Source: a virus
Lineage: Duplodnaviria; Caudoviricetes
Reading direction: 5' to 3' (one strand)
Virus record (IMG/VR): IMGVR_UViG_3300032038_000041
Location: 1 to 64,000 of that record
Length of the DNA stretch: 64,000 bases
The notes under the pieces: generated by a model
Database searches by the model: none
What the model saw: the letters and a program-made list of their open reading frames with translations, nothing else
What the model was told of the DNA's origin: nothing
Made by a program: the position numbers and the translations under genes
Shown here: piece after piece, positions 1 through 64,000 of the stretch
Position numbering within the stretch: the stretch's first letter is position 1
How the letters are laid out: every line of letters starts with the position of its first letter

Positions 1-279
1 ATCTGCTGTAATAAGAGGATCTTCGTCACACTGGTTAATCACTGGATTATACCTAGTTACAGTGACAAGACGCTCTGTCTCTTCTTTTGGCTCTATTTGA
101 GTCTCTTCTTTTGGCTCTATTTGAGTTTCTTCTTTTGACTCTATTTGAGTCTCTTCATACACTCCCATGCTAATATTTTTTGATCTTCTTAAATTATGAC
201 CAAAAATTGAAAGCATAAACATAACGACCATTATAAAAATTAAGTCGTCATCAGTAAATTTTTTCTTTTTCATTTTCAT
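1..279 (-). CDS. Partial membrane-anchored protein, probable 3D (MltA-like) domain; runs off window start
   Basis: Manual translation MKMKKKKFTDDDLIFIMVVMFMLSIFG...VTVTRYNPVINQCDEDPLITAD; hydrophobic anchor, repeat linker, YNP..QCD..PLITAD motif as in 3D-domain proteins. Confidence 0.55.
   Translation of the reverse strand, partial: MKMKKKKFTDDDLIFIMVVMFMLSIFGHNLRRSKNISMGVYEETQIESKEETQIEPKEETQIEPKEETERLVTVTRYNPVINQCDEDPLITAD
77..156. repeat. 24-bp tandem repeat x3.3 encoding ETQIE(P/S)KE linker
   Basis: gtctcttcttttggctctatttga at 77, 101, 125 (2 mismatches), partial at 149. Confidence 0.9.
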
Positions 280-300
280 TTGTTTTGCATGTTTTTTATT

Positions 301-318
301 CATATATAAGGCTTTGAA
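301..318 (-). promoter_or_regulatory. Recurrent promoter motif TTCAAAGCCTTATATATG
   Basis: Same or near-identical motif precedes genes at many sites in the window. Confidence 0.7.
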
Positions 319-357
319 TAGAAAATTAAAGGGAGAAATTAATCTCCCATTTTATTT

Positions 358-1437
358 CTAACAAAATACATTCTCATCATAATATCCCTTTTTCAAGGCT
401 TGTATGAAAAACTGTATATCTTTAATTGACATTGGTGTAAAATTATTAGCATCAACGCCTACATCAATTCCCCAGCGTTTAATTTTCTGTCTTCCATGAA
501 TATGACCAAATAATCCATAAGATCCATTAGTTCCAAGTAAAGGATTAAGATTCCTTAAATACTCTGGTTCATGATTAAAGATTAACTCAGCACTGAGATC
601 ATGGTATTCAGATTCAATATCATTATCCGGCTCTAGTTTAAAATGCCCAAACTCTTTATACCCAATAATATCTTTGAATCCAATACGTATCATAGATTCT
701 TTGAATTCATCGAAAGACTTCCAATGAAGATCTATTTCTCTTTTTTCATAATTTCCACACTGAAGAATTATATTACCATTAAGATATCGTAACCAATCTC
801 TTTCACCAAAATCTCCTAAATGGTAAACAATATCTTCTGGCCTTACTACCTCATTCCATCTTTCAACCATCGTCCAATTCATATCTTCCGTACTAATGAA
901 TGGTCTTTTACTAAGAGTAAGTGCTCTTTGTGATTGAAAGTGCGTATCTGAAGTAAAGAAAGTTTTAGGTGCCATTTTATGATGATTAACCCACACATTA
1001 AGAGCTTTTAAGCAATCATCTAGTGTAGTAAATACCTTAGGGACCCCATATTTTTTAGCTTTATATTCCATATACCGTCTTGTATGGACCTCAGGATCAA
1101 TACCTAAGATAATTCGCTTCCCTCTAACTAGGTTCTCCATTAGCTCAATTTTAGTAGTTTGAGCATAATCTCGTCCTTTAATTTTTTGAATTTCTTTAGG
1201 AACCCAAAATAAGATTAGATCACTCATTCTAAGCGCTTTGGTTTCCCATTCAACTTGCTCTTCCCATACAAAAGATTCTCCTAATTCACCACTTCTTTTA
1301 GGATTAAGAAATTCTATACCTTCTATTTCAGGAATAGTACTTTGCCAATCAGGTGCTCCTTGTATTGGCCCTGCCAGGAATACATATGTTTTATCTTTCT
1401 TTACTCCTGGTACATGCTGTTCAATTGCTCTTATCAT
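358..1437 (-). CDS. Nucleoside 2-deoxyribosyltransferase-like domain fused to calcineurin-like metallophosphoesterase
   Basis: N-term VFLAGPIQGAPDWQ...QVEWE...SDLILFW; C-term SDTHF, LGDF, GNYE, HEP, GHIH motifs. Confidence 0.75.
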   Translation of the reverse strand: MIRAIEQHVPGVKKDKTYVFLAGPIQGAPDWQSTIPEIEGIEFLNPKRSGELGESFVWEEQVEWETKALRMSDLILFWVPKEIQKIKGRDYAQTTKIELMENLVRGKRIILGIDPEVHTRRYMEYKAKKYGVPKVFTTLDDCLKALNVWVNHHKMAPKTFFTSDTHFQSQRALTLSKRPFISTEDMNWTMVERWNEVVRPEDIVYHLGDFGERDWLRYLNGNIILQCGNYEKREIDLHWKSFDEFKESMIRIGFKDIIGYKEFGHFKLEPDNDIESEYHDLSAELIFNHEPEYLRNLNPLLGTNGSYGLFGHIHGRQKIKRWGIDVGVDANNFTPMSIKDIQFFIQALKKGYYDENVFC

Positions 1438-1446
1438 AATTTATAT

Positions 1447-1671
1447 TTAAAAAGGTAATGGTATCTCATCTATTATTTGTGCATATTTAGTTTTGTATAT
1501 AATATAACCTTCTCCCAATTTAGTTGTTCGATTAGTAGGCATTACTGATTTAATAACATATCTCTTTCTATGAGCTGTTATTATATCTACAACTCTTTTT
1601 TCATTATATGCCCATATTAAGAATGGATAAGTATTTCCATTATCTAGGATTGCTTTAAAGTATCTCAACAA
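1447..1671 (-). CDS. Hypothetical protein
   Basis: 74 aa ORF tightly packed in minus-strand operon. Confidence 0.5.
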   Translation of the reverse strand: MLRYFKAILDNGNTYPFLIWAYNEKRVVDIITAHRKRYVIKSVMPTNRTTKLGEGYIIYKTKYAQIIDEIPLPF

Positions 1672-2027
1672 AGTGTATCTAATTGAACAAATACTAGATT
1701 ATTTTCTATCCAAAACTTTAAATTCAAATAAGAATCCATAATTTCTTCTGGCCATTCTTTGTTAATATAAACCATTTCAAATTTCTCATCCATCATAGAT
1801 TTTGTAATTCTCTTCTTTCCCTTCCAAATACTCATATCATTTTCCCACTTTCGTATTTTTCCTATATTTAAAAGAGATAAAAGCGCTTTAGGAGGATTCT
1901 GAAGAGGATTAACTGATAATAGAAATCCTCTCGTAGGTTCATTATTAATACCACGAATAAGCCAGATATACTTATATTTTGAATTTTCTCTTAATAAAAA
2001 CGTAGGCAGTAAGTCCTTAGTTGTCAT
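1665..2027 (-). CDS. Hypothetical protein (probable start MTTKDLL)
   Basis: ORF track 1665..2072; ATG at 2027 avoids a long overlap with the upstream gene. Confidence 0.55.
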   Translation of the reverse strand: MTTKDLLPTFLLRENSKYKYIWLIRGINNEPTRGFLLSVNPLQNPPKALLSLLNIGKIRKWENDMSIWKGKKRITKSMMDEKFEMVYINKEWPEEIMDSYLNLKFWIENNLVFVQLDTLC

Positions 2028-2490
2028 AGAACCCTGCCTTTTTAAACATGTGATCCATCTTAGTCCAATCAACGTGACTTAATCTAGCAACATGCTTCTC
2101 TCCTGTTGCATAGGAAGTATAAGTTACTAGATTAGATTTAAGAGGAGTACCCATCGCCATATCATCAATTAAGATATCAGCTAATAGCTTTCGCGATGTA
2201 CCTGTTCCAGTATTTTCTTCTCCTTCAAATCCATTTACACCTTTAAGTGGGATTCCATTATCTTCAAACCAATTAATAGCTTCTTGAAGACTGCTAATTT
2301 CTCTCAATTTGCCATTAATATAGTTAAAAGGATTATCAGAAGATTCATTACGGCAAGTCCATAAAACAATATCATGTCCTGCGTTTACTAGTTTCTTAAG
2401 TACATGTGCAGCTCCCGTATCGTATAAAGTACTTCCACTTTCCGGAAGTTTTGGAACTACAGTACCATCAAAATCACATAATATAATCAT
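2017..2490 (-). CDS. HAD-superfamily hydrolase (BT0820-like)
   Basis: MIILCDFDGTVV motif I, LWTCR, ADILIDD motif IV. Confidence 0.8.
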   Translation of the reverse strand: MIILCDFDGTVVPKLPESGSTLYDTGAAHVLKKLVNAGHDIVLWTCRNESSDNPFNYINGKLREISSLQEAINWFEDNGIPLKGVNGFEGEENTGTGTSRKLLADILIDDMAMGTPLKSNLVTYTSYATGEKHVARLSHVDWTKMDHMFKKAGFYDN

Positions 2491-3590
2491 ATCCTTCCAA
2501 ATCTAATATTCTTCTTAAATTCTTCCCAATTCTTGGCTGCTGCGAGAGTGAACCCGTAAGATACACAACTTTGAAATTCCTCTACCCACTCTTGAATTGA
2601 ACAATCTACATCAATCCAGGTCCAGGCTGAATCACTAACTTTTATAGTCGGATTATGCTTTTTCCACTCTTCTGGATCTTTATAACCTGCTCTAAGAGAT
2701 TGAATCTCAATAGTTGTATTTCCATGATAAGCTCTACAAAAGCCGTTAGCTCTTGCTTGATATCCACCAGTTCCATAATACTGCTCTTGATTAGAAACTT
2801 CTACAGTCTCATATTCTCCAGTATTAGGATTTCTATTTTTTTGATATAAAGTTCCTTCGGCTTCAATTATTCTGGCGAAATCTTTACCAATCATAACATA
2901 ATCAGCACCAAGAGCCATTGCTTTTAAGACATCAGCAGGACTTTCAATACCCCCATCTGCAATAATCTTTACAGGCCTAAGACCAACACCTCCAGTAGCT
3001 TTAAACTTAGTCATATCCATTAAAAGAGATGCCATTGGATAATGAAATCCATATTTCGCTTTATCTACTAAAGATCCTGAACTAATACCAACCCTTATAT
3101 AATCAAACCCTGCCTTACTGTAATCTGAATAGGTTTCAACATTACCCACATTTCCACCCATTATGATTACCTGAGGGCCATATAATTTCTTTAGTTCAAA
3201 ACATAATTGAAGGAGGTTAGTATCATGTCCATTTCCACAATCAATACAAATATGAAGTTTTGGACCTAATCGCCTCTGATCAACATTCAAAAAGTTTCTT
3301 TGAATTTCACTGATACTAAAAGCAGAGAATATCCAAGGACAATATTGAAGTCTTAATTCTAAAGATTCAGTTCTTGGTATTACTGGTCTTATCCCATAAT
3401 CTTGCCATATTTTACAGCTATTTTCGCCAACAACGGCTTCCATTGGGCTAGTGAAGATTGGAAGTGTATCTGTTATTCCACTATCATCCAATTCATCCTT
3501 AACTGTAAAACAGGCCTTACTCCCTAGTGAACCATTATTAGTTCTAGCTGGAAGCAATGTAATATCATCTAATTCTAAAAGTCTTTCCAT
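2487..3590 (-). CDS. IMP dehydrogenase / GMP reductase family protein
   Basis: LDDITLLP, IDCGNGH, GGNVG, IRVGISSGS, IIADGGI, ALGADYVMIG; the usual catalytic Cys after GxGS appears replaced. Confidence 0.8.
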   Translation of the reverse strand: MERLLELDDITLLPARTNNGSLGSKACFTVKDELDDSGITDTLPIFTSPMEAVVGENSCKIWQDYGIRPVIPRTESLELRLQYCPWIFSAFSISEIQRNFLNVDQRRLGPKLHICIDCGNGHDTNLLQLCFELKKLYGPQVIIMGGNVGNVETYSDYSKAGFDYIRVGISSGSLVDKAKYGFHYPMASLLMDMTKFKATGGVGLRPVKIIADGGIESPADVLKAMALGADYVMIGKDFARIIEAEGTLYQKNRNPNTGEYETVEVSNQEQYYGTGGYQARANGFCRAYHGNTTIEIQSLRAGYKDPEEWKKHNPTIKVSDSAWTWIDVDCSIQEWVEEFQSCVSYGFTLAAAKNWEEFKKNIRFGRI

Positions 3591-3855
3591 AATACTTTCA
3601 TTATTAATTTCATATTCAAGAATAAGGAAAAAGAAGGCATAATTATTTACGTTCCACCAACTTAATTATATTTGTAGTATCACTATCTTCTTCTATACGG
3701 TCGAGCTTAATTTCTCTCGGCATCTTATTAATTAAATTAATTTCTATCTCTTTAATTATTTTACAACATTCTTCAAATTTCTTTAATAATTTTGTCATAC
3801 ACGCGTAAAGATTTCAAAATCTTATATATGTGAATAAAATTTTTAAAAAACAACT

Positions 3856-4326
3856 ATGAGTTTATTAAAAATAAAAAGAATAAGTGTATTGACTCCTAAA
3901 GGAGAGCGAATTCTTTCGTTTATGCCTATAGATGAACAATTACTTAATGAACAAGAGTTTACACCTTGTGATAAGCAATGTCCTTATGGCCCAGAACTTT
4001 GTGATAAAATAAAAGATCCAAGAGATCCAACTAATCCTAAAAAATGTTTTGGAGATTGGTGTGCAAATCTTGGAAATAATGAAGGAGATCAACCTGAGTA
4101 TGCAAATTGTGTACCTATTGAAGGAACAATTGAGGAAAACCTAGGAGATATACAAGATATACATCAGACGCTGATTGAGAAAGATCCTCTTGTTAAATTA
4201 ACAAAGGTTATTGATAATGTTTGTGATGGATATTGTGATATGTATGAACAAACACATTCTCAATGCAATTCCAGTAATAAGCTGTGTATCTTAAGAAAAT
4301 TATTTAAAAATAATAAGAATGATTGA
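3856..4326 (+). CDS. Cys-rich hypothetical protein
   Basis: 156 aa, multiple Cys clusters, promoter motif at 3813-3830. Confidence 0.6.
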   Translation: MSLLKIKRISVLTPKGERILSFMPIDEQLLNEQEFTPCDKQCPYGPELCDKIKDPRDPTNPKKCFGDWCANLGNNEGDQPEYANCVPIEGTIEENLGDIQDIHQTLIEKDPLVKLTKVIDNVCDGYCDMYEQTHSQCNSSNKLCILRKLFKNNKND

Positions 4327-5203
4327 AGATGATAATAAAATATATATTCCACCGGATTATTCACAAGAAGAGGTAAGTTATGATTCAGACTTTGATGACG
4401 ATGAGGATGATCCTGCAGATTATGAATTTCCAGATGATGACGAAAATGACGTCGAGGAAGAAGAATTATCTAAACAACAAGAACAATTAAATGAGAAACA
4501 AATGAGTGTACAATCGCCTTTTGGACAAACTCCTCAATGGGGTACGCCCAGCCAACAAACAACTCCTTGGGGAACATCAAATCCCTCAGGACAACAAACA
4601 TTCCCTTGGCAAACTCAAAGACCAGCTGCTCCTGTAACTCCACAATATTCCTGGCAATTACCAGGACAACAACAGCAGCCAGCAGGGCCTAATGTACAAG
4701 GACCTACACAAGCAATTAGAATTGATAGACCAAAACAGATAGTCATAATTGATGTATTCGATGGACTTATTGAATCTTTGGCAAGTGAGGGTCAACCTAA
4801 TATTCCACCAAGAGCAGTTTATGACATTAAACTAAAATTTGATGTTTGGGGTGCTTTAAGGAGTTTTAGCCCTCAAGTAGTTTATGCAATTTTCCCAGCT
4901 CTTACAACAGACGCAGAGGGAAAGAAAGCATGGCAAGCTGCTATTAAGTATCTAACTTATAGCTTAAGCTCTTATTTGCAAATTCCTGAATATAACTGTA
5001 TTATCATTAAACAAATGGTATTCGGTCAACCAAAAGAAGTTATTATAAAGGCTATTGCAGATAAACTAAATGATAAAAAATCAGCTGTATATGTTGGAGT
5101 AAATAGTGGTTATTGGGGACTTGGAAATGGAGATCTTCTTGCAGCTAAACACTGTCAGATAGATTATGCAGATATATTTCAATTAATTAAAGGAGAAATT
5201 TAG
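4319..5203 (+). CDS. Acidic/QP-rich N-terminus plus degenerate HAD-IIIA-like domain
   Basis: D/E tract, repeated xxPWG/PWQ, IVIIDVFDGL and VYVG...GDLLAAKHCQIDY. Confidence 0.5.
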   Translation: MIEDDNKIYIPPDYSQEEVSYDSDFDDDEDDPADYEFPDDDENDVEEEELSKQQEQLNEKQMSVQSPFGQTPQWGTPSQQTTPWGTSNPSGQQTFPWQTQRPAAPVTPQYSWQLPGQQQQPAGPNVQGPTQAIRIDRPKQIVIIDVFDGLIESLASEGQPNIPPRAVYDIKLKFDVWGALRSFSPQVVYAIFPALTTDAEGKKAWQAAIKYLTYSLSSYLQIPEYNCIIIKQMVFGQPKEVIIKAIADKLNDKKSAVYVGVNSGYWGLGNGDLLAAKHCQIDYADIFQLIKGEI

Positions 5204-5207
5204 AATT

Positions 5208-6359
5208 ATGGATCAAAAATGGATTATTGATAGTGGTGTATTTTATCCAATTCCTGGAGATACTACACTACACTTATCACCGGGACCTGGAGTATTTCAA
5301 TTTTATAAAAACCCAGATCCAAGAGATGGAAGACTAGGTCTAAAGAGAATTAGTGATGATTTCAAGTTTGATTTTAAAATCTATGACTTGGGAAGTGAAA
5401 AAATCATTGATACAATTGAAAAGACTTGGAATTCAGACTATTATGTAAAAACTGGAAGAAACCTTGGCGTGATTTTTAATGGAATCAAGGGAACAGGGAA
5501 AACAATCTCTGCAAAAATTCTATGTAATAGAATGAAACTTCCTGTAGTAATTATTCCATACTGTGTTCCTGGTATTCAAGACTTCTTACAGGCCCTTGAA
5601 TTTGAGTGTGTAATTCTTATCGATGAGGCTGAGAAAACATTTAAGTCTAATATCAATAGCGAAATAGATTCTGATGAGATTCTTCTTAAGTTAATTGATG
5701 GAGTTTATAATAAGGCACGTAAATTGTATGTCCTTACAACAAATAAGCTAACAATTAACGAAAATCTCCTAGGACGACCTGGGCGAATTCGCTATATCCA
5801 ACAGTTTGGAAATCTTACAGAAAAGGCCGTTCATGAATTTATTGATGATAATCTTCTTTACCCAGAAAAGAAGAATGATATCTTAAAAGCTGTAGACCTT
5901 CTTGAGATCTCAACAATTGATATCCTTCGCTCAATGGTAGATGAGGTTAATATTCATCAAGAACTTCCTGAAGATTCTGCACTGAACGTACCTAAAGCAA
6001 ATCATATCTTCCGCATTCTTCGATTCCCGGAGCTTGAGTGTGAAGTACTTGAGAAAGTAAGAGAACTAATTGTTCCTCTCGTAAAAGAAGGAAAATTACT
6101 TACATGGCTCAAAGAAAAACGTGAAGGTTATGACGGTACTAATTCAGAGTGGATATATGATGAGTATGGTGGCTATGAAACCAAACTTACTTGTCAGTTC
6201 TCTAGTCTTTGGAAAGGTATGGGAACTAATTATGGAGAGATACTGGAAGAACCTGGAATTGATGGCTTCTTTACAGTAAGTGGATCATATGGCGAACCAT
6301 GTACTTGTGTTATGCTGTATAAAAAATCAGATCCTAGTTTATATAGAAATGCACTTTAG
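5208..6359 (+). CDS. AAA+ ATPase
   Basis: Walker A GIKGTGKT, Walker B ILIDEAEK, LTTN, RPGRIRY. Confidence 0.85.
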   Translation: MDQKWIIDSGVFYPIPGDTTLHLSPGPGVFQFYKNPDPRDGRLGLKRISDDFKFDFKIYDLGSEKIIDTIEKTWNSDYYVKTGRNLGVIFNGIKGTGKTISAKILCNRMKLPVVIIPYCVPGIQDFLQALEFECVILIDEAEKTFKSNINSEIDSDEILLKLIDGVYNKARKLYVLTTNKLTINENLLGRPGRIRYIQQFGNLTEKAVHEFIDDNLLYPEKKNDILKAVDLLEISTIDILRSMVDEVNIHQELPEDSALNVPKANHIFRILRFPELECEVLEKVRELIVPLVKEGKLLTWLKEKREGYDGTNSEWIYDEYGGYETKLTCQFSSLWKGMGTNYGEILEEPGIDGFFTVSGSYGEPCTCVMLYKKSDPSLYRNAL

Positions 6360-6366
6360 GAGTATT

Positions 6367-6397
6367 ATAGAGAGGGTAATATCCTTCTCTATTTTTT
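6367..6397 (+). terminator. Intrinsic terminator
   Basis: ATAGAGAGGG-TAATAT-CCTTCTCTAT followed by T-run. Confidence 0.75.
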
Positions 6398-6473
6398 GTT
6401 TCGTTAAGAGGATCTGACATATAATAAAAAGAAGGGAGAGTAATTTTTCCTCTTTCTTTTCCTTATATTTGTT

Positions 6474-8105
6474 ATGAAAGTAAAAAATATATCACAAAGA
6501 GAATTTCTTAAGTTGTTAGAATCAACTATAGAAAGTAGTTATGGTACAGAAATTATAGAAAGTAGATCTGGTGAAACATTAGCAACTAAAATATGTCAAG
6601 CTACTGTTGCCTGCCTAGGAATTTACTCCCAAGATCCTGAAAATCAAGATGATGAATTCAAGGATGGTTTTGGGCAGTTATATGAAGAATTAGCTTGGGG
6701 TGGTGTTTCATTTATTACTATTGATGTCGTAAGGATTGGACTTACAATAGAAAAGAAGGTTCCATTCATTGAGGTTAAAGATAATTTAGGAACAAATTTT
6801 TATATTTATCACGATGGAACAAGGTTATGTGGTTATGTACCAAAAGGGGATATTGATAAAGAAGAAGCACGTATTTTTGACTTTGAATCTCAATTAGAAC
6901 CTGATCCTATAACAGAAAATAAGATCAATGGTAATATCTTCATTCCTAATATTGGTAAAGTACAGCCTAGACAATTAAAGACAGTTCAAAGTGACCTGGA
7001 ATCCTTCAATAGGAATTTAGCAGCACGACTAGGGAAATGGATTATTAAAGATCTAACGAGGGCAATGATACTTCCATCTAATCTTGGTATTCCTGTTGGG
7101 GATAAAGATTATGTGAAAACATTAAGTAAAGAACAAATAACTTACTTAGTTGCAGCTTTACTAACTAATATTGAAAACGAATCTCTTGGAAAATTTGCTA
7201 ATAAGGTAAAGACTGATATTGAATCAGTAATAGAACCTCATATTGAAGATTTTGAAGTTCTAGGTACTGGCTGTCTTGCGTATGGCGTTCCTTTTATTGA
7301 ATGTAGAATTAGAACTTTAGAGAGTCCTTGGATAATCTATTACTTATATAGTGACGGAAAAGACTTTAGGGCATATGTTCCTCTATGTGGAAATTGGATT
7401 AATACAGACAATAAACAAATCTTTATGAGGTCCGTACTTAATTCCAAAGAAGATGCAGCTTGGTTGAGTAAACAGGGAATTTCTATTCCGATAAAGGATG
7501 GAGATACTGTAGAAGAGATTCATCAAGAGATAAAGAATACTTTAGGAACAACAACTATCCTTGAATATGGAGATTATGTTCCAGAAGCTAATAGAGAAGA
7601 GTGTCTTAAGGAATTTGAGTCAATGTTTCCTACCTCAGGACAGACAACTACAACAATTCAATCTACAGGTCAACAAACAAAGACTAATGACGTAACTTCA
7701 CTTACAATAGATCAGTTAGAGCTTTTGAAGGAGACTCTGTCAAACAATTATACAATAGAAGCTAACTCTTTAATATCCGCTATTGATAGTGAAATTAATA
7801 AACGAGAACAGTTGTATAAGAAGATTGATACTAATAAATTTGCTGGAAAGTTATTTTATACGGATGCTAAAGATCATACCGGTAAAGATGTTAGACAGTA
7901 TTTTAAAGTAACTTTTATTAACTCTAGAAAAGAGATTATGTTTGATTTCTTAGGAAAGAGTAGTGATAGCATTCTGTATAAGAAAGGTTTAACAATAGGT
8001 CTAACTCTTACAATAGATGGGAAACTTACAGATGATTATTCTAACAAAGAGTTGATTGAGTTAAAGGATGAAACTGACTATAACAAATATATTTCAAACT
8101 TTTAA
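6474..8105 (+). CDS. Hypothetical protein with internal duplicated motif
   Basis: VPFIE...YIYHDG..LCGYVP and VPFIE...YLYSDG..FRAYVP. Confidence 0.65.
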   Translation: MKVKNISQREFLKLLESTIESSYGTEIIESRSGETLATKICQATVACLGIYSQDPENQDDEFKDGFGQLYEELAWGGVSFITIDVVRIGLTIEKKVPFIEVKDNLGTNFYIYHDGTRLCGYVPKGDIDKEEARIFDFESQLEPDPITENKINGNIFIPNIGKVQPRQLKTVQSDLESFNRNLAARLGKWIIKDLTRAMILPSNLGIPVGDKDYVKTLSKEQITYLVAALLTNIENESLGKFANKVKTDIESVIEPHIEDFEVLGTGCLAYGVPFIECRIRTLESPWIIYYLYSDGKDFRAYVPLCGNWINTDNKQIFMRSVLNSKEDAAWLSKQGISIPIKDGDTVEEIHQEIKNTLGTTTILEYGDYVPEANREECLKEFESMFPTSGQTTTTIQSTGQQTKTNDVTSLTIDQLELLKETLSNNYTIEANSLISAIDSEINKREQLYKKIDTNKFAGKLFYTDAKDHTGKDVRQYFKVTFINSRKEIMFDFLGKSSDSILYKKGLTIGLTLTIDGKLTDDYSNKELIELKDETDYNKYISNF

Positions 8106-8107
8106 TT

Positions 8108-8323
8108 ATGGATTCAATTAAAGATGCATTAAAAAAGATTAAGACAATCAAGCTTATTAGTCTACTACAAAAGACATTTCCTTATGGAATAGATTGTGTT
8201 TCCAAGAATGGAAAAACTCTCAAAGTTTTCGTAACTAAGAAGGATATTAGGCAAGAGCTAAAAGATCGTAAACCTAAGATGACTAGGTTAGAATTAGAAT
8301 TTCTAAAGAAATATGGGAGTTGA
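8108..8323 (+). CDS. Hypothetical protein
   Basis: 71 aa basic ORF directly after previous stop. Confidence 0.55.
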   Translation: MDSIKDALKKIKTIKLISLLQKTFPYGIDCVSKNGKTLKVFVTKKDIRQELKDRKPKMTRLELEFLKKYGS

Positions 8324-8503
8324 TGAAGCGATAGCTATCTGTAAAACCGGAAAGAAATGCAAGCATCAATGTTATTCTAATTTGGAATATATCTGTGGGA
8401 TAAATGGGCGGAAGTGATTCGATTTGAGGATACAACTGTTATGGATGTTGATACTTATAGAAAAAGTTCATTCTATTCCCAAGGATGGATAGAATTAAAT
8501 TAA
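8312..8503 (+). pseudogene. Frameshifted small phage protein
   Basis: MGVDEAIAICKTGKKCKHQCYSNLEYI continues in another frame as WDKWAEVIRFEDTT...GWIELN. Confidence 0.4.
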
Positions 8504-8967
8504 TTAAAAAAGATATGAATATTGAAATAAGTAAGTTAATGGTAGAGGCGCTTAAATCTGGTGATAAAGTTCGTCTCACTGTGTTAAGGTTAATGAAGTC
8601 TGAAATAGATAATGCTAAAATTAAAGAAAAGCTAAAGATTTCAGATAATTTGCCTGAGATTAAAGAGTTGAATGTTCTCAAGAAGATGGCTAAAGAGTTT
8701 AAAGATGAGATTGAAAACTCTAAAAAAGCTGGTAATCAAGATCATGCTGATGAAGTAGAGTCTCAGCTGAAGATTCTCGAGGAGTTTATTCCAGCTCCAG
8801 TTAGTGAAGAAGATATCGAATCTTCAGTAAAAGAGATCATTAAAACTATTGATCATCCTCTATCAATGAAAGATATGGGCGTTATTATTGGTCAAGTTAG
8901 ATCTAAGTTTCCTACAGCTGATGGAGGAATAATTAGTAAAGTAGTAAAGAGCCAGATTAATGGATAA
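8485..8967 (+). CDS. GatB/YqeY domain protein
   Basis: ALKSGDKVRLTVLRLMKSEI...MKDMGVIIG...ADGGIISKVVK. Confidence 0.85.
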   Translation: MDRIKLIKKDMNIEISKLMVEALKSGDKVRLTVLRLMKSEIDNAKIKEKLKISDNLPEIKELNVLKKMAKEFKDEIENSKKAGNQDHADEVESQLKILEEFIPAPVSEEDIESSVKEIIKTIDHPLSMKDMGVIIGQVRSKFPTADGGIISKVVKSQING

Positions 8968-9004
8968 AATAAAAGGGAGAGACTTTATTGGTCCCTCCCT
9001 CTTT

Positions 9005-9265
9005 TTACTTAATTTCGATCTTTCTGATTTCTTGTTCTTTCTTTGGTAATGTAATTGTCAACAAACCATTATTACAACTTGCTGTAATATTATCTTTGTC
9101 TATATCATCACTTAGCCAGAGCATTCTTTTATAGCTTCCATAAATGTAATTTTCAGCCTTGATAATTAAGAGATCATTATTCTCTACCTCTATTGAAATA
9201 TCATCTTTACCAAGTCCAAGTGCCTCAAATACTACTTCATAAGTTTTATCTGTTTCTTTAATCAT
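9005..9265 (-). CDS. Small heat shock protein (Hsp20)
   Basis: GLGKDDISIEV...YGSYKR...ITASCNNGLLTITLPKK. Confidence 0.85.
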   Translation of the reverse strand: MIKETDKTYEVVFEALGLGKDDISIEVENNDLLIIKAENYIYGSYKRMLWLSDDIDKDNITASCNNGLLTITLPKKEQEIRKIEIK

Positions 9266-9408
9266 AATAAAAAAAATTTAATAGTTTAGACACCGTCCGT
9301 AGATGTCTTCACTATTAATATAGCAAATATGATGCCAAGTGACAAAATGACAGAAAAAAGAATGCCCCGCTTTCACAAGTAAGACATTCTGACATGCAAA
9401 ACAGAATT

Positions 9409-9606
9409 TTATTTATCAGATTCTGGCATAAGCAGATCAAGAATAAAATAGAATAATATTAATGAGCCAAAGGAGAAGAAACTCCCAATGAGATACAACA
9501 CTCTAATCGCATCTTTCCAATTACCTAATCCAAAATAGTTTGCTAAACCTCCAATTACTCCGCTAAACCATTTCGTTTCACTATCTTTTGTTAATCTTCT
9601 TTTCAT
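9409..9606 (-). CDS. PspC domain protein
   Basis: KRLTKD...[12 protein letters not shown]...IRV plus TM helix ending MP. Confidence 0.8.
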
Positions 9607-9607
9607 A

Positions 9608-9638
9608 CATATATAAGGAACTCAAAGCCTTAATAATG
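9608..9638. promoter_or_regulatory. Back-to-back divergent promoter motifs for pspC-like gene and infC
   Basis: TTCCTTATATATG (minus, 9608-9620) and TCAAAGCCTTAATAATG (plus, 9622-9638). Confidence 0.6.
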
Positions 9639-10175
9639 AAAATGAAGAAAGATAATAAGAGAAGTAATAGGATTAACGAACAAATTTTTGCTAAAGAGGT
9701 TCGTATAGTTGATGAAGGAGTATCAGAGATAATGAAGACATCTGAAGCATTAGAAAAAGCTAAAGAACAAGGATTAGATTTGATAGAAATATCTCCCAAT
9801 GCTCAACCTCCAGTATGTAAAATTATGGATTACGGAAAGTATCTTTATCAACAGAAAAAACGAGAAAAAGAGATACAGAAGAAACAAGTTAAAGTTGAAG
9901 TAAAGGAGATTAGATTTACTCCACAGACAGATGATCATGATTTTGAGTTTAAGCTGAAACATGCAAAAGAATTTCTATCTAAAGGAAATAAGTTAAAACT
10001 TTCTGTGTTTTTTAAAGGCAGATCAATAATTTACACAGATCAAGGAAAAGTTTTACTGTTAAAGTTTGCAGCAGCACTTGAAGAGGTAGGAACTGCTGAA
10101 AAAATGCCAATTATGGAAGGTAAGAGAATGACAATGATCATTAGTCCAAAGAAAAAGAAGGAAGGAGATAATTAA
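9636..10175 (+). CDS. infC: Translation initiation factor IF-3
   Basis: [56 protein letters not shown]. Confidence 0.95.
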
Positions 10176-10311
10176 ATCTCCAACCTTTATTTTTTTTTCA
10201 TTGTAGAGAGAAATCAATCTTCAAATAGTATATTTCCATATTGATCTTTCCATACTGAATGATAACGTGATTTCCAATATGCAGATCTATCTCGCCTCCA
10301 AGTATGCTTTT

Positions 10312-10515
10312 TCATGGCTGACTAATATCCATATAAAATATCTCTCCAGTTGGCGGGTCAAGCGACTGTTCATCTATAGGAGTTCTAAAATAAATTTCTC
10401 TATCTTTTCGCCATGTATGTGTTTCACCTTTTTGGTAAGAAAACCAATTTCCTATTGTATATATTGAAGTAGTTGGAATATAAGGCGCAAATATATTGTT
10501 TTTAAATGATTTCAT
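10312..10515 (-). CDS. Hypothetical protein
   Basis: 67 aa; shares TWR(K/R)D(R/K)E with upstream ORF. Confidence 0.45.
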   Translation of the reverse strand: MKSFKNNIFAPYIPTTSIYTIGNWFSYQKGETHTWRKDREIYFRTPIDEQSLDPPTGEIFYMDISQP

Positions 10516-10735
10516 ATCCGGGATGTTTAATACATAATTTAGCTTCTTTTATAGCTTTATAGATATCCGTGAACATATAATATTCTTTATCTCTTCGCCA
10601 AGTTCTCATCTTTTCAGCCCACCTACCTTTAAGACTTTCTAATACATTACCCTCAAAATTATCATCTATTAATTCTTTACCAAAAGCCTTTCTCTGTTTC
10701 TCGGCATCTTGATTACTTTTTGATTTCTTACTCAT
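10502..10735 (-). CDS. Hypothetical protein (probable start MSKKSK)
   Basis: ORF track 10502..10819; start trimmed to fit operon packing. Confidence 0.5.
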   Translation of the reverse strand: MSKKSKSNQDAEKQRKAFGKELIDDNFEGNVLESLKGRWAEKMRTWRRDKEYYMFTDIYKAIKEAKLCIKHPGYEII

Positions 10736-10931
10736 AGCTTTTACGTTTATATCCATTAAATTTCCCACTATACTCATGACCATGTTTACATTGAAGATGA
10801 TATTCAATTGCTTCATCATCTGTCATATTTTGAAAATACGAATCTGTATAGGTATAGGTTTGTCGGGCTTTCCAATTACCTTTTTCCCAATCTAATTTAT
10901 CTGATTTATAGGTAGAAGTAATATGGGTCAT
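10728..10931 (-). CDS. Hypothetical protein
   Basis: ORF track 10728..10955; start trimmed to MTHITS. Confidence 0.45.
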   Translation of the reverse strand: MTHITSTYKSDKLDWEKGNWKARQTYTYTDSYFQNMTDDEAIEYHLQCKHGHEYSGKFNGYKRKSYE

Positions 10932-11667
10932 AATGAACTTTATAGTCTTCTCCAACTACTGAAACACATCTAACCTCAGTATCATTAATATACTCAGATT
11001 GATGATTGGATGTATGAAGATGACCATGAATTACTAGGTTTGGCTTACTATCTTCAATAAACTTTCTTAATTCTGGATTTCCAATGTGCTCTCCATCATA
11101 CCATTTACAAGACTTGTCCAAAATGATGTCACTACAGCCGTAAGGAGCATCATGACTAAGAACAATGCTTCTAATGACAGCGCTATTATCGTCAGGAAAT
11201 ATCTTATCATGAATAGCTTGGGGAGTTTCATTTCTGTATTGATCAAAAATAGTTTTTTGTTGATCTAAAGGAACCATAAAGGAGTAATTTCCAAAGGGTT
11301 TACAAAGTGGTGTTCCATAAATATGATAGACAACATATTCATCTCCAGGAACATTTTTTCCAGGAATTATTACAGATTCATTCTCTAAATAAGTTATCTT
11401 GTCATCTTTAATCATTTCTCTAAATACATCTCCATGTCTTTCAAAATAATCATCATGATTACCAGCTACAATTATAACCTGTAATACGGGTTGAGCTAAA
11501 CACCATGGAATAAATGTATTTTTAAGCCATTTTTTGCAACCATTACTCCTTCTCTCATATTTAATAGGAATGATGTCCCCAGCAATAAGTAAAATATCAG
11601 CTGGCTCAGTTAAAGAAACTAAGTTGCCGTGTAAATCACTTATCGCTACAAATTTTATTTTACTCAT
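10906..11667 (-). CDS. Metallophosphoesterase
   Basis: SDLHG, IAGD, AGNHD, SHDAP, HGHLH. Confidence 0.9.
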   Translation of the reverse strand: MSKIKFVAISDLHGNLVSLTEPADILLIAGDIIPIKYERRSNGCKKWLKNTFIPWCLAQPVLQVIIVAGNHDDYFERHGDVFREMIKDDKITYLENESVIIPGKNVPGDEYVVYHIYGTPLCKPFGNYSFMVPLDQQKTIFDQYRNETPQAIHDKIFPDDNSAVIRSIVLSHDAPYGCSDIILDKSCKWYDGEHIGNPELRKFIEDSKPNLVIHGHLHTSNHQSEYINDTEVRCVSVVGEDYKVHYDPYYFYL

Positions 11668-11734
11668 ACATTTATAAAGTTTAATTTATTCATTTCCACT
11701 AATAAGGAAGAAAAAGGAGAGGATAAGCATTTTA

Positions 11735-12274
11735 TTAACTTATCCCATTAAAATCATTCATCGTTTTTTCTATTCCATTATAAATGAAACTAAAAATCAT
11801 CTGAACAATTCGTTCAAAATTTATTTCCTTAAGTTCCTCTTCAGGAAATTCTCCTAAAACAAATTCTAACTGTTCTCCCTTTACATAGTTGTTACCAAGA
11901 CCAATTTTTAGTCTAGAGTACTTATTATTTCCTAAACAAGTCTCGATACTCTTTAGTCCATTGTGTCCCCCTGCACTGCCCCCATGTTTAGCTTTTATTG
12001 TTCCAAGAGGAAGTGAGAGATCATCAACCACGATTAATACTCCTTCTAGGGGAACTTTTTCTCTTGCCATCCAGTAATGAACTGCTTCACCACTAGAATT
12101 CATATAAGTATCAGGTTTAAGAAATATTGTATCTCCTTTTCTAGCTACCCAACCATATTTCTCTTTTTTGAAGTCTAAACCTTCAATATGTTCCAATGCC
12201 AGGAAACCAGAATTATGTCTAGTCTTAAAATATTTTGGTTCTGGATTTCCAAGTCCTACTATTAAATGTCTCAT
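11735..12274 (-). CDS. pth: Peptidyl-tRNA hydrolase (Pth1)
   Basis: LIVGLGNP..Y..TRHN.GF, LKP.TYMN.SG, DDL, GGHNGLKS. Confidence 0.95.
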   Translation of the reverse strand: MRHLIVGLGNPEPKYFKTRHNSGFLALEHIEGLDFKKEKYGWVARKGDTIFLKPDTYMNSSGEAVHYWMAREKVPLEGVLIVVDDLSLPLGTIKAKHGGSAGGHNGLKSIETCLGNNKYSRLKIGLGNNYVKGEQLEFVLGEFPEEELKEINFERIVQMIFSFIYNGIEKTMNDFNGIS

Positions 12275-12444
12275 AATAAATTCCTTAAACCAATTGGAAG
12301 ATCATCATCGTCATCTTCGCAATCATCCTCTAGTTCTGGTTTTACTGTATGGTGATTCTTTCTAAAACCAATATACTCTAATATATCTTTAATTGTTATC
12401 ATGTCTTTGAGAAGGAGTAAAATCCTTCTCTTATTAGGTTGTTT

Positions 12445-13506
12445 TTATTCAGGAATCTTGAAATCTTCGATATATGCTATAAGAAGATTGATACATGCTT
12501 CAATATCAACCCAACCACAGATTTCTACATTAGTGTGCATATTCAAATTAGGAAGTGATAGCAAATATGTTTCACAGTCTATCGACCTCCCTTGAATAGC
12601 TGTTGTATTTGTACCTCCTGCAGTTGAAACCTCAAATTGATATGGAATATTCTGCTCGTCACAAATTGCTTTCAGGACTTTCCCAATCCTTCTAGATTTG
12701 CCCCTACCATATGTGAGAACAACTCCCTTATTAATTGCTACATCACCAAACTTCTCCTTAGAGATACCTTGTTCAGATTCTGTACTAGGAGTAACATCAA
12801 TATCAATACTAAGATCTGGATTGATTGCATTTGAGGCAATACCTGCTCCCACTAATCCACGTTCTTCATCACTAAAACCAAGTCCCCAAAGTGTTATACC
12901 ATCAGGAACTTTCACCCTCTTCATGACTTCAGCTACAATGTAAATACCTGCCTGATCATCAAGATCTTTGGACATTATTTTATCTTTCTTCGGACCAAAT
13001 TCATAGATACTTTGTCCGGAATGAAATACAATAGAATCACCTACTGCAATGCCCATCTCTTTTACTTCATCCTTGGAAGATGCTCCTACATTTACTAGAA
13101 TCTTATCCCAAGAATCAACCATCTTTCTTTGTTCTGGAGATTCTACATGAATGGGTGCTTTTCCAATAATACCAGTAACAATTCCATTATCCTGTGTAAT
13201 AATATCTACAATTTGCCCAGGCATTATCTTTTTATCAGAGCCTCCATTAGGAACCACATGAAGAAAACCATGCTCTGTAATACATTGAATCATAAGACCA
13301 ATATTATCATAGTGAGCTCCAATCATCAACCTAAAATTACCAGTTCCTTTGGTAACAGCAGCATTAAAATTTCTATCAATTCCTTTAGAACGAACTCCTT
13401 CGCCCTTTAAACATTCGTCAATGAAAACTTTAGCAATAGTACCTTCATCTCCACTAGGACTAGGCGTTTCAATCAATTTTTTCAAAAATTCAATATTTCT
13501 TTCCAT
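12445..13506 (-). CDS. M42/M20 family metalloaminopeptidase
   Basis: PSPSGDE, AHYDNIG, KDLDD, DEERGL.GA, IDIDVT, MHT. Confidence 0.9.
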   Translation of the reverse strand: MERNIEFLKKLIETPSPSGDEGTIAKVFIDECLKGEGVRSKGIDRNFNAAVTKGTGNFRLMIGAHYDNIGLMIQCITEHGFLHVVPNGGSDKKIMPGQIVDIITQDNGIVTGIIGKAPIHVESPEQRKMVDSWDKILVNVGASSKDEVKEMGIAVGDSIVFHSGQSIYEFGPKKDKIMSKDLDDQAGIYIVAEVMKRVKVPDGITLWGLGFSDEERGLVGAGIASNAINPDLSIDIDVTPSTESEQGISKEKFGDVAINKGVVLTYGRGKSRRIGKVLKAICDEQNIPYQFEVSTAGGTNTTAIQGRSIDCETYLLSLPNLNMHTNVEICGWVDIEACINLLIAYIEDFKIPE

Positions 13507-13553
13507 TTTTATTTGTTATTTTTAACACATTAGTAAGGAAAAGAAAGGAGAAA

Positions 13554-14048
13554 TTAATCTCCTTTATTCTTTTTAGCTAATGCTTTAAGTTTATTACTAA
13601 TCATTCTTTTCCTAAAAGATGATATTTTATCAATAAATAATACTCCATCTAAGTGATCCACCTCGTGCTGTAATATTCTAGCTTTCATACCATCAAGCTC
13701 TACTTCAACATGGTTCCAATCAGGATAAGTATCATACTCTAGTTTTATTCTCTTAGGCCTATCTACTGATTCATAGATTCCTGGGATACTTAAACAACCC
13801 TCATACATCGAACAAGTCTCTTCACTAGTTTCAGTTATGTATGGATTCAAAAATACATCTTCATCCTTCTGACCAATTATTACTATAGATTTATTAAAAC
13901 CAACTTGAGGTGCTGCTAATCCAACTCCTCCCTTTGAAGCAGCTAGAGTTTTTCTCATAGTTTCTAGGATAGAGATTAGCTCTGCCTGACCTTGTATTAC
14001 ATCTTCAGACTCTTGTCGAAGAATTTTTTGTCCATAATATTTTATCAT
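13554..14048 (-). CDS. def: Peptide deformylase
   Basis: GVGLAAPQVG, EGCLS, QHEVDHLDG. Confidence 0.95.
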   Translation of the reverse strand: MIKYYGQKILRQESEDVIQGQAELISILETMRKTLAASKGGVGLAAPQVGFNKSIVIIGQKDEDVFLNPYITETSEETCSMYEGCLSIPGIYESVDRPKRIKLEYDTYPDWNHVEVELDGMKARILQHEVDHLDGVLFIDKISSFRKRMISNKLKALAKKNKGD

Positions 14049-14305
14049 CTTGTCTCTATAAATATAACTTTTCCTTCAAGAGCTCCCCATTCAGAACTCT
14101 CTTTGAAAACTTTTGTTTTAGGCTCATACTCTGATTCCATTGGCTCAGTCAAGTACTATAAAGAAGTTTCCTTCCACGTAGCTTCTATTAATTTCTGACC
14201 TGGATCAAGTTTAATCGTTGTTGTTCCTCCAAAATTTCTTGCAAATTTCTGATCACACGATGTTATTGCAAAACATAACATTAATACTATTAATATCTTT
14301 TTCAT
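14045..14305 (-). CDS. Phage lipoprotein, 86 codons with one internal TAG (14156-14158)
   Basis: MKKILIVLMLCFAITSCDQKFARNFGG...ATWKETSL*YLTEPM...EGKVIFIETR; lipobox; terminal TGA overlaps def ATG; promoter motif at 14308-14320. Confidence 0.75.
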
Positions 14306-14354
14306 ATCATATATAAGGAAAAAGAAAGGGAGATTAAACTCCCTATATTTTATT

Positions 14355-14792
14355 TTACTGTTTTCTTCTATTAAAGTACTTCATTACCTTGTTGAAGTAT
14401 CTGTTAGTACTCTTTATTGAATATCTTGGACCTCCATTCCAAAGTCGTATTGCTCTCTCAATGTTATGCTTTGGGTTATACTTATTTTGAATTAAAGCAA
14501 ACATCTCTCTAGACTTTTTTGGGTTGTACCGATCAGATAAAGAGTACTTTTGTGTTCTAAGAATAATATTACATTCTTTAACACATATTGGAGTTATTTG
14601 GAGTATACCAACAGAGTTTCCACACCTTGCTCTTGGATTACCACCACTCTCTACTTGAATGATAGCCTCAATTAATCTATTCCAATTCTCTTCACTAGTG
14701 TTAAAAATACTATCTTCCTCTATATTTTGAGCGCCTACACTAGCTAAAGACGTAAAAAACATAGTCATAATAATTAAAAAATTTCTCATCAT
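14355..14792 (-). CDS. Lytic transglycosylase (SLT-like) with N-terminal signal/anchor
   Basis: AIIQVESGGNP.A, VGILQI, AIRLWNGG. Confidence 0.85.
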   Translation of the reverse strand: MMRNFLIIMTMFFTSLASVGAQNIEEDSIFNTSEENWNRLIEAIIQVESGGNPRARCGNSVGILQITPICVKECNIILRTQKYSLSDRYNPKKSREMFALIQNKYNPKHNIERAIRLWNGGPRYSIKSTNRYFNKVMKYFNRRKQ

Positions 14793-14993
14793 AATTCTGA
14801 TTTACGAGGTAGACCAATAAAATAAGGCCAATCAACTAAACGCTACGCTGAGACTCTACATTAGTTGATAATTTTCCTCAAATTAAATTAAATTCTCTTT
14901 AGCCATCACATTTGTAATAGCATTCTCTACAAACAGTTTTAAAAATTAAAAGATAAGTCGTTAATCAACTTATCCAATCCATCGTTATCTTTG

Positions 14994-15065
14994 TAGCCGG
15001 TAGGGGAATCGAACCCCTCTTGCAAGAATGAAAATCTTGAGTACTAACCGATATACGAACCGGCC
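14994..15065 (-). tRNA. tRNA-Glu(TTC)
   Basis: Cloverleaf; CAAGA-TTTTCAT-TCTTG; TTCGATT T-loop. Confidence 0.9.
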
Positions 15066-15094
15066 ATATATCACGTGTCTATTATTAATACGAG

Positions 15095-15166
15095 AGACGA
15101 GTACTGGAATCAAACCAGTCTAACAGGTTTTGCAGACCTGTGCCTAAATCACTCGGCCAACTCGTC
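15095..15166 (-). tRNA. tRNA-Cys(GCA)
   Basis: CAGGT-CTGCAAA-ACCTG; U73. Confidence 0.9.
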
Positions 15167-15172
15167 ATTTTG

Positions 15173-15244
15173 TGCACCCTCTGTGTGCTGACCACAGGAC
15201 CCCAATATTAAAAGTATTGTGCTCTACCGCTGAGCTAAGGGTGC
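15173..15244 (-). tRNA. tRNA-Lys(TTT), atypical T-loop GTCAGCA
   Basis: GCACCCT/AGGGTGC acceptor; CAATA-CTTTTAA-TATTG. Confidence 0.85.
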
Positions 15245-15271
15245 TTGTTATTTATTATAAGTGTCTAAAAG

Positions 15272-15345
15272 TGGGCCATGCTGGGCTTGGACCAACGACC
15301 TTCAGATTATGAGTCTGCTGCTCTAACCAACTGAGCTAAAGGCCC
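15272..15345 (-). tRNA. tRNA-CAT (probably Ile2)
   Basis: GGGCCTTTAGCTCAGTTGGTTAGAGC; CAGA-CTCATAA-TCTG. Confidence 0.8.
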
Positions 15346-15350
15346 AAAGG

Positions 15351-15434
15351 TGCCGGAAACAGAAATCGAATCTGCACGGGCGCAATGCCCAAGGGGGTTT
15401 AAACCCCTCGTGTCTACCATTCCACCATTCCGGC
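15351..15434 (-). tRNA. tRNA-Leu(TAA)
   Basis: Anticodon loop TTTAAAC, long variable arm, A73. Confidence 0.9.
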
Positions 15435-15471
15435 TTTAATTTTCTATTGTTATGTCTTTATGTCCATCATG

Positions 15472-15552
15472 TGCGAATGAATGGATTCTAACCGATACGC
15501 ATTTATGCACTAGTTCCTAAGACTAGCATATCTACCATTCCACCACACTCGC
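15472..15552 (-). tRNA. tRNA-Leu(TAG)
   Basis: CTAGT-CTTAGGA-ACTAG, long variable arm. Confidence 0.85.
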
Positions 15553-15559
15553 ATTCTTG

Positions 15560-15966
15560 TTCTCCGTATCAGATTCAAACTGATGACCCACAGCTTAGCT
15601 TACCATCTATAGTTTTCACTACCCTATATTAATAATATAAGTTTGTGGTCTGGACTATTTCTTAACCATGCTATTTCTAGTTTAGGCAATCCCTATATAG
15701 TCTCTACGCACTGCACCTATCTCTAGGGCTTGGCACGTCGTTGGCATATTTATTTCTAAACTTAGCTTTCGTCGTTTAGGGGATTTTCTACATTCTCAGT
15801 TTCCCGAGATGCACTCCTATTTCTTCGTAGGACTTATTTTTCTTGAGTATTAATTTCTCAAGGTTTTCTTTTTCTTTATTCCATTTACTGTCCATAAATT
15901 AAAAGATTTTTTATAAGCCTACGTTAACTTAAAGGCTGTTGCTCTATTCAACTGAGCTAACGGAGA
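15560..15966 (-). tRNA. tRNA-Arg(TCT) split by a group I intron (exons 15932-15966 and 15560-15598)
   Basis: Joined exons give TCTCCGTTAGCTCAGTTGAATAGAGCAACAGC-CTT|CTAA-GCTGTGGGTCATCAGTTTGAATCTGATACGGAGAA. Confidence 0.85.
15599..15931 (-). ncRNA. Group I intron in the tRNA-Arg anticodon
   Basis: Follows a U, ends in G; P7 elements GTAGAGACTATA and AAGAAATAGTCCA; AGGCT guide pairs with exon AGCCT. Confidence 0.85.
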
Positions 15967-16003
15967 ATGCTTTATTTTCCAATATTAAGGATTTCGAGGG
16001 TCT

Positions 16004-17317
16004 TTAGTTCTTTTCTTTTTTAAGCTCATTAAAAGTATAACCAAGTGAATTATAAAACTTTCGAACTTTTCTAAGAGAGTTTAGGTCGATATTTAATTTT
16101 TCCGCAACATTATTCCATGTAGTCAGAGAATTATATAAATTTTGTAAATATTCCGGAGAAATTATTTCATTATTATCTTTTCTAAAAAATATCGGATCAA
16201 GTTTTGTTTTAACAGTTTTTCCAGACGAGTTCAATACTTCAACCTCTGTTTTAATAGAATTAGATCTAATTCTATTAGATTCGATTATAGTATTCAATTG
16301 TTCCTGAGAAAATACTCTCCCCTTTCTCCAACCTTCTGGAATTTTATCATTATAAATTTTTTTATTTTCTATTCCATTGGTTATCCAGGCACTTCCATAA
16401 GATCCATTTCTCTCTCCAGTCTTTTTAGCAATAGTTTCTATAGATTGTTTCTTCCCATTCGTTATTCCGATAAATTTTCCAGAAACATATCGTGGGTCAT
16501 CAATATCCATACACACAGCCTTTTTCTCTGGATCATTTTTGTCAAAAACTACTACTTTTCCTTTTGTTGAAGAATATCCTACACTTATATATTTTATATT
16601 TTTATACCGCTTATACTCTTCTTGTGAAACTGTTATTATTTTATTCGTAACAGTTCCATTTTCTATTAAATATACACAAACTTTTCCTGTACTTGCTGTT
16701 TCGTACTTATCTTTATTTTGGTGATACTCCTCTTGGGTTACTATAAACCAATTACTTTCTTTAATATTCCCTTTTAATTTTACGACTACATTTTGTTCTG
16801 TGGTAGTTTTATAAATTTCTTGATTATTATAATACTCTTCCTTCTCTATTAGAAATGCTTTAGAAGTTGGATCATCTTTTAAGAAAACACAAACTTTCCC
16901 TAAAGGACTATCTCCTCCTCCAACAACTCGATTATAGCATTTAGGATCTTTTACTAGGTCTATAGTTACTATTTCGGCTTCTTTTTTACGAATCTCCTGC
17001 CTAGTATTGAGAATTACAACTATTTCTTTAGTAAAATTTTCAATACCTTCTTCCTTAATTGCTTCTCGTATACCTGTTCCGGATCCCCAGTAACCATCAT
17101 TTATTGGCTCCTTCTTAAGCGATTTTGGGATAGAGTGAATACCGTAGTAAAACATTTTATTTACTTTATTAGTAATTTTATAAACATAGTGAATATATTC
17201 TGGATTATGAATTTCCCACCACTCATCTGGTTTTTCATGACAATCCAATGAATTACTCACTCGAGAATCTAGATTAGGTTGATTGTTAGTTTTTGAAATT
17301 AAATTATTTTCCTTCAT
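16004..17317 (-). CDS. Free-standing GIY-YIG (Seg-like) homing endonuclease
   Basis: HYVYKITN..N.MFYYGIH, YWGSG, ENF.KEI, CYN; repeated GKVCV C-terminal modules. Confidence 0.85.
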   Translation of the reverse strand: MKENNLISKTNNQPNLDSRVSNSLDCHEKPDEWWEIHNPEYIHYVYKITNKVNKMFYYGIHSIPKSLKKEPINDGYWGSGTGIREAIKEEGIENFTKEIVVILNTRQEIRKKEAEIVTIDLVKDPKCYNRVVGGGDSPLGKVCVFLKDDPTSKAFLIEKEEYYNNQEIYKTTTEQNVVVKLKGNIKESNWFIVTQEEYHQNKDKYETASTGKVCVYLIENGTVTNKIITVSQEEYKRYKNIKYISVGYSSTKGKVVVFDKNDPEKKAVCMDIDDPRYVSGKFIGITNGKKQSIETIAKKTGERNGSYGSAWITNGIENKKIYNDKIPEGWRKGRVFSQEQLNTIIESNRIRSNSIKTEVEVLNSSGKTVKTKLDPIFFRKDNNEIISPEYLQNLYNSLTTWNNVAEKLNIDLNSLRKVRKFYNSLGYTFNELKKEKN

Positions 17318-17393
17318 AAAATTTATATTTTAATTTGATTCAATCAAAAAAAAGAAGAGGTTTGCAAAAATAGCTCATACCCCTTCTTTTAGG

Positions 17394-17481
17394 CGGAGAG
17401 TACTGGATTCGAACCAGTGGCACGTTATTAGCGTACGCCGACTTAGCAGGTCGGTGGTTTAAGCCACTCACCCAACTCTCC
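17394..17481 (-). tRNA. tRNA-Ser(GCT)
   Basis: CCGAC-CTGCTAA-GTCGG, long variable arm, G73. Confidence 0.9.
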
Positions 17482-17496
17482 AAATTTTTATTTTTG

Positions 17497-17565
17497 TGAC
17501 CCAGCTAGGTGTCTATCCTAGTACAGAGAATTTTAGGGATTCTCCTCCGTGACGACGGCAAGGCC
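17497..17565 (-). tRNA. Atypical tRNA-like RNA with CTA anticodon (tRNA-Pyl-like geometry)
   Basis: GGCCTTG/CTGGGTC, D arm CCGT-CGTC-ACGG, GAGAAT-CCCTAAA-ATTCTC, T arm CTAGG-ATAGACA-CCTAG. Confidence 0.6.
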
Positions 17566-17607
17566 ATTTGACCACTTTTAAAGTCAGTGGTCACGACTGT
17601 TTAATAA

Positions 17608-18291
17608 TTAAGGCCATTCACCAAGTGGCTTTCCAAAATCACCGCCTTTTACACCTTTTGTTGGGTTAAAGGCAGGATTCCAGTTGCTAATCTCACCAGT
17701 AACGGCATCTACAAAAATTACATCATAAACATCACCAATGACCCATTGAACATTACACTCACATGGACCGACAGGATAACGTAATGACATTCCCTTAGCA
17801 GGAGGAATTATTCCATTCCATTCCTTCAAACGTTTTAGTACATCCTCTGCATTCAGTTTAATCTCTTTTTTGCTCATATCAGCATCCTCAATCCATACAT
17901 CATTGATTGCAGGTGGAATGAGCGTTCCCTTTTTCACATCAGTCGTGATAAACTGAACCTGTGGTCCTTTCTCCTTGTTCCAATAGTAGAACACATCAGT
18001 AACATCAGTTACATGCAGATCGTCAATAGTTTCAAGTTTAATGCTATCATTAAATAGCACATTTGAATTTCTCCATTCATAATCACCCGTTACAGATTTT
18101 TCATTCTGTACGATGCCAAACATGGTTTGACGATGCAATGCTTGAATGTGAGCTACACCAGCTGTGAAATCCTGTACTACCCCATCATAATCAGCACCGC
18201 TAAGTTTTTGTTCACCGTTAGACTTACATGATTCACATGCAATCAGGCTAACCAGAGCTATGGCAGCCAAAAATAAGATAATTTTCTTCAT
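17608..18291 (-). CDS. Lipoprotein with PepSY-like C-terminus
   Basis: Lipobox LIAC; IFVDAVTGEI. Confidence 0.7.
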   Translation of the reverse strand: MKKIILFLAAIALVSLIACESCKSNGEQKLSGADYDGVVQDFTAGVAHIQALHRQTMFGIVQNEKSVTGDYEWRNSNVLFNDSIKLETIDDLHVTDVTDVFYYWNKEKGPQVQFITTDVKKGTLIPPAINDVWIEDADMSKKEIKLNAEDVLKRLKEWNGIIPPAKGMSLRYPVGPCECNVQWVIGDVYDVIFVDAVTGEISNWNPAFNPTKGVKGGDFGKPLGEWP

Positions 18292-18576
18292 TTAATTAAT
18301 TTTTTTTAAAGTTTTCATTTCTCCAACTACAGTCAAAAACACAGTTTTCTTCTGTCTTTCATCATAGATATCTTAACCTTTGTAAAGATTTTAATATCAT
18401 TTTAAGCAATTGTTATGAATCCAATGAATTAAGTACAGTGGCAAGAGTAAAGGCCAAATTACACTAAAATAAATCTTCTCATCTTTAGACTTATCTTCCC
18501 ACTTATTGATGTACTTATTATAAGCAATGAATCCACCAATAATCCAAACAAGTAAAACAATAATCCAAATCATAGT

Positions 18577-19134
18577 TTAAAATTCTTTAATTTCTCCTGT
18601 TTCGGAATTTACTTTTACAAAATGATTTCCTTTATGACTGCCAAACACATACGAAGCCTCTTTATCAAAAGGAGGTTGATCCGGTCGGCGATATGTCATT
18701 AATTTAGTATGTGGTTGTCGAATATTAGCCTCTTTTAACATTGTAAATGCTTGTTTAAATCCAATAGTAGGTGTCGCCTTTGCAGGTAAATTACCAACCC
18801 AATAGTTATGAACTTCATTTACAATAGGAGCTGTATTAATTGCATGCTGAATAATTATACATGTATCAGCATTAAGCGCTTGGAATACTGTAGTTAATTC
18901 AGTAATTACAATTGAATCTTCAACCTCATCGACAAACTTATCAAAAATAGCTTGTGCCTCATAGAAATGGATTACTCCATACTTTTCAGCAATTTTGGTA
19001 CTATCTGTTTTAATAATTTTGTCAAAGTTAAGAACAGTTTCAACTTGTGTTAACTGCTCATTTTTCTTCTCATTACAAGCAACAAATATAAACAATGTTG
19101 CCATCATAATCATACATAAAATTAATTTCTTCAT
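18577..19134 (-). CDS. Lipoprotein, probable paralogue of 17608-18291
   Basis: Lipobox FVAC; VKVNSETGEI; similar R.P..P segment. Confidence 0.7.
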   Translation of the reverse strand: MKKLILCMIMMATLFIFVACNEKKNEQLTQVETVLNFDKIIKTDSTKIAEKYGVIHFYEAQAIFDKFVDEVEDSIVITELTTVFQALNADTCIIIQHAINTAPIVNEVHNYWVGNLPAKATPTIGFKQAFTMLKEANIRQPHTKLMTYRRPDQPPFDKEASYVFGSHKGNHFVKVNSETGEIKEF

Positions 19135-19171
19135 GTGTTCTATTTAATTAATTCTGGATTATATAAATCCG

Positions 19172-19246
19172 TCGGAATGACAGGTGCCGCCCCTGCTTTC
19201 TTCTTGTTCCCAAAACAAGTGCCCATCGCTGACAGGCTCCATTCCG
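19172..19246 (-). tRNA. tRNA-Pro(TGG), atypical T-loop GGCGGCA
   Basis: CGGAATG/CATTCCG acceptor; CTTGT-TTTGGGA-ACAAG. Confidence 0.8.
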
Positions 19247-19304
19247 TACAAAACACCTTATTTTCTCGTATATAAGAATTTAAGGTGCTAATATTTTGCA
19301 TTTT

Positions 19305-20966
19305 TTAATTTTCAAGATTAATAATTTTGTCTACTTCCTCTGTATAATCATCCTTATTAATGTTTATATTAAGCGTAATTCCATAAGCTTTCTTTTTAAC
19401 TACTGGATCATCAGGATCAATATCATCAGAATCAGGAGAGCCATTACCTAAGCCATTAATATTAATAGTATATCTATAAATTTTTCCTTCTGCCCATTGA
19501 CAATATTCTGATGGGATATATGCTCTAGCATCATATATAGTAGTTCCTCTATATATAAAACTAAACTTAACAGTAAGCCCTATCCCTTGTGTGGTTACTG
19601 GTAACATGTACCAAACTGTAGGACATTGATATGCTGTATTAGCTGAAAAGATTTCTCCGGGAGCAGTAAAAGAAATAGATTGTTCTGTCTTTGTAGAAAT
19701 ATAATTGATTGTAGAAGGAGTAATAGTAACAGTCTCTTTTGTATTATAAGAAGACCAAATAGCATCAGTTCCATCTTCCTTAACTGACGTTGCCGGTAAT
19801 ACTCTCACACCCTCAATCCCTGGGGTAGCAGGAGTTTCTATATTCCTAATCTCTTTATACAAATATCCAGTTTTATTACTAGGTCCACTAAATGCAATTA
19901 TATAATAAAGCCTTCCATTTTTCTTCCAAATATGAACTACATGAAAATTATCATCCGTTTTTGCATAAGTATAGGGAACATGATTTTGTTCGATAGTGAT
20001 TCCCTTATCTACTAAAATTTGTGCAAAAACATCACCCTGGACAGTTTCTCCTTGGTATTGACACCAGATTTCATACGGATGAACTGCTGAACCTTGTACA
20101 TATCCAGTAGATTCATTAGAAAAAGCTTCTTCAACATCAATCTCTTGGGTACCTTCAGCATCTTTATAAAATTTAAACTTGCTATTAAATTTAGCAATCT
20201 CAGCATCAGTAAAATATGATTCTACTCCAGCACTAAACTGATAGTTTCCATAAATTATTGGCTGAATATGCCAAACTTCTTCTTGCTTAGAGCTTGCTGG
20301 TGTAGCTGGTTTGAAATCTATAATCTTAGTACCTGCTTTATCGCTCTTAAAGTTTAGATAAATCTTAGAATTTCCATGTTTAAAATTAAGTGTAGCTCCT
20401 AATGGATAATTTGCTTTAGGAACAGTTGTTTGACAATAAAGAAATTCTTTTGGAGTATCTTCATAACCGTCATTATCAGTAGAAAATGCTTCAACACCTT
20501 CAACAGTAACTACACCCTTGGATAAAGAATGTGTAGTATTAATATTATTAAAAGATGCATAAGATTTCTCTGGAACTACGCCAATAAAATGATACTTACT
20601 AGCTTTATTACTAAACCAACAAGTATCTTGATCTTCACTAACATAAGACCATCCAGAAGTTCTCCACTTTACTAAGTAAGGATTCATAACTTCATCTCCT
20701 AAGTCATTCCAGCAATAAATGCTTAGGTCATCATAGCCTGTTCCTGAAACCGAATTCGAAACAGCTCTTTTTGCTAAACTGCGACCTTTAGTGGCATTAG
20801 AATAATCACTAAACGTAACTGCATACTCACCATTGGCATTTTGTGTTCCTGGATAAATATACCCACCATAAGAAGGGGTAGGTAATGTAATAACAATATC
20901 ATTTTCATTACTACATCCAGAAAAAATCAAAATACCAAAAATAAATGTTAATAATTTTCTCATCAT
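19305..20966 (-). CDS. Fimbrillin/Mfa-like lipoprotein
   Basis: Lipobox FSGC; LNFKHGNSKI and WAEGKIYRYTINI, typical of Bacteroidales fimbrillins. Confidence 0.65.
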   Translation of the reverse strand: MMRKLLTFIFGILIFSGCSNENDIVITLPTPSYGGYIYPGTQNANGEYAVTFSDYSNATKGRSLAKRAVSNSVSGTGYDDLSIYCWNDLGDEVMNPYLVKWRTSGWSYVSEDQDTCWFSNKASKYHFIGVVPEKSYASFNNINTTHSLSKGVVTVEGVEAFSTDNDGYEDTPKEFLYCQTTVPKANYPLGATLNFKHGNSKIYLNFKSDKAGTKIIDFKPATPASSKQEEVWHIQPIIYGNYQFSAGVESYFTDAEIAKFNSKFKFYKDAEGTQEIDVEEAFSNESTGYVQGSAVHPYEIWCQYQGETVQGDVFAQILVDKGITIEQNHVPYTYAKTDDNFHVVHIWKKNGRLYYIIAFSGPSNKTGYLYKEIRNIETPATPGIEGVRVLPATSVKEDGTDAIWSSYNTKETVTITPSTINYISTKTEQSISFTAPGEIFSANTAYQCPTVWYMLPVTTQGIGLTVKFSFIYRGTTIYDARAYIPSEYCQWAEGKIYRYTININGLGNGSPDSDDIDPDDPVVKKKAYGITLNININKDDYTEEVDKIINLEN

Positions 20967-21037
20967 ACGACACTATAAAATTAAAATTACCAAATAAAAT
21001 TAGAAAGACATTCTTATATGTCTTCCATTTTCTTACG

Positions 21038-21109
21038 TGATCCTAGAGGAACTCGAATCCCCACAAATTGGTTTTAGAGACCAACGCATTACCTTTCTGC
21101 CATAGGACC
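21038..21109 (-). tRNA. Amber suppressor tRNA (CTA)
   Basis: GGTCCTA/TAGGATC; TTGGT-CTCTAAA-ACCAA; GGGGA-TTCGAGT-TCCTC; own promoter motif at 21119-21131. Confidence 0.9.
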
Positions 21110-21151
21110 ATTTATCTACATATAAGGCCTGTAGACGGGCACTGCAAAGGT

Positions 21152-21442
21152 TCACAAAGATACCAACTTTAAGTGTTTAAATAATTTTTCATTTCCTAAG
21201 ATAGCCAAAGCTGTTGTTTGTCCTCCTAAATCAGGCTCTTGAAATGATGTGTAATCAATCCCAAGATTCCCGAGTTTATAAGACCATTTTTCAACATTAC
21301 CTTTTAGATAGATAAGATAATTATTATTCCACTGTTGTTCTGGATGATCGAGTAACCATTGAGCTACTACATGACCCCCTTGAACACAGCTATAGATTGG
21401 CTCTAATGTATCACTGACTATTACATATAATCTACTATCCAT
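21152..21442 (-). CDS. Pth2-like (PTH2/PTRHD1 fold) peptidyl-tRNA hydrolase
   Basis: LYVIV..L....VQGGH, FQEPDLGGQTTALA. Confidence 0.65.
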   Translation of the reverse strand: MDSRLYVIVSDTLEPIYSCVQGGHVVAQWLLDHPEQQWNNNYLIYLKGNVEKWSYKLGNLGIDYTSFQEPDLGGQTTALAILGNEKLFKHLKLVSL

Positions 21443-21444
21443 TA

Positions 21445-21942
21445 TTACCATCTTTTAAATATAAGTTCAAGATTTCCGTTAAAATAAGACTTGTAAGATT
21501 TGATCCAATACATAGCCTCATACCAAAGTCTAGTTTCTTCGAAAATATAATCGTCAGGTAATGATTCATCTAAGATATTACTTTTATAGTACTTACACTG
21601 ATTTGGCCTCTTATAAGTTTCACTAAAATAAGCTTTCATTTCTTCAGAGGTTTTAAAATCAAAGCTCCTGGTATGAGTCTTATAATAACACTCTAATAAA
21701 TAATCCTCGAAACTATGAATTCCTCGATTTTCCCAATAGAGTTTTGAGTGTCTCACCCATCTGTACAAAGTGTATAATTTGTCTAACTCTGATGAACGAT
21801 TTTTAATCTCTTCACAAAGTTTCCAATCATCACCATGACCTTTTCTTGCTTTCTTACCATCTTTTTGAGCTTGTGCCTTAATCTGAATTCTATCATAGAT
21901 TTTGGCTGCTATCTCTTTCATAAGTTTAATGTTCGTCTCCAT
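21445..21942 (-). CDS. Hypothetical protein (probable start METNIK)
   Basis: ORF track 21445..22059; ATG at 21942 follows an AT-rich leader. Confidence 0.6.
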   Translation of the reverse strand: METNIKLMKEIAAKIYDRIQIKAQAQKDGKKARKGHGDDWKLCEEIKNRSSELDKLYTLYRWVRHSKLYWENRGIHSFEDYLLECYYKTHTRSFDFKTSEEMKAYFSETYKRPNQCKYYKSNILDESLPDDYIFEETRLWYEAMYWIKSYKSYFNGNLELIFKRW

Positions 21943-22004
21943 AATAGTTAATAATATTTTAATGTTATACCAATTCATATTCGTTGTCGCGTCTGAGTTG
22001 GATA

Positions 22005-22049
22005 TTAACTTGGAGCTCGAACTCGGAACTACCACTTCTGTTTCTTCAT
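22005..22049 (-). other. Candidate leader mini-ORF MKKQKW(TAG)FRVRAPS
   Basis: ATG overlaps TGA of upstream gene (ATGA); internal TAG at 22029-22031; ends TAA. Confidence 0.45.
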
Positions 22050-22663
22050 TGTTTACCAAATTTTAAACTGTTAGTATCAAGTCCAAGCGATCTACGTTTT
22101 GTTTGTATAATTGCTTTTACTTGAGCTGGAATGTAATTATAAAGTAAGATAACCTTACGACACTCTTCTTGATATTCTTTCCAATTATCGCAAGTAATCT
22201 GATCTTTATAATCTAAATTTTCAATTGAACGATCCGCAATCTTCCTGTCTGAACAATATTGTTTTTTATTTACGTCACCTATAAGATTCCGCTTTCCTAA
22301 AACAAATCTTGTAACAGAGTTTGGATCATTCTCCGTAAACTTAAAATTAAGTGCTGAATTAAGAGCAATATACATATTAGTATATTTTCTCGTTTGCTTG
22401 AAAAAACGCCAAGGTTCAATAAATGTAGTAGTTAAAATCTTAGATTTATATCTAGTATTTTTCATACTATCAACATCTCTGAATAATGGCATAACTTCTT
22501 CAATGAGTTTGTTCATGTCGGAAATAACTGCTTTTACAACACGTTCATCTTTAAGTTCACATAGTAATTCTTCAAATCGATCAATGCAGGATGACTGCTC
22601 TGCATTCTTCCTAATAACTGTCATTAACGATCTGACAGATTCTTGATTTACTAAATTTGACAT
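22046..22663 (-). CDS. Hypothetical protein
   Basis: 205 aa ORF. Confidence 0.65.
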   Translation of the reverse strand: MSNLVNQESVRSLMTVIRKNAEQSSCIDRFEELLCELKDERVVKAVISDMNKLIEEVMPLFRDVDSMKNTRYKSKILTTTFIEPWRFFKQTRKYTNMYIALNSALNFKFTENDPNSVTRFVLGKRNLIGDVNKKQYCSDRKIADRSIENLDYKDQITCDNWKEYQEECRKVILLYNYIPAQVKAIIQTKRRSLGLDTNSLKFGKQ

Positions 22664-22688
22664 AATTTATTTATTTTTAAAGTTTCAG

Positions 22689-22773
22689 CGGAGAGTGAGG
22701 GATTCAAACCCCCGGACCATTTCTGATCGGTGCTTTTCAAGAGCACTGCAATAGATCACTCTGCCAACTCTCC
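22689..22773 (-). tRNA. tRNA-Ser(TGA)
   Basis: GTGCT-CTTGAAA-AGCAC, long variable arm, G73. Confidence 0.9.
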
Positions 22774-22780
22774 TTTGTCG

Positions 22781-22852
22781 TGGAGCTACTGGTAATCGAA
22801 ACCAGATTTCTTGCGTGCAAAGCAAGTGTAATAGCCTTTATACTATAACCCC
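22781..22852 (-). tRNA. tRNA-Ala(TGC)
   Basis: G3:U70; CTTGC-TTTGCAC-GCAAG. Confidence 0.9.
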
Positions 22853-22967
22853 AAACAATGATGGAGTTTATAACCATTACCATCATCAGCTACTTACGAT
22901 TAGCGAACCTATTTGATTTTCAGGGATAGATTACGTTACGTTGAGGCGCTACCTCTTCTAATTTCTG

Positions 22968-23050
22968 TGGGAGCAGATGGATTCGAACCACCGTAGGCCA
23001 AAGCCAGTAGATCTACAGTCTACCCTAATTGACCACTCTAGCATACTCCC
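22968..23050 (-). tRNA. tRNA-Tyr(GTA)
   Basis: GTAGA-CTGTAGA-TCTAC, variable arm. Confidence 0.9.
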
Positions 23051-23056
23051 TTATAG

Positions 23057-23139
23057 AGCCGGAAGTCAGATTCGAACTGACGTGTCCTTACGGATCTTGA
23101 TTACAAGTCAAGCGGAGTCGACCGCTGTCCCATTCCGGC
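23057..23139 (-). tRNA. tRNA-Thr(TGT) with long variable arm
   Basis: CTTGA-CTTGTAA-TCAAG then ATCCGTAAGGACAC. Confidence 0.8.
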
Positions 23140-23149
23140 TTTATACTTT

Positions 23150-24478
23150 TTAATCAGTATTATTGTTATTTGTGTCTTTTATTTTTAAAATTTTTAAAAT
23201 TTTTATATTTTTTGTTTTTATTCTTTTTAATCTTTCTTTCGAGATAAGATTTTCTATATTGTATAGGTCAATTTCTTCATGTTCAAGAATTAACTTTACA
23301 TTATACCCTAACTTTTTATAAACATCAAATTTATCTAACATCTCTTGAATGTCTAGAGTAAAATCAGATTTGATTTCTACTATTTCATTTGTTTCAGGTA
23401 AATAAAAATCTGGAACAGCTACTCTTTCTTGTTTTATTGTAGAATCAAAATATTTAATTCTAATTGATTCTACCTCATATTTAATTTTATTAGAGTCTAA
23501 TTCATTAGCGAAATCAATTTCATATGAACTTCTTAAAAATACAGTTTTTCCATCCCAAGAAATATGGTGTTCACTGTGTATATTTTTACCAAATATGTTT
23601 CCCGAGACTAAAATATTAGATTTTCCATTTAATATAGCTAATTTAGCAGATTCTGATAAATCTCTCCGTTTAATATTAAGATGATCTAATATATTATATA
23701 CTGCGCTCTCAGATTTTATATCATATTCTTTCATTAAATCTAGGGCTGATAAGTTTTTTGTCCAATACTTATCATATAATATGTTTCTAATTCTTTCAAA
23801 TTCATTAAATATTTCAAGAGTTCCAATCTTTTTAGGATTAAGCCCAATATTTACTAATCCAATTAATTGTTGAAAATTGTGTTCCTTGCAAAATTCATTT
23901 GTGCAATGATATGTCCCACAAATAGGACAACATCCTGAATTAATATGTACTAATCTTAAGTCAGAATATTTTTCATCAATTAATTTATTGTGTCTATTAG
24001 AACTAATTATTTCTTTTTCGTCATAATTAGTTAATAAATGTTTAACTTTTGTATTCTCTTTTCTAGTTACATACTTTTTATTATTCAATAAATTATTATA
24101 TGAGCATGCACAGGATGAATCGCAAAATATGTTATCTTTTCTCTCATAGGGTATTATCTTTCCGCAATTTTTGCAATATTTAGGATTTTTATAATAATCT
24201 TCTTTAGTCATCTTTTTAGTAAAATGAGAGGTGGATATATTATTAGTTTCACAAAAATCCTTTAATTTAAAATAATTTTTATCATTTGCTGAGCATCTAA
24301 GAATTCTTAAAACCTCTGTTTTATTTTTACTAGTTTTTATTGCTTTAATAATCTCTTCTTTTGCAATGCTTCTAAATAACCTATATTCATTTTTCAATTT
24401 TACAGAAATTTGATTACTATTTTTCATCACTTCTGTCTGGATTGAATTACTAGCTTCTTTAAAACCGTCTTTAATCAT
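23150..24478 (-). CDS. Putative homing endonuclease, PD-(D/E)XK (TnsA-N-like) with zinc motifs
   Basis: CKNC...FCDSSC, CPIC; RSSYE...PDFYLP....VEIKS. Confidence 0.75.
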   Translation of the reverse strand: MIKDGFKEASNSIQTEVMKNSNQISVKLKNEYRLFRSIAKEEIIKAIKTSKNKTEVLRILRCSANDKNYFKLKDFCETNNISTSHFTKKMTKEDYYKNPKYCKNCGKIIPYERKDNIFCDSSCACSYNNLLNNKKYVTRKENTKVKHLLTNYDEKEIISSNRHNKLIDEKYSDLRLVHINSGCCPICGTYHCTNEFCKEHNFQQLIGLVNIGLNPKKIGTLEIFNEFERIRNILYDKYWTKNLSALDLMKEYDIKSESAVYNILDHLNIKRRDLSESAKLAILNGKSNILVSGNIFGKNIHSEHHISWDGKTVFLRSSYEIDFANELDSNKIKYEVESIRIKYFDSTIKQERVAVPDFYLPETNEIVEIKSDFTLDIQEMLDKFDVYKKLGYNVKLILEHEEIDLYNIENLISKERLKRIKTKNIKILKILKIKDTNNNNTD

Positions 24479-24627
24479 AATTTTATTAAATAAATTTAAT
24501 AACTATAATAAAATCTTATCATTATAGAAATGGGGGATTTAAACTTATACTATATACTATGTACACTTAATAGTAAAAATCTCCCTAATAAAATTTAACT
24601 AAAGATTTTATTAAAGTACTTTTCCTG

Positions 24628-24700
24628 TGGATAAGGATGAAATCAAATCACGTTAGTGAGATTTTCAGTCTCATGCATACACCACGTCTGCCACTTATCC
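24628..24700 (-). tRNA. tRNA-Phe(GAA), copy 1
   Basis: TGAGA-CTGAAAA-TCTCA. Confidence 0.85.
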
Positions 24701-24707
24701 AATAAAA

Positions 24708-24852
24708 GCAGAGTTTTTATTTAGGGGAGGGTGTCTTGTTTTTCCAGATAATTAAATACACAACTAACTCTACACACAAAAAGTTTAATTATCTTTCATG
24801 TTGTTCCTACACTACAATTCACTCTGTGACCTCCCCAATGATACGCATCCTC
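24708..24852 (-). ncRNA. Candidate pseudoknotted RNA, copy 1
   Basis: GGGGAGG/CCTCCCC and CAGAGT/ACTCTG interleaved pairings; conserved blocks shared with 26164-26297. Confidence 0.6.
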
Positions 24853-25003
24853 AGTTTTAAGGATTTATATCTCATACTTAAATAAAGAATTAAATCTCTC
24901 TAAAGCGCATTTTCTTCATTTCAGCATATATAAAAAACTCAGAGTCTCTGAAGCGCGTTTTGTAAAGTTTAGAGAAGGATTTTACTCCCTCTCTTCACAA
25001 AAT

Positions 25004-26044
25004 TTACTTAATTTTTACAACTGCAATACGTGAACCAGTCTTACTAGCACCAATTCCTACAGCAGAGTTAACTCGAAGCCCACGATTCTCAAGATAATTC
25101 TTTACGACGTCAGCACGTTTCTGAGAAAGCTTTTTATTATAATCCTTGCTTCCTTCATTTGTTGCCTCTGCTACAATATCAACGATTGCATCCTGACCAA
25201 TACTGTCAAGTATAGTCTTTGCATCATCTGTAAGCTCGGAGCTATCAAATGCAAAACGTACAATCCAAGTATTCTCTTGGTTAGCTGCGGGCACAGGTAC
25301 TTGTATAATTTTCTCTACAACCTGTGGCTTTCTAGCAAGTTCATCCTTCAATTGTGCAATAGTATTCTCATAATCTGTGATATCATATAGCTTAAAATTA
25401 TGCCCCTTATTTGATGTCTTAAACTTATAAATAATACCAGCACTTAGACGAAGAGCTGAATGGTTTACGTCAAATTGAACTTTATCACTTGAATTGAGTG
25501 CATATACGATAGCTGGTTCAACATAAACCTGCCATGCCTTCTTTTTTCCAAGATTAAATGCAAAATCAATACCAAGCTTAGAAGTCAAATAATTACCTTT
25601 GACAGAGGGTATACGATCACCGTAAACATGACCCCAACCAAGTCCTGCAATAGGAATGGTCTCAAACGTCTTAGGTTCGCCACCGTATCCATTGATAAGA
25701 TTAGTAAGGTTCATTGTTGTAAGCACAGAAATGTTACTGGACTTGATAAATGTTCCAGTATTAGGATGGGGATTATTATCAAAATAAGCTTCTCCATCTA
25801 CTGCTACACCCCAAATAGGAGTAATCCACTTTCCTACACGTACACCCGCTGTAGTACTCAGGTTCTTCCAGAATGTTCCACCATCAACGGTTTTGTATCC
25901 TGCACCAACATTAAGTCCTACATACACATTGTCAAAAATGTTTGACTGAGTCTGTCTAGCCAAAACTTGCTTCTCAATTACTTGAGCGTTTACACCAAGG
26001 ACTACTGCCATTAGCATAAACATACATAAAATTGTCTTCTTCAT
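25004..26044 (-). CDS. OmpA-family outer membrane protein (Bacteroidales type)
   Basis: Signal peptide, beta-barrel strands, VRFAFDSS...YNKKLSQKRADVVKNYL. Confidence 0.9.
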   Translation of the reverse strand: MKKTILCMFMLMAVVLGVNAQVIEKQVLARQTQSNIFDNVYVGLNVGAGYKTVDGGTFWKNLSTTAGVRVGKWITPIWGVAVDGEAYFDNNPHPNTGTFIKSSNISVLTTMNLTNLINGYGGEPKTFETIPIAGLGWGHVYGDRIPSVKGNYLTSKLGIDFAFNLGKKKAWQVYVEPAIVYALNSSDKVQFDVNHSALRLSAGIIYKFKTSNKGHNFKLYDITDYENTIAQLKDELARKPQVVEKIIQVPVPAANQENTWIVRFAFDSSELTDDAKTILDSIGQDAIVDIVAEATNEGSKDYNKKLSQKRADVVKNYLENRGLRVNSAVGIGASKTGSRIAVVKIK

Positions 26045-26087
26045 CTTTAAATTTGTTGTTAAAATCATTTGTGTTTTTAAAGGTTTG

Positions 26088-26160
26088 GGGGCCCTCGTGA
26101 AATCGAATCACGTTAGTGAGATTTTCAGTCTCATGCATACACCACGTCTGCCAAAGGCCC
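26088..26160 (-). tRNA. tRNA-Phe(GAA), copy 2
   Basis: Core nearly identical to copy 1, different acceptor stem GGGCCTT/AGGGCCC. Confidence 0.85.
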
Positions 26161-26163
26161 ATT

Positions 26164-26297
26164 AACAGGGTTTTTATTTTGGAGAGGTTGTCTTACTTTC
26201 ACACCATTACTTATTAGTCAACCCGGGAGTAATGGGAATGTTGTTCCTACACTCAGTAATTTACCCTGCTTCCTCTCACCAATGATACGCGATCCTG
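26164..26297 (-). ncRNA. Candidate pseudoknotted RNA, copy 2
   Basis: GAGAGG/CCTCTC and CAGGGT/ACCCTG; compensatory changes relative to copy 1. Confidence 0.6.
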
Positions 26298-26378
26298 GGT
26301 AAAATAAACCCAAGACAGTATCTCTTCCTCTTATAAGAATTTCAGGGCCTCTTAAACGCAAAAAGCCTTATTAATGTG

Positions 26379-27716
26379 ATGAAATATAAGAATTATTATT
26401 GGGAAGAGAGTAAATTGTTTACATTAAAAGAAGAAAATAGAAAATTAATAAGTAATACAAATATGTCTCCTCAGCAAGTAGAAGAACTTTTCTTAAATTG
26501 GAAAGATCTGTTCTGGAATGTTAGAGGAGCAGACTATACTAAATGGAAACATTATCGTCAACCCTGGTTTAGGGAAAAAGAGAAAGAATTTCCATTTTAT
26601 GATTATGGAGCTACTTGCCGACTAGTAATTTTTGATACATTCGAGGACAAACAAATAATCCGAGTTTGTGGTCATTACGAGTATGATAATAAAAAATGTT
26701 ATCTGAGTGAAGGAGGAAGATTTCTAATAGATCCAAAAACAAGACTAATAACTGATATTATTTTACCAGATACTAGATATAATCATCCTAAAACTTATCT
26801 TCCATTCTTAGATAGTGAGTATAATAAAATACATTATCAACTAGGTGGATATTCATCTGGTTTACATTGGAATAATCCAGAAAGAACTATATTTATCTTT
26901 CGTAAAATGGCTCCAGGAATAAAACCAGAAGGTGTTATAAAGAGACTTATGAAAATGATCTTTGAATATGATAATACTGTTGGTAAGAATGATACTTGGG
27001 GAAGAACGCTAGTGAGGGACATGGAATGGTTTGTTCAAGGAGGAATTCCAGAAATATTATGGAAAGAGGCACCCTGGTTGAGAGATCACTTATTTAATGC
27101 TCATGTATTTACTGATCCGCTAATAGATCAATTAAGTTATAAGTACGATTCACTACGAATAGCTATAAAACATGGGCTATTTAAGAAAGTTGTAAATACT
27201 GAAGACCTTCAGCTTTGGCTTGATATAGTGAAAATGATGGGAAGATTAAAGCTGGATAAACGAAATCCAAAATTTCTAGTCCCTGAAAACCTTAGGGAAT
27301 TTCATGATACACTAGTAAAACGAATAAATAGGAATACTATCCTCAGTAAAGCTAAGGCAGAAAGAAATCAAGCAAGAAGTTTAAACATAAAGGCCCTTGA
27401 TCAAACTTATGCAGAGACACATCAAGGTTGGCTGGAAAAAATATGGGAAAATGAAAACTTTATCTGTAAACCACTTCAAGATATAAAAGAATTCTTAGAA
27501 GTTGGAATTAAGATGAGTAATTGTATATTTTCAGCTAGATATTATATGAAGGAGACCTCTCTTATTTGTAAAATCATAGATAAGACTAGTAACGGTATTC
27601 TAGAAATTGCTGAACTTAGTTTACCTGGACTCCAAATTCTTCAATGTTCAGGTGCAAGTAATAAACTATCCCCTAGACATTCAGAAATTATAGACTTTTT
27701 GAAAAATGGCAAATGA
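26379..27716 (+). CDS. PcfJ-like domain protein
   Basis: NPKFLVPENL.E.HD; PLQ..KEF..VG.KMSNCI...YY....SLI. Confidence 0.75.
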   Translation: MKYKNYYWEESKLFTLKEENRKLISNTNMSPQQVEELFLNWKDLFWNVRGADYTKWKHYRQPWFREKEKEFPFYDYGATCRLVIFDTFEDKQIIRVCGHYEYDNKKCYLSEGGRFLIDPKTRLITDIILPDTRYNHPKTYLPFLDSEYNKIHYQLGGYSSGLHWNNPERTIFIFRKMAPGIKPEGVIKRLMKMIFEYDNTVGKNDTWGRTLVRDMEWFVQGGIPEILWKEAPWLRDHLFNAHVFTDPLIDQLSYKYDSLRIAIKHGLFKKVVNTEDLQLWLDIVKMMGRLKLDKRNPKFLVPENLREFHDTLVKRINRNTILSKAKAERNQARSLNIKALDQTYAETHQGWLEKIWENENFICKPLQDIKEFLEVGIKMSNCIFSARYYMKETSLICKIIDKTSNGILEIAELSLPGLQILQCSGASNKLSPRHSEIIDFLKNGK

Positions 27717-28349
27717 AAAGTATCATAAAATTTAGAGCCATGTAGTTATGAAAGAATTACTAGAGGATTACTTTGATAGAGGAGATTATAAAATAATTGA
27801 AGATACTAACGAAACTATGAAACTTGAACTAAGACAGGGATTAAGCAGCTCAAAAATTGGCACAAAAATGATTCAAAATAATAGTAGGTTTCATAGCTAT
27901 TGAACAAAGCTTAGAATTATGGAAAATAAAAGAAGGAGATTAATTTCTCCCTCTATTTTTTTTGTAATAAATATAAGATTTATGAAAGACAAAACACTTG
28001 TCGGAAAACAAACGTAAATACGACAAAATACGTTCCCTGTATTAGTTATCTATCCATCATACTATTGTAAAGAAGATTATATTATGAGACCTCCCAAGCT
28101 ATAACATAATCTTCCCCTATTATTTACTACATATATACATTAATAAGGATTTGGGGGCTTATTTTCAAAATAATCATTCTTTATTTTCTTCTGGTTTATT
28201 AAAAAATAAATATAGAGAACTTCTAAATTTACATTACTCTAGGTACATTCTCTACATATATAATGGTTTTACTTCATTTAAAGATGGATAAATAAAAAAA
28301 AGGCGCTAATCTTAATGATATAGCACCTCTTTTGTATAATGGTCGTTAG

Positions 28350-28817
28350 TTAAATCGACCAATCAAGCACATCTGCTACGGCGCTTTCGAAATTGCCGTA
28401 TCTCTTATATCTGTACCCATGCTGATTTAACGTGAGTAAGATATCTACGTTGTACTCTGGGCAATGTAGTCTCAACACATCACCCTCCTTCTTTCCCTCT
28501 AATACCTTCAGAGGGAGAAACTTTGGAAAATACCCGATGGTATAATCATCCTCAGTTCTTTTTTCTCGTTCATTTAACTCAATCCCGAGATGTTTCTGCA
28601 GGCCACCGTACTGGCTGGCCCAGTTATCACAGACGTCGGACGTCATCCACACTTCTATCATTACGTCCTCATCTACTACGTTGTCTATTCCGACCAGCCG
28701 ACGAAGCCGATCTTTCATCGTTTTTCTGGTTGACGTAATAAATTCGCCAAACTTCCCTGCAGGATTAGGGATAACAAACATGTCACCCTTAACCTCTCTT
28801 AAATTCTCCTTTTTCAT
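28350..28817 (-). CDS. Hypothetical protein
   Basis: 155 aa; promoter-leader cassette upstream. Confidence 0.65.
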   Translation of the reverse strand: MKKENLREVKGDMFVIPNPAGKFGEFITSTRKTMKDRLRRLVGIDNVVDEDVMIEVWMTSDVCDNWASQYGGLQKHLGIELNEREKRTEDDYTIGYFPKFLPLKVLEGKKEGDVLRLHCPEYNVDILLTLNQHGYRYKRYGNFESAVADVLDWSI

Positions 28818-28947
28818 AATTGTTTATTTTTATTGTTAATATTTCGAAAAATAAAACACCAAAAGATAATAAATCTTAAGGTATTTTTCTATACATATAT
28901 AAGGCTTTGATGCTATTTTCAGGCGGTTAAAAAGAAAAGGGAATTTT

Positions 28948-29367
28948 TCATCCCTTCTCCTTTTTGAGTATACCTTCAACTAGTTTTACTTTTCCATTCT
29001 TATAGCCAGTTAATATGACTTGATATTTATTGTTTTTTACTTCAATTACCAAAGAGTGTATTTTATCAATTAATCCCTCTTTGAGGTTAATAACCAAGTC
29101 TTCTGCTACTAGATCTTTTTCTACAGTATCTGAATGTCCTTCTGGTTTATATTCTCTATAGTAAACTAGTTTATCGTCCACTTTTATGCAGTCATACATT
29201 GCCAATGCAATAACCACACTCTCTTTTATCTCTTTTGGGTACCTAAAGGTCCCTAGGACTTTTAACTCGCTCTTCTTTTTATTCTTACCGAGTTTAGTCT
29301 TAATCCATGTACAACCAAGTGCTTCTAATCCAGCCCCGGCATAAATAACTACTTTTTTCTTTTTCAT
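28948..29367 (-). CDS. Hypothetical protein
   Basis: 139 aa; promoter-leader cassette upstream. Confidence 0.6.
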   Translation of the reverse strand: MKKKKVVIYAGAGLEALGCTWIKTKLGKNKKKSELKVLGTFRYPKEIKESVVIALAMYDCIKVDDKLVYYREYKPEGHSDTVEKDLVAEDLVINLKEGLIDKIHSLVIEVKNNKYQVILTGYKNGKVKLVEGILKKEKG

Positions 29368-29533
29368 ATTTATTAATTCTTTGATTTAAAAAATAAAATG
29401 TAATAGACTCCTAAAATCTTTAATTCCTTTAGGTATATCTTATTACATATATAAGGCTTTGAAACTATTTGAAAATGGTTAAAAAAGAAAAGTGACTATC
29501 AGTCACCTTCCTTAGTAGAGGCACGCTAATACG

Positions 29534-29920
29534 TCAGAATCTAGCTCCGACTCTCTTAGCAGTTTCTAGAACGTCTCCGGGCTTTACGAATCCCATAATG
29601 TCTTCTACCTCGACACCATCCAATGCATCCTGAAGGTCTAATCTGCTACCATCAGAGAGATCTACGCCTACATGACGTCCGTACTTATCCCAGGCTTTCT
29701 CGCAGAGAGCATCCTGTAATATCCGTTGCCACTCTACCTTACCCATAGACTTTCCGAACTTGTAGATAAGAATCGCCCCTCCGATGACTGCTGCCACCTT
29801 CAAAGTTGTCTTAACGACGTTCTTCACTCGCTCGCTTGTTGCGGCCTCCTTAACTCGGGAAAAAAGCTTCGTACACATAATACAAATCAGCTTAAGGGTT
29901 ATGCGGGCAATATTACCCAT
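29534..29920 (-). CDS. Hypothetical membrane protein
   Basis: 128 aa, hydrophobic VAAVIGGAILIY. Confidence 0.6.
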   Translation of the reverse strand: MGNIARITLKLICIMCTKLFSRVKEAATSERVKNVVKTTLKVAAVIGGAILIYKFGKSMGKVEWQRILQDALCEKAWDKYGRHVGVDLSDGSRLDLQDALDGVEVEDIMGFVKPGDVLETAKRVGARF

Positions 29921-30034
29921 TTTACTTTTAATTTTCTTTTTTATATAATACCCCTTAGCGTGTATACTTTTTCCTCATATATAAGGCTTTGATACCATTA
30001 TCAGACGGTAAAAAGAAAAGGGCAGTTTCCTACC

Positions 30035-30274
30035 CTATTTTCTCATATACTTTTCTGGAAGATTAGAATCATAATAAGCCAAGCCATCACTACAAAAATC
30101 CCATGTATCAGAAACTTCACGCATCCTAGTAGGAATATTCTCTTCCCTTCTTGAATTAATTGCTATTTTTGTTCTACGACGGAACTTCTTGTTAGCGAGA
30201 ATCTTATCTCTTTTGTCAGATTGTTTTCTTCCTCCAGCTTTCATTGCTTTTGTTTTTGATTTACTTCTACTCAT
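30035..30274 (-). CDS. Small basic hypothetical protein (MSRS...ANKKFRR type)
   Basis: 79 aa, highly K/R-rich. Confidence 0.65.
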   Translation of the reverse strand: MSRSKSKTKAMKAGGRKQSDKRDKILANKKFRRRTKIAINSRREENIPTRMREVSDTWDFCSDGLAYYDSNLPEKYMRK

Positions 30275-30334
30275 AATTTTATCTGTTTAAATAAAATAGG
30301 GGATTGGCAATTTAAAGCATCTCCCCTTTTACAC

Positions 30335-30451
30335 TTACCATTTCTGCGCAATCCTCTTCCCGCTATACCACCCAAAACTAATGAGATATGGTACTGTGAG
30401 AACTGCTGATGCAATAAGCGCTGTACTAATAAGTTCTTTAACTTTTTCCAT
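30335..30451 (-). CDS. 38-aa membrane microprotein
   Basis: MEKVKELISTALIASAVLTVPYLISFGWYSGKRIAQKW downstream of promoter at 30520-30537. Confidence 0.5.
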   Translation of the reverse strand: MEKVKELISTALIASAVLTVPYLISFGWYSGKRIAQKW

Positions 30452-30562
30452 AATTCTGCTGTTAAATTTAAAATAATAAAGACTCTAAAGTACACTTCAC
30501 TTTAGGTAATCTTTCTCTACATATATAAGGCTTTGAAACTAATTTGGAACGGTAGATATATT

Positions 30563-31003
30563 TTACCATTCTACATCATGTTTTAATATTCCCTCTGGCA
30601 CTATTCCAGTATAATATCTTGTTTGTAATACGTGCCTGTCTAGTTTAGGATTATATATAGCTTCAATCATTAAATTCTCCGGTATAATAAATTCAAATGC
30701 CGTTACTTCTTCTAAAATATCTTTTGGACATTGAAAAATAGCTTCATCCACAGAAGGTCTTAAGAATGCATAATATCCTCCATACCTATGATATGTTTCT
30801 ATAGTTCTTAAAGGTACTAAGATACTCTTAACCTCTTTCAAATAGGTTGGATCGAATGTACAAGATTCTCCATGGATTTTCTTAGATTCTATCCACCAAA
30901 GTTTCCCATTTCTCTTCATTACAGGTTTAATCCTTCCTGCATACCTAATTATATCTTCCCTAGACATTAAATTTTCTAATACTTGTAATTCTTCTCTTTC
31001 CAT
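30563..31003 (-). CDS. Hypothetical protein
   Basis: 146 aa ORF. Confidence 0.65.
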   Translation of the reverse strand: MEREELQVLENLMSREDIIRYAGRIKPVMKRNGKLWWIESKKIHGESCTFDPTYLKEVKSILVPLRTIETYHRYGGYYAFLRPSVDEAIFQCPKDILEEVTAFEFIIPENLMIEAIYNPKLDRHVLQTRYYTGIVPEGILKHDVEW

Positions 31004-31132
31004 AACAAAAATAAGGGGCTCAGGTTATTCACCCTGTCTACTACTGTTATACTTTCTGAGAACCGTTTCAAAGGTCTCATTTATTAGATTATTCTCTCTT
31101 ACATATTTCAAGAGTCCCTCAAATCCTTACCT

Positions 31133-31864
31133 ATGATTATGAAAATATCAGAAATAGTAAAGAATATTAAGGAGACTGTAGAAAAGACTCCATTGAAGCT
31201 CGATGAGAATCAGGGCTTCGGTAAGTTAAATGAGGACTTAGTTAATAATGCTCTTGTTAAATTATGTGAAATGTGGAACAAGGATGACAATTCAAGACGC
31301 TTCGTAAAGCATCTCATAAAAAGTTTTGTTCCCATTGTAGCAACCAATAAGATATTGGTATTTTCAGAAGAGGATATTAATAATGGTAAGAATCGGTGTT
31401 GTATCCTTGGTATTAAGTTAGCAGGAGTAACTACAATAGCAGAAGCCGTTACTAAGTGGACCATGGAAAAAGCGTCTATTGATGCAAAGGCGTTGAAAGA
31501 GAATCGTAAGGAACTTCATCCCTGGGAAGTTCGTAAACTCGAGAAGATTAAGAGAAGCTTCCCAATTGAAGTACGTAATCATACTGTAGCCTACTTCTCA
31601 CCTGATTCTAATAAGCTTCTAGCAGGAGAGACAATTGGTGCACTAAACTATTTTGTAAGTAGATGTATCGAACAAGGTGAAAAAGAAGTATCGTATATCA
31701 TTCGTCAAAAGATGCATCCTGAAGTGAAGGAAAATAAACCTAAGAAAAAGAAAGGATTCGTTCAAAAAGGAACTTATGATATAAAAGATATGGTAGATGA
31801 GGGAACTCTCAGTAAACTAAGTGCTCTAAAAAAACAACTTGGTAAAGAACAGAAAGGGAAATGA
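31133..31864 (+). CDS. Hypothetical protein
   Basis: 243 aa ORF with promoter motif. Confidence 0.65.
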   Translation: MIMKISEIVKNIKETVEKTPLKLDENQGFGKLNEDLVNNALVKLCEMWNKDDNSRRFVKHLIKSFVPIVATNKILVFSEEDINNGKNRCCILGIKLAGVTTIAEAVTKWTMEKASIDAKALKENRKELHPWEVRKLEKIKRSFPIEVRNHTVAYFSPDSNKLLAGETIGALNYFVSRCIEQGEKEVSYIIRQKMHPEVKENKPKKKKGFVQKGTYDIKDMVDEGTLSKLSALKKQLGKEQKGK

Positions 31865-31915
31865 TCCCTTTCTTTTTCCTTATATATGTGAAAATTATAA
31901 ATAATAAAATATATT

Positions 31916-34645
31916 ATGGAAGATATTAAACTTAGTAAAGATCTTGCTTCAAGGCTAAAAGAATCATATGAAGTTGCAAAAAAAGAAAACCTTAATATGG
32001 TTACATTAGAAAACGTACTCTATCAAGTATGCAACATCTATTGTTCTGGTAGTGGAGACGACGAATCATTAAAGAAATTCTTCTCTGATATGAGAGAACA
32101 GGATAGACAAACTATATATAAAACAGCAGAACAAATCTTTGAAACTAATAAGGTTACTCTGCAAGTTCCTGATAAACTCAAACCAGATGAAGAAACTGGA
32201 ATAACATTATCAAAACTTCTTAAAAAAGTTCTTACAAAAGCTAAAGACAGAAAACAAGCAATGTCTTTTGTAAGTGAAGATGAAACTCTCGAAGTTACAA
32301 CTGATGTATTCTTTCTTGAGATTATTGATCATCCAGATTGTACTCTCCTCAACAGAACAAAAGTAAAAGTTAGTGATTTAGAAGATGCTATTAGATTTAA
32401 TAGTTTTGCAGAGGCTCTTTCTAGTGGATTTGGAACTCTAAAAGAGAAAACTATTGAAACAAAAGATGAAAGCACAGGTTTGGATGAATTTTTAAAGAGT
32501 ATCGGATTTAAATCAGAAGCAAATAAAGTTGATATGAAAAAAGATGATGAAGAGTTTGATAAAGCAGGACAAAGCGAAGCAGTAAGCAGTAAAGCTGTAG
32601 ACCCAAACTCCAAAACCCCATTCCTTGATCAATTTTCAGTTAATATGACTAAAGATGCCAAAGCAGGGAAGTTTGATCCTATGATTGGTCGACAGAATGA
32701 ACTTGAACAGATTATAAAGATTCTCTGTTGCCGTAAAAAGAATAATGTTCTTGCAATAGGACCTGGAGGTGTTGGTAAAAGTGCTATCGTTGAAGGTCTT
32801 TCACAGAGAATTGTAACAAACCAAGTTCCACTTGAACTTCAAGGTAAGCGAATCTGTAGTCTTGATCTTAATGCTCTTGTCTCTGGTACTAAATATAGAG
32901 GCGAGTATGAAGAGAGATTGCAAGGAATTATCAAAGAAGTTTGTGATAATAAAGATATCATTGTTTATATTGACGAATTCCATAACTTAATAGGTAATGG
33001 TGGTGCTTCTGGATCTGGAGACGGTGCGAATATTCTTAAACCTTATCTAGCTCGTGGTGAGTTTCAATGTATTGGCTCAACCACCGATGATGAGTATAGA
33101 AAATATATTAAAGACGGAGCTTTAAAAAGACGTTTCCAGATTGTAAGAATTAATGAGCCTACGGAAGAAGAAACTGTTCAAATTCTTAAAGGATTAGCGC
33201 CTAAGTATGAAGAATATCATAAAGTTAAGTATCCCCTTGCCACACTTAAAGCATGTGCTGAGTGGTCTGGACGATATATAACTGAACGATTCTTCCCTGA
33301 TAAAGCAATTGATCTAATGGATACTGCAGGAGCTCAACTCAAACTCGAGAAAGTTCATGATACAACTGAAATCGATGAAGTAAAAACAGAGATTGAGAAA
33401 ATAAAGAAAGAAAAACAAGATGCAGTTGAAGCACAAGACTTTGAACTAGCTGCACAGAAAAGAGATGAGCAGGTGAAACAACAAGAAAAACTGGAGTCTC
33501 TCTTAAAGGCTATGGAAAAGTCAGAAAATAATAGAAAATTCTGGCCTGAAGTAACCGTAAATAATGTAGCTTATGTAATTTCTAATCTCAGCGGAGTACC
33601 TATTGATAGTATCTACCATTCAGACTTTAATAAACTTAAGTCAATGAAGGACGAACTTAAGTCAATGGTAATTGGACAAGATGAGGCTATTAATGAGGTT
33701 TGTACTTCATTGCAGAGAAACTTCTTAGGATTTAGAGATGAAACTAAACCTATTGGAAGACTCTGCATGCTCGGTGTTAGTGGATGTGGTAAAACCTATC
33801 TGGCAGAACAAATCGCTATTAAACTTTATGGATCTAAGGATGCTTTAATTAAAGTTAATATGGGTGAGTATGCAGGTGATAGTGACATTAACCTCAGTAA
33901 ACTTATTGGTGCAGGACCAGGATTTATTGGATATGATGATAAACCAATCCTCGAAGAAGTAAGTGAGAAAAGACACTGTATCCTCTTGATTGATGAGGTT
34001 GAAAAATCTAGTAAAAAGGTATTTGATATTTTCTTGAACATCCTCGATAAGGGTGAATGTACACTTGGAAATGGAAAAGTAGTAGACTTTAGAGATACTA
34101 TGATCCTCTTTACAGGAAACCTTGGAACTAAGGAACTTGGAAAGGTAGGATCTGGTCTTGGATTTAATAAGGCTACTACAAAGGAAAGCCAACAAAAGCT
34201 AAATCAAGAGACAGTAATGAAGGCAGTCAAGAAAACCTTTAGACCAGAATTCATTAATCGACTTGGAGGAATAATTATCTTCAATAACCTTGGAAAAGAT
34301 GAACTGAAGAAAATATTCGTTCTTGAATTGGATAAACTAAAAACAAGAATGAAAAAACGTGGATATAATCTTAAAGTCACTAATGCAACTAGAGATATGA
34401 TCATTGATAAGTGTGATCTTACTTATGGAGCTAGAGACCTTCAAAGAGAAATCCAGAAATATGTTGAAGAGGAAGTTTGTAATGCTATGCTCCTTGGAGA
34501 TGAAGAATCTTTTAAAAGGATTACAGAAGCAAATGTAGACTACAAGGATGGAAAAGTGATTGTAAACTTCAAATATAAAAAACAATCCATACATACAACT
34601 CCTTCTCAACAGGAAACAAAAGAAGAGGAAGTTCAAAATGTTTAA
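31916..34645 (+). CDS. clpC: ClpC-like AAA+ unfoldase
   Basis: GPGGVGKS, GTKYRGEYEERL, YIDEFH, UVR coiled coil AVEAQDFELAA, GVSGCGKT, LIDEVEK, FRPEFINR, YGAR. Confidence 0.9.
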   Translation: MEDIKLSKDLASRLKESYEVAKKENLNMVTLENVLYQVCNIYCSGSGDDESLKKFFSDMREQDRQTIYKTAEQIFETNKVTLQVPDKLKPDEETGITLSKLLKKVLTKAKDRKQAMSFVSEDETLEVTTDVFFLEIIDHPDCTLLNRTKVKVSDLEDAIRFNSFAEALSSGFGTLKEKTIETKDESTGLDEFLKSIGFKSEANKVDMKKDDEEFDKAGQSEAVSSKAVDPNSKTPFLDQFSVNMTKDAKAGKFDPMIGRQNELEQIIKILCCRKKNNVLAIGPGGVGKSAIVEGLSQRIVTNQVPLELQGKRICSLDLNALVSGTKYRGEYEERLQGIIKEVCDNKDIIVYIDEFHNLIGNGGASGSGDGANILKPYLARGEFQCIGSTTDDEYRKYIKDGALKRRFQIVRINEPTEEETVQILKGLAPKYEEYHKVKYPLATLKACAEWSGRYITERFFPDKAIDLMDTAGAQLKLEKVHDTTEIDEVKTEIEKIKKEKQDAVEAQDFELAAQKRDEQVKQQEKLESLLKAMEKSENNRKFWPEVTVNNVAYVISNLSGVPIDSIYHSDFNKLKSMKDELKSMVIGQDEAINEVCTSLQRNFLGFRDETKPIGRLCMLGVSGCGKTYLAEQIAIKLYGSKDALIKVNMGEYAGDSDINLSKLIGAGPGFIGYDDKPILEEVSEKRHCILLIDEVEKSSKKVFDIFLNILDKGECTLGNGKVVDFRDTMILFTGNLGTKELGKVGSGLGFNKATTKESQQKLNQETVMKAVKKTFRPEFINRLGGIIIFNNLGKDELKKIFVLELDKLKTRMKKRGYNLKVTNATRDMIIDKCDLTYGARDLQREIQKYVEEEVCNAMLLGDEESFKRITEANVDYKDGKVIVNFKYKKQSIHTTPSQQETKEEEVQNV

Positions 34646-34709
34646 TATTATAAAAGATTAGGCCTAAAAGCTTAGTCTTTTATTTTTTAACCTTGAAATT
34701 CTTATATGT

Positions 34710-34874
34710 GAGGAATTGATCTAATTGTTAGGTCGGTAAGGTGTTATGAAGACTAAGCATCTTACCTAGGAGAGATGTGTTCTGGAGGTAATTAAGGTGA
34801 CTTTCCTTCGGGATTGAATTATCTCTGGAACTTCTCTCTGAAAATTCCTTAAAGAGGCATTATGCTTCTTTTTT
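34710..34874 (+). ncRNA. Candidate stand-alone structured ncRNA
   Basis: Promoter motif 34693-34710; closing stem GAGGAATT/AATTCCTT with three internal hairpins; terminator 34851-34874. Confidence 0.6.
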
Positions 34875-34966
34875 ATTTCGTATAAGTAGTAATTGATATT
34901 ACTACTACTTATTATAGCCTATTTAGAAAAACGCACAAAAATCGAACAAAGAAAAAAGGGAGTCTT

Positions 34967-35317
34967 TTAACTCCCAAAGGCATGATTGCAAAATATATCT
35001 GCAAACGTAAGAATATTATTGATGGCTTCTCTATCAACCTCACGACGTGAATCTACCAACCTTTTATATGTTTGAATTCTAAGACCCAATTCAAAGGCTT
35101 TTAATTTTAATTCCTTCTTTTTATACTTAGAGCCATCAGGTTTACAAAATTCACAAGGAAAACCATCTACCATAATCGTAGCCGTTCCACTATCAAATAA
35201 TGCCTTTTGTTGCTCAAGCATAAAAATCTCTGCCTGACCAATCACAATATTCTTTTCTGTAAATGAATTGGCCGTTTCATATCTATACCTATAATACATT
35301 TCTCCAGTTTTCTTCAT
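34967..35317 (-). CDS. Hypothetical protein
   Basis: ORF track 34967..35368; start trimmed to below the promoter motif. Confidence 0.55.
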   Translation of the reverse strand: MKKTGEMYYRYRYETANSFTEKNIVIGQAEIFMLEQQKALFDSGTATIMVDGFPCEFCKPDGSKYKKKELKLKAFELGLRIQTYKRLVDSRREVDREAINNILTFADIFCNHAFGS

Positions 35318-35454
35318 AATTCTACTTTTTATATTTTTTATTTTCATCTCTATTATTAAGGCTATCAAGCTTACGAAAGAGTTGAATAAAATTAATTATA
35401 TTTGATACTATAATATCATACATTCTATAATAAAGATAAGGAAATGTTTAATTA

Positions 35455-36080
35455 CGTATGGTTGATTGATGAATGACCGAAGGGAATGAAGATAAGCGAC
35501 CATAACTATTCATCATTAAAAACGTTTGGCCTACCCTAAATCTCTCACTTCGTTCAAGATTTGCCGCCCACACCGGCCAAACTAATAACATCTCCGCTTT
35601 CAGCGAATCTGTAGGTAATATATGACAATAAAAAATATAATATGAGTTAGGTGTAGTTTGTAATCGAGTTGAGGAGCGTAGCGACGAAAAATGATAACCA
35701 AGTGAAACGAGGGATGAAAACTACACCTATAATCTCTTTTTATCACATATGTTGTCCCCTATCCTTCGTCACTTCGTTCCTTGTCTAGCCGACCACTCGT
35801 TCCGCTTCGCTCCACTTCCACAACATATGTGTCTTTTTTAAATTGTCATATACTATATGGATTTCTTCAATTTAAAAACATAAATGAAGGGCTGGCGTGG
35901 TGGGCTAGGTTGGAATGGAGTGTAACGAAATGGAAAACTAGGGCAAGCCCTGAATACTTAACTTATACTTTGTTATAGGATGAGGGTTAGGTTTGGTTGG
36001 CGAAGGAACTGAATAACGAAGCCAGAATGAAATGATGGCGAAGTATTAAATGAAGTTACGGAGGGAAAACCCGAAGACTT
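35455..36080. other. Non-coding hairpin array, candidate replication origin
   Basis: Nested inverted repeats with purine-rich GA/GAA loops in both orientations. Confidence 0.45.
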
Positions 36081-36097
36081 TTTAATAAATACTAAAA

Positions 36098-36266
36098 TGC
36101 ATTATTTTTTAAATTAACTATTCTTTTTAAAGGATAAACAATAAAATAACTAATAAAATAATGCAAATTTTATTAATACATCTTATAGTAAATTATAGTG
36201 TACTATTTTTTAAATTAACTATTCTTTTTAAAGGATAAACAATAAAATAACTAATAAAATAGTACA
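36098..36266. repeat. Two 68-bp direct repeats (58-bp identical core), 101-bp period
   Basis: 36103-36160 = 36204-36261; each closed by its own inverted repeat. Confidence 0.9.
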
Positions 36267-36389
36267 AATTTTGCGTCTAGGATAGTATTAAATCCTTAAA
36301 GATGTAGAACAACTTAACAACAGAGAGAACAACTATTATATATTAAACAAAAACGACTCTTTTGTTAAGTTTTAATTTTAGAAATATTT

Positions 36390-38411
36390 ATGGAAAAACA
36401 AGTTATTGAAGTTCCTGCTGGTATTAGATATATATCAGATTGGAAAGAATTTAGAATGCTAGAATTTCCCCATATTATTGATAAGAAGATCCCAGGTTGT
36501 GGTTTTACTGAGTATTGTCTTAGAAATAATATGAACCTGATTCTTGTAAGCCCTCGCAAGATTCTTTTGGAGAACAAGGAAGAACAGCATAAGAAGGAGG
36601 GTAGGGAAATTCTTTATGTCAAGAGTGCTCTTAGTGTTGAAATGGCAATGGATAAAGATATTTCAAAGAGACCTAAAAGTGGAAAATCTAAGATAAAGTT
36701 AACTGATGAAGAGCTTAAAAAGAGGGCAAAATTAGCTAAAGAGGATTATGATAGAATAAGTGGTGAGATCCAAAATTATTGGGATACGTGTTTTAACAGG
36801 ATTCCATGTAAGATTCTTGTAACATATGATTCTTATCGAAAAGTAAAAGATATTTTAATTAATAAGGGAATATTTCAAGAATTTTATACTGTAGTAGATG
36901 AATTTCAATCAATTTTCGTAGACGCCAAATTCAAAAGTACTACCGAAATGGAATTTGTTACGGCATTACAAGGAGTAAGTAGACTTTGTTATGTTTCAGC
37001 TACACCGATGATCGACTCTTACTTAGCTAAACTTGATGAATTTAAAGATCTACCTTATTTTGAACTAGATTGGGAGACTTTACAACCAGAACGTGTTAGT
37101 AAACCAGACTTAGAAGTAAAGATACTTAGATCTTTATCAAATTCAGCTAAAGCCATTATTAAAAGGTATAAAGACGGTAACTTTGACACTGCAACTATCA
37201 TAGATCCACAAACTATGCAACAGAAAATAATAGAATCAAGAGAAGCTATATTTTATGTTAATAGTGTTAATAACATTTGTAGTATTATTAGAAATTGTGG
37301 TCTTGATCCGGAAGAAGTAAATATTCTCTGTGCAAATACACCAGATAATACTAGAAGAATTAGAACAAAGCTTGGTAAAGGTTTTACAATTGGTAGAGTT
37401 CCGTTATATGATGAGCCGAGAAAAATGTTTACCTTCTGTACAAGAACAGTATACTTAGGTGCAGACTTCTATAGTGATAATGCTAAAACTTATATCTTAT
37501 CAGATGCTAATATTGATTCAATGGCAGTAGATATAACATTAGACCTTCCTCAAATTCTTGGAAGACAGAGACTTTCAATTAATCCTTGGAAGGATAAGGC
37601 TGATGTCTACGTAAAGGTCATAATGAAAAATAATCAGCAAGCTATTAATGAATTTAAAGAGATGATTGATAAGAAAATTGAAAAGACAACATCATTACTT
37701 GATTCTTGGAAGGATGTATCTACTGAGAAGAGAAGACAGGATCTTGCTGAAATTTATCAACAGATAGCTGAGATATTGAATTATAGGGATAACTATGTAG
37801 CTGTAAATAGTTACAATAGTGCATCTCTATTGCCAGTAATGAATGATCTTGCACTAATTTCAGAACAAAGAGCGTATGATGTGCAGCAATTAGATTACAA
37901 AGACCGTTTTAGTGTCTTTAATTCTATAGAAAATCAATTTAATATTGAATTAGAACGAGAAGTTAATAATTTCTTACTACAATTCAATGCATTAGAAGAT
38001 GGATTTTTCTATAAAATGAAATATGTATGTGAAACTTTACCTGGAAAGTCTATAGAAATTCAGACAAAAATCATCAATGAATTACCTAAGTCTTATCGAG
38101 AATTTTATATTACACTTGGTCCTAATAGATTACAAGCATTAGGATATAATTTTCAATTAATAAAAAGTAGTATGGATCAAATCAATTTTGATATTAATAC
38201 TTTGAATAATACTATATACAATAACTTTCAGATTGGAGAAAAATGTAGTAAAGCTAGTATTAAAACAAAATTGCAAGATCTTTATAATCAAATTGGTTAT
38301 AAAAAGACAGCTAAAGCATCGGACTTAGAGCAGTGGTTTGAATTAAAGTCTGTATTGTTGTCTGAAAATGGTAAAAGAATTCATGGTTTTGAGATAGTGA
38401 AGAAGAAATAA
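36390..38411 (+). CDS. Superfamily-2 helicase-like protein
   Basis: PGCGFT, VVDEFQ, YVSATP, CTRTVYLGADF, QILGRQR. Confidence 0.7.
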   Translation: MEKQVIEVPAGIRYISDWKEFRMLEFPHIIDKKIPGCGFTEYCLRNNMNLILVSPRKILLENKEEQHKKEGREILYVKSALSVEMAMDKDISKRPKSGKSKIKLTDEELKKRAKLAKEDYDRISGEIQNYWDTCFNRIPCKILVTYDSYRKVKDILINKGIFQEFYTVVDEFQSIFVDAKFKSTTEMEFVTALQGVSRLCYVSATPMIDSYLAKLDEFKDLPYFELDWETLQPERVSKPDLEVKILRSLSNSAKAIIKRYKDGNFDTATIIDPQTMQQKIIESREAIFYVNSVNNICSIIRNCGLDPEEVNILCANTPDNTRRIRTKLGKGFTIGRVPLYDEPRKMFTFCTRTVYLGADFYSDNAKTYILSDANIDSMAVDITLDLPQILGRQRLSINPWKDKADVYVKVIMKNNQQAINEFKEMIDKKIEKTTSLLDSWKDVSTEKRRQDLAEIYQQIAEILNYRDNYVAVNSYNSASLLPVMNDLALISEQRAYDVQQLDYKDRFSVFNSIENQFNIELEREVNNFLLQFNALEDGFFYKMKYVCETLPGKSIEIQTKIINELPKSYREFYITLGPNRLQALGYNFQLIKSSMDQINFDINTLNNTIYNNFQIGEKCSKASIKTKLQDLYNQIGYKKTAKASDLEQWFELKSVLLSENGKRIHGFEIVKKK

Positions 38412-38531
38412 AAAGAGATGGAGAAGAACAAACCTTCTCTTTCTCTTATTTTGCTTTTAAGAGAGGTTTTTACCCTTATATATGGTGGGGATATAGTGTC
38501 CCCAAGGAATAATAAAATATTAAATTATAAA

Positions 38532-40906
38532 ATGATAAAGAATAATATTAATAATCAAGAAATTAGTGATGATGAAATAAGATTTTTACCACCACGTGAT
38601 GCATGTAGGCTTCGTCCATCGATGTATATTGGAAATACAGGTGGAGAGTATGGAGCATCAACGATTTTCCGTGAAATTCTAGATAATTCTATGGATGTTA
38701 TTTCGGAAGGTTATGGTGATACTATCTTAGCCAGTGTAAATTTTAATGGTTTTTGTTTTGTGGCTGATAATGGAAAGGGTTTACCTATTACTATGTCAGT
38801 TGATAGACCAGATATTACAGCGGCTGAACTTAGTATTTCAGAGTTTCACAGTGGTAGTAAATTTAAAGGTACGGAGAACTTAGCACGTATTGGTATTAAT
38901 GGTGTTGGTTCTAGTGCAACTAATTTTGTTTCAAAAGAGTACTGGATTCTTAGTAGGATTACACAGGACAATTATGATAAGTCTATTCCAGCAGTAAAAG
39001 AATGTTGGGAGAAGGCTGGTCCGAGAAGTAAAAAAGATTTATTTTATGTCTTATCAATGAAAGAAGGACTAAAGGCAGATGAAGGTGCTGGAAAATTAAG
39101 AGATATTGAGAAGAAGATTTTTAAAGGTCTTAAACAGTATGTCTCAATTCCAGGAGGTCAAAGTACTATAGTTCTTTTTAAGCCTGATCCTGCTATTTTT
39201 GAAGATCCAAGAGCAGAAATGCCGGTAACCAACTTACAATACTTTCTTCTTATTCAAGAGAAGTTTTATAAGAGGCAGGTTAATGTTATAGTAGATGGAG
39301 TTTCGCTTAGGAGTACATTTAGTCCTTATAAGTTTGAAATTACAAAGACTATTATTCCAGCTAATACTTCTTATAACAAGCAGGTTGGTGTATATATAAC
39401 TTTTGAAGCAGACGATAAGTTACAGAATGCCGGATCTTTTGGTAGTGTTAACGGTCTTAGTTGTAATGAAGGTGCTCATATAAATTTATTTAAGAATTTA
39501 TATAAATCGGCTCTTCGTGATCAGTATAAGATTAAACATGATTGTCTTTTGAATGGTCTTAGGTTTTGTATAATTATTCTGGCTAATGAGTGTCAGTTTA
39601 ATTCTCAGACAAAGGAAAATCTAAAACAGATAACAAAAGTCAAACCAACAGATTTTGCACCTGTAGTAAAAGAGATTGAGAAAATCTTTAAGAAGAATCC
39701 TGAGTATTGGGACCTTCATGTTCAGAAACTAGATCAATTAGCAGAGAGCATGAAGAGTATTGGTGCTGCTGATAAAGCACAAAAGATGATGGATTCTAGT
39801 AGTGGTGTTAATCAATATAGAAACAAGGCTGATCTTCCAAAAGGATTTGCAGACGCCACAAGTAAAGATCGATGGAATTGTGAGCTCTTCCTATGTGAAG
39901 GATTATCAGCTGCGGGGTCTCTTGTTACAGGGAGAAAAGATACTAAGACTCATGCAGTAAGCGGTTTAAGAGGGAAAATATTAAACGTAACTGATAAGAG
40001 TGTTGATAGGGCTCTTGAATCAAAGGTAATTAATGATATTTTTAATATTATTGGATTAGGTCTTGATGTAAACTGGGTTGGAAAAGATGCAAAGACCTAT
40101 GAAGAAGCACAAGCAATAATAGAGAAACGTAGTAGATACGGAAAGATTGTTATTGCGACGGATTAGAATTATCTGAGTCCGTGAGATTTAGAAATAATTC
40201 TCAAAGAATCGTATTACAGCGGGGAACTCCTGTTAGGTAAAAGGTACTAGGAATAGTAACAATCCTTTTAATAGGGACAATCCGCGATATTAAATAAAAT
40301 ACATAATTTAATACCTCAACGACTATCCCGAAAGGGAGTAGGGTAAGCAAGTCTATAATGGCTACTCGAAAGATACGACATCTGAACAGGTTATGCTGAA
40401 GATGAAAATATAGTCTGATCTGCATAGAGATATGTAGGAGTTCATAAGAGAACCAGGAATTAGTGACGCAATTCTTGAACAAAATGGCTGATCCTGATGG
40501 TGATGCAATTTTTAATGAGATTGTATACTTATTCAGTAAATTCGCACGCTTCTTATTAGATCATCATATGGTATATCGTGCTATGTCTCCTTTGTTTAGA
40601 GGCATTAGTAAAACAACGGGTCAACTTACATATTATTACCCAGATGATACGTTTGATTCCTTCGGTATGCCGATTGATCTAGACACTAAACATCATTTTG
40701 ATCGCTGGAAAGGATTAGGTAGCCTAACGCCCGAAACAGGCGAGGTATATGATTCCTTTTACAATCCCCTTACTAGGCGGTTAGTTTTAGTTACACCGGA
40801 TGGGATTGATTATTCCAGAGGTCTTAATGAAAATATTGAAAATAGAAAGAAATTACTTTTTGATAAAGGAATTCTTAGCAATCCTTATAACTTTACAGAT
40901 TTATAA
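38532..40906 (+). CDS. Type IIA topoisomerase B subunit, spliced (38532-40163 + 40487-40906, 683 aa)
   Basis: RPSMYIG, EILDNS, DNGKG, GINGVG, EGLSA, LRGKILN; splice restores TOPRIM IATD|ADPDG; RWKGLG. Confidence 0.9.
40164..40486 (+). ncRNA. Group I intron in topoisomerase B gene
   Basis: P1 ACGGAT/GTCCGT with U.G; P7 AACGACTATC and AATATAGTCTG; terminal G. Confidence 0.9.
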
Positions 40907-40909
40907 AAA

Positions 40910-42253
40910 ATGGCAAGAAGAAAAAAAGAACAGCAGGTAGTAACGTCATCTACTCCTAGACAGTTAGAGATATTACCGATTGGAAAGGCGACTGAGGATG
41001 CTATCTTAAATGCAGCATCTTACATAGATAATCAGCGTGTTTTAGCTAATGTAGTTGATGGATGTAAACCTTCTTATAGACGTCTCATTTGGTCTTCACT
41101 TCAATTTCCGAAAGGAGTGATGCAACCAAGTGTAGAGATAATTAACAAGATGGCTTCGTATCATCCTCATTCATTAGATAGTATGAAGTTTCTTCAAGCA
41201 GCTATGGTAAGGACTGGTATATTTCAGGGTAGTGGTTCTTTCGGTACAACTTCAATTCTTGGAGATGTAAAAGAGCCTGCTGCTCCTAGATACACTAAAA
41301 CGCGCCTTAGTGATTTATATTATGAATTAATAAGTCCACTATTGCAATGTGTTGATAAAGTAGAAAGTCCAGTTGGTGCAGAGGAAATTAAGTATGTTCC
41401 AACAGTATTTCCAATGTGTTTAACATTTAGGAGTTTGGTATCAGGTATTGGTTATGGAATTAGTACTATTTATCCAAATTTCAGTTCAGAGTCTTTGTTC
41501 AAAGCATATATAAACAATAATCCTTTATTACTAGAGCCCAATGTAAATCTTTTTATTGATAAGAAGAATTCAGAATTAAAACAGCTATGGGAAACTGGAA
41601 AAGGTCGTGTGATTTATTCTTATAAGCTCAGTCCTTACACGAACGAGGATGGTAAGCAAGGATTTTTGTTTGAAGGAGATACTAGTATTTTCACGCCAAA
41701 CTTTAGAAAAATAAATAAGTATGTTGAGATGGGTCAGGTATTTATTGATGACTTAACAACAGCATCAGGTCCTGCAGCATTCGTTGGATTAGTAAATAAT
41801 CGAGGAATCTCATTAAAGGAATTAGAAAAACTTTGTAGGCAGTGTTGTTATGATGCAACTGTATATCAGCTTAATGTAACTGATGGTTCTACATGTTTTA
41901 GAATTCCTCTTAAGGATTGGTTAGATTATACTTATAAAAATTATATTCAGTTATTAATTAATGTAAATAAGAAACGACTTGAAAAAGTTCAATTTGATCT
42001 CTTAGTTCAAGAAGCATTACCATATATTGCTGATTATATCTTAATTAAAAATCCAAAAGCTACAGATGATCAGATTATGAAGGCATTAAATTTAAGTCGA
42101 GAGGTTGTAGAAGCTGTAATGTCTAAGCCAATTTCCTACTTAAGAAAAAATAAAGATACCTCTGATCGTGTAAAAGCATTAAAAGATAAGTTAAAAGAAT
42201 TAAAGAAGTTTGATCCTGTTAAATATACAGAAGAAATTATTAAAAAATTATAA
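40910..42253 (+). CDS. Type IIA topoisomerase A subunit, lacking a gyrase CTD
   Basis: DGCKPSYRR, YHPH, GSFG, PAAPRYT, GIGYG. Confidence 0.9.
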   Translation: MARRKKEQQVVTSSTPRQLEILPIGKATEDAILNAASYIDNQRVLANVVDGCKPSYRRLIWSSLQFPKGVMQPSVEIINKMASYHPHSLDSMKFLQAAMVRTGIFQGSGSFGTTSILGDVKEPAAPRYTKTRLSDLYYELISPLLQCVDKVESPVGAEEIKYVPTVFPMCLTFRSLVSGIGYGISTIYPNFSSESLFKAYINNNPLLLEPNVNLFIDKKNSELKQLWETGKGRVIYSYKLSPYTNEDGKQGFLFEGDTSIFTPNFRKINKYVEMGQVFIDDLTTASGPAAFVGLVNNRGISLKELEKLCRQCCYDATVYQLNVTDGSTCFRIPLKDWLDYTYKNYIQLLINVNKKRLEKVQFDLLVQEALPYIADYILIKNPKATDDQIMKALNLSREVVEAVMSKPISYLRKNKDTSDRVKALKDKLKELKKFDPVKYTEEIIKKL

Positions 42254-42256
42254 ACA

Positions 42257-42502
42257 ATGAAGCAGAAATATATCGTAGTAGATGATGAGAGTAATGAATC
42301 ATTTCCTATCGATTGGACAAAATTACCAGAGGATATTATAGATGATATTCCTGGTAAATGTCTTTATAATGTATTGTCGTGTAAGTCAGATGGAAGTATT
42401 ATAGAGAGAACTGTTATATTCTTACGTCCTGTAGGAAAGTTTTCAAGAGGTACAAAAAAATATGACTTAGGAGATATTGTTATAGGTTATGATATACTAT
42501 GA
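42257..42502 (+). CDS. Hypothetical protein
   Basis: 81 aa in operon. Confidence 0.55.
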   Translation: MKQKYIVVDDESNESFPIDWTKLPEDIIDDIPGKCLYNVLSCKSDGSIIERTVIFLRPVGKFSRGTKKYDLGDIVIGYDIL

Positions 42503-43034
42503 ATCTGATTTAGCTCCAGTAATAGAGAGCATTTATCTAGAAGAGCCTTTAGATTCAAGGTTAGGGTCATGTAATATCTTAGTTAATCCAAGAAATATTA
42601 ATTATATATTTGGAAAGACTATAATAATTAATGACCCTGACTATGAATTAGTATGGGCATTAAAATTAATAGAGCAAGGATGTAAAGTTATCTCTCGTAT
42701 ACAGGTTGGTGTTGAGGGTATTGATTTCCAGCCGTATATTATGAGGGTTAATTTTAATATCATGTGGAATGGTGAGATTATTGATTTGGAGAATGAGAAA
42801 GTTCACATGAAAGAAGTTCTTAGTTTACTTTCCTCCGACAATGATCAAAAATTCAAATATGACATAGAGAAAAGATGTTTATATTTTCCAAAGATCTCAT
42901 TAAAAACTGGTTGTAAAGATCATTTTGGTAACTTAACTGCTTTAGGTTGGGCATTACATCAAGTTGGAGAGAATCAAGGAAATTTTGAAAAGTTTGAAAA
43001 TCTTGACTTAATTAAGACAAAAAAATGTTTTTAA
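42489..43034 (+). CDS. Hypothetical protein
   Basis: 181 aa in operon. Confidence 0.6.
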   Translation: MIYYESDLAPVIESIYLEEPLDSRLGSCNILVNPRNINYIFGKTIIINDPDYELVWALKLIEQGCKVISRIQVGVEGIDFQPYIMRVNFNIMWNGEIIDLENEKVHMKEVLSLLSSDNDQKFKYDIEKRCLYFPKISLKTGCKDHFGNLTALGWALHQVGENQGNFEKFENLDLIKTKKCF

Positions 43035-43157
43035 TTGTATAAAATGCGTATTTGAAGCCTTGAGATTCTTATACATGTGAGGGAATAAATTTCCCTATCA
43101 CAAATTGAAAATAAATTTGAAATTAAAGAATAATAGTTATTTAAAGAAATTAATTTT

Positions 43158-44438
43158 ATGAGTTACGCAAATGTAAATGATTTTGTAGCACGCCTTGAAC
43201 AGAATATTCCAGGTTCAAACAAGAATTTTGAAAAGCAAAGAAGATTAGAAAAAATTTATTTAAATGTACCGGCTAATTTTGGTCGTTATCAAGTATTGCC
43301 ATTGCCTTCACTCATTACAGGCTTTCCTTATGTAGAGCTCCCGAATACTCGAGAGATTAATCTACCACGAAAGAATGTGAAGCCTGATGGTACTGAAACA
43401 ATATATAGTGCTTGGATTAAGATTCTTCCTATGAGTGCTTATACTGTACGTGATGAGAGTGGTCGTGAAGTTAGTAGTCTTACTGCTAATGATGAGAAGC
43501 TTCTTCAGCAGGCATATAGTATTCATGAAGAACTTTGGAAGGAACTTGATGCTAAGAATAATGCAATGGACCCTACGATTGGAAAGTTGATTCGTAAGAA
43601 GAATTATACACTGTTCCATGCACATTGTGTTAATCGTTGGGCACTTGATAATATGAGAAGTCCTGAACGTCAGAATTTTGATGCATTGTTTGTCATTACT
43701 TCTAAGAAGTTTCAGGAGGCTCTTAAGAACGATATTAGTCAATTTGGAATGTTGAATGGACTAGGAGATGATTGGTTGAATCAAGTATATAATCGTGATC
43801 TTACAGGTCGTCAGGGATTCTTGATGTTTACTGTACAGCGCGATCCTACTCGTCCTGGTTTCTCATTCACTGCAAATCATGCTGTTGGTAAGGGAGATTA
43901 TTTGAAGACTGTAGAGATTAAGCAAGAGGATATGGACCTTATGAGTGATCCTATTGAAACCTTCCTTGGTTGGCAGTGTGGTAAGAATGCAGAAGATGTT
44001 CCTGTTGGTCAGAAGAGACTGTTTAATGAAAATCTCATTACTCAGGCAATTAACTTCATGACTCAGCAACTTGCAAAGATTCGAATGGCTAAGCAGAGTG
44101 GTGGAGACATTGCTGCTGCTATTGCTGCGACAAATGAAGAGGCATTGAAAGCTCAGGCACCTACCAATACTATGGGTCAAACAACTAATGATCCTATGCT
44201 AGCTGAAATGGCTAATAAAGCAGCAGAAGCTAGTATGAATCAGAATGTAGCAGTTAATCCACAGACGATTGCTGAAAGGAATACTGATCCTTTTGCAACT
44301 CCGCCAGCTGCACATATTGACCCTATTACTGGATCTCCTGTAGGTAGTGGTTTTGGTAGTCAGCAGAGTGCACCATTCTCAACCCCAAGTTTTGCTAATC
44401 CTGGGTTTGGTAGTGGAAACAACGATCTTCCGTTTTAA
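43158..44438 (+). CDS. Probable single-stranded DNA-binding protein
   Basis: Disordered C-terminal tail ending NNDLPF (SSB-type); replication context. Confidence 0.5.
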   Translation: MSYANVNDFVARLEQNIPGSNKNFEKQRRLEKIYLNVPANFGRYQVLPLPSLITGFPYVELPNTREINLPRKNVKPDGTETIYSAWIKILPMSAYTVRDESGREVSSLTANDEKLLQQAYSIHEELWKELDAKNNAMDPTIGKLIRKKNYTLFHAHCVNRWALDNMRSPERQNFDALFVITSKKFQEALKNDISQFGMLNGLGDDWLNQVYNRDLTGRQGFLMFTVQRDPTRPGFSFTANHAVGKGDYLKTVEIKQEDMDLMSDPIETFLGWQCGKNAEDVPVGQKRLFNENLITQAINFMTQQLAKIRMAKQSGGDIAAAIAATNEEALKAQAPTNTMGQTTNDPMLAEMANKAAEASMNQNVAVNPQTIAERNTDPFATPPAAHIDPITGSPVGSGFGSQQSAPFSTPSFANPGFGSGNNDLPF

Positions 44439-44515
44439 GGGATAACTATAAAAAGGTAGGGGAGTAATATCTTCTACCTTAAATTTTACTTTTAAATATA
44501 TTAATAAATTAAAAC

Positions 44516-45541
44516 ATGTTAGCAAATAAATATGGTATGGCATTTGTAGATCATTCTTTTCTATTGACAAGAAATCTATGGATGGCAACTAAAGATAAAG
44601 AGATAAGTGAAATGAATCCTGGAGATGTAGTGCGAATTACACTGCAGACTCTTAGAAAACTAGGTCGTGACTGGGGAATTACTTGTGATAAGATAATTCT
44701 AATTGCTGATCAATGGAGTAGGGAGTATGGTGGTTATTACACAAATTACTTAACCAGTGCTTTTGGTGGTGCCTATAAAGGAAGTAGAAAATGGATTACT
44801 GAGCAAGTTCTAGAGGATATGAAGTCAGATCCTAATGTAACTGAAGAGGAAGTAAAAGCAGCTGAAAGAGAGTTGGCAATAAATAAAGTCAAATTCGAAG
44901 CTAAAAGAATCATGAAGGAGGAATTTTCAAAAATTGGAGTTTACTACTATGGTTTTGATGGTTATGAATTTGATCAAATTGCAACGCTAGCTGCATTTCA
45001 GAGATATAGTGTAGTTAATAAGCCTGATATTATAGTTACAAAGGATACAGACCTTACATTCTCAGTGACACCTGCATGTCCATTTTTCTCATTACCTACT
45101 AAAGGTCAAGAACCAAAAGTAATTACATATGATGAAATGTATGCAACAATTCCAGATTCTTTAAAGGCTAAAGGTTTATCATTATATCAATATAATGCAT
45201 ACCTTAATTCTCTTGGTAAATCCCATAACGATATGTCAAGAAGTCTTAAGCCTGGTATTGATACTACAACAGCAATACTTCATATAATGGATGGAGATTA
45301 CTCTGATTTGGATAATGTGGATCTATTCTTAGCCCAGATGAAGAGTTATGATTTATCTTGTTACCCTCATCTAAGAGAAGTTCAACAAGCAATAGCTATG
45401 GATTTTGGAACTAAGGGAAAATTGGCAAATCTTGATGAGTTTCATGATTTTTGTATGAAGAATAAAGTTAGCGGAATTAGTGATAGATATTTTTCTGATT
45501 TTACTAATTCTTTTGATCCACGTTTATTTAGTAAAGGATGA
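44516..45541 (+). CDS. 5'-3' exonuclease / flap endonuclease (T4 RNase H-like)
   Basis: FVDHS, YKGSR, GYEFDQ, IVTKDTDL. Confidence 0.75.
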   Translation: MLANKYGMAFVDHSFLLTRNLWMATKDKEISEMNPGDVVRITLQTLRKLGRDWGITCDKIILIADQWSREYGGYYTNYLTSAFGGAYKGSRKWITEQVLEDMKSDPNVTEEEVKAAERELAINKVKFEAKRIMKEEFSKIGVYYYGFDGYEFDQIATLAAFQRYSVVNKPDIIVTKDTDLTFSVTPACPFFSLPTKGQEPKVITYDEMYATIPDSLKAKGLSLYQYNAYLNSLGKSHNDMSRSLKPGIDTTTAILHIMDGDYSDLDNVDLFLAQMKSYDLSCYPHLREVQQAIAMDFGTKGKLANLDEFHDFCMKNKVSGISDRYFSDFTNSFDPRLFSKG

Positions 45542-45768
45542 TTGAGATTATTACAATAAAAGGGGAAAAGTGGTCTTTTGATGAGGATACAAAGAGGTTA
45601 TATAGAGAAAATACTCTAGTACCTGAAGGAGAAGCAGAACCAGTATATTCATACTTGGATAAAAGTCTTCCACCTGAATTTTGTGGTATTTATGTAAAGA
45701 GTATTAATTCTATAATTTCTATGTCTGGAAATATCAATAAGATTACTAATGCAGATTCTATTGATTAA
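45538..45768 (+). CDS. Hypothetical protein
   Basis: 76 aa, coupled to upstream gene. Confidence 0.55.
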   Translation: MIEIITIKGEKWSFDEDTKRLYRENTLVPEGEAEPVYSYLDKSLPPEFCGIYVKSINSIISMSGNINKITNADSID

Positions 45769-45774
45769 AAGAAT

Positions 45775-46293
45775 ATGGCAGGAAGTATTTTAAAAGGTAT
45801 CTTCAATAAGCAATATACTATTGGAGAACTTATGAATATTGATTCGGCTAGACAAGGTAGGGCATCTGTATGTCAGGTTAAACTTATAAAAACATATCAT
45901 GAAGTTAAAAGAGAAAATTTATTAGATAAATTTAAGTCTCTTTTTACTGGAAAGTCTTCAGTTATAACTTACTTTATTATTTTTAAGTTTCAAGTTACTT
46001 CTGGATCTGGACATAGTTATAATGTCTTTATAAGAACAAATCCTGATTTTTCATTAAAAAATTGGGCCTCTAATACAGTGAAAATTTATTGTGAGTGTGC
46101 AGATTTTAAATATAGGTCTGCATATACTCTCGATAAAAGAAATTCATTGTTTAAGACCCCAAAAATACAGAGTGCACTAGGTTCAGCACTTTCTGATGCA
46201 CCAACACGAGGTACTACATTACTTTGTAAACATTCCTATGCGGCGCTTCAGTGGTTGATGAATAACTGGTCAAGTATAATGAAAACTATTTAA
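45775..46293 (+). CDS. SWIM-type zinc finger protein
   Basis: CECADF...LCKH. Confidence 0.65.
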   Translation: MAGSILKGIFNKQYTIGELMNIDSARQGRASVCQVKLIKTYHEVKRENLLDKFKSLFTGKSSVITYFIIFKFQVTSGSGHSYNVFIRTNPDFSLKNWASNTVKIYCECADFKYRSAYTLDKRNSLFKTPKIQSALGSALSDAPTRGTTLLCKHSYAALQWLMNNWSSIMKTI

Positions 46294-46295
46294 TA

Positions 46296-49058
46296 ATGAG
46301 TAAAATTTTAGCGGTAGCAGATATACATATACATGATTATCCTCAACGAAATCCTAGTGAGAAATTTAGACTATATCAAACGAGGACTGTAGCTCAGAAT
46401 ATTATTGAGGCTGGACAAAGAGAAGGTTGTAATATTATTGTTATAGCTGGTGATATTATTGAAAAAAGTATTATCAGACCATATGTTCAGGCTGAGGTAA
46501 AATTATTCTTAGACACAATAATGCAATATTTTCAATATGGTTACATTATATGGGGAAACCATGATATTGACACTAAGGGAAGTGATCAAGTTTTTAATGA
46601 TTGCTGTCTTTCTGTAATGTTGCCTAGTAATTTATATTATGCTGATAAACAGGAAGTCGTAATTGATGGAACTAGGATTGCATTTTCTAATTGGCGACCA
46701 GAATTTGATTTATCTTGGATTAATGGGAAAGCAGATGTATTATTTACTCATGCTACAATTTCATATTCACAAGATGATCTTTGTGCAAGTCAAAAGTTAG
46801 ATGAAAGCAAGTTTGATCTCGCCATTTGTGGTGATATTCATAAAGCAGCTGCAACCGGAAAATATGTAAGTATAGGTATTCCACAACGTTGTAAGATGGG
46901 GGATTCTGAAAATCAGACTGGTATAGTTTTTGATTGTCAGACAAAAGCTTACAAGTGGACTAATCTTAATCCTAAGAATAATCTTATGCAGTTTCAATAT
47001 ACTGTAGAAAGAGAGAAAGAGGGGTGGGATAGTAACACTGGAATATGGAGTGTCTATAAACCGGCAACTCTTGGTCTTGGATTAGATCAAAAAGATGTAA
47101 AAGTACCTGCTTGGGAAGAAATTGATAATTTAATTAATGGAATTATTGTAGCAAATAATCTTCAGAGGGTACATGGTGAGGTATTACAGAATCTTAAAGA
47201 TGTTGATGCAAAAGAAGTAGATTTTAACTTTACTCTTACTAGATTCTATTGCAAGAATTGGAGAAGTATTGATGAAGTTGAATTATTCTTTAATGCAGGG
47301 GATAGAATTCTAATAACTGGTCAGAATGGATCAGGTAAAAGTAGTCTTCTTAGTGCAATAAAATATGCATTCTTAGATAATCGAAGTATAAAAGATTTTA
47401 TTCAGTTCGGATCTAAAGAATGTTTGGCAGAGGTAGAATTTATCTACCAAGGAATCGGATATAAGATTCAACGAGGTTCTAAGAAGTATGGATTCTGGAT
47501 TGCAGGAGAGTTGCAAAAATATAACAATAAATCAGAATTTGAAAAAGATATGCATATCAGATTCCCGTTTATTGATTATATGGATGTATATTTCTTTGAT
47601 TCTGATCATCATAAACTCATTGGAGGTATTAGTCCTGAAAGAAAATCTGAAATTATCAGTAAGTTTTTTAAGATGGATAAAATTGATGCATTCAATGAAC
47701 AAGCAGAAGTATTACTTGAGCAAAGACGAGTTAAAGGACTTAAGTGGACAGAGGAACGAGATAGGGAATCTAAGTTAATTACATATATTGATTCAAAATT
47801 AGCTTTAATTCAAATTCCTCAAACTCCTCAAAATGTTCTCTTAGATCAAAAACGTCAAGGTTTAGAGATGCAACAAAAGTGGATTGCTTATAATAATTTT
47901 ATGACCAAAACTGCTAACCTTCAAGCTAGTAAAAAGACTCAAGAAGATAGGATAGTAGAATTAGAAACAAAAATAAAAGAATTTAGAGATCCTAAGCTGA
48001 TTCAATCAGAGAAGCAGGAACGAGAGTCTTATATATCTCAAATATCACAAAAGTTTCAGGAACTTAGTGACATTAAAATGGAAGGAAAGCGATTATTCTA
48101 TGACAGAGAAGACTTAAATAAAAAGAAAATTTGTCCTAGCTGTGGACAGCCGATTAAGAACTCAGAGTCATTAGAACAACATAAAGCTGAATTAGATAAA
48201 AGAATTTCAGAACTCCTTATTCAACAGGATAATATATATAAGTATTTTTCTAAACTTGGATTAGGAAGAGAGATTATTGATTCTAAGGGTGGCTTTGCTG
48301 GAATCGTCAGTGGATATAATCAAGAAATTGCTTCTAGAATAGCAGAATTGGATGGACAAAGAAGGACCTATCAAGAATTAGAACAGGCAAAGAAAAATTT
48401 ATCATTCGTTAAGTCTCAAATTGATTCTATAGGTGAAGAACCTGAGAAAATAGAACTACCTGATAATTTTATGGAAGTTATGGGTAAAATTGAGGCAGAT
48501 CTCAGTATATGGAATGAATATAATTCCCTATGTAAGGATAAATTAGATGCTGAGAGTAAAATGAAAAATTGTGAGAAAGAGTTGATATCACTTCAGAATG
48601 AAATAACTGATATTAGTGATTATATTAAGCTTACTGGAACAACAGGAAAGATTTATGAGGAAATTATGAATCGTCTTGCTAATCAGTTTACAGATAATCA
48701 AGTTAAATATGAAGTTATGGTATATAAGTTTAGAAATAAAGATCATCTTGACTTAGCATCATACTTTATAAATAATGGTAATCAGGTTGGATATCAAGCT
48801 TGCAGTTCTGGTCAACAAACAGTATTAGACATCAATTTCTTATCAAAGATTGTTACTGGTATGGGACTTCTAGTAATGGATGAATTCCTGAAACATCTAG
48901 ATCCTCTTAATCATGATATGTGCATTGATGCAGTTAGTCAGATGAATATTGGATGTGTAATGTTAAGTAGTCATATGGAGTCTATTGCAGCATTTAACAA
49001 TAAATCAATAAAGATGGAACTAAATGAGTCTGGAATAACTAAATTAACTTGTGAATAA
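46296..49058 (+). CDS. Fused SbcD/Mre11 nuclease - SbcC/Rad50 ATPase
   Basis: ADIHIH, IAGD, GNHD, GDIH; GQNGSGKSS, CPSC zinc hook, SSGQ, LVMDE, SSH. Confidence 0.9.
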   Translation: MSKILAVADIHIHDYPQRNPSEKFRLYQTRTVAQNIIEAGQREGCNIIVIAGDIIEKSIIRPYVQAEVKLFLDTIMQYFQYGYIIWGNHDIDTKGSDQVFNDCCLSVMLPSNLYYADKQEVVIDGTRIAFSNWRPEFDLSWINGKADVLFTHATISYSQDDLCASQKLDESKFDLAICGDIHKAAATGKYVSIGIPQRCKMGDSENQTGIVFDCQTKAYKWTNLNPKNNLMQFQYTVEREKEGWDSNTGIWSVYKPATLGLGLDQKDVKVPAWEEIDNLINGIIVANNLQRVHGEVLQNLKDVDAKEVDFNFTLTRFYCKNWRSIDEVELFFNAGDRILITGQNGSGKSSLLSAIKYAFLDNRSIKDFIQFGSKECLAEVEFIYQGIGYKIQRGSKKYGFWIAGELQKYNNKSEFEKDMHIRFPFIDYMDVYFFDSDHHKLIGGISPERKSEIISKFFKMDKIDAFNEQAEVLLEQRRVKGLKWTEERDRESKLITYIDSKLALIQIPQTPQNVLLDQKRQGLEMQQKWIAYNNFMTKTANLQASKKTQEDRIVELETKIKEFRDPKLIQSEKQERESYISQISQKFQELSDIKMEGKRLFYDREDLNKKKICPSCGQPIKNSESLEQHKAELDKRISELLIQQDNIYKYFSKLGLGREIIDSKGGFAGIVSGYNQEIASRIAELDGQRRTYQELEQAKKNLSFVKSQIDSIGEEPEKIELPDNFMEVMGKIEADLSIWNEYNSLCKDKLDAESKMKNCEKELISLQNEITDISDYIKLTGTTGKIYEEIMNRLANQFTDNQVKYEVMVYKFRNKDHLDLASYFINNGNQVGYQACSSGQQTVLDINFLSKIVTGMGLLVMDEFLKHLDPLNHDMCIDAVSQMNIGCVMLSSHMESIAAFNNKSIKMELNESGITKLTCE

Positions 49059-49061
49059 ATT

Positions 49062-49709
49062 ATGGATAGTGTTAATGTTAGTACTATTGGGGATTTAACT
49101 AGTAGTACTCTATATATGGATTCAAATAGTATTGATTGGAGTAAAGAAGCAGTAGCATCAGATTATTATAATACTATAAGTAGTCCTATTACGGCGTATT
49201 CGTATTTCACTCCGAGGAAGATTAATGAAGAGGCATTGAAAGAGGAATATTTTGAAAAGGATGATACTGATATAAAAGATACTACTGGTTGGAGAATTTT
49301 AAGTATAAGTGATAATTTTATTCCTGGTGCCGAATTCTGTTTCTCCTTTAAAACTATTGAAGAGGCTTGGCCCATCAGTTTTAGAGTTATGCTAAAAGGA
49401 TGTGGCAATGTGATATTAGTGATGGTTGATCAGGATTGCCCAGATTATTATATATCGGCTCCTGAAGACATAATGAGATTTGTAGATAAAGTTCTACAGA
49501 AAGAAGATGATATTAAAGTTGACGATTCTTTACTTGATCTAATTAATTCTATTCAAGGAATTTCTACAATAGATGATATTCCTAAGAATATAAATATAAC
49601 ACACACTGTTTCAAACAATGTTCTTTATGATGCTGATACAGCAATTACTGCAACTAATTGTGGAAACGCTTTAACAATAAAAGCAAATGCTACCTCTTGT
49701 ATATGTTGA
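49062..49709 (+). CDS. Hypothetical protein
   Basis: 215 aa in operon. Confidence 0.6.
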   Translation: MDSVNVSTIGDLTSSTLYMDSNSIDWSKEAVASDYYNTISSPITAYSYFTPRKINEEALKEEYFEKDDTDIKDTTGWRILSISDNFIPGAEFCFSFKTIEEAWPISFRVMLKGCGNVILVMVDQDCPDYYISAPEDIMRFVDKVLQKEDDIKVDDSLLDLINSIQGISTIDDIPKNINITHTVSNNVLYDADTAITATNCGNALTIKANATSCIC

Positions 49710-50082
49710 TTGTCAATTTGCTAAAGTAGCAAGTAAGACAAGTTTCTTTAAAGAAAGCCTAAAGGAGTCTAGACAGGTTAAAGAATTATATCAAACTTCA
49801 AAGCTCCTATTAGGTCTTTCTTCGGACCGAGTTGAAATAAATGTTTGTAAAGATCAAAGATTTTATAGATTTGATTTTATGAGTCAAGATGCATCTAAGT
49901 CTATTATAGGATGGATGTTTTATATTCCAGATCAGAGGCGTCTTGATATATATAATTCGACTGACCCTAATTTTCCATTAATACAGGCAGTTGGAAAAAA
50001 AGTTGTATTTAAAAACTATTCAATATTTTTAGATAGACTTGGATTTGATAATTTATTTAAAAGGTTATTTGGTATTTTATGA
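49687..50082 (+). CDS. Hypothetical protein
   Basis: 131 aa in operon. Confidence 0.6.
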   Translation: MLPLVYVDCQFAKVASKTSFFKESLKESRQVKELYQTSKLLLGLSSDRVEINVCKDQRFYRFDFMSQDASKSIIGWMFYIPDQRRLDIYNSTDPNFPLIQAVGKKVVFKNYSIFLDRLGFDNLFKRLFGIL

Positions 50083-50393
50083 TAGTAAATGATGATAGTT
50101 TTAAAAAAGCATTAGAGGATTGTACAACTCCTATTTTAGCGGATTTTTCAGCTACCTGGTGTGGTCCTTGTCGTGCACTTTCACCAATTCTTGATGAAAT
50201 TGAGGAAGAATTTAAGGATAAAATTCTAGTTTTAAAATGTGATGTAGAAGATTGTCCGGAGGCAGCTTCAGATTACAATATTCGTAGTATTCCTTGTCTG
50301 ATTTATATGGATCAAAATGGAAATGAAATAAAAAGGACAATAGGTTTACAATCTAAAGCTCAAATTGAAGCAGCTATAAAAGAAATTATTTAA
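50079..50393 (+). CDS. trxA: Thioredoxin
   Basis: DFSATWCGPC, IRSIP. Confidence 0.95.
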   Translation: MIVNDDSFKKALEDCTTPILADFSATWCGPCRALSPILDEIEEEFKDKILVLKCDVEDCPEAASDYNIRSIPCLIYMDQNGNEIKRTIGLQSKAQIEAAIKEII

Positions 50394-50561
50394 AATAAAA
50401 GAGAAGGGATGATTAGAAGTAGTCATCTCTTATTTTTATTCATGAAATAAACAAAATGCGCTTATAAAGCCTTTTAGTTCTTATTCTTGAAAATAGAAGA
50501 AATTGTTGTGTTTTCTTTTCTATTTTTAGGAAGAAATTAATGAAACAAATAATGAATAATT

Positions 50562-51689
50562 ATGGATGACGATTTTTTATTAGATGAAGACGACGATCTC
50601 GAATCTCAAGGTTATATTGCTCCAGACGATGAAGAAGACTCTGACAATGATGACCAAAATGATGAAGAGTTTGACGTAGATGAGAAAATTAACGAGAAAT
50701 CAAGTCCTGGTGCTAATGCTGAAGACTATCATGGGAAGATGACTAAAGATGAGATTTGGTTATCTTCTACTTATAATGATATTGTAAATGCTTCAAGCAA
50801 AGATATAGGAAAGATTAGTGTAGGTGGTGGTCGTGCCTTTGATTCTGTTATTGTTGATGCAGTAAGAAGTATTGTAATGGCAAACCCCGTAAATACTTCA
50901 GCTACTACAGTTGAGAATATTACTAAAGAATTTTTCCAAGCACAGGGTCACTCTCGTATCGTCAGTACTTTGTATACTCCGGATCAACCTCTTCGTGGAA
51001 GTGACTTGGATGATGGATTAGGAGGAACTGATGATGGTGGCTTTAACCAACAATATGCAAATGAGGCTAGAAATCAAATTTCACGCTTTATTAATTATTT
51101 AGCAACTAGAGATCTTAGTAAGGATTCAATTATTTCTAGACGAAGAAAACAAAGACAAATACCAGCTTTTATTATATTCTTATTCTCTTCAGGTTTATAT
51201 GACTTAATTATAGATTGTCCTACAATGCCTGAAGAGTATGCTGAGCAAATCAAAAAGGCTTTTGAAAGAATTAGTAGAGCAAAGAATGATCTTGTAGAAG
51301 CTTTGGCACAGAGATATGAAGAAAATAAAAGACCGAAAGTAGCTGAGAGGGTAAGAAAGTTAGGACCCGCCTGGTTTAATAGAGAGCCTGCAGAAATTAG
51401 AACAACTTCTGAATATGCAGATCTTAATTTAACACAAGAGGATGTTGTAACTTACAGAGAATATAGAAGTAGGTTTACTAATATTTCAAGATCTCTTACT
51501 CAGGATGTAATCTCTGATATGATTGAAGTAGTTCTTGATAAAGATGCTGGAATCTATGAGAGATTGAAGGATAAAACGAGGTCTGATGCAATTGCAGATG
51601 TAAAGCAAGTTTATAAAGATTGGGCTAAAGATAATCAAAGTGATTCAGATCTAGCAGAGCATATTATTTGGAATGATATTAAACAATAA
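50562..51689 (+). CDS. Hypothetical protein with acidic N-terminus, first gene of the RNAP operon
   Basis: 375 aa; promoter motif about 50454-50490. Confidence 0.65.
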   Translation: MDDDFLLDEDDDLESQGYIAPDDEEDSDNDDQNDEEFDVDEKINEKSSPGANAEDYHGKMTKDEIWLSSTYNDIVNASSKDIGKISVGGGRAFDSVIVDAVRSIVMANPVNTSATTVENITKEFFQAQGHSRIVSTLYTPDQPLRGSDLDDGLGGTDDGGFNQQYANEARNQISRFINYLATRDLSKDSIISRRRKQRQIPAFIIFLFSSGLYDLIIDCPTMPEEYAEQIKKAFERISRAKNDLVEALAQRYEENKRPKVAERVRKLGPAWFNREPAEIRTTSEYADLNLTQEDVVTYREYRSRFTNISRSLTQDVISDMIEVVLDKDAGIYERLKDKTRSDAIADVKQVYKDWAKDNQSDSDLAEHIIWNDIKQ

Positions 51690-51694
51690 AAACT

Positions 51695-54600
51695 ATGGCA
51701 GTAAGTCTTGAATTATTAACAGACGATGATATTATTGATTACACCAGAAGTGATGGTAAGGATCGAATATTAATCAATCATCGTGACTTAGATTTAAAGC
51801 GAAATATTCCCTATCCAGTAGCTGGAGGTGTCTATGATACAGAGATCTTTGGCTCACCATTTGAGGATAGATGTATTTGCGGAAAAATCAGACGATCTTC
51901 TTCAGAGCCTTGCCCTAATTGTGGAGCTAGAGTTTTTACTAAAGAAGAAGGTCTTAGACGATTTGCTAGAATTGAACTCCCATTTTACTACCTGAATGAC
52001 TTAAGATTTGAAATCTTTAAAGATCTTTTTGATCAGATTTTTGAAGGTGTAACTATTAAATTAGACTTCCAAGGAGATGATCTTAGGAATGATGGTTATA
52101 CTGGTAGAGGTGCTAAGAAGTTGGGAATTAAAATTTTTGATACTTGTGAGTTTACTTATAGTAAAGCTAAAAATACACTTACTATTTCAGAATTTATAAC
52201 TGATGAAAAAAAGTGTTCTTATGAAGGATTACTTGCAATTATTGAGAAATATTTTCCTGAGCATCTTACGGAGTTTAGAAAAATGATTAACCGGTATTAT
52301 ATTGTTTTACCGGCTATGATGCGACCTTTCTCTCTTGCTATGAGAGGAACAAGCAAAAAGATGAATTCTCACAAACTTAGTGTATGGTATTCAATTATCA
52401 TTAGACTTTGTTGTGTAGATGATATAAAGAGTAATACCTCAAATTATAATGAGGTTATGGCACGATTCACTACTCCTGGGGAGCGAGTTAGATATACAGC
52501 CCTTTTACGAGCATTACTTAACGCTGGTAAGAAACAGGCTACAGATCTACTTAATACTTCCAGGAAAAATGAAGCCCGTGAACTTTACTCTGTTCGTGTT
52601 AAGAATTCAGCCCGTGCTCCTATTATTCCAGATACAGAATTACCAGTTGATGAAATTGGTGTACCTGTATATCTGGCCTATGAGATGTGTCGAGAAGGCT
52701 TTATTAAGTATTTACAGGAACAACTTAATTTCTCGAAAGAGGAAGCTATGAAGACTACAAAACAAGAGGCTATGAATCCTGAAACACAAAAATTATTTAA
52801 AGAATATGCAGAAACGCAAGTTGTATTGGTAAACCGTCAACCGACACTTCATGAATATAGCATTTTTGCGATGAAGATGCGTGTCGTAGATGGAGATTGC
52901 ATACATTACCCACTAGAATTATGTGGGCCGTTGAATGCTGACTTTGATGGTGATACAGTTTCGCTTACTCTTGTTCCTGAAGAGGCGAAAGATGACACTA
53001 TGAAAAAAATGAGCCCACGTTATTCAAAAGTTTATAAAAAGAACCTTGAACCTATATTTGTGTTTAATCATGAAACACTTAATGGAGGTAATGTGGCTAC
53101 TACTTATGATTTCGAAGATCCTATTGAATTAACAGAACCTAGACATTATTATACTGACTATGCTCAGCTTTTACAAGATGTTGAAGTAGACAATAAAATA
53201 AAATATGGAACTCCAATAGTATTTACCGGAAAAGTAGGTGAACTTGAATTTAAAAATAAAATTACAACGTATGGACGATTAAGGACTTCTAAGATAGTTG
53301 GTAAAGATATTGATGAGCTTGGAATCTTTAAAACTCCATATGAAGCATTAAAAGCAGGTAGTGCTGGAAAACTTGTTCACTATCTGTATAAGAGCGATGA
53401 TTTTGTCGAGAAAATGAATGAACTACAAAAATTTTGGCTTAAAGTAGTTTCTAAAGCCGGAGTAGTTACATTTGATTTTAAGACATTGTATGTAGATACT
53501 AATTCCGAGACATACAATAAAATTAAAGATGTTGTAGACTCTGCAGATCTTACTGATAAACAAAAACTTCTTCTTGTTACCGATCTTTATGCAAAGTATG
53601 AGAAAGAGATTGAAGGTAGATTTAGCGATGACCTGAGAGAAGAACTTAGTCGAGCAAATCGAGTTAAGATTCACTCAATTCAGGATATTAATATGCCTCA
53701 AATGATCATACAAGGTACTCAAGAAAAAGTAGTTGTAAATAAAGGATCTTTGTTAAGCGGTTTAACTGAAAAAGAGTATATTTCACATTCTATAGAAAAT
53801 AGATCGCTCCAAAGTATCAAAAATAGTGGCGTCAATTACAATGGGGTGCGCCCTTTAAACTGTACGTAATTGCTGGAAGGAATTAAAATTTATATAAAAT
53901 GTAAAAAGTAAATTAGAATCAGCAACTTATTATGATGGAAAAAACAATTAAGTTTTTATCAGCGGTTGGCCTAGTTCTTGGAGCTATGGGAGAGATGTTA
54001 AAACAAGTTAATCTTTACCAACAAGCCCAAAAGGTTGTGGAACAGGCTGAAAACGTGACTGAAGTAAAGTAATAAGATCAACGACTATACGTATGGCGCT
54101 TGTGAAAGTGATGATATAGTCTGCCCTAGGATGAAAATCTTAGGAAACCACCAGGAGAGGTTAAAAGCTTCTCCATAGACCCCTTGGTGGATACTTAACC
54201 CGTCAGATTTCTTTCCTCTTAAATAATTATGTTTTTGATGAAAAAGCATCTGATCCAAAAAATCCAGGACTCTTAATCCCTAGATATATTGCAGCAGGTA
54301 GAACAGCTCCTAATGGAAAAATCTATTCTGAGGTAGTTAAGAAGAATGAAGATGACTTGGTACCAGTAAGAAGTATTGTTACAAAGAAAGATGGAAACCT
54401 TAGTGTAGTTTCACCTGATCATTTCAGTCAACGATTCCGTAGTATTGGAATTACTAATGGAAGTGCTATAGGTGCATCATTAGGTACTTCTCTTACTGAA
54501 AATATTACACAAAGTTTGCTTGCACTTAAGCATGGTGGTCATGAAAGAGTACTTGACCTATCAGGTAATCTATATGCCCCTAAAGATTGCACGTTTAGAA

Positions 54601-55394
54601 TTGAAGGACGATGGATTATTCTGAAAGTACGTGGTGGAGAACTTAAATATCCGCTTCCCGATAACTGGGTAGGTGTTAATAAGGATAAGTTTAGTGAGGG
54701 AGAACTCATTGGATCTGCTTATAATACGACATCTCCTGCTTATCGTCTAAATGCAATTATTAAGTGTATGCGAGCTAAAGGTACATCTGGTATAAGATAC
54801 TTTGAGAAGGATAATGTAATCTTAACCGACTGTTTCGCTTATGAAGATGGTCAAATTCACTATACTGAGACCAAAAGTGGTCATATTGAGGTGAGAATTG
54901 GTAATAGACAATATGATTATAATCCAGAGTCACTTTATTACTTTCCTGACGGAGCACAGATTAAGAAATATCAGAAGTTCTGTTCAGGTGTCATCAATAT
55001 GGCTCACGTAACACAAGATACTCAGGATATTAATACTGCTTTTAATATATTTAGACGTCAATTCTATGTATTGAATAATGCTAAGTACGAAAAGACCGGT
55101 ATCGTAGAACCTGATTGGATGCAAGAAGAAATTCTTGAGCTTGTGTTTGCTGGTCTTATGGATGTAGAGATAGATCCAAAAACTGATAAGATTAAAGAAA
55201 TTGAATATCAAGGTACCCATAATAGTATCTTGGGAAGAGATTCGTTCTTTACAACATTGTCTTATGGATATAGCTCTAGAGTTATGTCAAAGGCTTTACG
55301 TGGAGAACTTAATCTATCATCAGATATAATGACAGAAACGGTATTAGGATTGCTGTTAAATGATCAACTCGACAATAATAGTGGTATTAAATGA
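51695..55394 (+). CDS. rpoC: RNA polymerase beta' subunit, spliced (51695-53832 + 54179-55394, 1117 aa)
   Basis: Zn finger CICG..CPNC, NRQPTLH, NADFDGD; splice gives NSGV|PLGGYLTRQ (bridge helix) in frame with ORF 54357. Confidence 0.9.
53833..54178 (+). ncRNA. Group I intron in beta' gene
   Basis: P1 GGCGT/GCGCC, P10 GGGGT/ACCCC, P7 CAACGACTATAC and GATATAGTCTG, terminal G. Confidence 0.9.
53932..54072 (+). CDS. 46-aa intron-encoded microprotein
   Basis: MMEKTIKFLSAVGLVLGAMGEMLKQVNLYQQAQKVVEQAENVTEVK, bracketed by CTTATTA/TAATAAG stem. Confidence 0.5.
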   Translation: MMEKTIKFLSAVGLVLGAMGEMLKQVNLYQQAQKVVEQAENVTEVK

Positions 55395-55615
55395 AAATTG
55401 AATTAGAAATTCCATATATTGAAGATGATGAGTTGAGTATTAAAATTACAATACGGAGAGATGGAGTAGTATCTGTAGAGGGTGCTACTTCTGCTCCTAA
55501 TGTAATTGAAAAGAAGCCGAAGACTCAACCAAAAGAGAAAAAGAAAAGTTCGGCTACAGCTCCTCCTGCGATTCCAAATTCGTTTGGTGGAAATTTTATG
55601 AATGCTGAATTTTAA
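55391..55615 (+). CDS. Hypothetical protein between RNAP subunits
   Basis: 74 aa, ATGA-coupled. Confidence 0.6.
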   Translation: MKIELEIPYIEDDELSIKITIRRDGVVSVEGATSAPNVIEKKPKTQPKEKKKSSATAPPAIPNSFGGNFMNAEF

Positions 55616-55985
55616 TTATATTGAGAAAATGAGTAATAGTACCTATTATAACATTATTCTATCGTATGAAATTCCGTATAATATCTTAGATGTATCAGAT
55701 CAAAATGTCATTGATGCTAAAGAACAGCTTTTTAGAAGACTTAAGGATGCTATTCCTACTGTTAAATATAATACATTCTCTGTTCGACTTACTGTTAATC
55801 AGCTCAATGATACTATGAATTACATTGTTACGTATGAGGCTTACTTCAGATCAAATGAAGGACTACCCATGGAAGAATACGTAGAAGCGCGAGATCTTAA
55901 AGATAACGCAAGAAAAGAGTTAGAGAGTTTCTTTAGCTCTGTAGACTGTGACTATAAGCAGTTAAATATTAAAACTCTATTATAA
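55602..55985 (+). CDS. Hypothetical protein between RNAP subunits
   Basis: About 120 aa, abuts the beta start. Confidence 0.6.
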   Translation: MLNFNYIEKMSNSTYYNIILSYEIPYNILDVSDQNVIDAKEQLFRRLKDAIPTVKYNTFSVRLTVNQLNDTMNYIVTYEAYFRSNEGLPMEEYVEARDLKDNARKELESFFSSVDCDYKQLNIKTLL

Positions 55986-58900
55986 ATGTCAAATTTTAAT
56001 CAGTATTTCAAGAACACGGGAGCAAAAATTATGGTAGAGCGATTCTTTAAAGGAATCGATATGTATAATCCAAAAAACAAACTGAAAAATCTAAAGTGGT
56101 ATATTGAGCCCGAGCCAAGTCAGCCAGCATCTTATTATGTTGAGAATGAATTGACAGCTACTCACAAAGTACATATAGATTATACAGTTAATGATGGACC
56201 AGAAATTCTTAGCTCTGAATTTGAAGTTCCTAGAGAAATTGATGGTGTATTTATCATTGAAGGAGCTTATAGAATTGCTACGAATACGCTTGGTTCGGAT
56301 TATGATTGTCGAATTCAAATGTCGGGAACTAATCCTTGGAAAATTAATTTCGACTATAATCGCCAATATGATATTGCTAAGAAAGTTCTAAGAATTAAGA
56401 AGATTAATCCAGATCTCGGTGTTCAAGAAAAAGTAAAAGAGTATAATCTTGATGAGATTGATAATATAAAAGGAGAAGACTTAGAAGCATTACGGCTTAC
56501 TGAAAGACAGCAGAAAAAGTTTCAAATTAAGCTTGATATTGATTATAAGCCTGAATTTATTACTAGAAAACTCATCGAAGACTGCTTAGCCTACGGGGAT
56601 GATAGACTTAAAGACTTGATCATTGATAAAAATATTGAGTCAGTTCCACAAGGGTTTATTAACTTCCTATTCAAAAGTGGTAAAGGAAGAAATTTCTTTG
56701 CAGCTAGACGAAAAATAACCTCTTACTGGACAAAATTTAGTAAGCTGCCTGATCCTGCTAACTCTATAACTCTTTTATGTCAAAAACATTGGAAAGGATC
56801 TTCAGAAAGTGCTAAAGGAGGTAGTGAAATTCAAGTTCCACCTGGTATTAATTCACAGAATTTAAGTTCACTTGGGGAAAAGATTATGATACCTGACTCG
56901 GTTGCATATAATACATCATTTGCAGACTTAATTGATATTGCAGATACACCTATTAACCAATCGAGTAACCGTATTAATGCACTTACTGTTTCTACTCACT
57001 TAACAGATGATAAAATTCTTTTTGATTGTTATTCCAAAGACTTCAAGAAGATTACAATTGATTATCTTGACTACCTTAACTCAAAAATAGTAACAAGTGA
57101 GTATGTAGACTATGATGCTAGAGAGATTAAGCCAAATAAAGATGGACAAATCGAAATTAAGCATCGAATGAAAAGAAAGATGGTATCAGCAACAGATTAT
57201 GATTTTGTTGACTTACCACCTGATTATCGACTCTCTTCAACAACACGACGAATTCCATTTTTAAACTTTACAGATAGTGTAAGAATTGAGATGGGAAGCG
57301 GTATGTTAAAACAAGCAATACCTTTGCCAAATGCAGAAAGACCACTTGTTGACACCGGAAATGTTGAAGAGTTAGAAAATAATATTCTAAATGAAAAATT
57401 TAGACTTCCTGAGGGAACTGTAAAAGAAATCAATGACGAAGAAGTTCTTATTCAACTCCCAGGAAATGATGAGATTAGTGTTCCTAGACGTACAGCAATA
57501 CAAAGCGCTAATGATGTTGATATCTTTACTGAGCCTAAAGTTAAGGTTGGACAGAAAGTTAAGGAAGGTGATATTATTACTGGTGCTGTAGGCGTAGAGA
57601 AAGATACATATAAAACTGGAATTAATGCATTGGTCTTGTTCCATGCAATGTTTGGTTATGTAAATGAGGATGCTGTTGTAGTATCAGAATCATTTGCTAA
57701 TAAAATGTGTCACTATTCACTTATTGACTTAACTATGGATGTTAAAAATTCAGAAGCTATTAAGTGGATTGCACCAATAGGAACTCGTGTAAAATCAAAA
57801 GATAGAGTAATGACTGTATATAAAGCAGTAAGACTTGATGAGATTAATAAGAAACTTCAAGAACAACTTGGAGGAATTCTTGGAAACCTTGATCAGTATA
57901 CTGTAGAGACAGGATTATCTGTTCCGAATAATATAGATGAAGCAGTTGTTACTGATGTTATAATTCAGGAAAATAAGAAGCCAAGGATCCCTAAATCAAT
58001 AAAAAAGCCGGATTATTCGTTTGCTAAAACAAGTCAAACTGTAATTGATGACTATGAAAAAACAAAGGATCGTAAGCCAATATATGATAAATATCCTGAA
58101 TATATAGCATCTGATACTCTGGATCCCGTAAATCTAAAGGATAAAAATTATAAAGTTGTCTATACCGTTAGAATCCGACTAATTAAGAGAACTACTTTAA
58201 TGTTAGGTTCAAAAGTTACAAACCGCTATGGTGGTAAGGGTGTTATATCAAAAATCTTACCAGACAACTTAATGCCAATAATGGTAGATAAACAGGGGAA
58301 TAAGAAGGTTATAGATATTGTAATGAATCCATATTCAACAATCAATAGAAAGATACCATCGGTTCTCCTAGAAAACTCCCTAGGATTAATCATTCATCGT
58401 TTACGGGACATGGTGGAGGAGTATAAGGGAACTAAGACAGGTCAAAAGAAAATTAAACCTCTCTTAATGAAGTACTATCCAGGCCGCTTTGATAATATGA
58501 CAGTTGAGGAAATCATACAAATGCATAATTCTAGCAGAATAGAAGAAATGTATTATATGAATGTTGGATGTTATTCGACAAAATTTACTCCTGATCTTGT
58601 TACAAAATGGATGGAAGAACTTGGTGTAGAACCTCAATCCAAGATCCTAATGCCACAAACTGAAATTGCTGATCTTAAAGAACTTAAGGAAACCCTAAGT
58701 GAAGAAGAATATCAAAAGGCAGTTTCAAAAATGACTGGAAAGTTTGTAGAAGTAGATAAACCATTGATGTGTGGTTATATAACATTCTTAGAGCTTTTCA
58801 AGATCCCATATTATGATGAAAAAGCAACGTCTAGTATGTTTCTGCCAGATGGAGATATTAATCCATTTAAGGACTCGCCAATTATGTCCCATGGTAAATA

Positions 58901-59144
58901 TAGAACAACTGGACAAAAGATCGGTGAGATGGAGTTAACTGCTTACTTAGCCCGTGGAGCAAAACAGTTTATTGAGTACTCTCGTAGTGATACATCTACA
59001 CAAGATTCTATTGAATTTATGAATAACCTTCTTGGACTTGGTGTAACAATCAAGAATGAAGAGGGATATAATATGGGAGCATCAAGTCTTAGAAATAGTC
59101 TTGGTGAAATGAAGGTTAAATTTAGACTCAAAAATAAAAAGTAA
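55986..59144 (+). CDS. rpoB: RNA polymerase beta subunit
   Basis: GVFIIEG, IPFL..TD..R..MGS.M.KQA, GYVNEDA, GSKVTNRYGGKGVIS, IVMNP, GQKIGEME. Confidence 0.92.
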   Translation: MSNFNQYFKNTGAKIMVERFFKGIDMYNPKNKLKNLKWYIEPEPSQPASYYVENELTATHKVHIDYTVNDGPEILSSEFEVPREIDGVFIIEGAYRIATNTLGSDYDCRIQMSGTNPWKINFDYNRQYDIAKKVLRIKKINPDLGVQEKVKEYNLDEIDNIKGEDLEALRLTERQQKKFQIKLDIDYKPEFITRKLIEDCLAYGDDRLKDLIIDKNIESVPQGFINFLFKSGKGRNFFAARRKITSYWTKFSKLPDPANSITLLCQKHWKGSSESAKGGSEIQVPPGINSQNLSSLGEKIMIPDSVAYNTSFADLIDIADTPINQSSNRINALTVSTHLTDDKILFDCYSKDFKKITIDYLDYLNSKIVTSEYVDYDAREIKPNKDGQIEIKHRMKRKMVSATDYDFVDLPPDYRLSSTTRRIPFLNFTDSVRIEMGSGMLKQAIPLPNAERPLVDTGNVEELENNILNEKFRLPEGTVKEINDEEVLIQLPGNDEISVPRRTAIQSANDVDIFTEPKVKVGQKVKEGDIITGAVGVEKDTYKTGINALVLFHAMFGYVNEDAVVVSESFANKMCHYSLIDLTMDVKNSEAIKWIAPIGTRVKSKDRVMTVYKAVRLDEINKKLQEQLGGILGNLDQYTVETGLSVPNNIDEAVVTDVIIQENKKPRIPKSIKKPDYSFAKTSQTVIDDYEKTKDRKPIYDKYPEYIASDTLDPVNLKDKNYKVVYTVRIRLIKRTTLMLGSKVTNRYGGKGVISKILPDNLMPIMVDKQGNKKVIDIVMNPYSTINRKIPSVLLENSLGLIIHRLRDMVEEYKGTKTGQKKIKPLLMKYYPGRFDNMTVEEIIQMHNSSRIEEMYYMNVGCYSTKFTPDLVTKWMEELGVEPQSKILMPQTEIADLKELKETLSEEEYQKAVSKMTGKFVEVDKPLMCGYITFLELFKIPYYDEKATSSMFLPDGDINPFKDSPIMSHGKYRTTGQKIGEMELTAYLARGAKQFIEYSRSDTSTQDSIEFMNNLLGLGVTIKNEEGYNMGASSLRNSLGEMKVKFRLKNKK

Positions 59145-59821
59145 TGGACATGGAACTTAATAAAAATACGCCTTCATGTTTAATGTTGGCTGCTAATCTT
59201 ATAACTCCAGTTTCATTGGCTAGTATTTTTGAAACTGAAGACCTAAAAGATTCTGGTATAGAGTTTGATAGTCATCTTACTATTCTATTCTCTCATAATT
59301 TATTAGAAAAGGATATTATTTTAAGAGACATCAATACTGTTATATCAGCCTCGCCTATATCAAAGAATATTATTGGTGGATTTAATATCTTAGAGTTTCT
59401 CAAAGGACAAAAAAAATTTGAAGCTAAACCAGTTTTAGATTTATTTGATTTAGGAAACTTTGAGAATGAATCCGGATATGTAGTACTTAAGCTAAAAAAG
59501 AATACTGGCCTTTTTGAAATTTTAAATACTTTAAATTCCGGCCTCTCTGAACTCTATGGAGTAACAAGTGATTTTGGAGAATATAAACCACACTTAACAC
59601 TTGCTGAAGTACAGGCAGGACTAAGCCAGAAATATGTGGAGAATGAAATTCTACAACTAATATTACAAAAAAGTAAAATTAAACTTGAGGATTTTATATT
59701 CTCATATGATCTGGGAGAAAAAGATTATAAAGTATATGATCTAACAAATTTTAATTCTGTTGATAGATTTTTTAGAATTGAAAATTTAAAGAAAGAAGCT
59801 GCAGAATTTATTAAAGAATAA
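59144..59821 (+). CDS. 2H phosphoesterase (Acb1/T4 57B-like)
   Basis: Two HxT motifs: SHLTILF and KPHLTLAE. Confidence 0.7.
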   Translation: MDMELNKNTPSCLMLAANLITPVSLASIFETEDLKDSGIEFDSHLTILFSHNLLEKDIILRDINTVISASPISKNIIGGFNILEFLKGQKKFEAKPVLDLFDLGNFENESGYVVLKLKKNTGLFEILNTLNSGLSELYGVTSDFGEYKPHLTLAEVQAGLSQKYVENEILQLILQKSKIKLEDFIFSYDLGEKDYKVYDLTNFNSVDRFFRIENLKKEAAEFIKE

Positions 59822-59971
59822 AATAAAGAAAGGTGACTTAAGGATAAAACTTTAGGTCACTTCTCTTTTCTCCCTCATTGAAGCAAAGAAAATGCGAAAG
59901 AGAGAAGAGATTATCCTTATTATTGGGAATGGAGATATCTCTGTTCCAAAATTACAAAATAAAAAAGAATA

Positions 59972-60586
59972 ATGAAGGATATAAAAGTTTATTATGGCCT
60001 TAGTGGAGCATTAAAAGGGTCTACTATCGCCGCGTTGAAAAAGAAAAATTCAAATATTCAAATTATGGATTCAGCAATAAAGAGATGGAAATATTATCAA
60101 TTCGGTATCTTCTCTGGACTTACTGAATACACTGACCTAACTTATGGAATCTTGCACCTAGTAAGACTTCGTGAGTTTATGGACAAAAATCACTCTGCTG
60201 AGAATGATCTCATTATAGAAAGAGGAATAACAGATTCACTGTTTTATTATTACTATAATGATAAGTTTAATGTAGAAACTGGGATGGACGAGAACTTGAC
60301 TCTGATTAATAATGCTACGGCTCAGGAACAGATTCTCTTACTTCCAGATTTTTATAGAATTGAAAGAATTCTTCTAATTCAAGAGGATAAAGATTTCGTG
60401 AGAGACGTTGTTTTCCAAGACGAATTTAGAAGAAAAACTTTCAAAAATGATCCTGATTTTTACTTTAAAATGCAGGACTTGTATGTTAGTTTTACTAAGA
60501 GGCATAATGTAATTGATAAAGTAATCAGAATCACAAGTGCAAAGGAGTATATTGAAAATACTCTGGGGGAACAACTTAAATATTAA
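59972..60586 (+). CDS. P-loop nucleotide kinase-like protein
   Basis: YGLSGALKGST, IIERGITD. Confidence 0.55.
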   Translation: MKDIKVYYGLSGALKGSTIAALKKKNSNIQIMDSAIKRWKYYQFGIFSGLTEYTDLTYGILHLVRLREFMDKNHSAENDLIIERGITDSLFYYYYNDKFNVETGMDENLTLINNATAQEQILLLPDFYRIERILLIQEDKDFVRDVVFQDEFRRKTFKNDPDFYFKMQDLYVSFTKRHNVIDKVIRITSAKEYIENTLGEQLKY

Positions 60587-60597
60587 AGTTAGTATTT

Positions 60598-62751
60598 ATG
60601 GCATCAATTAAAAAAAGAAATGGCTTTATAGAAGATTTTGATCTTAAAAAGGTTCGAAAAGGTATTAGAAATGCAATGAAGACTGGTAGTGGTGAATATT
60701 TTCCACGCCTAGTAGATGCAATTACTAATGAACTTAAAGATCTACTAAAAGATAAAGAAAATGATGTAATCACTGGTTCTGATATTGATAAATTTATTAT
60801 AAAACGCCTTCGGGACTACGGTCAAGCATCAACTGCAACAAATTATGAGAGATATAAAACTCTTAAGTATTATCAAAAGTCGAGGGGCATAGTTGATAAT
60901 GAAATTGATGGATTAATTTCTGGAACAAATGAGGCAGTTATTGATGAAAATTCAAACAAAAATTCACATCTAATCTCTACACAAAGAGACCTAATTGCCG
61001 GAATTGAATCTAGAAATTATGTAGAAAGAAAAATAATGCCGTTGAATCTACTCCAGGCACATCAAGAGGGATTAATTCATATTCATGATACAGATTATAT
61101 GATTCACCCAGGAATCTTTAATTGCCAGTTAATTAATCTTAAAGATATGCTTCAAAATGGAACTGCAATTAATGGCAAAAAAATAGAAAAACCAAAGTCA
61201 ATTCAAACCGCTGCAACTATTGCAACACAAATTAGTCTTCAAGTAGCTAATGGTCAATATGGAGGACAGACATTTAGTCTATCACATCTTGCTCCATTCG
61301 TACGAATATCTTATAATAAATATGTTGATAAGCTTACTGAGGAATATACTAAACTGGGAAAAGAACCTGACTTAGATATTATTAAAGCTCAAGCTGAAAA
61401 ACTTACTAGAGATGAGGTAAAAAGTGCCGTACAAACTATCCAATTTCAAGAGAATACATTTTCTTCTAGTAATGGCCAAACTCCATTTGTATCAATCTTT
61501 ATGTATATAAGTGAAGAACCAGAATATGAGAAAGAGACTGCTATGCTCATAGAAGAAACTATTCGTCTAAGATATCTCGGAATGAAAAACAAGGATGGTG
61601 TGTATGTTACCCCTGCTTTCCCAAAGTTACTCTACGTTCTCGATGAAAACAATGTCCCAAAAGATTCAAAGTATAGATATCTTACGGACTTGGCTGTTAA
61701 AACTGCTGCAAAGAGAATGAATCCTGACTTTATCTCCGCTAAGATAATGAAGAAAAACTATGAAGGAAATGTATTTCCATGTATGGGATGTAGATCCTTC
61801 TTAGCACCTTGGAAAGATGAAGAGGGGAATTATAAATTCTATGGAAGGTTTAATCGTGGTGTCGTAACTATAAATCTTGTAGATGTAGGTTTGTCAGCAA
61901 GAAAAGATGAAAGTAAGTTTTGGGAAATCTTAGATGAACGTCTTAACTTGTGTAAAGAAGCACTAATCCTCAGAACTAAACTTATCAAAGGAGCAACATC
62001 TGATGTATCACCTATTCATTGGCAAGATGGATCCGTTGCTCGACTAAAATCAGGTGAAAAGATTGATAAGTATCTTGAAAATGGATATAGTAGCATTTCT
62101 CTTGGCTTTATAGGACTACATGAAATGTGTATGGCAATGTTTGATGAGAGTCTTACATCTGAAAAAGGAAGCGCATTTGCATTAAAAGTCCTGCAATACC
62201 TAGCAGATACCTGTACTAAGTGGAAGACTGAAGAATATCTTAATGGAGCTTCCTTATATGCAACACCATCAGAATCATTATGTTATAAGTTCGCATGTAA
62301 AACCGCTAAAAGGTTTGGTGTTATAAAAGGCATAACTGATAAAGATTGGTTCACAAATAGTTATCATGTAACTCCGACAGAAGAAATTGATGCATTCTCA
62401 AAACTAAAATTTGAAGCTCAATATCAAAATATCTCTAAGGGTGGTGCTGTTAGCTATGTTGAAGTTCCTAATATGGAAGATAACTTAGAAGCACTTGCAC
62501 AGGTAATTGATTTTATGTATGATAATATTCAATATGCTGAGATAAATACTAGATGTGGTGATGTTTGCTCTACTTGTGGATATCAGGGCGAAATTACTGC
62601 AGATAAAGATGGCGTATGGACTTGTCCTAATTGTGGCGAGACAAATAGAGATAAACTAACAGTTGTTCGTCGTACTTGTGGATATATAGGTTCAACGTTT
62701 TGGAATAAAGGAAAGACAGAAGAAATTAATGAACGAGTATATCATCTATAA
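60598..62751 (+). CDS. nrdD: Anaerobic ribonucleoside-triphosphate reductase
   Basis: ATP cone, IHIHD, NCQL, QYGGQ, MGCRS, TNSYH, RRTCGY. Confidence 0.95.
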   Translation: MASIKKRNGFIEDFDLKKVRKGIRNAMKTGSGEYFPRLVDAITNELKDLLKDKENDVITGSDIDKFIIKRLRDYGQASTATNYERYKTLKYYQKSRGIVDNEIDGLISGTNEAVIDENSNKNSHLISTQRDLIAGIESRNYVERKIMPLNLLQAHQEGLIHIHDTDYMIHPGIFNCQLINLKDMLQNGTAINGKKIEKPKSIQTAATIATQISLQVANGQYGGQTFSLSHLAPFVRISYNKYVDKLTEEYTKLGKEPDLDIIKAQAEKLTRDEVKSAVQTIQFQENTFSSSNGQTPFVSIFMYISEEPEYEKETAMLIEETIRLRYLGMKNKDGVYVTPAFPKLLYVLDENNVPKDSKYRYLTDLAVKTAAKRMNPDFISAKIMKKNYEGNVFPCMGCRSFLAPWKDEEGNYKFYGRFNRGVVTINLVDVGLSARKDESKFWEILDERLNLCKEALILRTKLIKGATSDVSPIHWQDGSVARLKSGEKIDKYLENGYSSISLGFIGLHEMCMAMFDESLTSEKGSAFALKVLQYLADTCTKWKTEEYLNGASLYATPSESLCYKFACKTAKRFGVIKGITDKDWFTNSYHVTPTEEIDAFSKLKFEAQYQNISKGGAVSYVEVPNMEDNLEALAQVIDFMYDNIQYAEINTRCGDVCSTCGYQGEITADKDGVWTCPNCGETNRDKLTVVRRTCGYIGSTFWNKGKTEEINERVYHL

Positions 62752-63242
62752 TGAACTATTTTAAAATAAAAAAATATGACATCGCTAATGGAAAGGGAAT
62801 TAGAACCTCCCTTTTTGTTAGTGGATGTACGTTTCATTGTAAGGGCTGTTTTAATTCCGAAGCATGGGATTTTAAATCTGGAAAACCATTTGACGATAAT
62901 GCTAAAAAAGAATTATTTGAACTATTATCAGACCCTCACTGTGTAGGCTTAAGCGTATTGGGCGGAGAACCATTAATGCAAGGACAAGACCTATTAGATC
63001 TTCTAAGAGAGGTTAAAGAAGTATTTCCAGATAAAAATATATGGTTATGGACTGGATTCTATATCAATGAATTAAATGACTTACAAACACAAATTATATC
63101 TTTAGTAGATTATGTAGTGGATGGAAGATTCGAAGAAAATAATGCACTAAAGAAGTATCTATTTCGAGGCTCATCTAATCAAACTATTTGGGAAAAAGAT
63201 GAAAAAGGAAATTTTGTAAGAAGTAAATATAATGATATATAA
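62751..63242 (+). CDS. nrdG: Anaerobic RNR activating enzyme
   Basis: DIANG.GIR.SLFVSGC..HC.GCFN, LGGEP, VDGRF, RGSSNQ. Confidence 0.95.
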   Translation: MNYFKIKKYDIANGKGIRTSLFVSGCTFHCKGCFNSEAWDFKSGKPFDDNAKKELFELLSDPHCVGLSVLGGEPLMQGQDLLDLLREVKEVFPDKNIWLWTGFYINELNDLQTQIISLVDYVVDGRFEENNALKKYLFRGSSNQTIWEKDEKGNFVRSKYNDI

Positions 63243-63272
63243 CATCCAACAAAGGTCGAAGAAATATGAAAT

Positions 63273-63614
63273 ATGATCGATAAAGATAAAATAGTGGATG
63301 AACTTTTAGATATGAGAGATGAGTGTACTGGAAAAGGTATTATGTATATCATGATTCCAAATGAAGACCCAAATGATATTAGAATTGCAACACCAAAAAA
63401 TATATTTTCTCCTAGCGAATTAGATGACTTTATTAGATTCATGCTAGAACACTCTAATTTCTCAGGAAAAATAGAACAAGGATCACAAAATTCTGTATGG
63501 GACTTTCTCATTAAAAAAGTTGATAAAAAACAATTCTTTTCTTTTGACTTAATAGATGCTAAAATAGAATTAGTTGGAGTTTCTTTAAAAGATATTATTC
63601 AACGAAAACCTTAA
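63273..63614 (+). CDS. Hypothetical protein
   Basis: 113 aa. Confidence 0.55.
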   Translation: MIDKDKIVDELLDMRDECTGKGIMYIMIPNEDPNDIRIATPKNIFSPSELDDFIRFMLEHSNFSGKIEQGSQNSVWDFLIKKVDKKQFFSFDLIDAKIELVGVSLKDIIQRKP

Positions 63615-63623
63615 ATATGTATT

Positions 63624-63902
63624 ATGAAAAAGTCAAAAAGAACAAAAAGTAATGACCTGGCTAAAATCTTAAGAATGATTAGTCGGGATGAAGAACTTGA
63701 AAGAAATGACGGTAAATGGGTAGCTATGAACCGTGTATTCAAAGACAAGAAAAAGTACGATAGAAAAAAGATGAAAAAGGACTTAAGGGATGACCTTGGG
63801 TCCTTATCTTTTTTACAAAAATTAAAGGGAGAACTTAATCTCCCTTCTTTTTTATTATTTCGAAACCATGAATTCTTTTACCATTTTCTCTATACTGAAT
63901 AG
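63624..63902 (+). CDS. Small basic protein reading through a terminator (ArfA/BrfA-like candidate)
   Basis: FKDKKKYDRKK motif; no stop before hairpin 63777-63814. Confidence 0.5.
   Translation: MKKSKRTKSNDLAKILRMISRDEELERNDGKWVAMNRVFKDKKKYDRKKMKKDLRDDLGSLSFLQKLKGELNLPSFLLFRNHEFFYHFLYTE
63777..63814 (+). terminator. Intrinsic terminator inside ORF 63624
   Basis: AAGGACTTAAGG-GATGA-CCTTGGGTCCTT-ATCTTTTTT. Confidence 0.75.
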
Positions 63903-64000
63903 CTTTGACTTCAAACCACTGATTAATATCTTCGGCTTTGGCTGTTTTATTATTCCCTACCTGATTATAAATATTTTGAATACTAGCCTTTAAAGATATC
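63835..64000 (-). CDS. C-terminus of a paralogue of the 36390-38411 helicase-like protein
   Basis: IQNIYNQVGNNKTAKAEDINQWFEVK...ENGKRIHGFEIIKKKGD versus LQDLYNQIGYKKTAKASDLEQWFELK...ENGKRIHGFEIVKKK. Confidence 0.8.
   Translation of the reverse strand, partial: ISLKASIQNIYNQVGNNKTAKAEDINQWFEVKAIQYRENGKRIHGFEIIKKKGD

What the first reader, a model, noticed from the sequence alone, without database searches (positions are those of the whole stretch)
21038..21109. Amber suppressor tRNA with a Trp-type anticodon arm in a non-recoded region: candidate selective UAG-to-Trp read-through system
Seen: a canonical CUA tRNA with its own promoter motif. Its arm GGT-CTCTAAA-ACC is one base from the typical bacterial tRNA-Trp arm GGT-CTCCAAA-ACC. 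All long genes read in code 11 and several end in TAG (358, 5203, 6359, 30035), yet two small ORFs have an internal TAG (14156, 22029). Established: gut phages are known to recode TAG as Gln. Inference: here TAG is a conditional sense codon, possibly Trp, used as a switch. The acceptor stem with A73 does not establish the amino acid, and Gln remains possible.
Basis: partly seen in the sequence, partly recalled or inferred. Interest (0 to 1): 0.85.

Follow-up and report, generated by a model that had tools for sequence, protein, structure and literature searches.

The report
Amber-suppressor tRNA cassette, rumen jumbo phage
A giant rumen phage that otherwise uses the normal genetic code carries a well-conserved UAG-reading tRNA. 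It sits directly behind a small peptidyl-tRNA-hydrolase-like gene, a pairing found in many unrelated phages, and nothing supports the idea that UAG is read as tryptophan.

Summary
The CUA-anticodon tRNA at 21037-21109 (-) is real. It is the best-scoring of 14 tRNAs, is unchanged or near-identical in seven strain contigs, and one strain shows a compensatory stem change.

The Trp reading is not supported. The "Trp arm" occurs in over 100 different phage amber suppressors and in a relative's tRNA-Ser. The tRNA has A73 and U35, whereas the tRNA-Trp of a Bacteroidales genome has G73 and C35. Isotype models give no Trp signal outside the anticodon arm. The amino acid remains unknown; Gln is the best guess.

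The window is about 25% of a roughly 374-kb jumbo phage. I read 178 kb of this species, including 19 kb of late and lysis genes on a strain contig that carries the identical tRNA. All of it reads in code 11, with no in-frame TAG in the late genes.

The lipoprotein TAG does sit at a near-invariant Trp. It is, however, a private TGG-to-TAG change: an otherwise identical protein on five other contigs has W there.

New here: the gene 42 nt upstream has a PTH2 (peptidyl-tRNA hydrolase 2) fold. In 64 of 77 tRNA-bearing phage loci that encode a homologue of it, the nearest tRNA is a CUA suppressor. This scan has already met that cassette on other DNA, in at least 79 genomes. I found no description of it in the papers I searched.

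The parts
21037..21109 (-). tRNA with anticodon CUA (amber suppressor), class I, A73, G2:U71
   Evidence: ARAGORN. Rfam gives 61.9 bits. It is 100% identical in strains L120, L236 and L492. L493 has a compensatory G29:C41 to A29:U41 change.
21003..21026 (-). Terminator-like hairpin followed by a T-run, 11 nt after the tRNA
   Evidence: Contigs of RNA-library run X1 cover 21046 to beyond 21500, and depth in that run falls to about zero downstream, while DNA runs continue. This is a weak hint only.
21152..21442 (-). PTH2-fold (peptidyl-tRNA hydrolase 2-like) gene of 96 aa; its stop codon lies 42 nt upstream of the tRNA
   Evidence: AlphaFold2 pLDDT 95.5. Foldseek top hits are Pth2 structures 3erj, 2zv3, 1q7s and 1xty. 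phrog_3668, E 2e-6. 14 of 42 relatives hit PF01981. In 64 of 77 homologue loci that hold any tRNA, the nearest tRNA is a CUA tRNA.
21445..22059 (-). Upstream co-oriented gene of unknown function (204 aa from the TTG start; gene callers aa)
   Evidence: ORF list and gene calls in the strain contigs. No family hit.
22005..22049 (-). 14-codon mini-ORF, MKKQKW-TAG-FRVRAPS-TAA, with TAG at 22029-22031; its ATG overlaps the stop of the gene upstream
   Evidence: Sequence. Conserved, TAG included, in 8 strain contigs with one substitution. Its significance is not shown.
22046..22663 (-). First gene of the co-oriented block (205 aa, unknown function)
14045..14305 (-). Small lipoprotein gene (DUF7015-like) with an in-frame TAG at codon 50 (14156-14158); not part of the cassette, but cited in the finding
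   Evidence: W stands at this column in 25 of 26 homologues. P0244 is identical apart from W.

Best explanation
The tRNA is a working amber (UAG) suppressor. It belongs to a two-gene cassette, a PTH2-fold hydrolase gene followed by the suppressor tRNA, carried by a rumen jumbo phage of about 374 kb. The host is probably a Bacteroidales bacterium, and the phage otherwise uses the standard code.

Shown:
- The tRNA is kept under structural selection.
- The cassette recurs in many unrelated phages.
- 178 kb of this species, including late and lysis genes, read in code 11.

Inferred:
- The block is transcribed from upstream and ends at the hairpin behind the tRNA.
- A host synthetase charges the tRNA. 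Gln is most likely, because U35 and C34 are kept and A73 matches Bacteroidales tRNA-Gln, but Tyr, Leu or another amino acid is not excluded.
- The tRNA gives partial read-through of UAG rather than reassigning the codon.
- The PTH2-like enzyme deals with the tRNA-linked by-products of read-through, such as peptidyl-tRNA released from ribosomes that ran past a stop.

On this reading the phage is at the 'suppressor acquired, genome not yet recoded' stage proposed by Borges et al. The private TGG-to-TAG change in the lipoprotein gene is the kind of nonsense change such a genome can tolerate.
For: tRNA quality and selection:
-. It is identical in three strain contigs while the flanks vary, and L493 has a compensatory A29:U41 pair.

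Cassette:
- 14 of 115 loci picked only for a CUA tRNA hold a homologue of the 96-aa protein.
- Reciprocally, 69 of the 80 best homologue loci hold a suppressor tRNA within 5 kb. CUA is the nearest tRNA in 64 of the 77 loci that hold any tRNA, although CUA makes up only a small minority of the tRNAs in those loci (67 genes).
- In 39 of 53 protein clusters (about 80% identity), the first same-strand tRNA within 500 nt downstream is a suppressor: CUA in 37, UCA in 2.
- PTH2 fold and family.
- The protein has no homologue in the suppressor-less relatives G002, G004 and G005.

Standard code:
- Own contig: coding density 0.862 in code 11 against 0.874 with TAG as sense; 16 of 115 ORFs stop at TAG.
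- Strain contig k141, which holds the identical tRNA: 84 kb at 0.914 against 0.909. Twelve late-block genes, including a 2,676-aa ORF and an Amidase_3 endolysin, have 0 in-frame TAG.

Other:
- Bacteroidales tRNA-Gln has A73, U8-G9 and a short D loop, as this tRNA does.
- Literature: suppressor tRNAs occur in standard-code relatives of recoded phages, and only TAG-to-Gln and TGA-to-Trp have been seen in phages (10.1101/2021.08.26.457843).
- Rescue and recycling genes nearby: Pth and def, PrfH.
Against: - No expression or charging data exist. One RNA-library contig covers the block, but DNA carry-over cannot be excluded.
- About 195 kb of the genome, including capsid, portal and terminase genes, were not seen, so recoded genes could still exist.
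- The amino acid is unresolved. Core-only isotype HMMs are ambiguous (Thr 14.1, Asn 13.4, Gln 11.9, Tyr 10.0 bits; cross-validation accuracy 65%). The tRNA also lacks the U1:A72, G2:C71 and G3:C70 of tRNA-Gln.
- TAG ends 14% of the phage's own genes, including topoisomerase II, so strong suppression should be costly.
- The role given to the PTH2-like protein is inference only.
- Two clade relatives (L407, L453) keep the protein without a suppressor tRNA.
- One strain contig (L494) has AUA in place of CUA.
Confidence: 0.6

Rival explanations
1. Ordinary code-15 phage. TAG is reassigned, probably to Gln, in late genes that lie in the roughly 195 kb of the genome not seen here. The window would be the standard-code early and replication part that carries the suppressor tRNA.
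For: - Known recoded phages, including the Lak phages of Prevotella, keep replication genes in standard code and recode structural and lysis genes.
- The window holds replication, transcription and translation genes only.
- Lak phages hold a 36-40% homologue of the PTH2-like protein.
- Some homologous cassettes sit in phages with in-frame TAGs.
Against: - 19 kb of the late block on a strain contig with the identical tRNA hold 12 genes, about 6,400 codons, including the endolysin and a 2,676-aa protein. They have 0 in-frame TAG and are 98.6% coding in code 11. Lysis and structural genes are where recoding is concentrated in known cases.
- Three complete or near-complete clade relatives are fully code 11.
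- TAG is a frequent stop: 16 of 115 and 13 of 95 ORFs.
Confidence: 0.13
2. One reading: a selective UAG-to-Trp read-through system, in which the tRNA is charged with Trp and a few genes carry TAG at Trp positions.
For: - The anticodon arm and T loop match Bacteroidales tRNA-Trp apart from C35 to U.
- The one in-frame TAG in a conserved gene sits at a near-invariant Trp.
- 19% of 180 phage suppressor tRNAs were given a Trp isotype by a published model (PMC10879173).
Against: - The tRNA has A73 where the Bacteroidales tRNA-Trp has G73, G1:C72 where it has A1:U72, and a different D arm.
- From general knowledge, C35 and G73 are the main marks for bacterial TrpRS, and the E. coli tRNA-Trp-derived amber suppressor su7 inserts mainly Gln.
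- The arm is shared by 100 diverse suppressors. Only 3 of 99 have a Trp-like body once the arm is masked.
- Strain L493 changes the GGU/ACC stem to AGU/ACU.
- The TAG is a private TGG-to-TAG transition. From general knowledge, this is among the commonest single-base routes to a TAG codon, so it does not argue for Trp decoding.
- No phage TrpRS was seen, though I ran no dedicated search for one.
Confidence: 0.07
3. The tRNA does not act in decoding. It would be a decoy for host anticodon nucleases, a processing signal, or a relic.
For: - No client gene with in-frame TAG was found in this phage.
- One strain contig has AUA at the anticodon.
- Relatives L407 and L453 keep the PTH2-like gene without the tRNA.
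Against: - The cloverleaf is perfect, it has the top Rfam score of the contig's tRNAs, the full anticodon loop is conserved, and there is a compensatory stem change.
- In related cassettes, the anticodon (CUA or UCA) goes with in-frame TAG or TGA inside the PTH2-like gene. That only makes sense if the tRNA decodes.
Confidence: 0.08

Closest known systems
Phage-encoded suppressor tRNAs of stop-codon-recoded gut phages (code 15: crAss-like and Lak phages; Borges et al., preprint 10.1101/2021.08.26.457843; Peters et al., PMC9523058)
   Same: A phage-borne CUA tRNA lies among tRNA and replication genes that read in standard code. The host is probably Bacteroidales. GC content is low.
   Different: Here no gene needs TAG as sense in 178 kb, late and lysis genes included, and TAG ends about 14% of genes.
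Standard-code phages that carry a suppressor tRNA (relatives of the Agate phages in Borges et al.)
   Same: A suppressor tRNA without recoding, read there as the first step towards recoding.
   Different: Their case was a TGA suppressor, and no linked protein gene was described. Here the tRNA is a UAG suppressor tied to a PTH2-like gene.
Archaeal and eukaryotic peptidyl-tRNA hydrolase 2 (Pfam PF01981; PDB 3erj, 2zv3, 1q7s Bit1, 1xty)
   Same: The neighbouring gene's product has the same fold (Foldseek probability 1.0, TM 0.66-0.74), and 14 of 42 relatives match the Pfam model.
   Different: It is shorter (96 aa). This protein itself does not reach the Pfam model. Its conserved residues are Q21, H24, E69, D71 and T77. 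It is phage-borne and linked to a suppressor tRNA. No activity is known.
E. coli su7 (supU), the amber suppressor derived from tRNA-Trp (recalled from general knowledge, not checked here)
   Same: A Trp-type anticodon arm carrying CUA.
   Different: su7 keeps the whole tRNA-Trp body and G73, and it still inserts mainly Gln. The phage tRNA shares only the arm.
Amber-gated Pth2-like plus suppressor tRNA cassettes noted earlier in this scan (e.g. e1-933198, e1-5668975)
   Same: The same protein family lies next to a CUA tRNA on the same strand, in large phages.
   Different: Those cassettes carry an in-frame TAG near the start of the hydrolase gene. Here the gene has a plain ATG start and no in-frame TAG.

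Membership tests
Amber-suppressor tRNA (functional tRNA gene with CUA anticodon) | Canonical cloverleaf that scores as a tRNA | tested here: met
   RF00005 gives 61.9 bits against a gathering score of 29. ARAGORN also calls it.
Amber-suppressor tRNA (functional tRNA gene with CUA anticodon) | Kept under selection, shown by conservation and compensatory change | tested here: met
   73 of 73 positions are identical in L120, L236 and L492 while the flanks vary. L493 has G29:C41 changed to A29:U41.
Amber-suppressor tRNA (functional tRNA gene with CUA anticodon) | Transcribed, processed and aminoacylated | not testable with these tools
   The only evidence is contigs from one RNA library that cover the block.
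Genetic code 15 (TAG-recoded) phage | Coding density rises when TAG is read as sense | tested here: not met
   0.862 against 0.874 on the contig. 0.914 against 0.909 on 84 kb of the strain contig.
Genetic code 15 (TAG-recoded) phage | In-frame TAG in structural and lysis genes | tested here: not met
   0 in 12 late-block genes, including the endolysin and a 2,676-aa protein. Capsid, portal and terminase genes were not seen.
tRNA-Trp-derived suppressor (TAG read as Trp) | The tRNA-Trp marks G73, A1:U72 and C35 | tested here: not met
   The tRNA has A73, G1:C72 and U35. The Bacteroidales tRNA-Trp has G73, A1:U72 and C35.
tRNA-Trp-derived suppressor (TAG read as Trp) | The body outside the anticodon arm resembles tRNA-Trp | tested here: not met
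   With the arm masked, Trp is absent from the top scores.
tRNA-Gln-type suppressor (TAG read as Gln) | Features of Bacteroidales tRNA-Gln: A73, U8-G9, short D loop, U35 | tested here: met
   Alignment A3.
tRNA-Gln-type suppressor (TAG read as Gln) | U1:A72, G2:C71 and G3:C70, and a body that classifies as Gln | tested here: inconclusive
   The tRNA has G1:C72, G2:U71 and U3:A70. Gln scores best among class I models only (12.7-13.2 bits). It ranks third once all isotypes are included.
PTH2 peptidyl-tRNA hydrolase family (neighbouring gene) | PTH2 fold | tested here: met
   AlphaFold2 pLDDT 95.5. Foldseek hits to Pth2 structures at E 1e-4 to 6e-3 and probability 1.0.
PTH2 peptidyl-tRNA hydrolase family (neighbouring gene) | Match to Pfam PF01981 and to the catalytic residues | tested here: inconclusive
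   This protein has no Pfam hit. 14 of 42 relatives hit PF01981, best E 1.2e-10. The catalytic residues were not mapped.
Pth2-like plus suppressor tRNA cassette | Hydrolase gene and suppressor tRNA adjacent on one strand | tested here: met
   The gap is 42 nt here. The layout holds in 39 of 53 protein clusters.
Pth2-like plus suppressor tRNA cassette | An in-frame stop in the hydrolase gene that matches the anticodon ('gating') | tested here: not met
   The gene here has an ATG start and no in-frame TAG. Among its nearest homologues, a minority have an early or inner stop.

The most novel reading that the evidence does not exclude
The PTH2-like gene plus suppressor tRNA is a self-contained, mobile 'stop-codon read-through' cassette that moves between unrelated phages and is the entry point to stop-codon recoding. 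This phage would show the earliest stage: cassette present, genome still in standard code, and a first tolerated in-frame TAG (lipoprotein W50). The hydrolase would be what makes carrying a suppressor affordable, by clearing the tRNA-linked products of unwanted read-through.
Probability: 0.3. Interest if true: 0.75.

Novelty: new variant of a known kind. Interest (0 to 1): 0.55.

Why it matters
Phage suppressor tRNAs are usually explained by late-gene recoding. Here a conserved suppressor sits in a phage whose late and lysis genes, as far as seen, do not need it. It comes with a conserved protein partner that the main papers on phage recoding do not mention (no occurrence of the term).

If the PTH2-like enzyme is what makes suppression tolerable or controllable, that would explain how phages can acquire suppressor tRNAs before any recoding. 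It would also give a simple two-gene system to test. For annotation, the result is a warning: a 'Trp-like' anticodon arm, or a single TAG at a Trp codon, is not evidence for a new genetic code.

Tried and rejected
- An exact 19-nt arm pattern found nothing in IMG/VR. A looser loop-plus-T-loop pattern over 22 clade relatives gave only chance hits and a repeated motif in G008.
- BLAST of the tRNA against GenBank phages and five Bacteroidales genomes gave nothing useful.
- ENA records cannot be searched whole, so I walked contig k141_3374822 with 12 exact-protein look-ups. The 373,550-bp contig of this species could not be fetched.
- The residue tally at in-frame TAGs across 195 suppressor-bearing loci was too noisy to use. 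Many aligned 'ORFs' were non-coding frames of DNA-level homologues (majority residues K 12, Q 10, E 5, W 3 of 45 site clusters).
- The candidate in-frame TAG at L366:11067-11942 was rejected, because the true start lies after the TAG. The split RNA-ligase ORFs are in different frames, not joined by a TAG.
- Contigs laid from four public runs did not cover position 14157 well enough to judge the SNP.
- Other 'AUA' tRNAs in phage loci are unrelated to the suppressors.

Full report
**1. The observation**

ARAGORN finds 13 tRNAs in the window, all on the minus strand. One of them has anticodon CTA, at 21037-21109. Rfam's tRNA model gives it 61.9 bits, the highest score of the 14 tRNAs on the contig.

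The cloverleaf reads GGUCCUA-UG-GCAG-AAAGGUAA-UGC-G-UUGGU-CUCUAAA-ACCAA-UUUGU-GGGGA-UUCGAGU-UCCUC-UAGGAUC-A. It has G1:C72, a G2:U71 wobble pair, A73 and a 5-nt variable loop.

The tRNA is followed after 11 nt by a terminator-like hairpin at 21026-21003. No sigma-70-type promoter lies in the 42-nt spacer before it, and that spacer carries indels in one strain. The 'own promoter' is therefore not confirmed.

**2. What the DNA is**

The window is the first 64 kb of a 94,411-bp linear IMG/VR virus record that CheckV rates 25% complete. A close strain exists as a 373,550-bp contig.

The contig encodes multisubunit RNA polymerase pieces, topoisomerase II, a Lon-like protease, SbcC, NrdD, GroEL and a ligase, and no structural gene. 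Its RNA polymerase subunit has hundreds of relatives on contigs of 240-400 kb.

The best bacterial matches of its GroEL are all Bacteroidales, many of them from rumen MAGs. Public runs from 14 studies, mostly bovine gut, hold the stretch.

**3. Is TAG recoded?**

On the 94-kb contig, coding density is 0.862 in code 11 and 0.874 with TAG as sense. This gain is no larger than the one from reading TAA as sense (0.891). TAG ends 16 of 115 ORFs.

Three complete or near-complete clade relatives are fully code 11 and have no suppressor tRNA: G002 at 353 kb, G004 at 367 kb and G005 at 401 kb.

Because the contig lacks late genes, I walked along the ENA contig k141_3374822 (209,749 bp). It carries an identical PTH2-like gene and an identical CUA tRNA. 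Its record positions 94,086-178,016 were merged without conflict. Over that stretch coding density is 0.914 in code 11 against 0.909, with stops TAA 61, TGA 21 and TAG 13.

At 159-178 kb the walk reached the end of the late block, which is syntenic with G002 337.6-342.4 kb. It holds twelve tightly packed genes, including a 2,676-aa protein and an Amidase_3 endolysin. They are 98.6% coding in code 11, have no in-frame TAG in about 6,400 codons, and none of them ends in TAG.

So in 178 kb of roughly 374 kb, including the gene classes that are most recoded in known cases, this species uses the standard code. Capsid, portal and terminase genes were not seen.

**4. The two 'internal TAG' ORFs**

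ORF 14045-14305 (-) is a small lipoprotein gene of a large conserved family; 226 homologues passed E 0.001. The TAG at codon 50 aligns with W in 25 of 26 homologues and with L in one.

However, protein P0244, on five ENA contigs, is identical to this ORF at every other residue and has W there. The 49-aa truncated product is on record for this contig only. Strains L120 and L236, at about 95% nucleotide identity and with the same tRNA, show no other stop-related codon differences. This is a private TGG-to-TAG transition. It does not tell which amino acid the tRNA inserts.

The second case is a 14-codon frame at 22005-22049 whose ATG overlaps the stop of the upstream gene. It is conserved, TAG included, in eight strain contigs. 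Nothing shows that it is translated.

**5. Which amino acid?**

The arm GGU-CUCUAAA-ACC is one base from the tRNA-Trp arm of Xylanibacter ruminicola. The same arm with CUA occurs on more than 115 IMG/VR contigs, in 100 distinct tRNAs. Their discriminator is A in 48, G in 32, U in 15 and C in 6, and their bodies differ widely. With another anticodon, the arm also occurs in a relative's tRNA-Ser(UGA). The loop context C32-U33...A37-A38 is common to host tRNAs that read U-starting codons.

In the Bacteroidales genome, tRNA-Trp has G73, A1:U72 and U8-A9. tRNA-Gln has A73, U8-G9 and a short D loop, AAUGGUAA. The phage tRNA has A73, U8-G9 and AAAGGUAA.

- Among class I types, Gln scored first, at 13.2 bits with the anticodon masked and 12.7 bits with the whole arm masked. 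Trp scored 10.5 bits, and only while the arm was included.
- A larger core-only model that includes Leu, Ser and Tyr was ambiguous: Thr 14.1, Asn 13.4, Gln 11.9, Phe 10.9 and Tyr 10.0 bits. Trp was not among the top eight. Cross-validation accuracy was only 65%.

The suppressors linked to the PTH2-like gene form a series from class II forms, with long variable arms, to class I forms. Most have G1:C72 and A73.

My reading is that Trp is unlikely. From general knowledge, C35 and G73 are main marks for bacterial TrpRS, and both are missing. Gln is the best single guess, given U35, the Bacteroidales-type A73 and the published record that phages reassign TAG only to Gln. The identity is not settled. 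A published isotype model labelled 19% of 180 phage suppressor tRNAs as Trp, so a 'Trp-like' phage suppressor is not a new observation either.

**6. The cassette**

The ORF 42 nt upstream (21152-21442, 96 aa) drew attention because 14 of the 115 loci that had been fetched only for their CUA tRNA encode a homologue, mostly adjacent to the tRNA.

The reciprocal search used an alignment of these proteins and returned 364 relatives in IMG/VR. Among the best 80 loci:
- 69 hold a suppressor tRNA within 5 kb.
- In 64 of the 77 loci with any tRNA, the nearest tRNA is CUA, on the same strand and usually 4-450 nt downstream. CUA makes up only a small minority of all tRNAs in these loci (67 genes).

After clustering the protein at about 80% identity, 39 of 53 clusters have a suppressor as the first same-strand tRNA within 500 nt downstream: CUA in 37 and UCA in 2.

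The protein has no homologue in the suppressor-less relatives G002, G004 and G005. Two other clade relatives do keep it without the tRNA.

AlphaFold2 models the protein at pLDDT 95.5. Foldseek's top hits are archaeal and human Pth2 structures. Fourteen of 42 relatives match Pfam PTH2. The invariant residues are Q21, H24, E69 and T77.

In part of the family, the hydrolase gene itself carries an in-frame TAG, or a TGA in loci that also hold a UCA tRNA. Here it does not.

Earlier notes of this scan describe the same pairing in at least 79 other genomes, usually with an early TAG in the hydrolase gene. I reached it independently before reading those notes, and I confirm the linkage but not the gating for this phage. 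The phage-recoding papers that I searched do not mention a peptidyl-tRNA hydrolase.

**7. How it most likely works**

Shown:
- The tRNA is conserved and structurally constrained.
- The gene order hydrolase-then-tRNA is conserved, with a terminator after the tRNA.
- The surrounding genome is in standard code.

Weak hint: in one rumen RNA library, contigs cover the block from beyond 21500 down to 21046. Depth in that run falls to about zero downstream, while DNA runs continue.

Inferred: the block is co-transcribed. The tRNA is charged by a host enzyme and gives partial UAG read-through. The PTH2-like enzyme handles tRNA-linked by-products.

The phage is rich in translation and rescue genes: IF3, YqeY, Pth, def and, on the strain contig, PrfH, Thg1 and an IF1-like gene.

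This matches the 'suppressor first, recoding later' path of Borges et al..

**8. Verdict**

The UAG-to-Trp reading does not. The tRNA itself is a known kind of element. What lifts the finding above ordinary is the conserved PTH2-like partner, together with the fact that this copy sits in a phage whose late genes, as far as seen, do not use TAG as sense.

Noticed in passing
window 24628-24700 (-): Rfam finds a further tRNA (41.5 bits) that ARAGORN misses.
   Followed up: no
window ~340-6400: This segment lies in the opposite orientation in strain contig NODE_29 (L236). In strain contig k141 (L364) it has the same orientation as in the window. It is either an invertible segment or an assembly difference.
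   Followed up: partly
L364:16161-16775 (strain contig, about 5 kb beyond the window's left end): A phage-encoded PrfH (release factor H; TIGR03072, 214 bits, above the family cut-off). The 360-aa gene next to it is not recognisable as RtcB.
   Followed up: partly
L487-L490 (strain contig k141, record 125-160 kb): Further translation-related and unusual genes: Thg1-like, IF1-like (eIF-1a), FtsH-like, TelA, and ABC-transporter parts. An RNA ligase is split into two overlapping 116-aa ORFs in different frames (L489:18560-19247).
   Followed up: no
L494:1208-1280 (Logan strain contig): The same tRNA carries anticodon AUA instead of CUA, plus a G26-to-A change. This is either a natural loss or change of suppressor function, or a contig error.
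   Followed up: partly
L412, L413, L416, L427, L438, L441, L442, L445, L447, L448, L452, L466: Many suppressor tRNAs linked to the PTH2-like gene have the loop CCCUAAA, that is C33 in place of the near-universal U33. The linked suppressors also range from class II (long variable arm) to class I.
   Followed up: no
L098-L119 (IMG/VR relative G008): Fourteen plus-strand copies of a 28-nt motif, TTCTAAATTTAATGGAGATATTTCAAAT. It is probably a phage promoter or other regulatory signal.
   Followed up: no
L019-L069 (RNA polymerase loci of relatives): In many relatives the roughly 1,050-aa RNA polymerase subunit gene spans 3.9-4.5 kb and matches in pieces. It is therefore interrupted, by introns or inteins.
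   Followed up: no
G000 69.2-70.2 kb and 75.6-76.8 kb (L009): Two runs of small overlapping ORFs (65-98 aa) nearly all end in TAG: four in a row in the first run and three in the second.
   Followed up: no
G000 91.2-94.4 kb (L010): Polymerase-like ORF fragments with TTG 'starts' are separated by a 290-aa ORF. This looks like a gene split by an intron or intein that carries an endonuclease.
   Followed up: no

What the first reader, a model, noticed from the sequence alone, without database searches (positions are those of the whole stretch)
21152..22049. TAG-interrupted RAP-motif leader upstream of a Pth2-like gene and the suppressor tRNA
Seen: ATG AAG AAA CAG AAG TGG TAG TTC CGA GTT CGA GCT CCA AGT TAA, coupled by ATGA to the upstream gene and ending about 60 nt before a two-gene unit (hypothetical plus Pth2-like), which is followed by the CUA tRNA. 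Established: RAGP/RAPP C-terminal motifs (SecM, ApdA, ApdP) stall ribosomes. Inference: only amber read-through yields the RAPS peptide, so the leader could sense suppression or release-factor activity and control the peptidyl-tRNA hydrolase unit. This would be an undescribed feedback circuit.
Basis: partly seen in the sequence, partly recalled or inferred. Interest (0 to 1): 0.8.

Follow-up and report, generated by a model that had tools for sequence, protein, structure and literature searches.

The report
Stop-codon-gated leader before phage tRNA-hydrolase operon
A 14-codon leader with a built-in UAG stop sits before two phage genes and the phage's own UAG-reading tRNA, and comparison with dozens of related giant phages suggests those genes are translated only when that tRNA overrides the stop, a natural switch I could not find described in any paper.

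Summary
On the minus strand a mini-ORF (22049..22005) reads MKKQKW-TAG-FRVRAPS-TAA. It is followed by a 165-aa gene, a 99-aa gene with a PTH2 fold, and a tRNA(CUA).

I first took it for chance, but it is one member of a large family. In 80 loci fetched only by similarity to the PTH2-like protein, 45 of 57 distinct upstream regions hold such a leader, against 0 of 57 on the reverse complement. The leader is ATG, 1-11 codons, an in-frame stop, then 5-9 in-frame codons ending in R-[GAS]-P or Pro-Pro-stop.

- About 70 of the 80 loci have a suppressor tRNA after the hydrolase-like gene.
- All four leaders with TGA go with tRNA(UCA). All TAG leaders with a suppressor in reach go with tRNA(CUA).
- The codons after the stop pair with the start region of the next gene, in the window 22022..22003 with 21953..21931. 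This is specific to each lineage (permutation p<5e-5).

Best reading: a translational attenuator gated by read-through. The stalling role of RAPS is plausible but unproven; one natural variant replaces its Arg codon with TGA and keeps the helix. Nothing was shown experimentally. Earlier AI notes of this scan describe the same module on other phage DNA. I found no paper on it.

The parts
22005..22049 (-). Leader mini-ORF: MKKQKW, TAG, FRVRAPS, TAA (14 sense codons if TAG is read).
   Evidence: It belongs to a leader family found in 45 of 57 distinct loci.
22029..22031 (-). In-frame TAG (codon 7), the proposed gate.
   Evidence: It is unchanged in all near-identical variants. The stop is always kept as a stop in relatives, and its type matches the neighbouring suppressor anticodon.
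22008..22019 (-). Codons R-A-P-S, an arrest-like motif that is also part of the helix.
   Evidence: Relatives have R-[GAS]-P or PP-stop in the same frame. The motif rules come from PMC7897499 and PMC12992588. One variant reads CGA as TGA.
22003..22022 (-). 5' strand of the sequestering helix (GUUCG / CUCCA / AGUUAAUA).
   Evidence: MFE and centroid fold. Duplex of -18.4 kcal/mol, the best of 45 start regions tried.
21931..21953 (-). 3' strand of the helix. It covers the U and G of the partner start codon (21942..21940) and the first four codons.
21445..21942 (-). Partner gene, 165 aa, function unknown. It is a divergent member of the family that always precedes the PTH2-like gene.
   Evidence: The start is set by the helix, by homology of the start region with L013, and by gene callers. 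Family motifs are shared with L061 and L116. No Pfam hit.
21152..21451 (-). PTH2-fold gene, 99 aa. Its ATG overlaps the partner's stop (ATGGTAA).
   Evidence: AlphaFold2 pLDDT 92. All top Foldseek hits are PTH2 proteins, TM about 0.65. PHROG 3668 'hydrolase' at 2e-6.
21037..21109 (-). Suppressor tRNA, anticodon CUA, 73 nt.
   Evidence: ARAGORN. Rfam tRNA 61.9 bits. A suppressor in the same position occurs in about 70 of 80 relatives.
21003..21026 (-). Terminator-like hairpin plus T-run just after the tRNA.
   Evidence: RNA-library contigs end at 21037, 21046 and 21101 (weak hint only).
22046..22663 (-). Upstream 205-aa gene (context). Its stop overlaps the leader ATG.
   Evidence: In the 79% relative the gene runs 8 codons further, across the leader ATG, in another frame.

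Best explanation
This is a translational attenuator gated by stop-codon read-through.

The RNA that carries the leader, the 165-aa partner gene, the PTH2-fold gene and tRNA(CUA) folds so that leader codons 10-15 (22022..22003) pair with the partner's start region (21953..21931) and hide its AUG.

- A ribosome that starts at the leader AUG and is released at UAG (codon 7) reaches only the outer 5 base pairs, so the start stays hidden.
- If the phage tRNA(CUA) reads the UAG, the ribosome runs on over F-R-V-R-A-P-S-stop and melts the whole 5' strand. It perhaps lingers there because R-A-P resembles known arrest motifs. The partner start is then free.
- The PTH2-like gene follows by coupling, because its start overlaps the partner's stop.

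The two proteins would thus be made only while nonsense suppression is active.

Shown, by computation only: the anatomy, the conservation, the match of stop to anticodon, the kept frame and the lineage-specific pairing.
Inferred: translation of the leader, read-through, unmasking, and any stalling.
Unknown: what the two proteins do. My guess is that they handle peptidyl- or aminoacyl-tRNA that arises from, or belongs to, the suppressor.
For: (1) Family. 80 loci were fetched only by similarity to the PTH2-like protein. Of 57 distinct upstream regions, 45 hold ATG, 1-11 codons, TAG or TGA, then R[GAS]P / RG[ST]P / PP-stop / [SD]P-stop. The reverse complements give 0 of 57 and shuffles 0.1.

(2) tRNA link. 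About 70 of the 80 loci have a suppressor tRNA after the PTH2-like gene. The four TGA leaders (L053, L054, L056, L131) all have tRNA(UCA). All TAG leaders with a suppressor in the flank have tRNA(CUA). Five of the more distant loci (L125-L130) have no leader, and none of them has a suppressor after the PTH2-like gene.

(3) Frame. The distance from the internal stop to the final stop is 5, 6, 7, 8 or 9 codons, always in frame. CC dinucleotides in the 36 nt after the stop fall 44 / 6 / 9 by codon phase. Pro codons use all four third bases.

(4) Pairing.
- Window fold.
- The duplex of the post-stop 45 nt with the lineage's own start region averages -17.8 kcal/mol over 26 lineages. Other lineages' start regions give about -9 (full 45-locus set). 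Permutation p<5e-5.
- Same-genome controls give -5.2 (pre-stop) and -10.8 (inside the gene).
- The double-TAG class gives -19.3 against -12.1 after its second TAG.

(5) Motif. The middle residues seen, G, A and S, are those that keep arrest in ApdA/ApdP. A-site P, N, S, G and D are among the best arrest-supporting residues for ApcA (PMC12992588, PMC7897499). C-terminal Pro-Pro stalls termination in E. coli (PMC3834316).

(6) Variants. No difference is listed between 21891 and 22018 in three RNA-library contigs (X13, X17, X18); two of them differ at about 2.5% of sites overall.
Against: - No experiment exists. Translation of the leader and read-through are inferred.
- The window's whole-region fold is only mildly better than shuffles (z -1.6).
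- In this lineage the peptide looks loosely constrained. Codon 9 is R, P or L among 98% relatives, and one RNA-library contig has CGA changed to TGA at the Arg of RAPS. That change kills the motif but keeps the pair as G-U.
- The A-site residue is Ser. ApdA, ApdP and SecM need Pro.
- Much of the post-stop sequence conservation could come from RNA pairing alone.
- The statistics are not corrected for shared ancestry, and the four TGA loci may be one clade.
- No in-frame TAG is seen in any long ORF of the 94-kb contig, so there is no independent sign here that TAG is ever read. The contig is only about 25% of the genome.
- An A/T-rich motif precedes both the leader ATG and the partner ATG. If it is a promoter, the partner could be transcribed without the leader.
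Confidence: 0.6

Rival explanations
1. An ordinary upstream ORF plus an RNA helix, without read-through. MKKQKW-stop is the whole leader peptide. The helix controls the partner start for another reason, such as RNA processing next to tRNAs, temperature or a protein. The apparent peptide after the stop is a by-product of complementarity to the purine-rich start region.
For: - Pairing explains much of the conservation.
- A natural variant puts TGA into RAPS while keeping the pair.
- Codon 9 is polymorphic.
- No in-frame TAG occurs elsewhere in the contig.
Against: - The stop type follows the suppressor anticodon.
- The internal stop is never replaced by a sense codon or TAA in 45 leaders.
- Spacing stays in frame through many length changes, and CC falls in codon phase 44/6/9.
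- PP-stop is kept with all third bases, which pairing alone does not require.
Confidence: 0.15
2. The leader acts on transcription or RNA stability rather than on translation initiation. A ribosome held at the end of the leader after read-through would block Rho or an RNase, as in tnaC. That would raise the whole downstream transcript, including the suppressor tRNA, and give a positive feedback switch.
For: - The tRNA lies downstream on the same strand, with a terminator-like hairpin only after it.
- RNA-library contigs span leader to tRNA and end at the tRNA (weak).
- PP-stop and R-x-P ends fit a long pause.
Against: - The lineage-specific pairing is with the start codon region itself, which points to initiation control.
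- No terminator-like site lies between leader and partner.
- Contigs cannot show transcript ends.
Confidence: 0.12
3. A chance ORF in a spacer made of relics: the out-of-frame tail of the upstream gene plus a decayed tRNA T-arm. This was my own first reading.
For: - ATGA-coupled short ORFs occur six times in the contig.
- In the 79% relative the leader ATG lies inside the upstream gene's longer tail.
- A 10-mer matches the T-arm of the tRNA-Glu that follows this gene in distant relatives (shuffle p 0.016).
- There is no Rfam hit and no local structure in the 91-nt piece.
Against: - The same leader design occurs where the upstream gene is absent and in 45 of 57 distinct loci, against 0 of 57 controls.
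- The T-arm match is absent in L013.
- Relics do not explain the pairing with the cognate start or the match of stop to anticodon.
Confidence: 0.04

Closest known systems
Leader-peptide translational attenuation (ermC, cat, SecM-secA, MifM-yidC2)
   Same: A short upstream ORF whose 3' codons form one strand of a helix that hides the next gene's start. A ribosome sitting on those codons frees the start.
   Different: The signal there is a drug or the activity of the secretion machinery acting on a stalled ribosome. Here the signal would be whether a stop codon inside the leader is read by a virus-encoded suppressor tRNA. I know of no natural example of that.
RAPP/RGPP/RAGP arrest peptides (ApdA, ApdP, ApcA, SecM; PMC7897499, PMC10951233, PMC12992588)
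   Same: R-A-P at the end of the nascent chain. Relatives use R-G-P and R-S-P, the substitutions reported as permissive. The A-site residues seen (P, N, S, G, D) are among those that support arrest in ApcA.
   Different: The window has Ser, not Pro, at the A site. The peptide has 14 residues and no signal or membrane segment. The downstream genes are not Sec or YidC components. Stalling is untested, and one natural variant lacks the Arg.
Termination stalling at C-terminal Pro-Pro (YbeL-PP, PMC3834316) and TnaC
   Same: Most relatives' leaders end x-Pro-Pro-stop, a motif that hinders release in E. coli in every context tested.
   Different: The window's leader ends Pro-Ser-stop. The host is probably a rumen Bacteroidota or similar, where this has not been studied.
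prfB (RF2) autoregulation by an in-frame UGA
   Same: An early in-frame stop codon serves as a gauge of how well that stop is terminated.
   Different: prfB escapes by a +1 frameshift within the regulated gene itself. Here the stop is in a separate leader and escape is by a suppressor tRNA.
Phage stop-codon recoding and 'code change modules' (bioRxiv 10.1101/2021.08.26.457843)
   Same: A phage-encoded suppressor tRNA, and the idea that its appearance switches on genes that carry in-frame stops.
   Different: That work describes recoded late and lysis genes, tRNA synthetases and release factors. Its text does not contain the words leader, hydrolase or peptidyl. This contig shows no recoded long ORF.
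Synthetic suppressor-tRNA gates (e.g. PMC7969014)
   Same: Gene expression is made conditional on a suppressor tRNA reading an in-frame amber codon.
   Different: Those are engineered, with the amber codon inside the regulated gene. This is natural, with the codon in a leader that acts through RNA structure.

Membership tests
RAPP/RAGP-type arrest peptides | Arg-(Ala/Gly)-Pro as the last three residues on the P-site tRNA | tested here: met
   Window codons 11-13 are R-A-P. Relatives have RGP, RSP, RAP and RGPP in the same frame.
RAPP/RAGP-type arrest peptides | A-site codon for Pro (ApdA, ApdP, SecM) or Gly (ApcA) | tested here: not met
   The window has AGT (Ser). Ser keeps arrest only in the ApcA context (PMC7897499).
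RAPP/RAGP-type arrest peptides | N-terminal signal or membrane segment, and a downstream Sec or YidC component | tested here: not met
   The peptide has 14 residues. Downstream lie an unknown 165-aa protein and a PTH2-fold protein.
RAPP/RAGP-type arrest peptides | Ribosome stalls at the motif | not testable with these tools
   This needs toeprinting, a reporter or ribosome profiling.
Leader-peptide translational attenuators | Short ORF directly upstream on the same strand | tested here: met
Leader-peptide translational attenuators | Leader codons pair with the start region of the regulated gene | tested here: met
   Cognate duplexes are far stronger than non-cognate ones and than same-genome controls.
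Leader-peptide translational attenuators | Ribosome occupancy of those codons depends on a signal | not testable with these tools
   Inferred from the in-frame stop and its match to the suppressor anticodon.
PTH2 peptidyl-tRNA hydrolases | PTH2 fold | tested here: met
   pLDDT 92. The top Foldseek hits are 3erj, 2zv3, 1xty and 1q7s, with probability 1.00 and TM 0.64-0.68.
PTH2 peptidyl-tRNA hydrolases | Match to the Pfam PTH2 model or to solved PTH2 sequences | tested here: not met
   No Pfam hit for 20 family members. The PDB profile search finds no PTH2.
PTH2 peptidyl-tRNA hydrolases | Catalytic residues and hydrolysis of peptidyl-tRNA | not tested
   Invariant Q-G-G-H and E-P-D...T motifs exist, but I did not map them onto PTH2 active sites.
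Stop-codon-recoded phages (code 15 / code 4) | Phage-encoded suppressor tRNA | tested here: met
Stop-codon-recoded phages (code 15 / code 4) | Many genes with in-frame TAG | tested here: inconclusive
   None is found in long ORFs of the 94 kb, and TAG ends 13 of 106 ORFs. The contig is about 25% complete.
prfB-type autoregulation | Frameshift at the in-frame stop restores the regulated protein's frame | tested here: not met
   The leader is a separate ORF that ends 62 nt before the partner start.

The most novel reading that the evidence does not exclude
The module is a natural gauge of nonsense suppression that closes a loop. The leader reports how well UAG is being read. It then switches on a PTH2-fold enzyme and its partner, which act on the suppressor tRNA or on its peptidyl or aminoacyl forms. 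That would set the level of stop-codon read-through in the infected cell. It would be the control unit by which giant phages, including ones that still use the standard code, handle or evolve a change of genetic code.
Probability: 0.2. Interest if true: 0.9.

Novelty: new variant of a known kind. Interest (0 to 1): 0.8.

Why it matters
Phage suppressor tRNAs are common, also in phages whose genes show no recoding, and what they act on there is an open question. This module gives them a conserved, specific target: a stop codon placed in a leader whose stop type changes together with the tRNA's anticodon.

If the gate works as read, three things follow:
- It is the first natural case I know of in which nonsense suppression is the input of a leader-peptide attenuator.
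- It ties suppression to a tRNA-hydrolase-like enzyme of unknown role.
- It offers a small, portable genetic part that reports read-through.

It can be tested directly with reporter fusions.

Tried and rejected
- blastn of the region against phage GenBank records found no match.
- The 204-aa ORF from TTG 22059 as the true N-terminus is rejected. A 1-nt insertion in four close relatives breaks it.
- ATG 21978 as the partner start is rejected. It is not in frame in the L013 lineage, and it lies in the loop of the helix.
- The decayed tRNA T-arm idea rests on a 10-mer match at p 0.016 in the window. L013 shows nothing and Rfam has no hit. I set it aside.
- The relic of the upstream gene's tail is a true local fact, but it does not explain the family.
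- My regex RA[PG][PS] over 12 loci gave a false negative, because relatives have RSPG, RGPD or PP-stop.
- Folding only 91 nt (z 0.5) missed the helix, because its 3' strand lay outside the piece.
- RNAalifold on ten class-B sequences found no common long-range helix. The pairing register differs between lineages, so I used duplex energies with permutation instead.
- The TAG-rich frame at 42261..42489 is the wrong frame of an ordinary 82-aa ORF.
- The search for recoding through homologues of the 1052-aa protein in five relatives returned split matches with mixed stops and was uninformative.
- No release-factor domain occurs in the contig.
- Rfam has no family for the element in six relatives.
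- The amino-acid identity of the tRNA(CUA) stays unresolved. The nearest non-suppressor is a tRNA-Trp at 71%.
- The RNA-library runs are contigs only. They show that the stretch is present in six metatranscriptome libraries, not transcript ends or levels.

Full report
**What is there.** The window is the first 64 kb of a 94.4-kb linear virus contig. CheckV rates it about 25% complete. It has 33% G+C and carries topoisomerase II, an RNA polymerase beta-like subunit, SbcC and 13 tRNA genes. Relatives are contigs of 120-430 kb. It is a piece of a giant phage. Near-identical DNA occurs in cattle, sheep and goat gut metagenomes.

- ATG 22049, TAG 22031..22029, R-A-P-S at 22019..22008, TAA 22007..22005.
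- The ATG overlaps the TGA of a 205-aa gene.
- Downstream follow a 165-aa gene (ATG 21942), a 99-aa gene (21451..21152), tRNA(CUA) (21109..21037; 61.9 bits) and a terminator-like hairpin (21026..21003).

**First pass: it looked like chance.**
- ATGA overlaps are common here: 13 stop-overlapping cases among the 22 TGA-ended ORFs, 6 of them leading into ORFs of 4-22 codons.
- No long ORF in the 94 kb has an in-frame TAG, and TAG ends 13 of 106 ORFs.
- The 91 nt around the mini-ORF do not fold better than shuffles, and Rfam finds nothing.
- Relatives 97-98% identical keep the mini-ORF but vary the middle base of codon 9 (R, P, L).
- In the next lineage (upstream protein 79% identical) the upstream gene runs eight codons further, in another frame, across the leader ATG.
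- A 10-mer matched the T-arm of a tRNA that follows this gene in distant relatives.
- My motif search RA[PG][PS] found nothing upstream of PTH2-like homologues.

**What changed the reading.** I printed the 150 nt upstream of the gene that precedes the PTH2-like gene in diverged loci. The same design was there with other residues: M, a few basic codons, K-W, TAG, two or three codons, then I-R-S-P-G.

I then fetched 80 IMG/VR loci using only an alignment of the PTH2-like protein, so the sample is blind to the leader. Nearly every lineage has a mini-ORF about 90-130 nt before the partner gene. It consists of ATG, 1-11 codons, an in-frame stop, a codon for V or I, and a short in-frame run. That run ends in one of these ways:
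- x-Pro-Pro-stop (for example MKH-stop-INLIPP-stop);
- R-A-S-P-stop;
- R-G-P-D;
- R-S-P-G or R-S-P-N;
- here, R-A-P-S-stop.

A strict pattern hits 45 of 57 distinct upstream regions. It hits 0 of 57 reverse complements and 0.1 of 57 shuffles. The pattern was written after seeing the data, so the count is descriptive, but the contrast is large.

**Link to the suppressor tRNA.**
- ARAGORN on all loci finds a suppressor tRNA after the PTH2-like gene in about 70 of the 80 loci.
- The four loci whose leader stop is TGA (L053, L054, L056, L131) all have tRNA(UCA). Every TAG leader with a suppressor in the flank has tRNA(CUA).
- Five of the more distant loci (L125-L130) have no leader, and none has a suppressor after the PTH2-like gene. 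Several of them instead carry a TAG inside the PTH2-like gene.
- The TGA loci may be one clade, so this may be a single evolutionary event. Even so, stop and anticodon changed together.

**Is the part after the stop read as codons?**
- The distance from the internal stop to the final stop is 5 to 9 codons in different lineages and is always in frame.
- In the 36 nt after the stop, CC dinucleotides fall 44 / 6 / 9 by phase of the leader frame.
- Pro codons use all four third bases.

This is what a translated frame looks like. An RNA motif with variable spacing would not keep it. The internal stop is never replaced by a sense codon.

**How it could act.** After my own comparison I looked up this scan's earlier notes. 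They describe the same module on other phage DNA and mention a hidden start site. I tested that here.
- The MFE and centroid folds of 22055..21915 pair 22022..22003 (codons V-R-A-P-S-stop) with 21953..21931. That stretch includes the U and G of the partner's AUG and its next four codons.
- Over 26 lineages whose post-stop segments are only 33% alike at the median, the duplex between the 45 nt after the stop and the lineage's own start region averages -17.8 kcal/mol. Other lineages' start regions give about -9 in the full 45-locus set. The sum is -463 against a permuted mean of -250 (sd 16; p<5e-5).
- Same-genome controls give -5.2 for the 45 nt before the stop and -10.8 for a segment inside the gene.
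- The double-TAG class shows the same once the segment after its second TAG is used (-19.3 against -12.1).
- The pairing register differs between lineages, which is why RNAalifold on a plain alignment found nothing.

A ribosome released at the UAG would reach only the outer five pairs. One that reads through would cover the whole 5' strand.

**The stalling idea.**
- Published mutagenesis shows that Arg is irreplaceable in R-A-P. Gly is fully permissive at the middle position, and Ser, Asp and Pro are partly so (PMC12992588).
- Pro is required at the A site of ApdA and ApdP. ApcA tolerates P, C, N, T, S, G, D and A (PMC7897499; PMC10951233).
- The leaders use R-[G/A/S]-P followed by P, D, G, N or S, which fits that set.
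- The other leaders end Pro-Pro-stop, which stalls termination in E. coli in every context tested (PMC3834316).

Against a strict need for the peptide in this lineage: codon 9 is polymorphic, and one RNA-library contig has CGA changed to TGA at the Arg, a change that keeps the base pair as G-U. I therefore rate the read-through gate at about 0.6 and a real arrest function at about 0.4.

**The two proteins.**
- The 99-aa protein has no Pfam or PDB sequence match. It folds with pLDDT 92, and its best structural matches are all PTH2 peptidyl-tRNA hydrolases.
- The 165-aa protein is a divergent member of a very variable family that always precedes it. It has no Pfam match. BLAST against the 89-92-aa forms finds nothing, but it shares motifs with the longer forms of L061 and L116.
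- Their function is unknown. I did not test whether they bind each other.

**Transcription.** Three RNA-library contigs from different studies span the 205-aa gene, the leader, both genes and part or all of the tRNA. They end at 21046, 21101 and exactly 21037, the tRNA's 3' end. Contigs cannot prove transcript ends, and DNA may be present in such libraries, so this is only a weak hint of one transcription unit.

**Literature.** The main preprint on phage stop-codon recoding does not contain the words leader, hydrolase or peptidyl. No paper in the searchable library holds Pth2, phage and suppressor tRNA together, and broader searches gave only synthetic-biology uses. The library lacks most subscription journals, so absence is not proof.

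**Verdict.** It is a new variant of leader-peptide attenuation, with a new kind of input.

Noticed in passing
L099, L119, L121, L122 (PTH2-like gene, about 1501-1790); L109; L061, L064; L125-L130: Some relatives carry in-frame stops inside the PTH2-like gene itself. TGA stands at the invariant Trp position (L099, L119-122), which suggests TGA = Trp there. TAG stands at the conserved Q/K/R before E-P-D (L109), at about codon 6 (L061, L064), and after a Trp in the leaderless distant group (L125-130). The window's gene has none.
   Followed up: partly
window 22046-22663 (-) and L021-L029: The 205-aa gene family always lies inside tRNA arrays. In six distant relatives a tRNA-Glu(CUC) follows it within about 30 nt. 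Its C-terminus differs by a frameshift between close lineages (205 aa against 212-213 aa).
   Followed up: partly
window about 22065-22055 and 21965-21950 (-); same places in relatives: An A/T-rich motif of the type AACA-TTAAAAT-TT lies 12-20 nt before both the leader ATG and the partner ATG in many lineages. It may be a start-site signal or a promoter element of these phages.
   Followed up: no
window 21037-21101 (-): RNA-library contigs from three studies stop at 21046, at 21101 and exactly at 21037, the predicted 3' end of the tRNA(CUA). No difference is listed between 21891 and 22018 in the three contigs that vary elsewhere (X13, X17, X18); two of them differ at about 2.5% of sites overall.
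   Followed up: partly
window 16004-17317 (-): A 437-aa ORF with a homing-endonuclease-like domain (PHROG 314, 3e-26) sits between tRNA genes.
   Followed up: no
window 19305-20966 (-): A 553-aa ORF directly after the suppressor tRNA starts with a lipoprotein-type signal peptide ending in Cys. Relatives have a 592-598-aa ORF with weak DUF4842 / DUF4114 hits near their tRNA arrays.
   Followed up: no
G003 and G004 (records of L052 and L106): Homologues of the window's 1052-aa protein (55986-59144) are split into several pieces with stops between them in two relatives. This may reflect introns, inteins or separate genes.
   Followed up: no
L004-L008, position 1-300: An RtcB RNA ligase gene lies next to the tRNA array and PTH2-like module in several relatives.
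   Followed up: no

What the first reader, a model, noticed from the sequence alone, without database searches (positions are those of the whole stretch)
24628..26297. Duplicated covarying pseudoknot RNA plus tRNA-Phe cassette flanking ompA
Seen: two 135-145-nt elements, each just 5' of a tRNA-Phe and just downstream of a promoter motif. They share GCGTATCATTGG, AGTGTAGGAACAACAT, AAGACA and AAATAAAAAC. Interleaved helices show compensatory changes (GGGAGG/CCTCCC versus GAGAGG/CCTCTC; CAGAGT/ACTCTG versus CAGGGT/ACCCTG), and a central hairpin differs completely in sequence but not in form. No known family was recognised. Candidate new ribozyme or tRNA-associated ncRNA; the duplication may also explain ompA capture.
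Basis: seen in the sequence. Interest (0 to 1): 0.78.

Follow-up and report, generated by a model that had tools for sequence, protein, structure and literature searches.

The report
Knotted leader RNA before phage tRNA-Phe
Two copies of a folded, pseudoknotted RNA of about 150 bases sit directly in front of two tRNA-Phe genes in an uncultured rumen jumbo phage. The fold recurs in three related phages, matches no catalogued RNA family, is found in rumen RNA libraries, and most likely yields a stable small RNA when RNase P cuts out the tRNA.

Summary
On the minus strand, two paralogous elements (24701-24851 and 26161-26297) each abut a tRNA-Phe(GAA), and neither matches any Rfam 15 family.

Covariance models found three more members in related jumbo phages. 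Two sit 3-5 nt before a tRNA-Phe. The third sits about 12 nt before a tRNA-like RNA that has no anticodon arm.

All five loci share one architecture:
- a 5' hairpin (P0);
- an H-type pseudoknot of helices A and B, joined by an A-rich loop;
- a helix C inserted at the A/B junction, which opens into two hairpins.

Helices B, C, P0 and both hairpins differ in sequence between loci yet stay paired, and the G-U pairs fit only the tRNA strand.

Contigs from four rumen RNA-library studies cover element plus tRNA as 216-252-nt units. These are separate from the ompA contigs, and the flanks are uncovered.

My reading (about 0.5): a stable non-coding RNA whose 3' end is made by RNase P at the tRNA. A 5' hairpin and a 3' pseudoknot protect it. 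Its own job is unknown.

A ribozyme is neither supported nor excluded. "ompA capture" is not supported, because ompA is syntenic in relatives.

Earlier notes of this scan describe small pseudoknots just before tRNAs in other phages. The sequences differ.

The parts
26161..26318 (-). Copy 2 of the leader RNA. 5' hairpin P0 26314-26308/26300-26294; helix A 26277-26272/26187-26182; helix B 26270-26263/26171-26164; helix C 26259-26255/26197-26193; hairpin 1 26254-26236; hairpin 2 26235-26204; A-rich loop 26181-26172.
   Evidence: Sequence; helix mapping; CM hits. RNA contigs end at 26318, 26316 and 26301 in three studies.
26087..26160 (-). tRNA-Phe(GAA) copy 2, acceptor stem GGGCCUU/AGGGCCC, starting 3 nt after the 8-pair helix B (5 nt after its 6-pair core).
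   Evidence: ARAGORN; Rfam 46.7 bits.
24701..24917 (-). Copy 1 of the leader RNA. 5' hairpin P0 24864-24860/24851-24847; helix A 24836-24830/24730-24724; helix B 24826-24821/24714-24709; helix C 24817-24814/24739-24736; hairpin 1 24812-24798; hairpin 2 24793-24747. RNA contigs reach 24915-24917.
   Evidence: Sequence; helix mapping; CM hits; RNA contigs X1 24664-24915 and X2 24631-24855 plus 16 nt.
24628..24700 (-). tRNA-Phe(GAA) copy 1, acceptor stem GGAUAAG/CUUAUCC. Its core is identical to copy 2 except for one T-loop base and the 3' strand of the T stem.
   Evidence: Rfam 41.5 bits; alignment.
25004..26044 (-). ompA-family gene between the two cassettes. Not part of the RNA, but it frames it.
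   Evidence: Pfam OmpA 3e-10; its own RNA contigs; syntenic homologue in G013.
24932..24952 (-). Terminator-like hairpin plus U run after ompA, separating the ompA mRNA from the copy 1 unit.
   Evidence: Read from the sequence. The simple scan did not list it. The X1 ompA contig stops at 24924.

Best explanation
The element is a gene for a compact, stable non-coding RNA of a previously uncatalogued family. The family is confined to a small clade of uncultured rumen jumbo phages.

Shown or nearly shown:
- It is transcribed on the tRNA strand, together with the tRNA that follows.
- That unit is separate from the neighbouring ompA mRNA.

Inferred:
- Host RNase P cuts at the tRNA 5' end, 3-8 nt after helix B. 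This releases a roughly 160-220-nt RNA.
- The 5' end of that RNA is closed by hairpin P0. Its 3' end is locked in an H-type pseudoknot (helices A and B), with a 9-10-nt A-rich loop that would lie along helix A. Such an RNA would resist end-dependent RNases.
- The tRNA also serves as the processing handle. In one phage the handle is a tRNA-like RNA without an anticodon arm.

Unknown: what the released RNA does. Most likely it binds a protein or acts as a decoy or scaffold during infection.
For: 1. No Rfam family matches.
2. Five loci in four phages share one architecture: P0, A, B, C, hairpin 1, hairpin 2, the strand GACAA, the A-rich loop, then a 3-12-nt tail.
3. Helix B reads CAGAGU/ACUCUG, CAGGGU/ACCCUG, CGGGGU/ACCCCG, GCGGGG/CCUCGC and UGGGGU/ACCCCA. 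Helix C reads UUGU/ACAA, UUACU/AGUAA, UAUUG/CAAUA, UCAAU/AUUGA and GCUA/UAGC.
4. For A plus B, 95% of cells pair against 38-61% when the partner is slid. Four pairs change on both sides against 1.3 +/- 1.0 in shuffles (5 of 500 reach it).
5. A closing helix C occurs in 8-33% of dinucleotide shuffles per locus (product about 3e-5). C plus an adjacent hairpin occurs in 2-15% (product about 8e-7).
6. G-U pairs in B, P0 and hairpin 1 fit only the tRNA strand.
7. RNA-library contigs from four studies cover element plus tRNA as 216-252-nt units. They end 3-6 nt from the tRNA 3' end and, for copy 2, just before P0. They are distinct from the ompA contigs. There is no cover on 24560-24622 or 26324-26420, which argues against DNA carry-over.
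8. In all four tRNA-Phe loci the base before the tRNA is U, the base bacterial RNase P prefers (my own knowledge).
9. In G002 the downstream partner is an anticodon-armless tRNA-like RNA. That makes sense as a processing handle but not as a decoder.
10. No hits in bacterial genomes.
Against: No RNA ends were mapped. Only assembled contigs were available, and every contig runs across the element/tRNA junction, so cleavage there is inferred, not seen.

The family is small (five loci plus strain variants), so covariation statistics are modest, and helix A is almost invariant. Nested-fold energies are not better than shuffles. No partner protein or target is known. For copy 1, transcript cover reaches past the shared upstream motif, so its true start is unclear.
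Confidence: 0.5

Rival explanations
1. A cis-acting leader that controls the yield or maturation of the downstream tRNA. The pseudoknot a few bases from the RNase P site could tune cleavage, keep the leader from mispairing with the tRNA, or act as a ligand- or protein-responsive switch for read-through by the phage RNA polymerase.
For: Strict adjacency to a tRNA 5' end in all loci. Four of five partners are tRNA-Phe. Element and tRNA lie on one RNA contig.
Against: There is no terminator or other expression platform between helix B and the tRNA. In G002 the partner is not a decoding tRNA. The tRNA-Phe of G013 and G008 is canonical (57 bits) and needs no folding help. Related phages carry tRNA-Phe without any such leader.
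Confidence: 0.25
2. A new self-cleaving ribozyme that cuts at or near its own 3' end and so frees the tRNA 5' end without RNase P.
For: It is a compact pseudoknotted fold with conserved single-stranded joints (AAA, GACAA, A-rich loop) next to a site that must be cut. Small ribozymes next to phage tRNAs have precedent in the theta ribozymes (PMC10879173).
Against: No ribozyme family matches, even at E <= 10. The helix order lacks HDV-type P3/P1.1/P4, and HDV-like and theta ribozymes cut at their 5' end and lie 3' of tRNAs. RNA contigs in four studies bridge the junction uncut. The tail between helix B and the tRNA varies from 3 to 12 nt in length and in sequence.
Confidence: 0.08
3. No RNA-level function: the similarity is left over from a recent duplication of a promoter-plus-tRNA cassette, kept alike by gene conversion.
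For: The 12-mer and 16-mer blocks shared by the two window copies are absent from the other phages, so they may reflect recent common descent. MFE z-scores are not significant.
Against: Helices B, C, P0 and hairpins 1 and 2 have different sequences but the same pairing in five loci of four phages whose RNA polymerase is only 63-68% identical. The G-U pairs are strand-specific. The unit is found in RNA libraries.
Confidence: 0.05

Closest known systems
MALAT1 / MEN-beta 3' end with tRNA-like mascRNA (PMC8457004)
   Same: A structured, A-rich 3' module lies immediately upstream of a tRNA-shaped handle. RNase P cutting at the handle would make the mature 3' end, which the fold then protects. One member here (G002) uses a non-decoding tRNA-like handle.
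   Different: Eukaryotic nuclear lncRNA against a phage RNA. MALAT1 uses a U-rich ENE hairpin that forms a U-A-U triple helix. Here the fold is an H-type pseudoknot, and no conserved U-rich partner for the A tract was found. Cleavage is not shown here.
Classical H-type / CPK-1 and three-stemmed pseudoknots (PMC11262651)
   Same: The order is A5', short loop of 1-4 nt, B5', then A3', an A-rich loop of 9-10 nt (15 nt in G002), then B3'. Both stems are 6-8 pairs, and a third stem is embedded.
   Different: CPK-1 requires the two stems to stack with nothing between them. Here a 65-100-nt three-way junction (helix C plus two hairpins) is inserted exactly at that junction. The context is not frameshifting or translation.
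HDV-like theta ribozymes of gut phages (PMC10879173)
   Same: Small pseudoknotted RNAs next to phage tRNA genes in gut phages of Bacteroidota, with interleaved outer helices.
   Different: Theta ribozymes lie 3' of the tRNA and cut at their own 5' end to make the tRNA 3' end. This element lies 5' of the tRNA, lacks P3/L3/P1.1/P4, and has no Rfam hit.
GOLLD and ROOL RNAs; T4 'species 1 and 2' stable RNAs (from my own knowledge)
   Same: Structured non-coding RNAs of unknown function that phages keep beside or within tRNA gene clusters and co-transcribe with them.
   Different: GOLLD and ROOL are 500-800 nt and are in Rfam (no match here). There is no sequence or fold similarity to any of them.
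YrlA / bacterial Y RNAs (Rfam RF02553)
   Same: tRNA-like modules without an anticodon arm accompany the element in G002 and G013. A relative shows a weak YrlA-like hit (34 bits, below threshold).
   Different: The element itself gives no YrlA hit, and no Ro/TROVE protein is encoded in the four phages.

Membership tests
Any Rfam 15 family | Covariance-model score at or above the family's gathering threshold | tested here: not met
   Only tRNA matches in 24400-26500 even at E <= 10. The same holds for the homologous loci L113 and L114.
HDV-like / theta ribozyme | Nested double pseudoknot P1-P2-P3-P1.1-P4, with P3/L3 directly 5' of the P1 3' strand | tested here: not met
   Helices A and B interleave like P1 and P2. 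However, the strand before A3' is GACAA preceded by helix C, there is no P3/P1.1, and nothing P4-like lies between A3' and B3'.
HDV-like / theta ribozyme | Cleavage site at the ribozyme 5' end, abutting a tRNA 3' end | tested here: not met
   The element lies 5' of the tRNA in all five loci. The role of theta ribozymes is tRNA 3' processing.
CPK-1 pseudoknot | Loop 1 of 1-2 nt across a stem 2 of 6-7 pairs | tested here: inconclusive
   Loop 1 is 1-4 nt and helix B is 6-8 pairs, depending on the locus.
CPK-1 pseudoknot | No intervening nucleotides between the two stems | tested here: not met
   65-100 nt, forming helix C and two hairpins, lie between B5' and A3'.
MALAT1-type ENE plus tRNA-like handle | tRNA or tRNA-like structure immediately 3' of the protected end | tested here: met
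   A tRNA-Phe lies 3-8 nt after helix B in four loci. An armless tRNA-like RNA lies about 12 nt after it in G002.
MALAT1-type ENE plus tRNA-like handle | U-rich internal loops clamping the A-rich tract in a triple helix | tested here: not met
   No conserved U-rich partner was found. Complementary U runs occur in G013 and G002 only (inspection of the sequences).
MALAT1-type ENE plus tRNA-like handle | RNase P cleavage makes the mature 3' end | not testable with these tools
   Only assembled contigs were available, and they cannot show ends.
YrlA / Y RNA | Ro (TROVE) protein partner and a Ro-binding stem | tested here: not met
   No TROVE match in G000, G002, G008 or G013, while the controls were positive. 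No YrlA hit on the element.
tmRNA / T-box | Tag reading frame with a tRNA-like domain (tmRNA), or a specifier codon with an antiterminator before an aaRS gene (T-box) | tested here: not met
   ARAGORN and Rfam find neither. Copy 1 has no UUC triplet. The downstream gene is a tRNA.

The most novel reading that the evidence does not exclude
The fold is a new class of self-cleaving ribozyme that cuts a few bases after helix B. It would give phage tRNAs (and tRNA-like RNAs) their 5' ends without RNase P.
Probability: 0.07. Interest if true: 0.9.

Novelty: new variant of a known kind. Interest (0 to 1): 0.6.

Why it matters
Phage tRNA clusters have long been known to carry stable RNAs of unknown purpose. 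Here there is a compact example with a well-defined fold, evidence of presence in rumen RNA libraries, and a testable maturation route.

If RNase P does make a pseudoknot-capped 3' end, this would be a bacterial-virus counterpart of the MALAT1-mascRNA arrangement. It would also explain why some phage 'tRNA-like' genes lack an anticodon arm: they would be processing handles.

The fold is small enough for probing, crystallography or cryo-EM. It could also serve as a portable stabilising module for RNA expression in Bacteroidota.

Tried and rejected
**Exact-motif scans**
- The 16-mer gave 29 hits in IMG/VR, all chance.
- A two-block pattern and the tRNA core gave nothing in IMG/VR.
- The two-block pattern gave one near-identical strain in the metagenome contigs (L037).
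- The 3' motif found only the three relatives already known, in two scans.
- The 14 hits in bacterial genomes were all chance.

**Single-protein searches**: neighbouring proteins found no relatives. An RNA polymerase alignment was needed instead.

**Weak CM hits rejected**
- L130, L125 and L128 (alignments): L130 reads as coding sequence by eye; L125 and L128 align the same way.
- L164: lies inside an ORF.
- L153: chance.

**Searches next to ompA homologues**: these returned host-type chromosomes (L145, L148) or phages with a different leader and tRNA-Gly, with no further members.

**GenBank phages**: no cultured relative.

**Pairings looked for and not found**: between the 5' linker or the hairpin loops and the tRNA, and a UUC 'specifier'.

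**Other points**
- Palindromic loops (GCGC, GCUAGC, CCCGGG) occur in four of five loci. They might allow dimers, but this is not conserved enough to claim.
- Uncovered stretches in the RNA contigs and contig depths were not used to rank expression.
- The supplement of the IMG/VR structured-RNA catalogue (PMC10690425) is not held, so overlap with it could not be checked.

Full report
**What is there.** The window is the first 64 kb of a 94-kb IMG/VR record, estimated 25% complete. The phage is AT-rich and has its own multisubunit RNA polymerase, topoisomerase II, NrdD and many tRNAs. Relatives have genomes of 240-400 kb.

On the minus strand the order is:
- a shared upstream motif;
- element copy 2 (26161-26297);
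- tRNA-Phe (26087-26160);
- ompA (25004-26044);
- a terminator-like hairpin read by eye, which the simple scan did not list;
- the upstream motif again;
- element copy 1 (24701-24851);
- tRNA-Phe (24628-24700).

Rfam 15 gives nothing but tRNA, even at E <= 10.

**Finding relatives.** Exact-motif scans found only one near-identical strain (L037). An alignment of RNA polymerase beta homologues brought 60 related IMG/VR records, of which 25 could be searched whole. Covariance models built from the two copies, and then rebuilt with the new members, found three further elements:
- G013, directly 5' of a tRNA-Phe;
- G008, directly 5' of a tRNA-Phe;
- G002, about 12 nt 5' of a 53-nt tRNA-like RNA that has an acceptor stem, a D-like arm and a T arm but no anticodon arm.

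A third model found no more in the 26 records. Its next-best hit lies inside an ORF. The conserved 3' motif occurs in IMG/VR only in these phages and in no bacterial genome. GenBank holds no cultured relative.

**The fold.** All five loci read the same way:
- a 5' hairpin P0;
- an 8-16-nt linker;
- helix A 5' strand (GAGAGG, or GGGGAGG in copy 1);
- 1-4 nt;
- helix B 5' strand;
- AAA;
- helix C 5' strand;
- hairpin 1;
- hairpin 2;
- an A-rich joint;
- helix C 3' strand;
- GACAA;
- helix A 3' strand (CCUCUC);
- a 9-10-nt A-rich loop (15 nt in G002);
- helix B 3' strand;
- 3-12 nt;
- the tRNA or tRNA-like RNA.

A and B interleave, so this is an H-type pseudoknot, and a three-way junction is inserted where the two stems meet.

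Helix A is nearly invariant. Helices B, C, P0 and both hairpins differ in sequence at every locus yet stay paired.

On the model alignment, A plus B pair in 95% of cells, against 38-61% when the partner is slid. Four pairs change on both sides, against 1.3 +/- 1.0 in shuffles. A closing helix C at the required place arises in 8-33% of dinucleotide shuffles of each locus, and C plus an adjacent hairpin in 2-15%. The joint chance over five loci is about 3e-5 and about 8e-7, treating the loci as independent.

G-U pairs place the RNA on the tRNA strand. The caveats are that the family is small and that nested-fold energies alone are unremarkable.

**Presence in RNA libraries.** Thirteen runs on record as RNA, all rumen or gut metatranscriptomes, hold part of the stretch. 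Contigs of four studies were laid on it.
- For copy 2, three studies give contigs of 216-226 nt: 26094-26318, 26091-26316 and 26090-26301. That is the tRNA, the element and P0.
- These contigs are separate from the ompA contigs (25135-26062 and 24991-26056).
- For copy 1, two studies give 24664-24915 and 24631-24855 plus 16 nt.
- No run covers 24560-24622 or 26324-26420, although neighbouring depth reaches 36. This fits transcripts better than DNA carry-over.
- Contigs cannot show the strand, the ends or cleavage, and all of them bridge the element/tRNA junction.
- Strain variants are compatible with the fold: a C-to-U change in helix A gives G-U, and the others fall in loops or joints.
- One short contig in run X1 shares only the 3' motif, so it points to a further family member.

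**How it probably works.** The unit has its own start and is not part of the ompA mRNA. The leader begins with a hairpin and ends in a pseudoknot a few bases before the RNase P site, with U at position -1 in all four tRNA-Phe loci.

I infer three things. RNase P releases the leader as a discrete RNA. Both of its ends are then structurally protected. The tRNA doubles as the processing handle.

The G002 locus, where the handle cannot decode, favours this over a role in tRNA-Phe supply. G013 also has a second armless tRNA-like RNA just upstream of P0, which could likewise define the 5' end.

The released RNA's own function is unknown. The rivals are a cis-regulatory leader, a ribozyme and no function, weighed in their own sections.

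**ompA.** The closest ompA homologues are chromosomal genes of host-type bacteria. But ompA lies in the tRNA islands across this phage family, and it sits directly upstream of the element in G013. It was therefore not captured by the duplication.

**Comparison and novelty.** By mechanism, the nearest known system is the MALAT1 3' end with mascRNA. By fold, it is an elaborated H-type, three-stemmed pseudoknot. By context, it resembles the theta ribozymes, GOLLD and ROOL, and the T4 stable RNAs. It is a member of none of these (see the membership table).

Earlier notes of this scan (e1-5633186, e1-5805701) describe small pseudoknots 3-4 nt before tRNAs in unrelated phages and read them the same way. 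I reached this reading before seeing those notes, and they are not independent evidence. The sequences are unrelated.

Noticed in passing
L178:3545-3737, L146:7027-7275, L175:1318-1569: In more distant relatives, ompA is followed by a different conserved non-coding stretch of 190-250 nt that ends at a tRNA-Gly(UCC). By eye it has interleaved helices GGAGAAU/AUUCUCC and UUUAUCAAUCAUC/GAUGAUUAGAUAAA. The substitutions among the three copies are wobble-compatible, and there is no Rfam hit. It looks like a second, unrelated pseudoknotted tRNA leader.
   Followed up: partly
L108:1636-1688 (G002) and L099:1428-1481 (G013): tRNA-like RNAs with an acceptor stem, a D-like arm and a T arm (loop UUCGAAU) but no anticodon arm. 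One lies just after the element and one just before it. ARAGORN and Rfam miss both. Fold z-scores are -1.9 and -3.0.
   Followed up: partly
L175:1674-1794: A weak Y-RNA-like (YrlA) hit of 34 bits, below threshold, between two tRNA-Gly genes of a related phage. No TROVE protein was found in the four phages tested.
   Followed up: partly
window 17482-17607 (-): A 126-nt gene-free leader 5' of tRNA-Ser(GCU) holds several hairpins and ends in GGGUCAC-AAAAAUAAAAA-UUU just before the tRNA. It recalls the A-rich loop of the element, but none of the three models hit it.
   Followed up: no
window 24628-24700 and 26087-26160 (-): The two tRNA-Phe genes have near-identical cores, but all seven acceptor-stem pairs differ and so do the discriminator bases (A against C). 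That pattern suggests gene conversion of the core, or selection for two acceptor identities.
   Followed up: no
window 24856-24902: One rumen RNA contig (run X2) carries a 47-nt deletion that removes the 5' half of hairpin P0 of copy 1 and joins the TGCGCTTT motif to the element. In that strain, AUGCGC could pair with GCGUAU of the linker.
   Followed up: no
window 25004-26044 (-): The phage ompA is well covered in four rumen RNA libraries. Its nearest homologues (about 45% identity) are chromosomal ompA genes of host-type Bacteroidota. It is likely a host-derived outer-membrane gene kept across this jumbo-phage family.
   Followed up: partly

Follow-up and report, generated by a model that had tools for sequence, protein, structure and literature searches.

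A small basic gene of Bacteroidales and their phages that runs into its terminator without a stop codon: a candidate ribosome rescue factor

Ribosome rescue factors that depend on a release factor (RF) have been described only in beta- and gammaproteobacteria (ArfA and ArfT) and in Bacillus (BrfA); all three are narrowly distributed, and none is recognisably related to another (PMC6881298). The brfA gene carries an intrinsic terminator inside its open reading frame (ORF), and trans-translation represses the protein that it encodes (PMC6881298). In ArfA, residues 31–48 fill the mRNA tunnel, and truncation at N47, eight residues after Y39, is tolerated while truncation at M40 is not (PMC5378476). 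Here we describe a small gene from a giant rumen phage, together with its family in phages and Bacteroidales; in the literature we found no description of this family, of its stop-less design, or of any RF-dependent rescue factor in Bacteroidota.

The window, by which we mean the whole 64,000-nt stretch that was analysed, covers the first 64 kb of an IMG/VR virus record of 94,411 bp (32.5% G+C). CheckV estimates the record as 25% complete, and it is therefore a fragment of a jumbo phage; the stretch is present in public runs from bovine, goat and sheep gut metagenomes. An earlier note on this DNA had likened a small gene close to the end of the window to arfA and brfA, and the features of that locus are as follows.

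63273–63614, plus strand: upstream co-directional ORF of 113 aa, without a family match
63624–63902, plus strand: nominal small ORF, 92 codons followed by TAG (63900–63902)
63624–63776, plus strand: conserved coding core, codons 1–51 (alignments A1, A2 and A4)
63747–63767, plus strand: KKKYDRK motif, residues 42–48, with Y45 and R47 invariant in the family
63777–63814, plus strand: intrinsic terminator 1, in frame, with stem-loop 63777–63805 (12 pairs, 5 of them G-C) and T6 run 63809–63814
63815–63899, plus strand: unconserved read-through tail, whose length, sequence and frame vary among relatives
63825–63856, both strands: terminator 2, two-way, with hairpin 63825–63846, upstream of the TAG and common to the convergent gene
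63835–64000, minus strand: 3' end of the convergent 679-aa gene (whole gene 63835–65874)

The small ORF passes two in-frame hairpins with T-runs before it reaches its TAG, and no in-frame stop lies ahead of either; the sequence after the first hairpin is ATCTTTTTTA and that after the second is CTTTTTTATT. The earlier note's description of a strong terminator with no preceding stop is thus confirmed, as is its placing of the nominal TAG inside the convergent gene, 66 nt in. A transcript stopping at terminator 1 would give a peptide of about 62–64 residues. Terminator-like sites are locally dense: 3 fall within 1.5 kb, where shuffled sequence would give 0.5. The convergent gene's own TAA (63835–63837) sits in the loop of the two-way terminator hairpin.

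We compared this arrangement with gene ends elsewhere in the 94-kb record, where 23 terminator-like sites lie behind an ORF. The stop precedes the stem at 15 of these, lies in the loop at 5 and is absent until past the hairpin at 3; two of these three read-through sites are the small gene's own hairpins, and the other is a hairpin mid-way in a 553-aa ORF. Because 20 of the 23 sites have a stop before the stem or in the loop, hairpin terminators are apparently in use at gene ends in this record, and the small gene seems to be the odd one out. The five stops within a stem-loop point to gene ends that are very tightly packed.

The small gene is a real, conserved protein-coding gene. A search of 5.8 billion proteins returned 172 relatives of 59–136 aa, similar to about residue 62 and unrelated beyond it, and the family profile retrieves 192 clusters at 50% identity. 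Differences among relatives fall at codon positions 1, 2 and 3 in the ratio 2571:1988:6789 (about 60% at third positions), and synonymous codon differences outnumber non-synonymous ones in the core. The core consists of a basic N-terminus, a predicted helix (residues 12–27), the segment ERNDGKWVAMNR and a basic tail; R21, Y45 and R47 are kept family-wide. The earlier note had counted about 50 very basic codons before the terminator, and 38% of the first 52 residues are indeed Lys or Arg (14 K, 6 R), including the segment ...FKDKKKYDRKKMKK. The GGQ motif is absent from the family, which has instead the basic tail with its invariant Tyr and Arg and 12–19 residues after the Tyr. An AlphaFold2 model (mean pLDDT 88) places a helix at residues 12–27, an extended segment at 28–46 and a second helix at 47–62.

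The earlier note had proposed checking homologues for stops ahead of the terminator. We gathered the DNA of relatives from 1 genome locus, 11 viral loci and 74 metagenome loci. A hairpin followed by a T-run lies within the ORF, 10–35 nt past the KYxRK motif, in all 66 distinct loci, and six more divergent viral loci (about 35–45% identity) show the same layout, which brings the total to about 70 distinct loci. Every relative examined has a hairpin at the equivalent site (median ΔG −16.9 kcal/mol). In the 66 loci the stop comes past the T-run in all but one sequence type, about 25 nt behind it in the median case and never more than 273 nt; the exception, L009/L056, has its TAG within the T-run. 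No stop precedes the terminator in any of the roughly 70 loci. In L076, which lies outside the 66-locus set, a TAG falls directly at the end of the T-run. Searching specifically for the viral-contig loci of short, hydrophilic-tailed proteins (P0114, P0120, P0233, P0254 and others) returned only stop-less members. No hairpin-bearing lineage has acquired a stop before its hairpin, although AAA to TAA is a single step.

The hairpin is conserved as a structure. Across the 66 aligned sequences its 11-pair stem is 90.6% paired, against 29–57% when the partner columns are slid, and 105 stem cells are changed on both sides, against 6–25 when slid; none of 500 shuffles reaches these values. Such covariation points to selection on the hairpin.

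The sequence past the T-run behaves quite differently from the core: it evolves neutrally. The window's tail ends ...SFLQKLKGELNLPS, and that of P0005 ends ...PFFTKIKGRT and a stop, being the +1 frame of the same DNA; as the frame of the tail differs even between strains that share at least 87% identity overall, the tail is not under selection. The first stop past the T-run comes after a median of 8.5 codons in frame, compared with 12 and 9 in the other two frames, and the tails are hydrophobic and of random length, reaching up to 91 codons past the T-run. A neutral tail is as expected if the message normally ends at the terminator. Among P0001–P0010, single-base length changes in and around the T-run (63809–63814) apparently shift the frame of the tail, and the resulting ORF calls among near-identical strains are 64, 71 and 91–107 aa. 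In one bacterial genome (L131:1486–2337, genome G507) the small ORF meets no stop for 286 codons and continues in frame into a putative D-Ala-D-Ala dipeptidase-type gene; P0117 (136 aa) has a similar run-on. Both are probably chance open frames, not fusions.

We next consider whether the family belongs to a described one. PF03889 (ArfA) gave no match at E ≤10 for the window protein and 34 relatives (an E. coli arfA control scored 89.7 bits), none at E ≤1 for 10 bacterial relatives, and none anywhere in the phage record. Profile–profile comparison by hhalign of alignments A2, A4 and A8 with ArfA (the best 120 ArfA homologues listed, all Enterobacteriaceae) aligned best on ArfA residues 22–48, with probability below 1% and E 0.14–0.28; the stretch so aligned is HKNKKKYDRKxxKK, and the ArfA part is its RF2-strand and tunnel-tail region. 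The bacterial branch described below aligned with ArfA over up to 21 columns at 48% identity, through HPLVYKRIHKSKK---VYDRKRKK (HPLxYxRIHKSKK-VYDRKRKK), with E about 0.15. The motif behind this likeness is short and of low complexity, and as ArfA homology is not statistically detectable, KKKYDRK and the KGKGSYxRK of ArfA share a motif resemblance only. The best local ArfA alignment, non-significant as it is, falls on KKKYDRK.

Other searches ended similarly. Single-sequence and profile searches of PDB chain sequences, which include the solved BrfA complexes, found no rescue factor; PHROGs and NCBIfam gave no match, nor did blastn and tblastn against 50,697 GenBank phage records, in which the short low-complexity query was possibly masked. 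Foldseek with the AlphaFold2 model found no match in the PDB, and the best hit of a VIA-align fold search reached Z 2.6; bS21 chains (Z 2.4) tied with unrelated rows there and are no evidence of kinship. We also set aside Pfam matches to MJ1010-like, LYRIC, MTRES1_C and others as sub-threshold noise. The ESM Atlas returned nothing beyond unnamed Bacteroidota clusters and one DUF7230 cluster at 0.90. Weak DUF7230 (PF23876) matches fall on the KKKYDRK stretch in the window protein and 7 of the 34 relatives, the best scoring 17.5 bits (E 0.0045) against a cut-off of 27 and covering profile positions 18–37 only; no protein in 401 Bacteroidota genomes exceeds that cut-off. With all family and fold searches negative or non-significant, membership of ArfA, BrfA or DUF7230 is not established. 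What the family has in common with ArfA and BrfA is the design and a short motif: the likeness claimed by the earlier note holds for the stop-less architecture, conserved with covariation in about 70 relatives; homology to either factor is not statistically detectable.

The sole bacterial match, in Segatella paludivivens, defined the order that we then searched with the family profile against whole genomes. Family copies occur in 33 of 401 Bacteroidales species genomes, one per genome, beside ordinary chromosomal neighbours (glutamate dehydrogenase, TonB, a TPP enzyme, a formate/nitrite transporter). The stop-less hairpin and T-run design is present in 20 of 30 bacterial loci, which are unrelated in their neighbours and in gene orientation; in the remaining 10 a plain stop comes 11–14 codons past the Tyr and there is no terminator. 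Gating by tmRNA is consequently not universal in the family, and ordinary stops probably occur in some phage relatives as well. Several of the plain-stop bacterial relatives end in YxRKxKH[KR]G, recalling the YMRKGKHG of ArfA. A database search with the profile of this sister clade returned 1,129 clusters, every named one a 'hypothetical protein', from Bacteroides, Dysgonomonas, Parabacteroides, Prevotella, Tannerellaceae and others.

When the short cores are placed in a midpoint-rooted tree, the chromosomal copies form a clade (support 0.97) apart from the one that contains the phage and metagenome sequences. Two Segatella-type copies fall within the latter, next to the gene of the window, in a tree that gives no direction of transfer. 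Of the phage-type copies in bacterial contigs, one (L105, genome G750) is flanked by genes for a HipA-like kinase and a HAD hydrolase; another (L106, genome G001, S. paludivivens) lies upstream of an ORF of the same size (202 aa). The two copies suggest gene exchange between these phages and Prevotellaceae, and support Prevotellaceae as the hosts.

If the family were a rescue factor, it might stand in for ArfB, and this prediction could have failed. Calling ArfB by NCBIfam NF006718 above its cut-off, we found it in none of the 33 carriers and in 131 of the 368 non-carriers among the 401 Bacteroidales genomes (Fisher p = 2e-6, a value that ignores kinship among genomes, many of which are incomplete). 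Within a single bacterial family of 81 genomes, ArfB is present in 0 of 24 carriers and 19 of 57 non-carriers; the bacterial family of G698, with 6 genomes, is too small to inform on ArfB. ArfB was thus never found together with the family's bacterial branch in either set, the prediction did not fail, and the pattern fits a rescue role.

The small gene's ATG lies 9 nt past the stop of the co-directional orf113, which in turn comes after nrdD and nrdG. A scan for sigma-70-type promoters upstream of the small gene found none, and the promoter motif proposed in the earlier note is not supported. Given the 9-nt spacing, co-transcription with nrdD-nrdG-orf113 is more likely. In most related phages (L002–L086) the small gene is the last of its operon, preceded in most by calcineurin-like phosphoesterases, a dNMP kinase, IMPDH/GMPR-like genes or nrdDG, and mostly faces a conserved convergent gene of 300–600 aa without a Pfam match. 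These neighbours belong to nucleotide metabolism and not to translation, which counts against a rescue function, and none of 20 related loci has a tRNA gene beside the small gene. Elsewhere the phage does encode translation functions: a full-length peptidyl-tRNA hydrolase (Pth; 11747–12265, minus strand; PF01195, E 9e-53) and 13 tRNA genes, among them one with a CTA anticodon (21037–21109, minus strand). The 94-kb record, about 25% of the phage, contains no RF-1 domain gene. Under the standard code most large ORFs remain intact despite the CTA-anticodon tRNA. The Pth and suppressor theme on which the earlier note drew is therefore present as genes; what we infer from it, that the small gene is linked to read-through stress through the UAG-reading tRNA, is plausible.

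Transcription of the region is visible in assembled contigs from four metatranscriptome runs in three studies. One RNA-library contig (63179–63757) spans orf113 and the small gene. Contigs over the small gene end at 63757, 63806 and 63827, and none extends past 63851; the one reaching 63827 goes beyond the T-run and counts against termination at the hairpin. The contig ends agree with a transcript end at the terminator, which is a weak hint, since 3' ends cannot be mapped from contigs and some DNA may have been carried over. In run X16 a contig matches the window to 63806 and continues with 31 letters unlike the window, the switch falling exactly at the terminator; this junction reflects either a strain with other downstream sequence or an assembly chimera.

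We propose that the family is a candidate tmRNA-gated, RF-dependent rescue factor of Bacteroidales that is also carried by their jumbo phages, a reading to which we give a probability of roughly 55%. Transcription of the operon would end at 63812–63816 or at the second terminator; as the mRNA would then end at an intrinsic terminator within the reading frame, the message would have no stop codon. A ribosome would stall at its 3' end, and as long as tmRNA-SmpB has spare capacity, the peptide of about 62–64 residues would be tagged and degraded. Once trans-translation is saturated, whether by phage or defence nucleases that cut mRNAs or by read-through with the phage's UAG-reading tRNA, the peptide would survive and accumulate. 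Its basic tail (KDKKKYDRKKMKK...) could then enter the vacant mRNA channel in a stalled ribosome, and the bound peptide would recruit a release factor to liberate the nascent chain, in the manner of ArfA and BrfA. The transcript end at the hairpin, the tagging by tmRNA, the ribosome binding and the release-factor recruitment are steps that we infer. A fuller version, for which we would not quite offer even odds, is that the family supplies the RF-dependent back-up for rescue so far missing in Bacteroidales, whether it arose independently or as a very remote offshoot of ArfA, and that it is gated for tmRNA by its in-frame terminator and replaces ArfB in carrier lineages; Prevotellaceae jumbo phages of the rumen and gut would have captured it to keep ribosomes free as infection, nucleases and the UAG-reading tRNA load the cell with non-stop complexes.

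The stop-less design could be real, and the peptide a sensor of tmRNA capacity, with a job different from RF-dependent rescue: perhaps that of a modulator binding ribosomes or RNA (acting in hibernation or translation bias), or of an anti-defence protein induced by nuclease-broken mRNAs. The evidence from the architecture is the same for this as for rescue, no homology to any known rescue factor is detectable, and the phage neighbours are not translation genes. Free ArfA is largely unstructured, while the AlphaFold2 model here is a confident helix–loop–helix. We nevertheless consider a non-rescue sensor unlikely: nothing in it would lead one to expect that the family and ArfB are distributed in a complementary way in bacteria, and the basic tail with its invariant YxRK is similar, in spacing too, to the ArfA tail that binds the tunnel.

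An explanation without regulatory meaning is that an ordinary small basic gene overlaps the operon terminator with its 3' end through genome compactness, enough transcripts reading through for translation to terminate normally at the next stop. The small gene is mostly operon-terminal, the convergent gene ends just past the hairpin and a single two-way terminator serves both; one RNA-library contig does reach 63827, and a third of the bacterial relatives have a plain stop. On the other hand, 20 of 23 terminator-like sites in the same record have their stop ahead of the stem or within the loop, and the overlap persists in about 70 phage and 20 bacterial loci with unrelated neighbours and orientations, the stem sequence having turned over fully. 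Compactness also leaves it odd that no hairpin-bearing lineage made the one-step change to a stop before the hairpin, and hydrophobic, random-length, frame-shifted tails would be a burden if routinely translated; we regard this account as distinctly improbable. That the locus holds no protein gene at all, the ORF being incidental to a conserved small RNA or attenuator, is hardly credible: the hairpin is strongly conserved and RNA-library contigs cover the region, yet the excess of third-position (about 60%) and synonymous differences, the 192 clusters retrieved by a protein profile, and the conservation of R21, Y45 and R47 as amino acids and not as bases all speak for a protein.

If the rescue reading is true, the family would be a fourth RF-dependent one with a self-limiting stop-less gene, in a dominant order of the gut and rumen, and the stop-less design would be a recurrent solution; scans for a terminator inside a conserved small ORF could then detect factors of this kind where homology is lacking. 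In the phage copies, viruses would carry rescue factors with expression wired to the tmRNA state of the host, which would extend the jumbo-phage translation toolkit of tRNAs, Pth and suppressor tRNA. Cultured carriers, among them Segatella paludivivens DSM 17968, Dysgonomonas mossii and Bacteroides gallinarum, allow a direct test of the hypothesis, and rescue pathways are being studied as targets for antibiotics.

Among known systems, BrfA (YqkK, the RF2-dependent factor of Bacillus subtilis) is likewise small and basic with a positively charged C-terminus, from an ORF of about 70 codons; it likewise has a rho-independent terminator in its coding region that leaves a product of about 62 residues from a non-stop mRNA, and likewise a narrow, patchy taxonomic range. 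It differs in that its sequence does not match the family's, that the family occurs in Bacteroidales and their phages and not in Bacillus, and that part of the family has ordinary stops. Breaking the stem of brfA abolishes its dependence on tmRNA, and compatibility of BrfA between species is low. ArfA (YhdL, PF03889) likewise has a stop-less message, a hairpin in the ORF and variable, unconserved read-through tails, so that its ORF calls also vary (69 to 110 aa at ≥80% identity among the matches listed), and likewise a Lys-rich stretch followed by Y-x-R-K-x-K(-H). By the ArfA truncation standard, the 12–19 residues past the Tyr in the family are long enough (PMC5378476). The two differ in the N-terminal half, a predicted amphipathic helix in the family and a hydrophobic minidomain in ArfA; in how the message is truncated, by RNase III in E. 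coli arfA whereas the T-run marks an intrinsic terminator here; and in phylum, ArfA belonging to beta- and gammaproteobacteria. ArfB (YaeJ), which is RF-independent, has a GGQ hydrolase domain and an ordinary stop, neither of which the stop-less members possess; it is the likely functional counterpart of the family's bacterial branch.

Two phage-borne groups are also close in character. The viral DUF7230 (PF23876) is likewise tiny and basic, with only 42 positions and without the N-terminal helix region. The gp30 of pelagiphage HTVC027P, another tiny basic phage-borne protein, has an ArfA domain, which the family does not. A phage-borne ArfA is not in itself new, because gp30 is already annotated as a true ArfA-domain gene (PMC12753301); the interest of the present finding lies mainly in the Bacteroidales clade and in its mutual exclusivity with ArfB.
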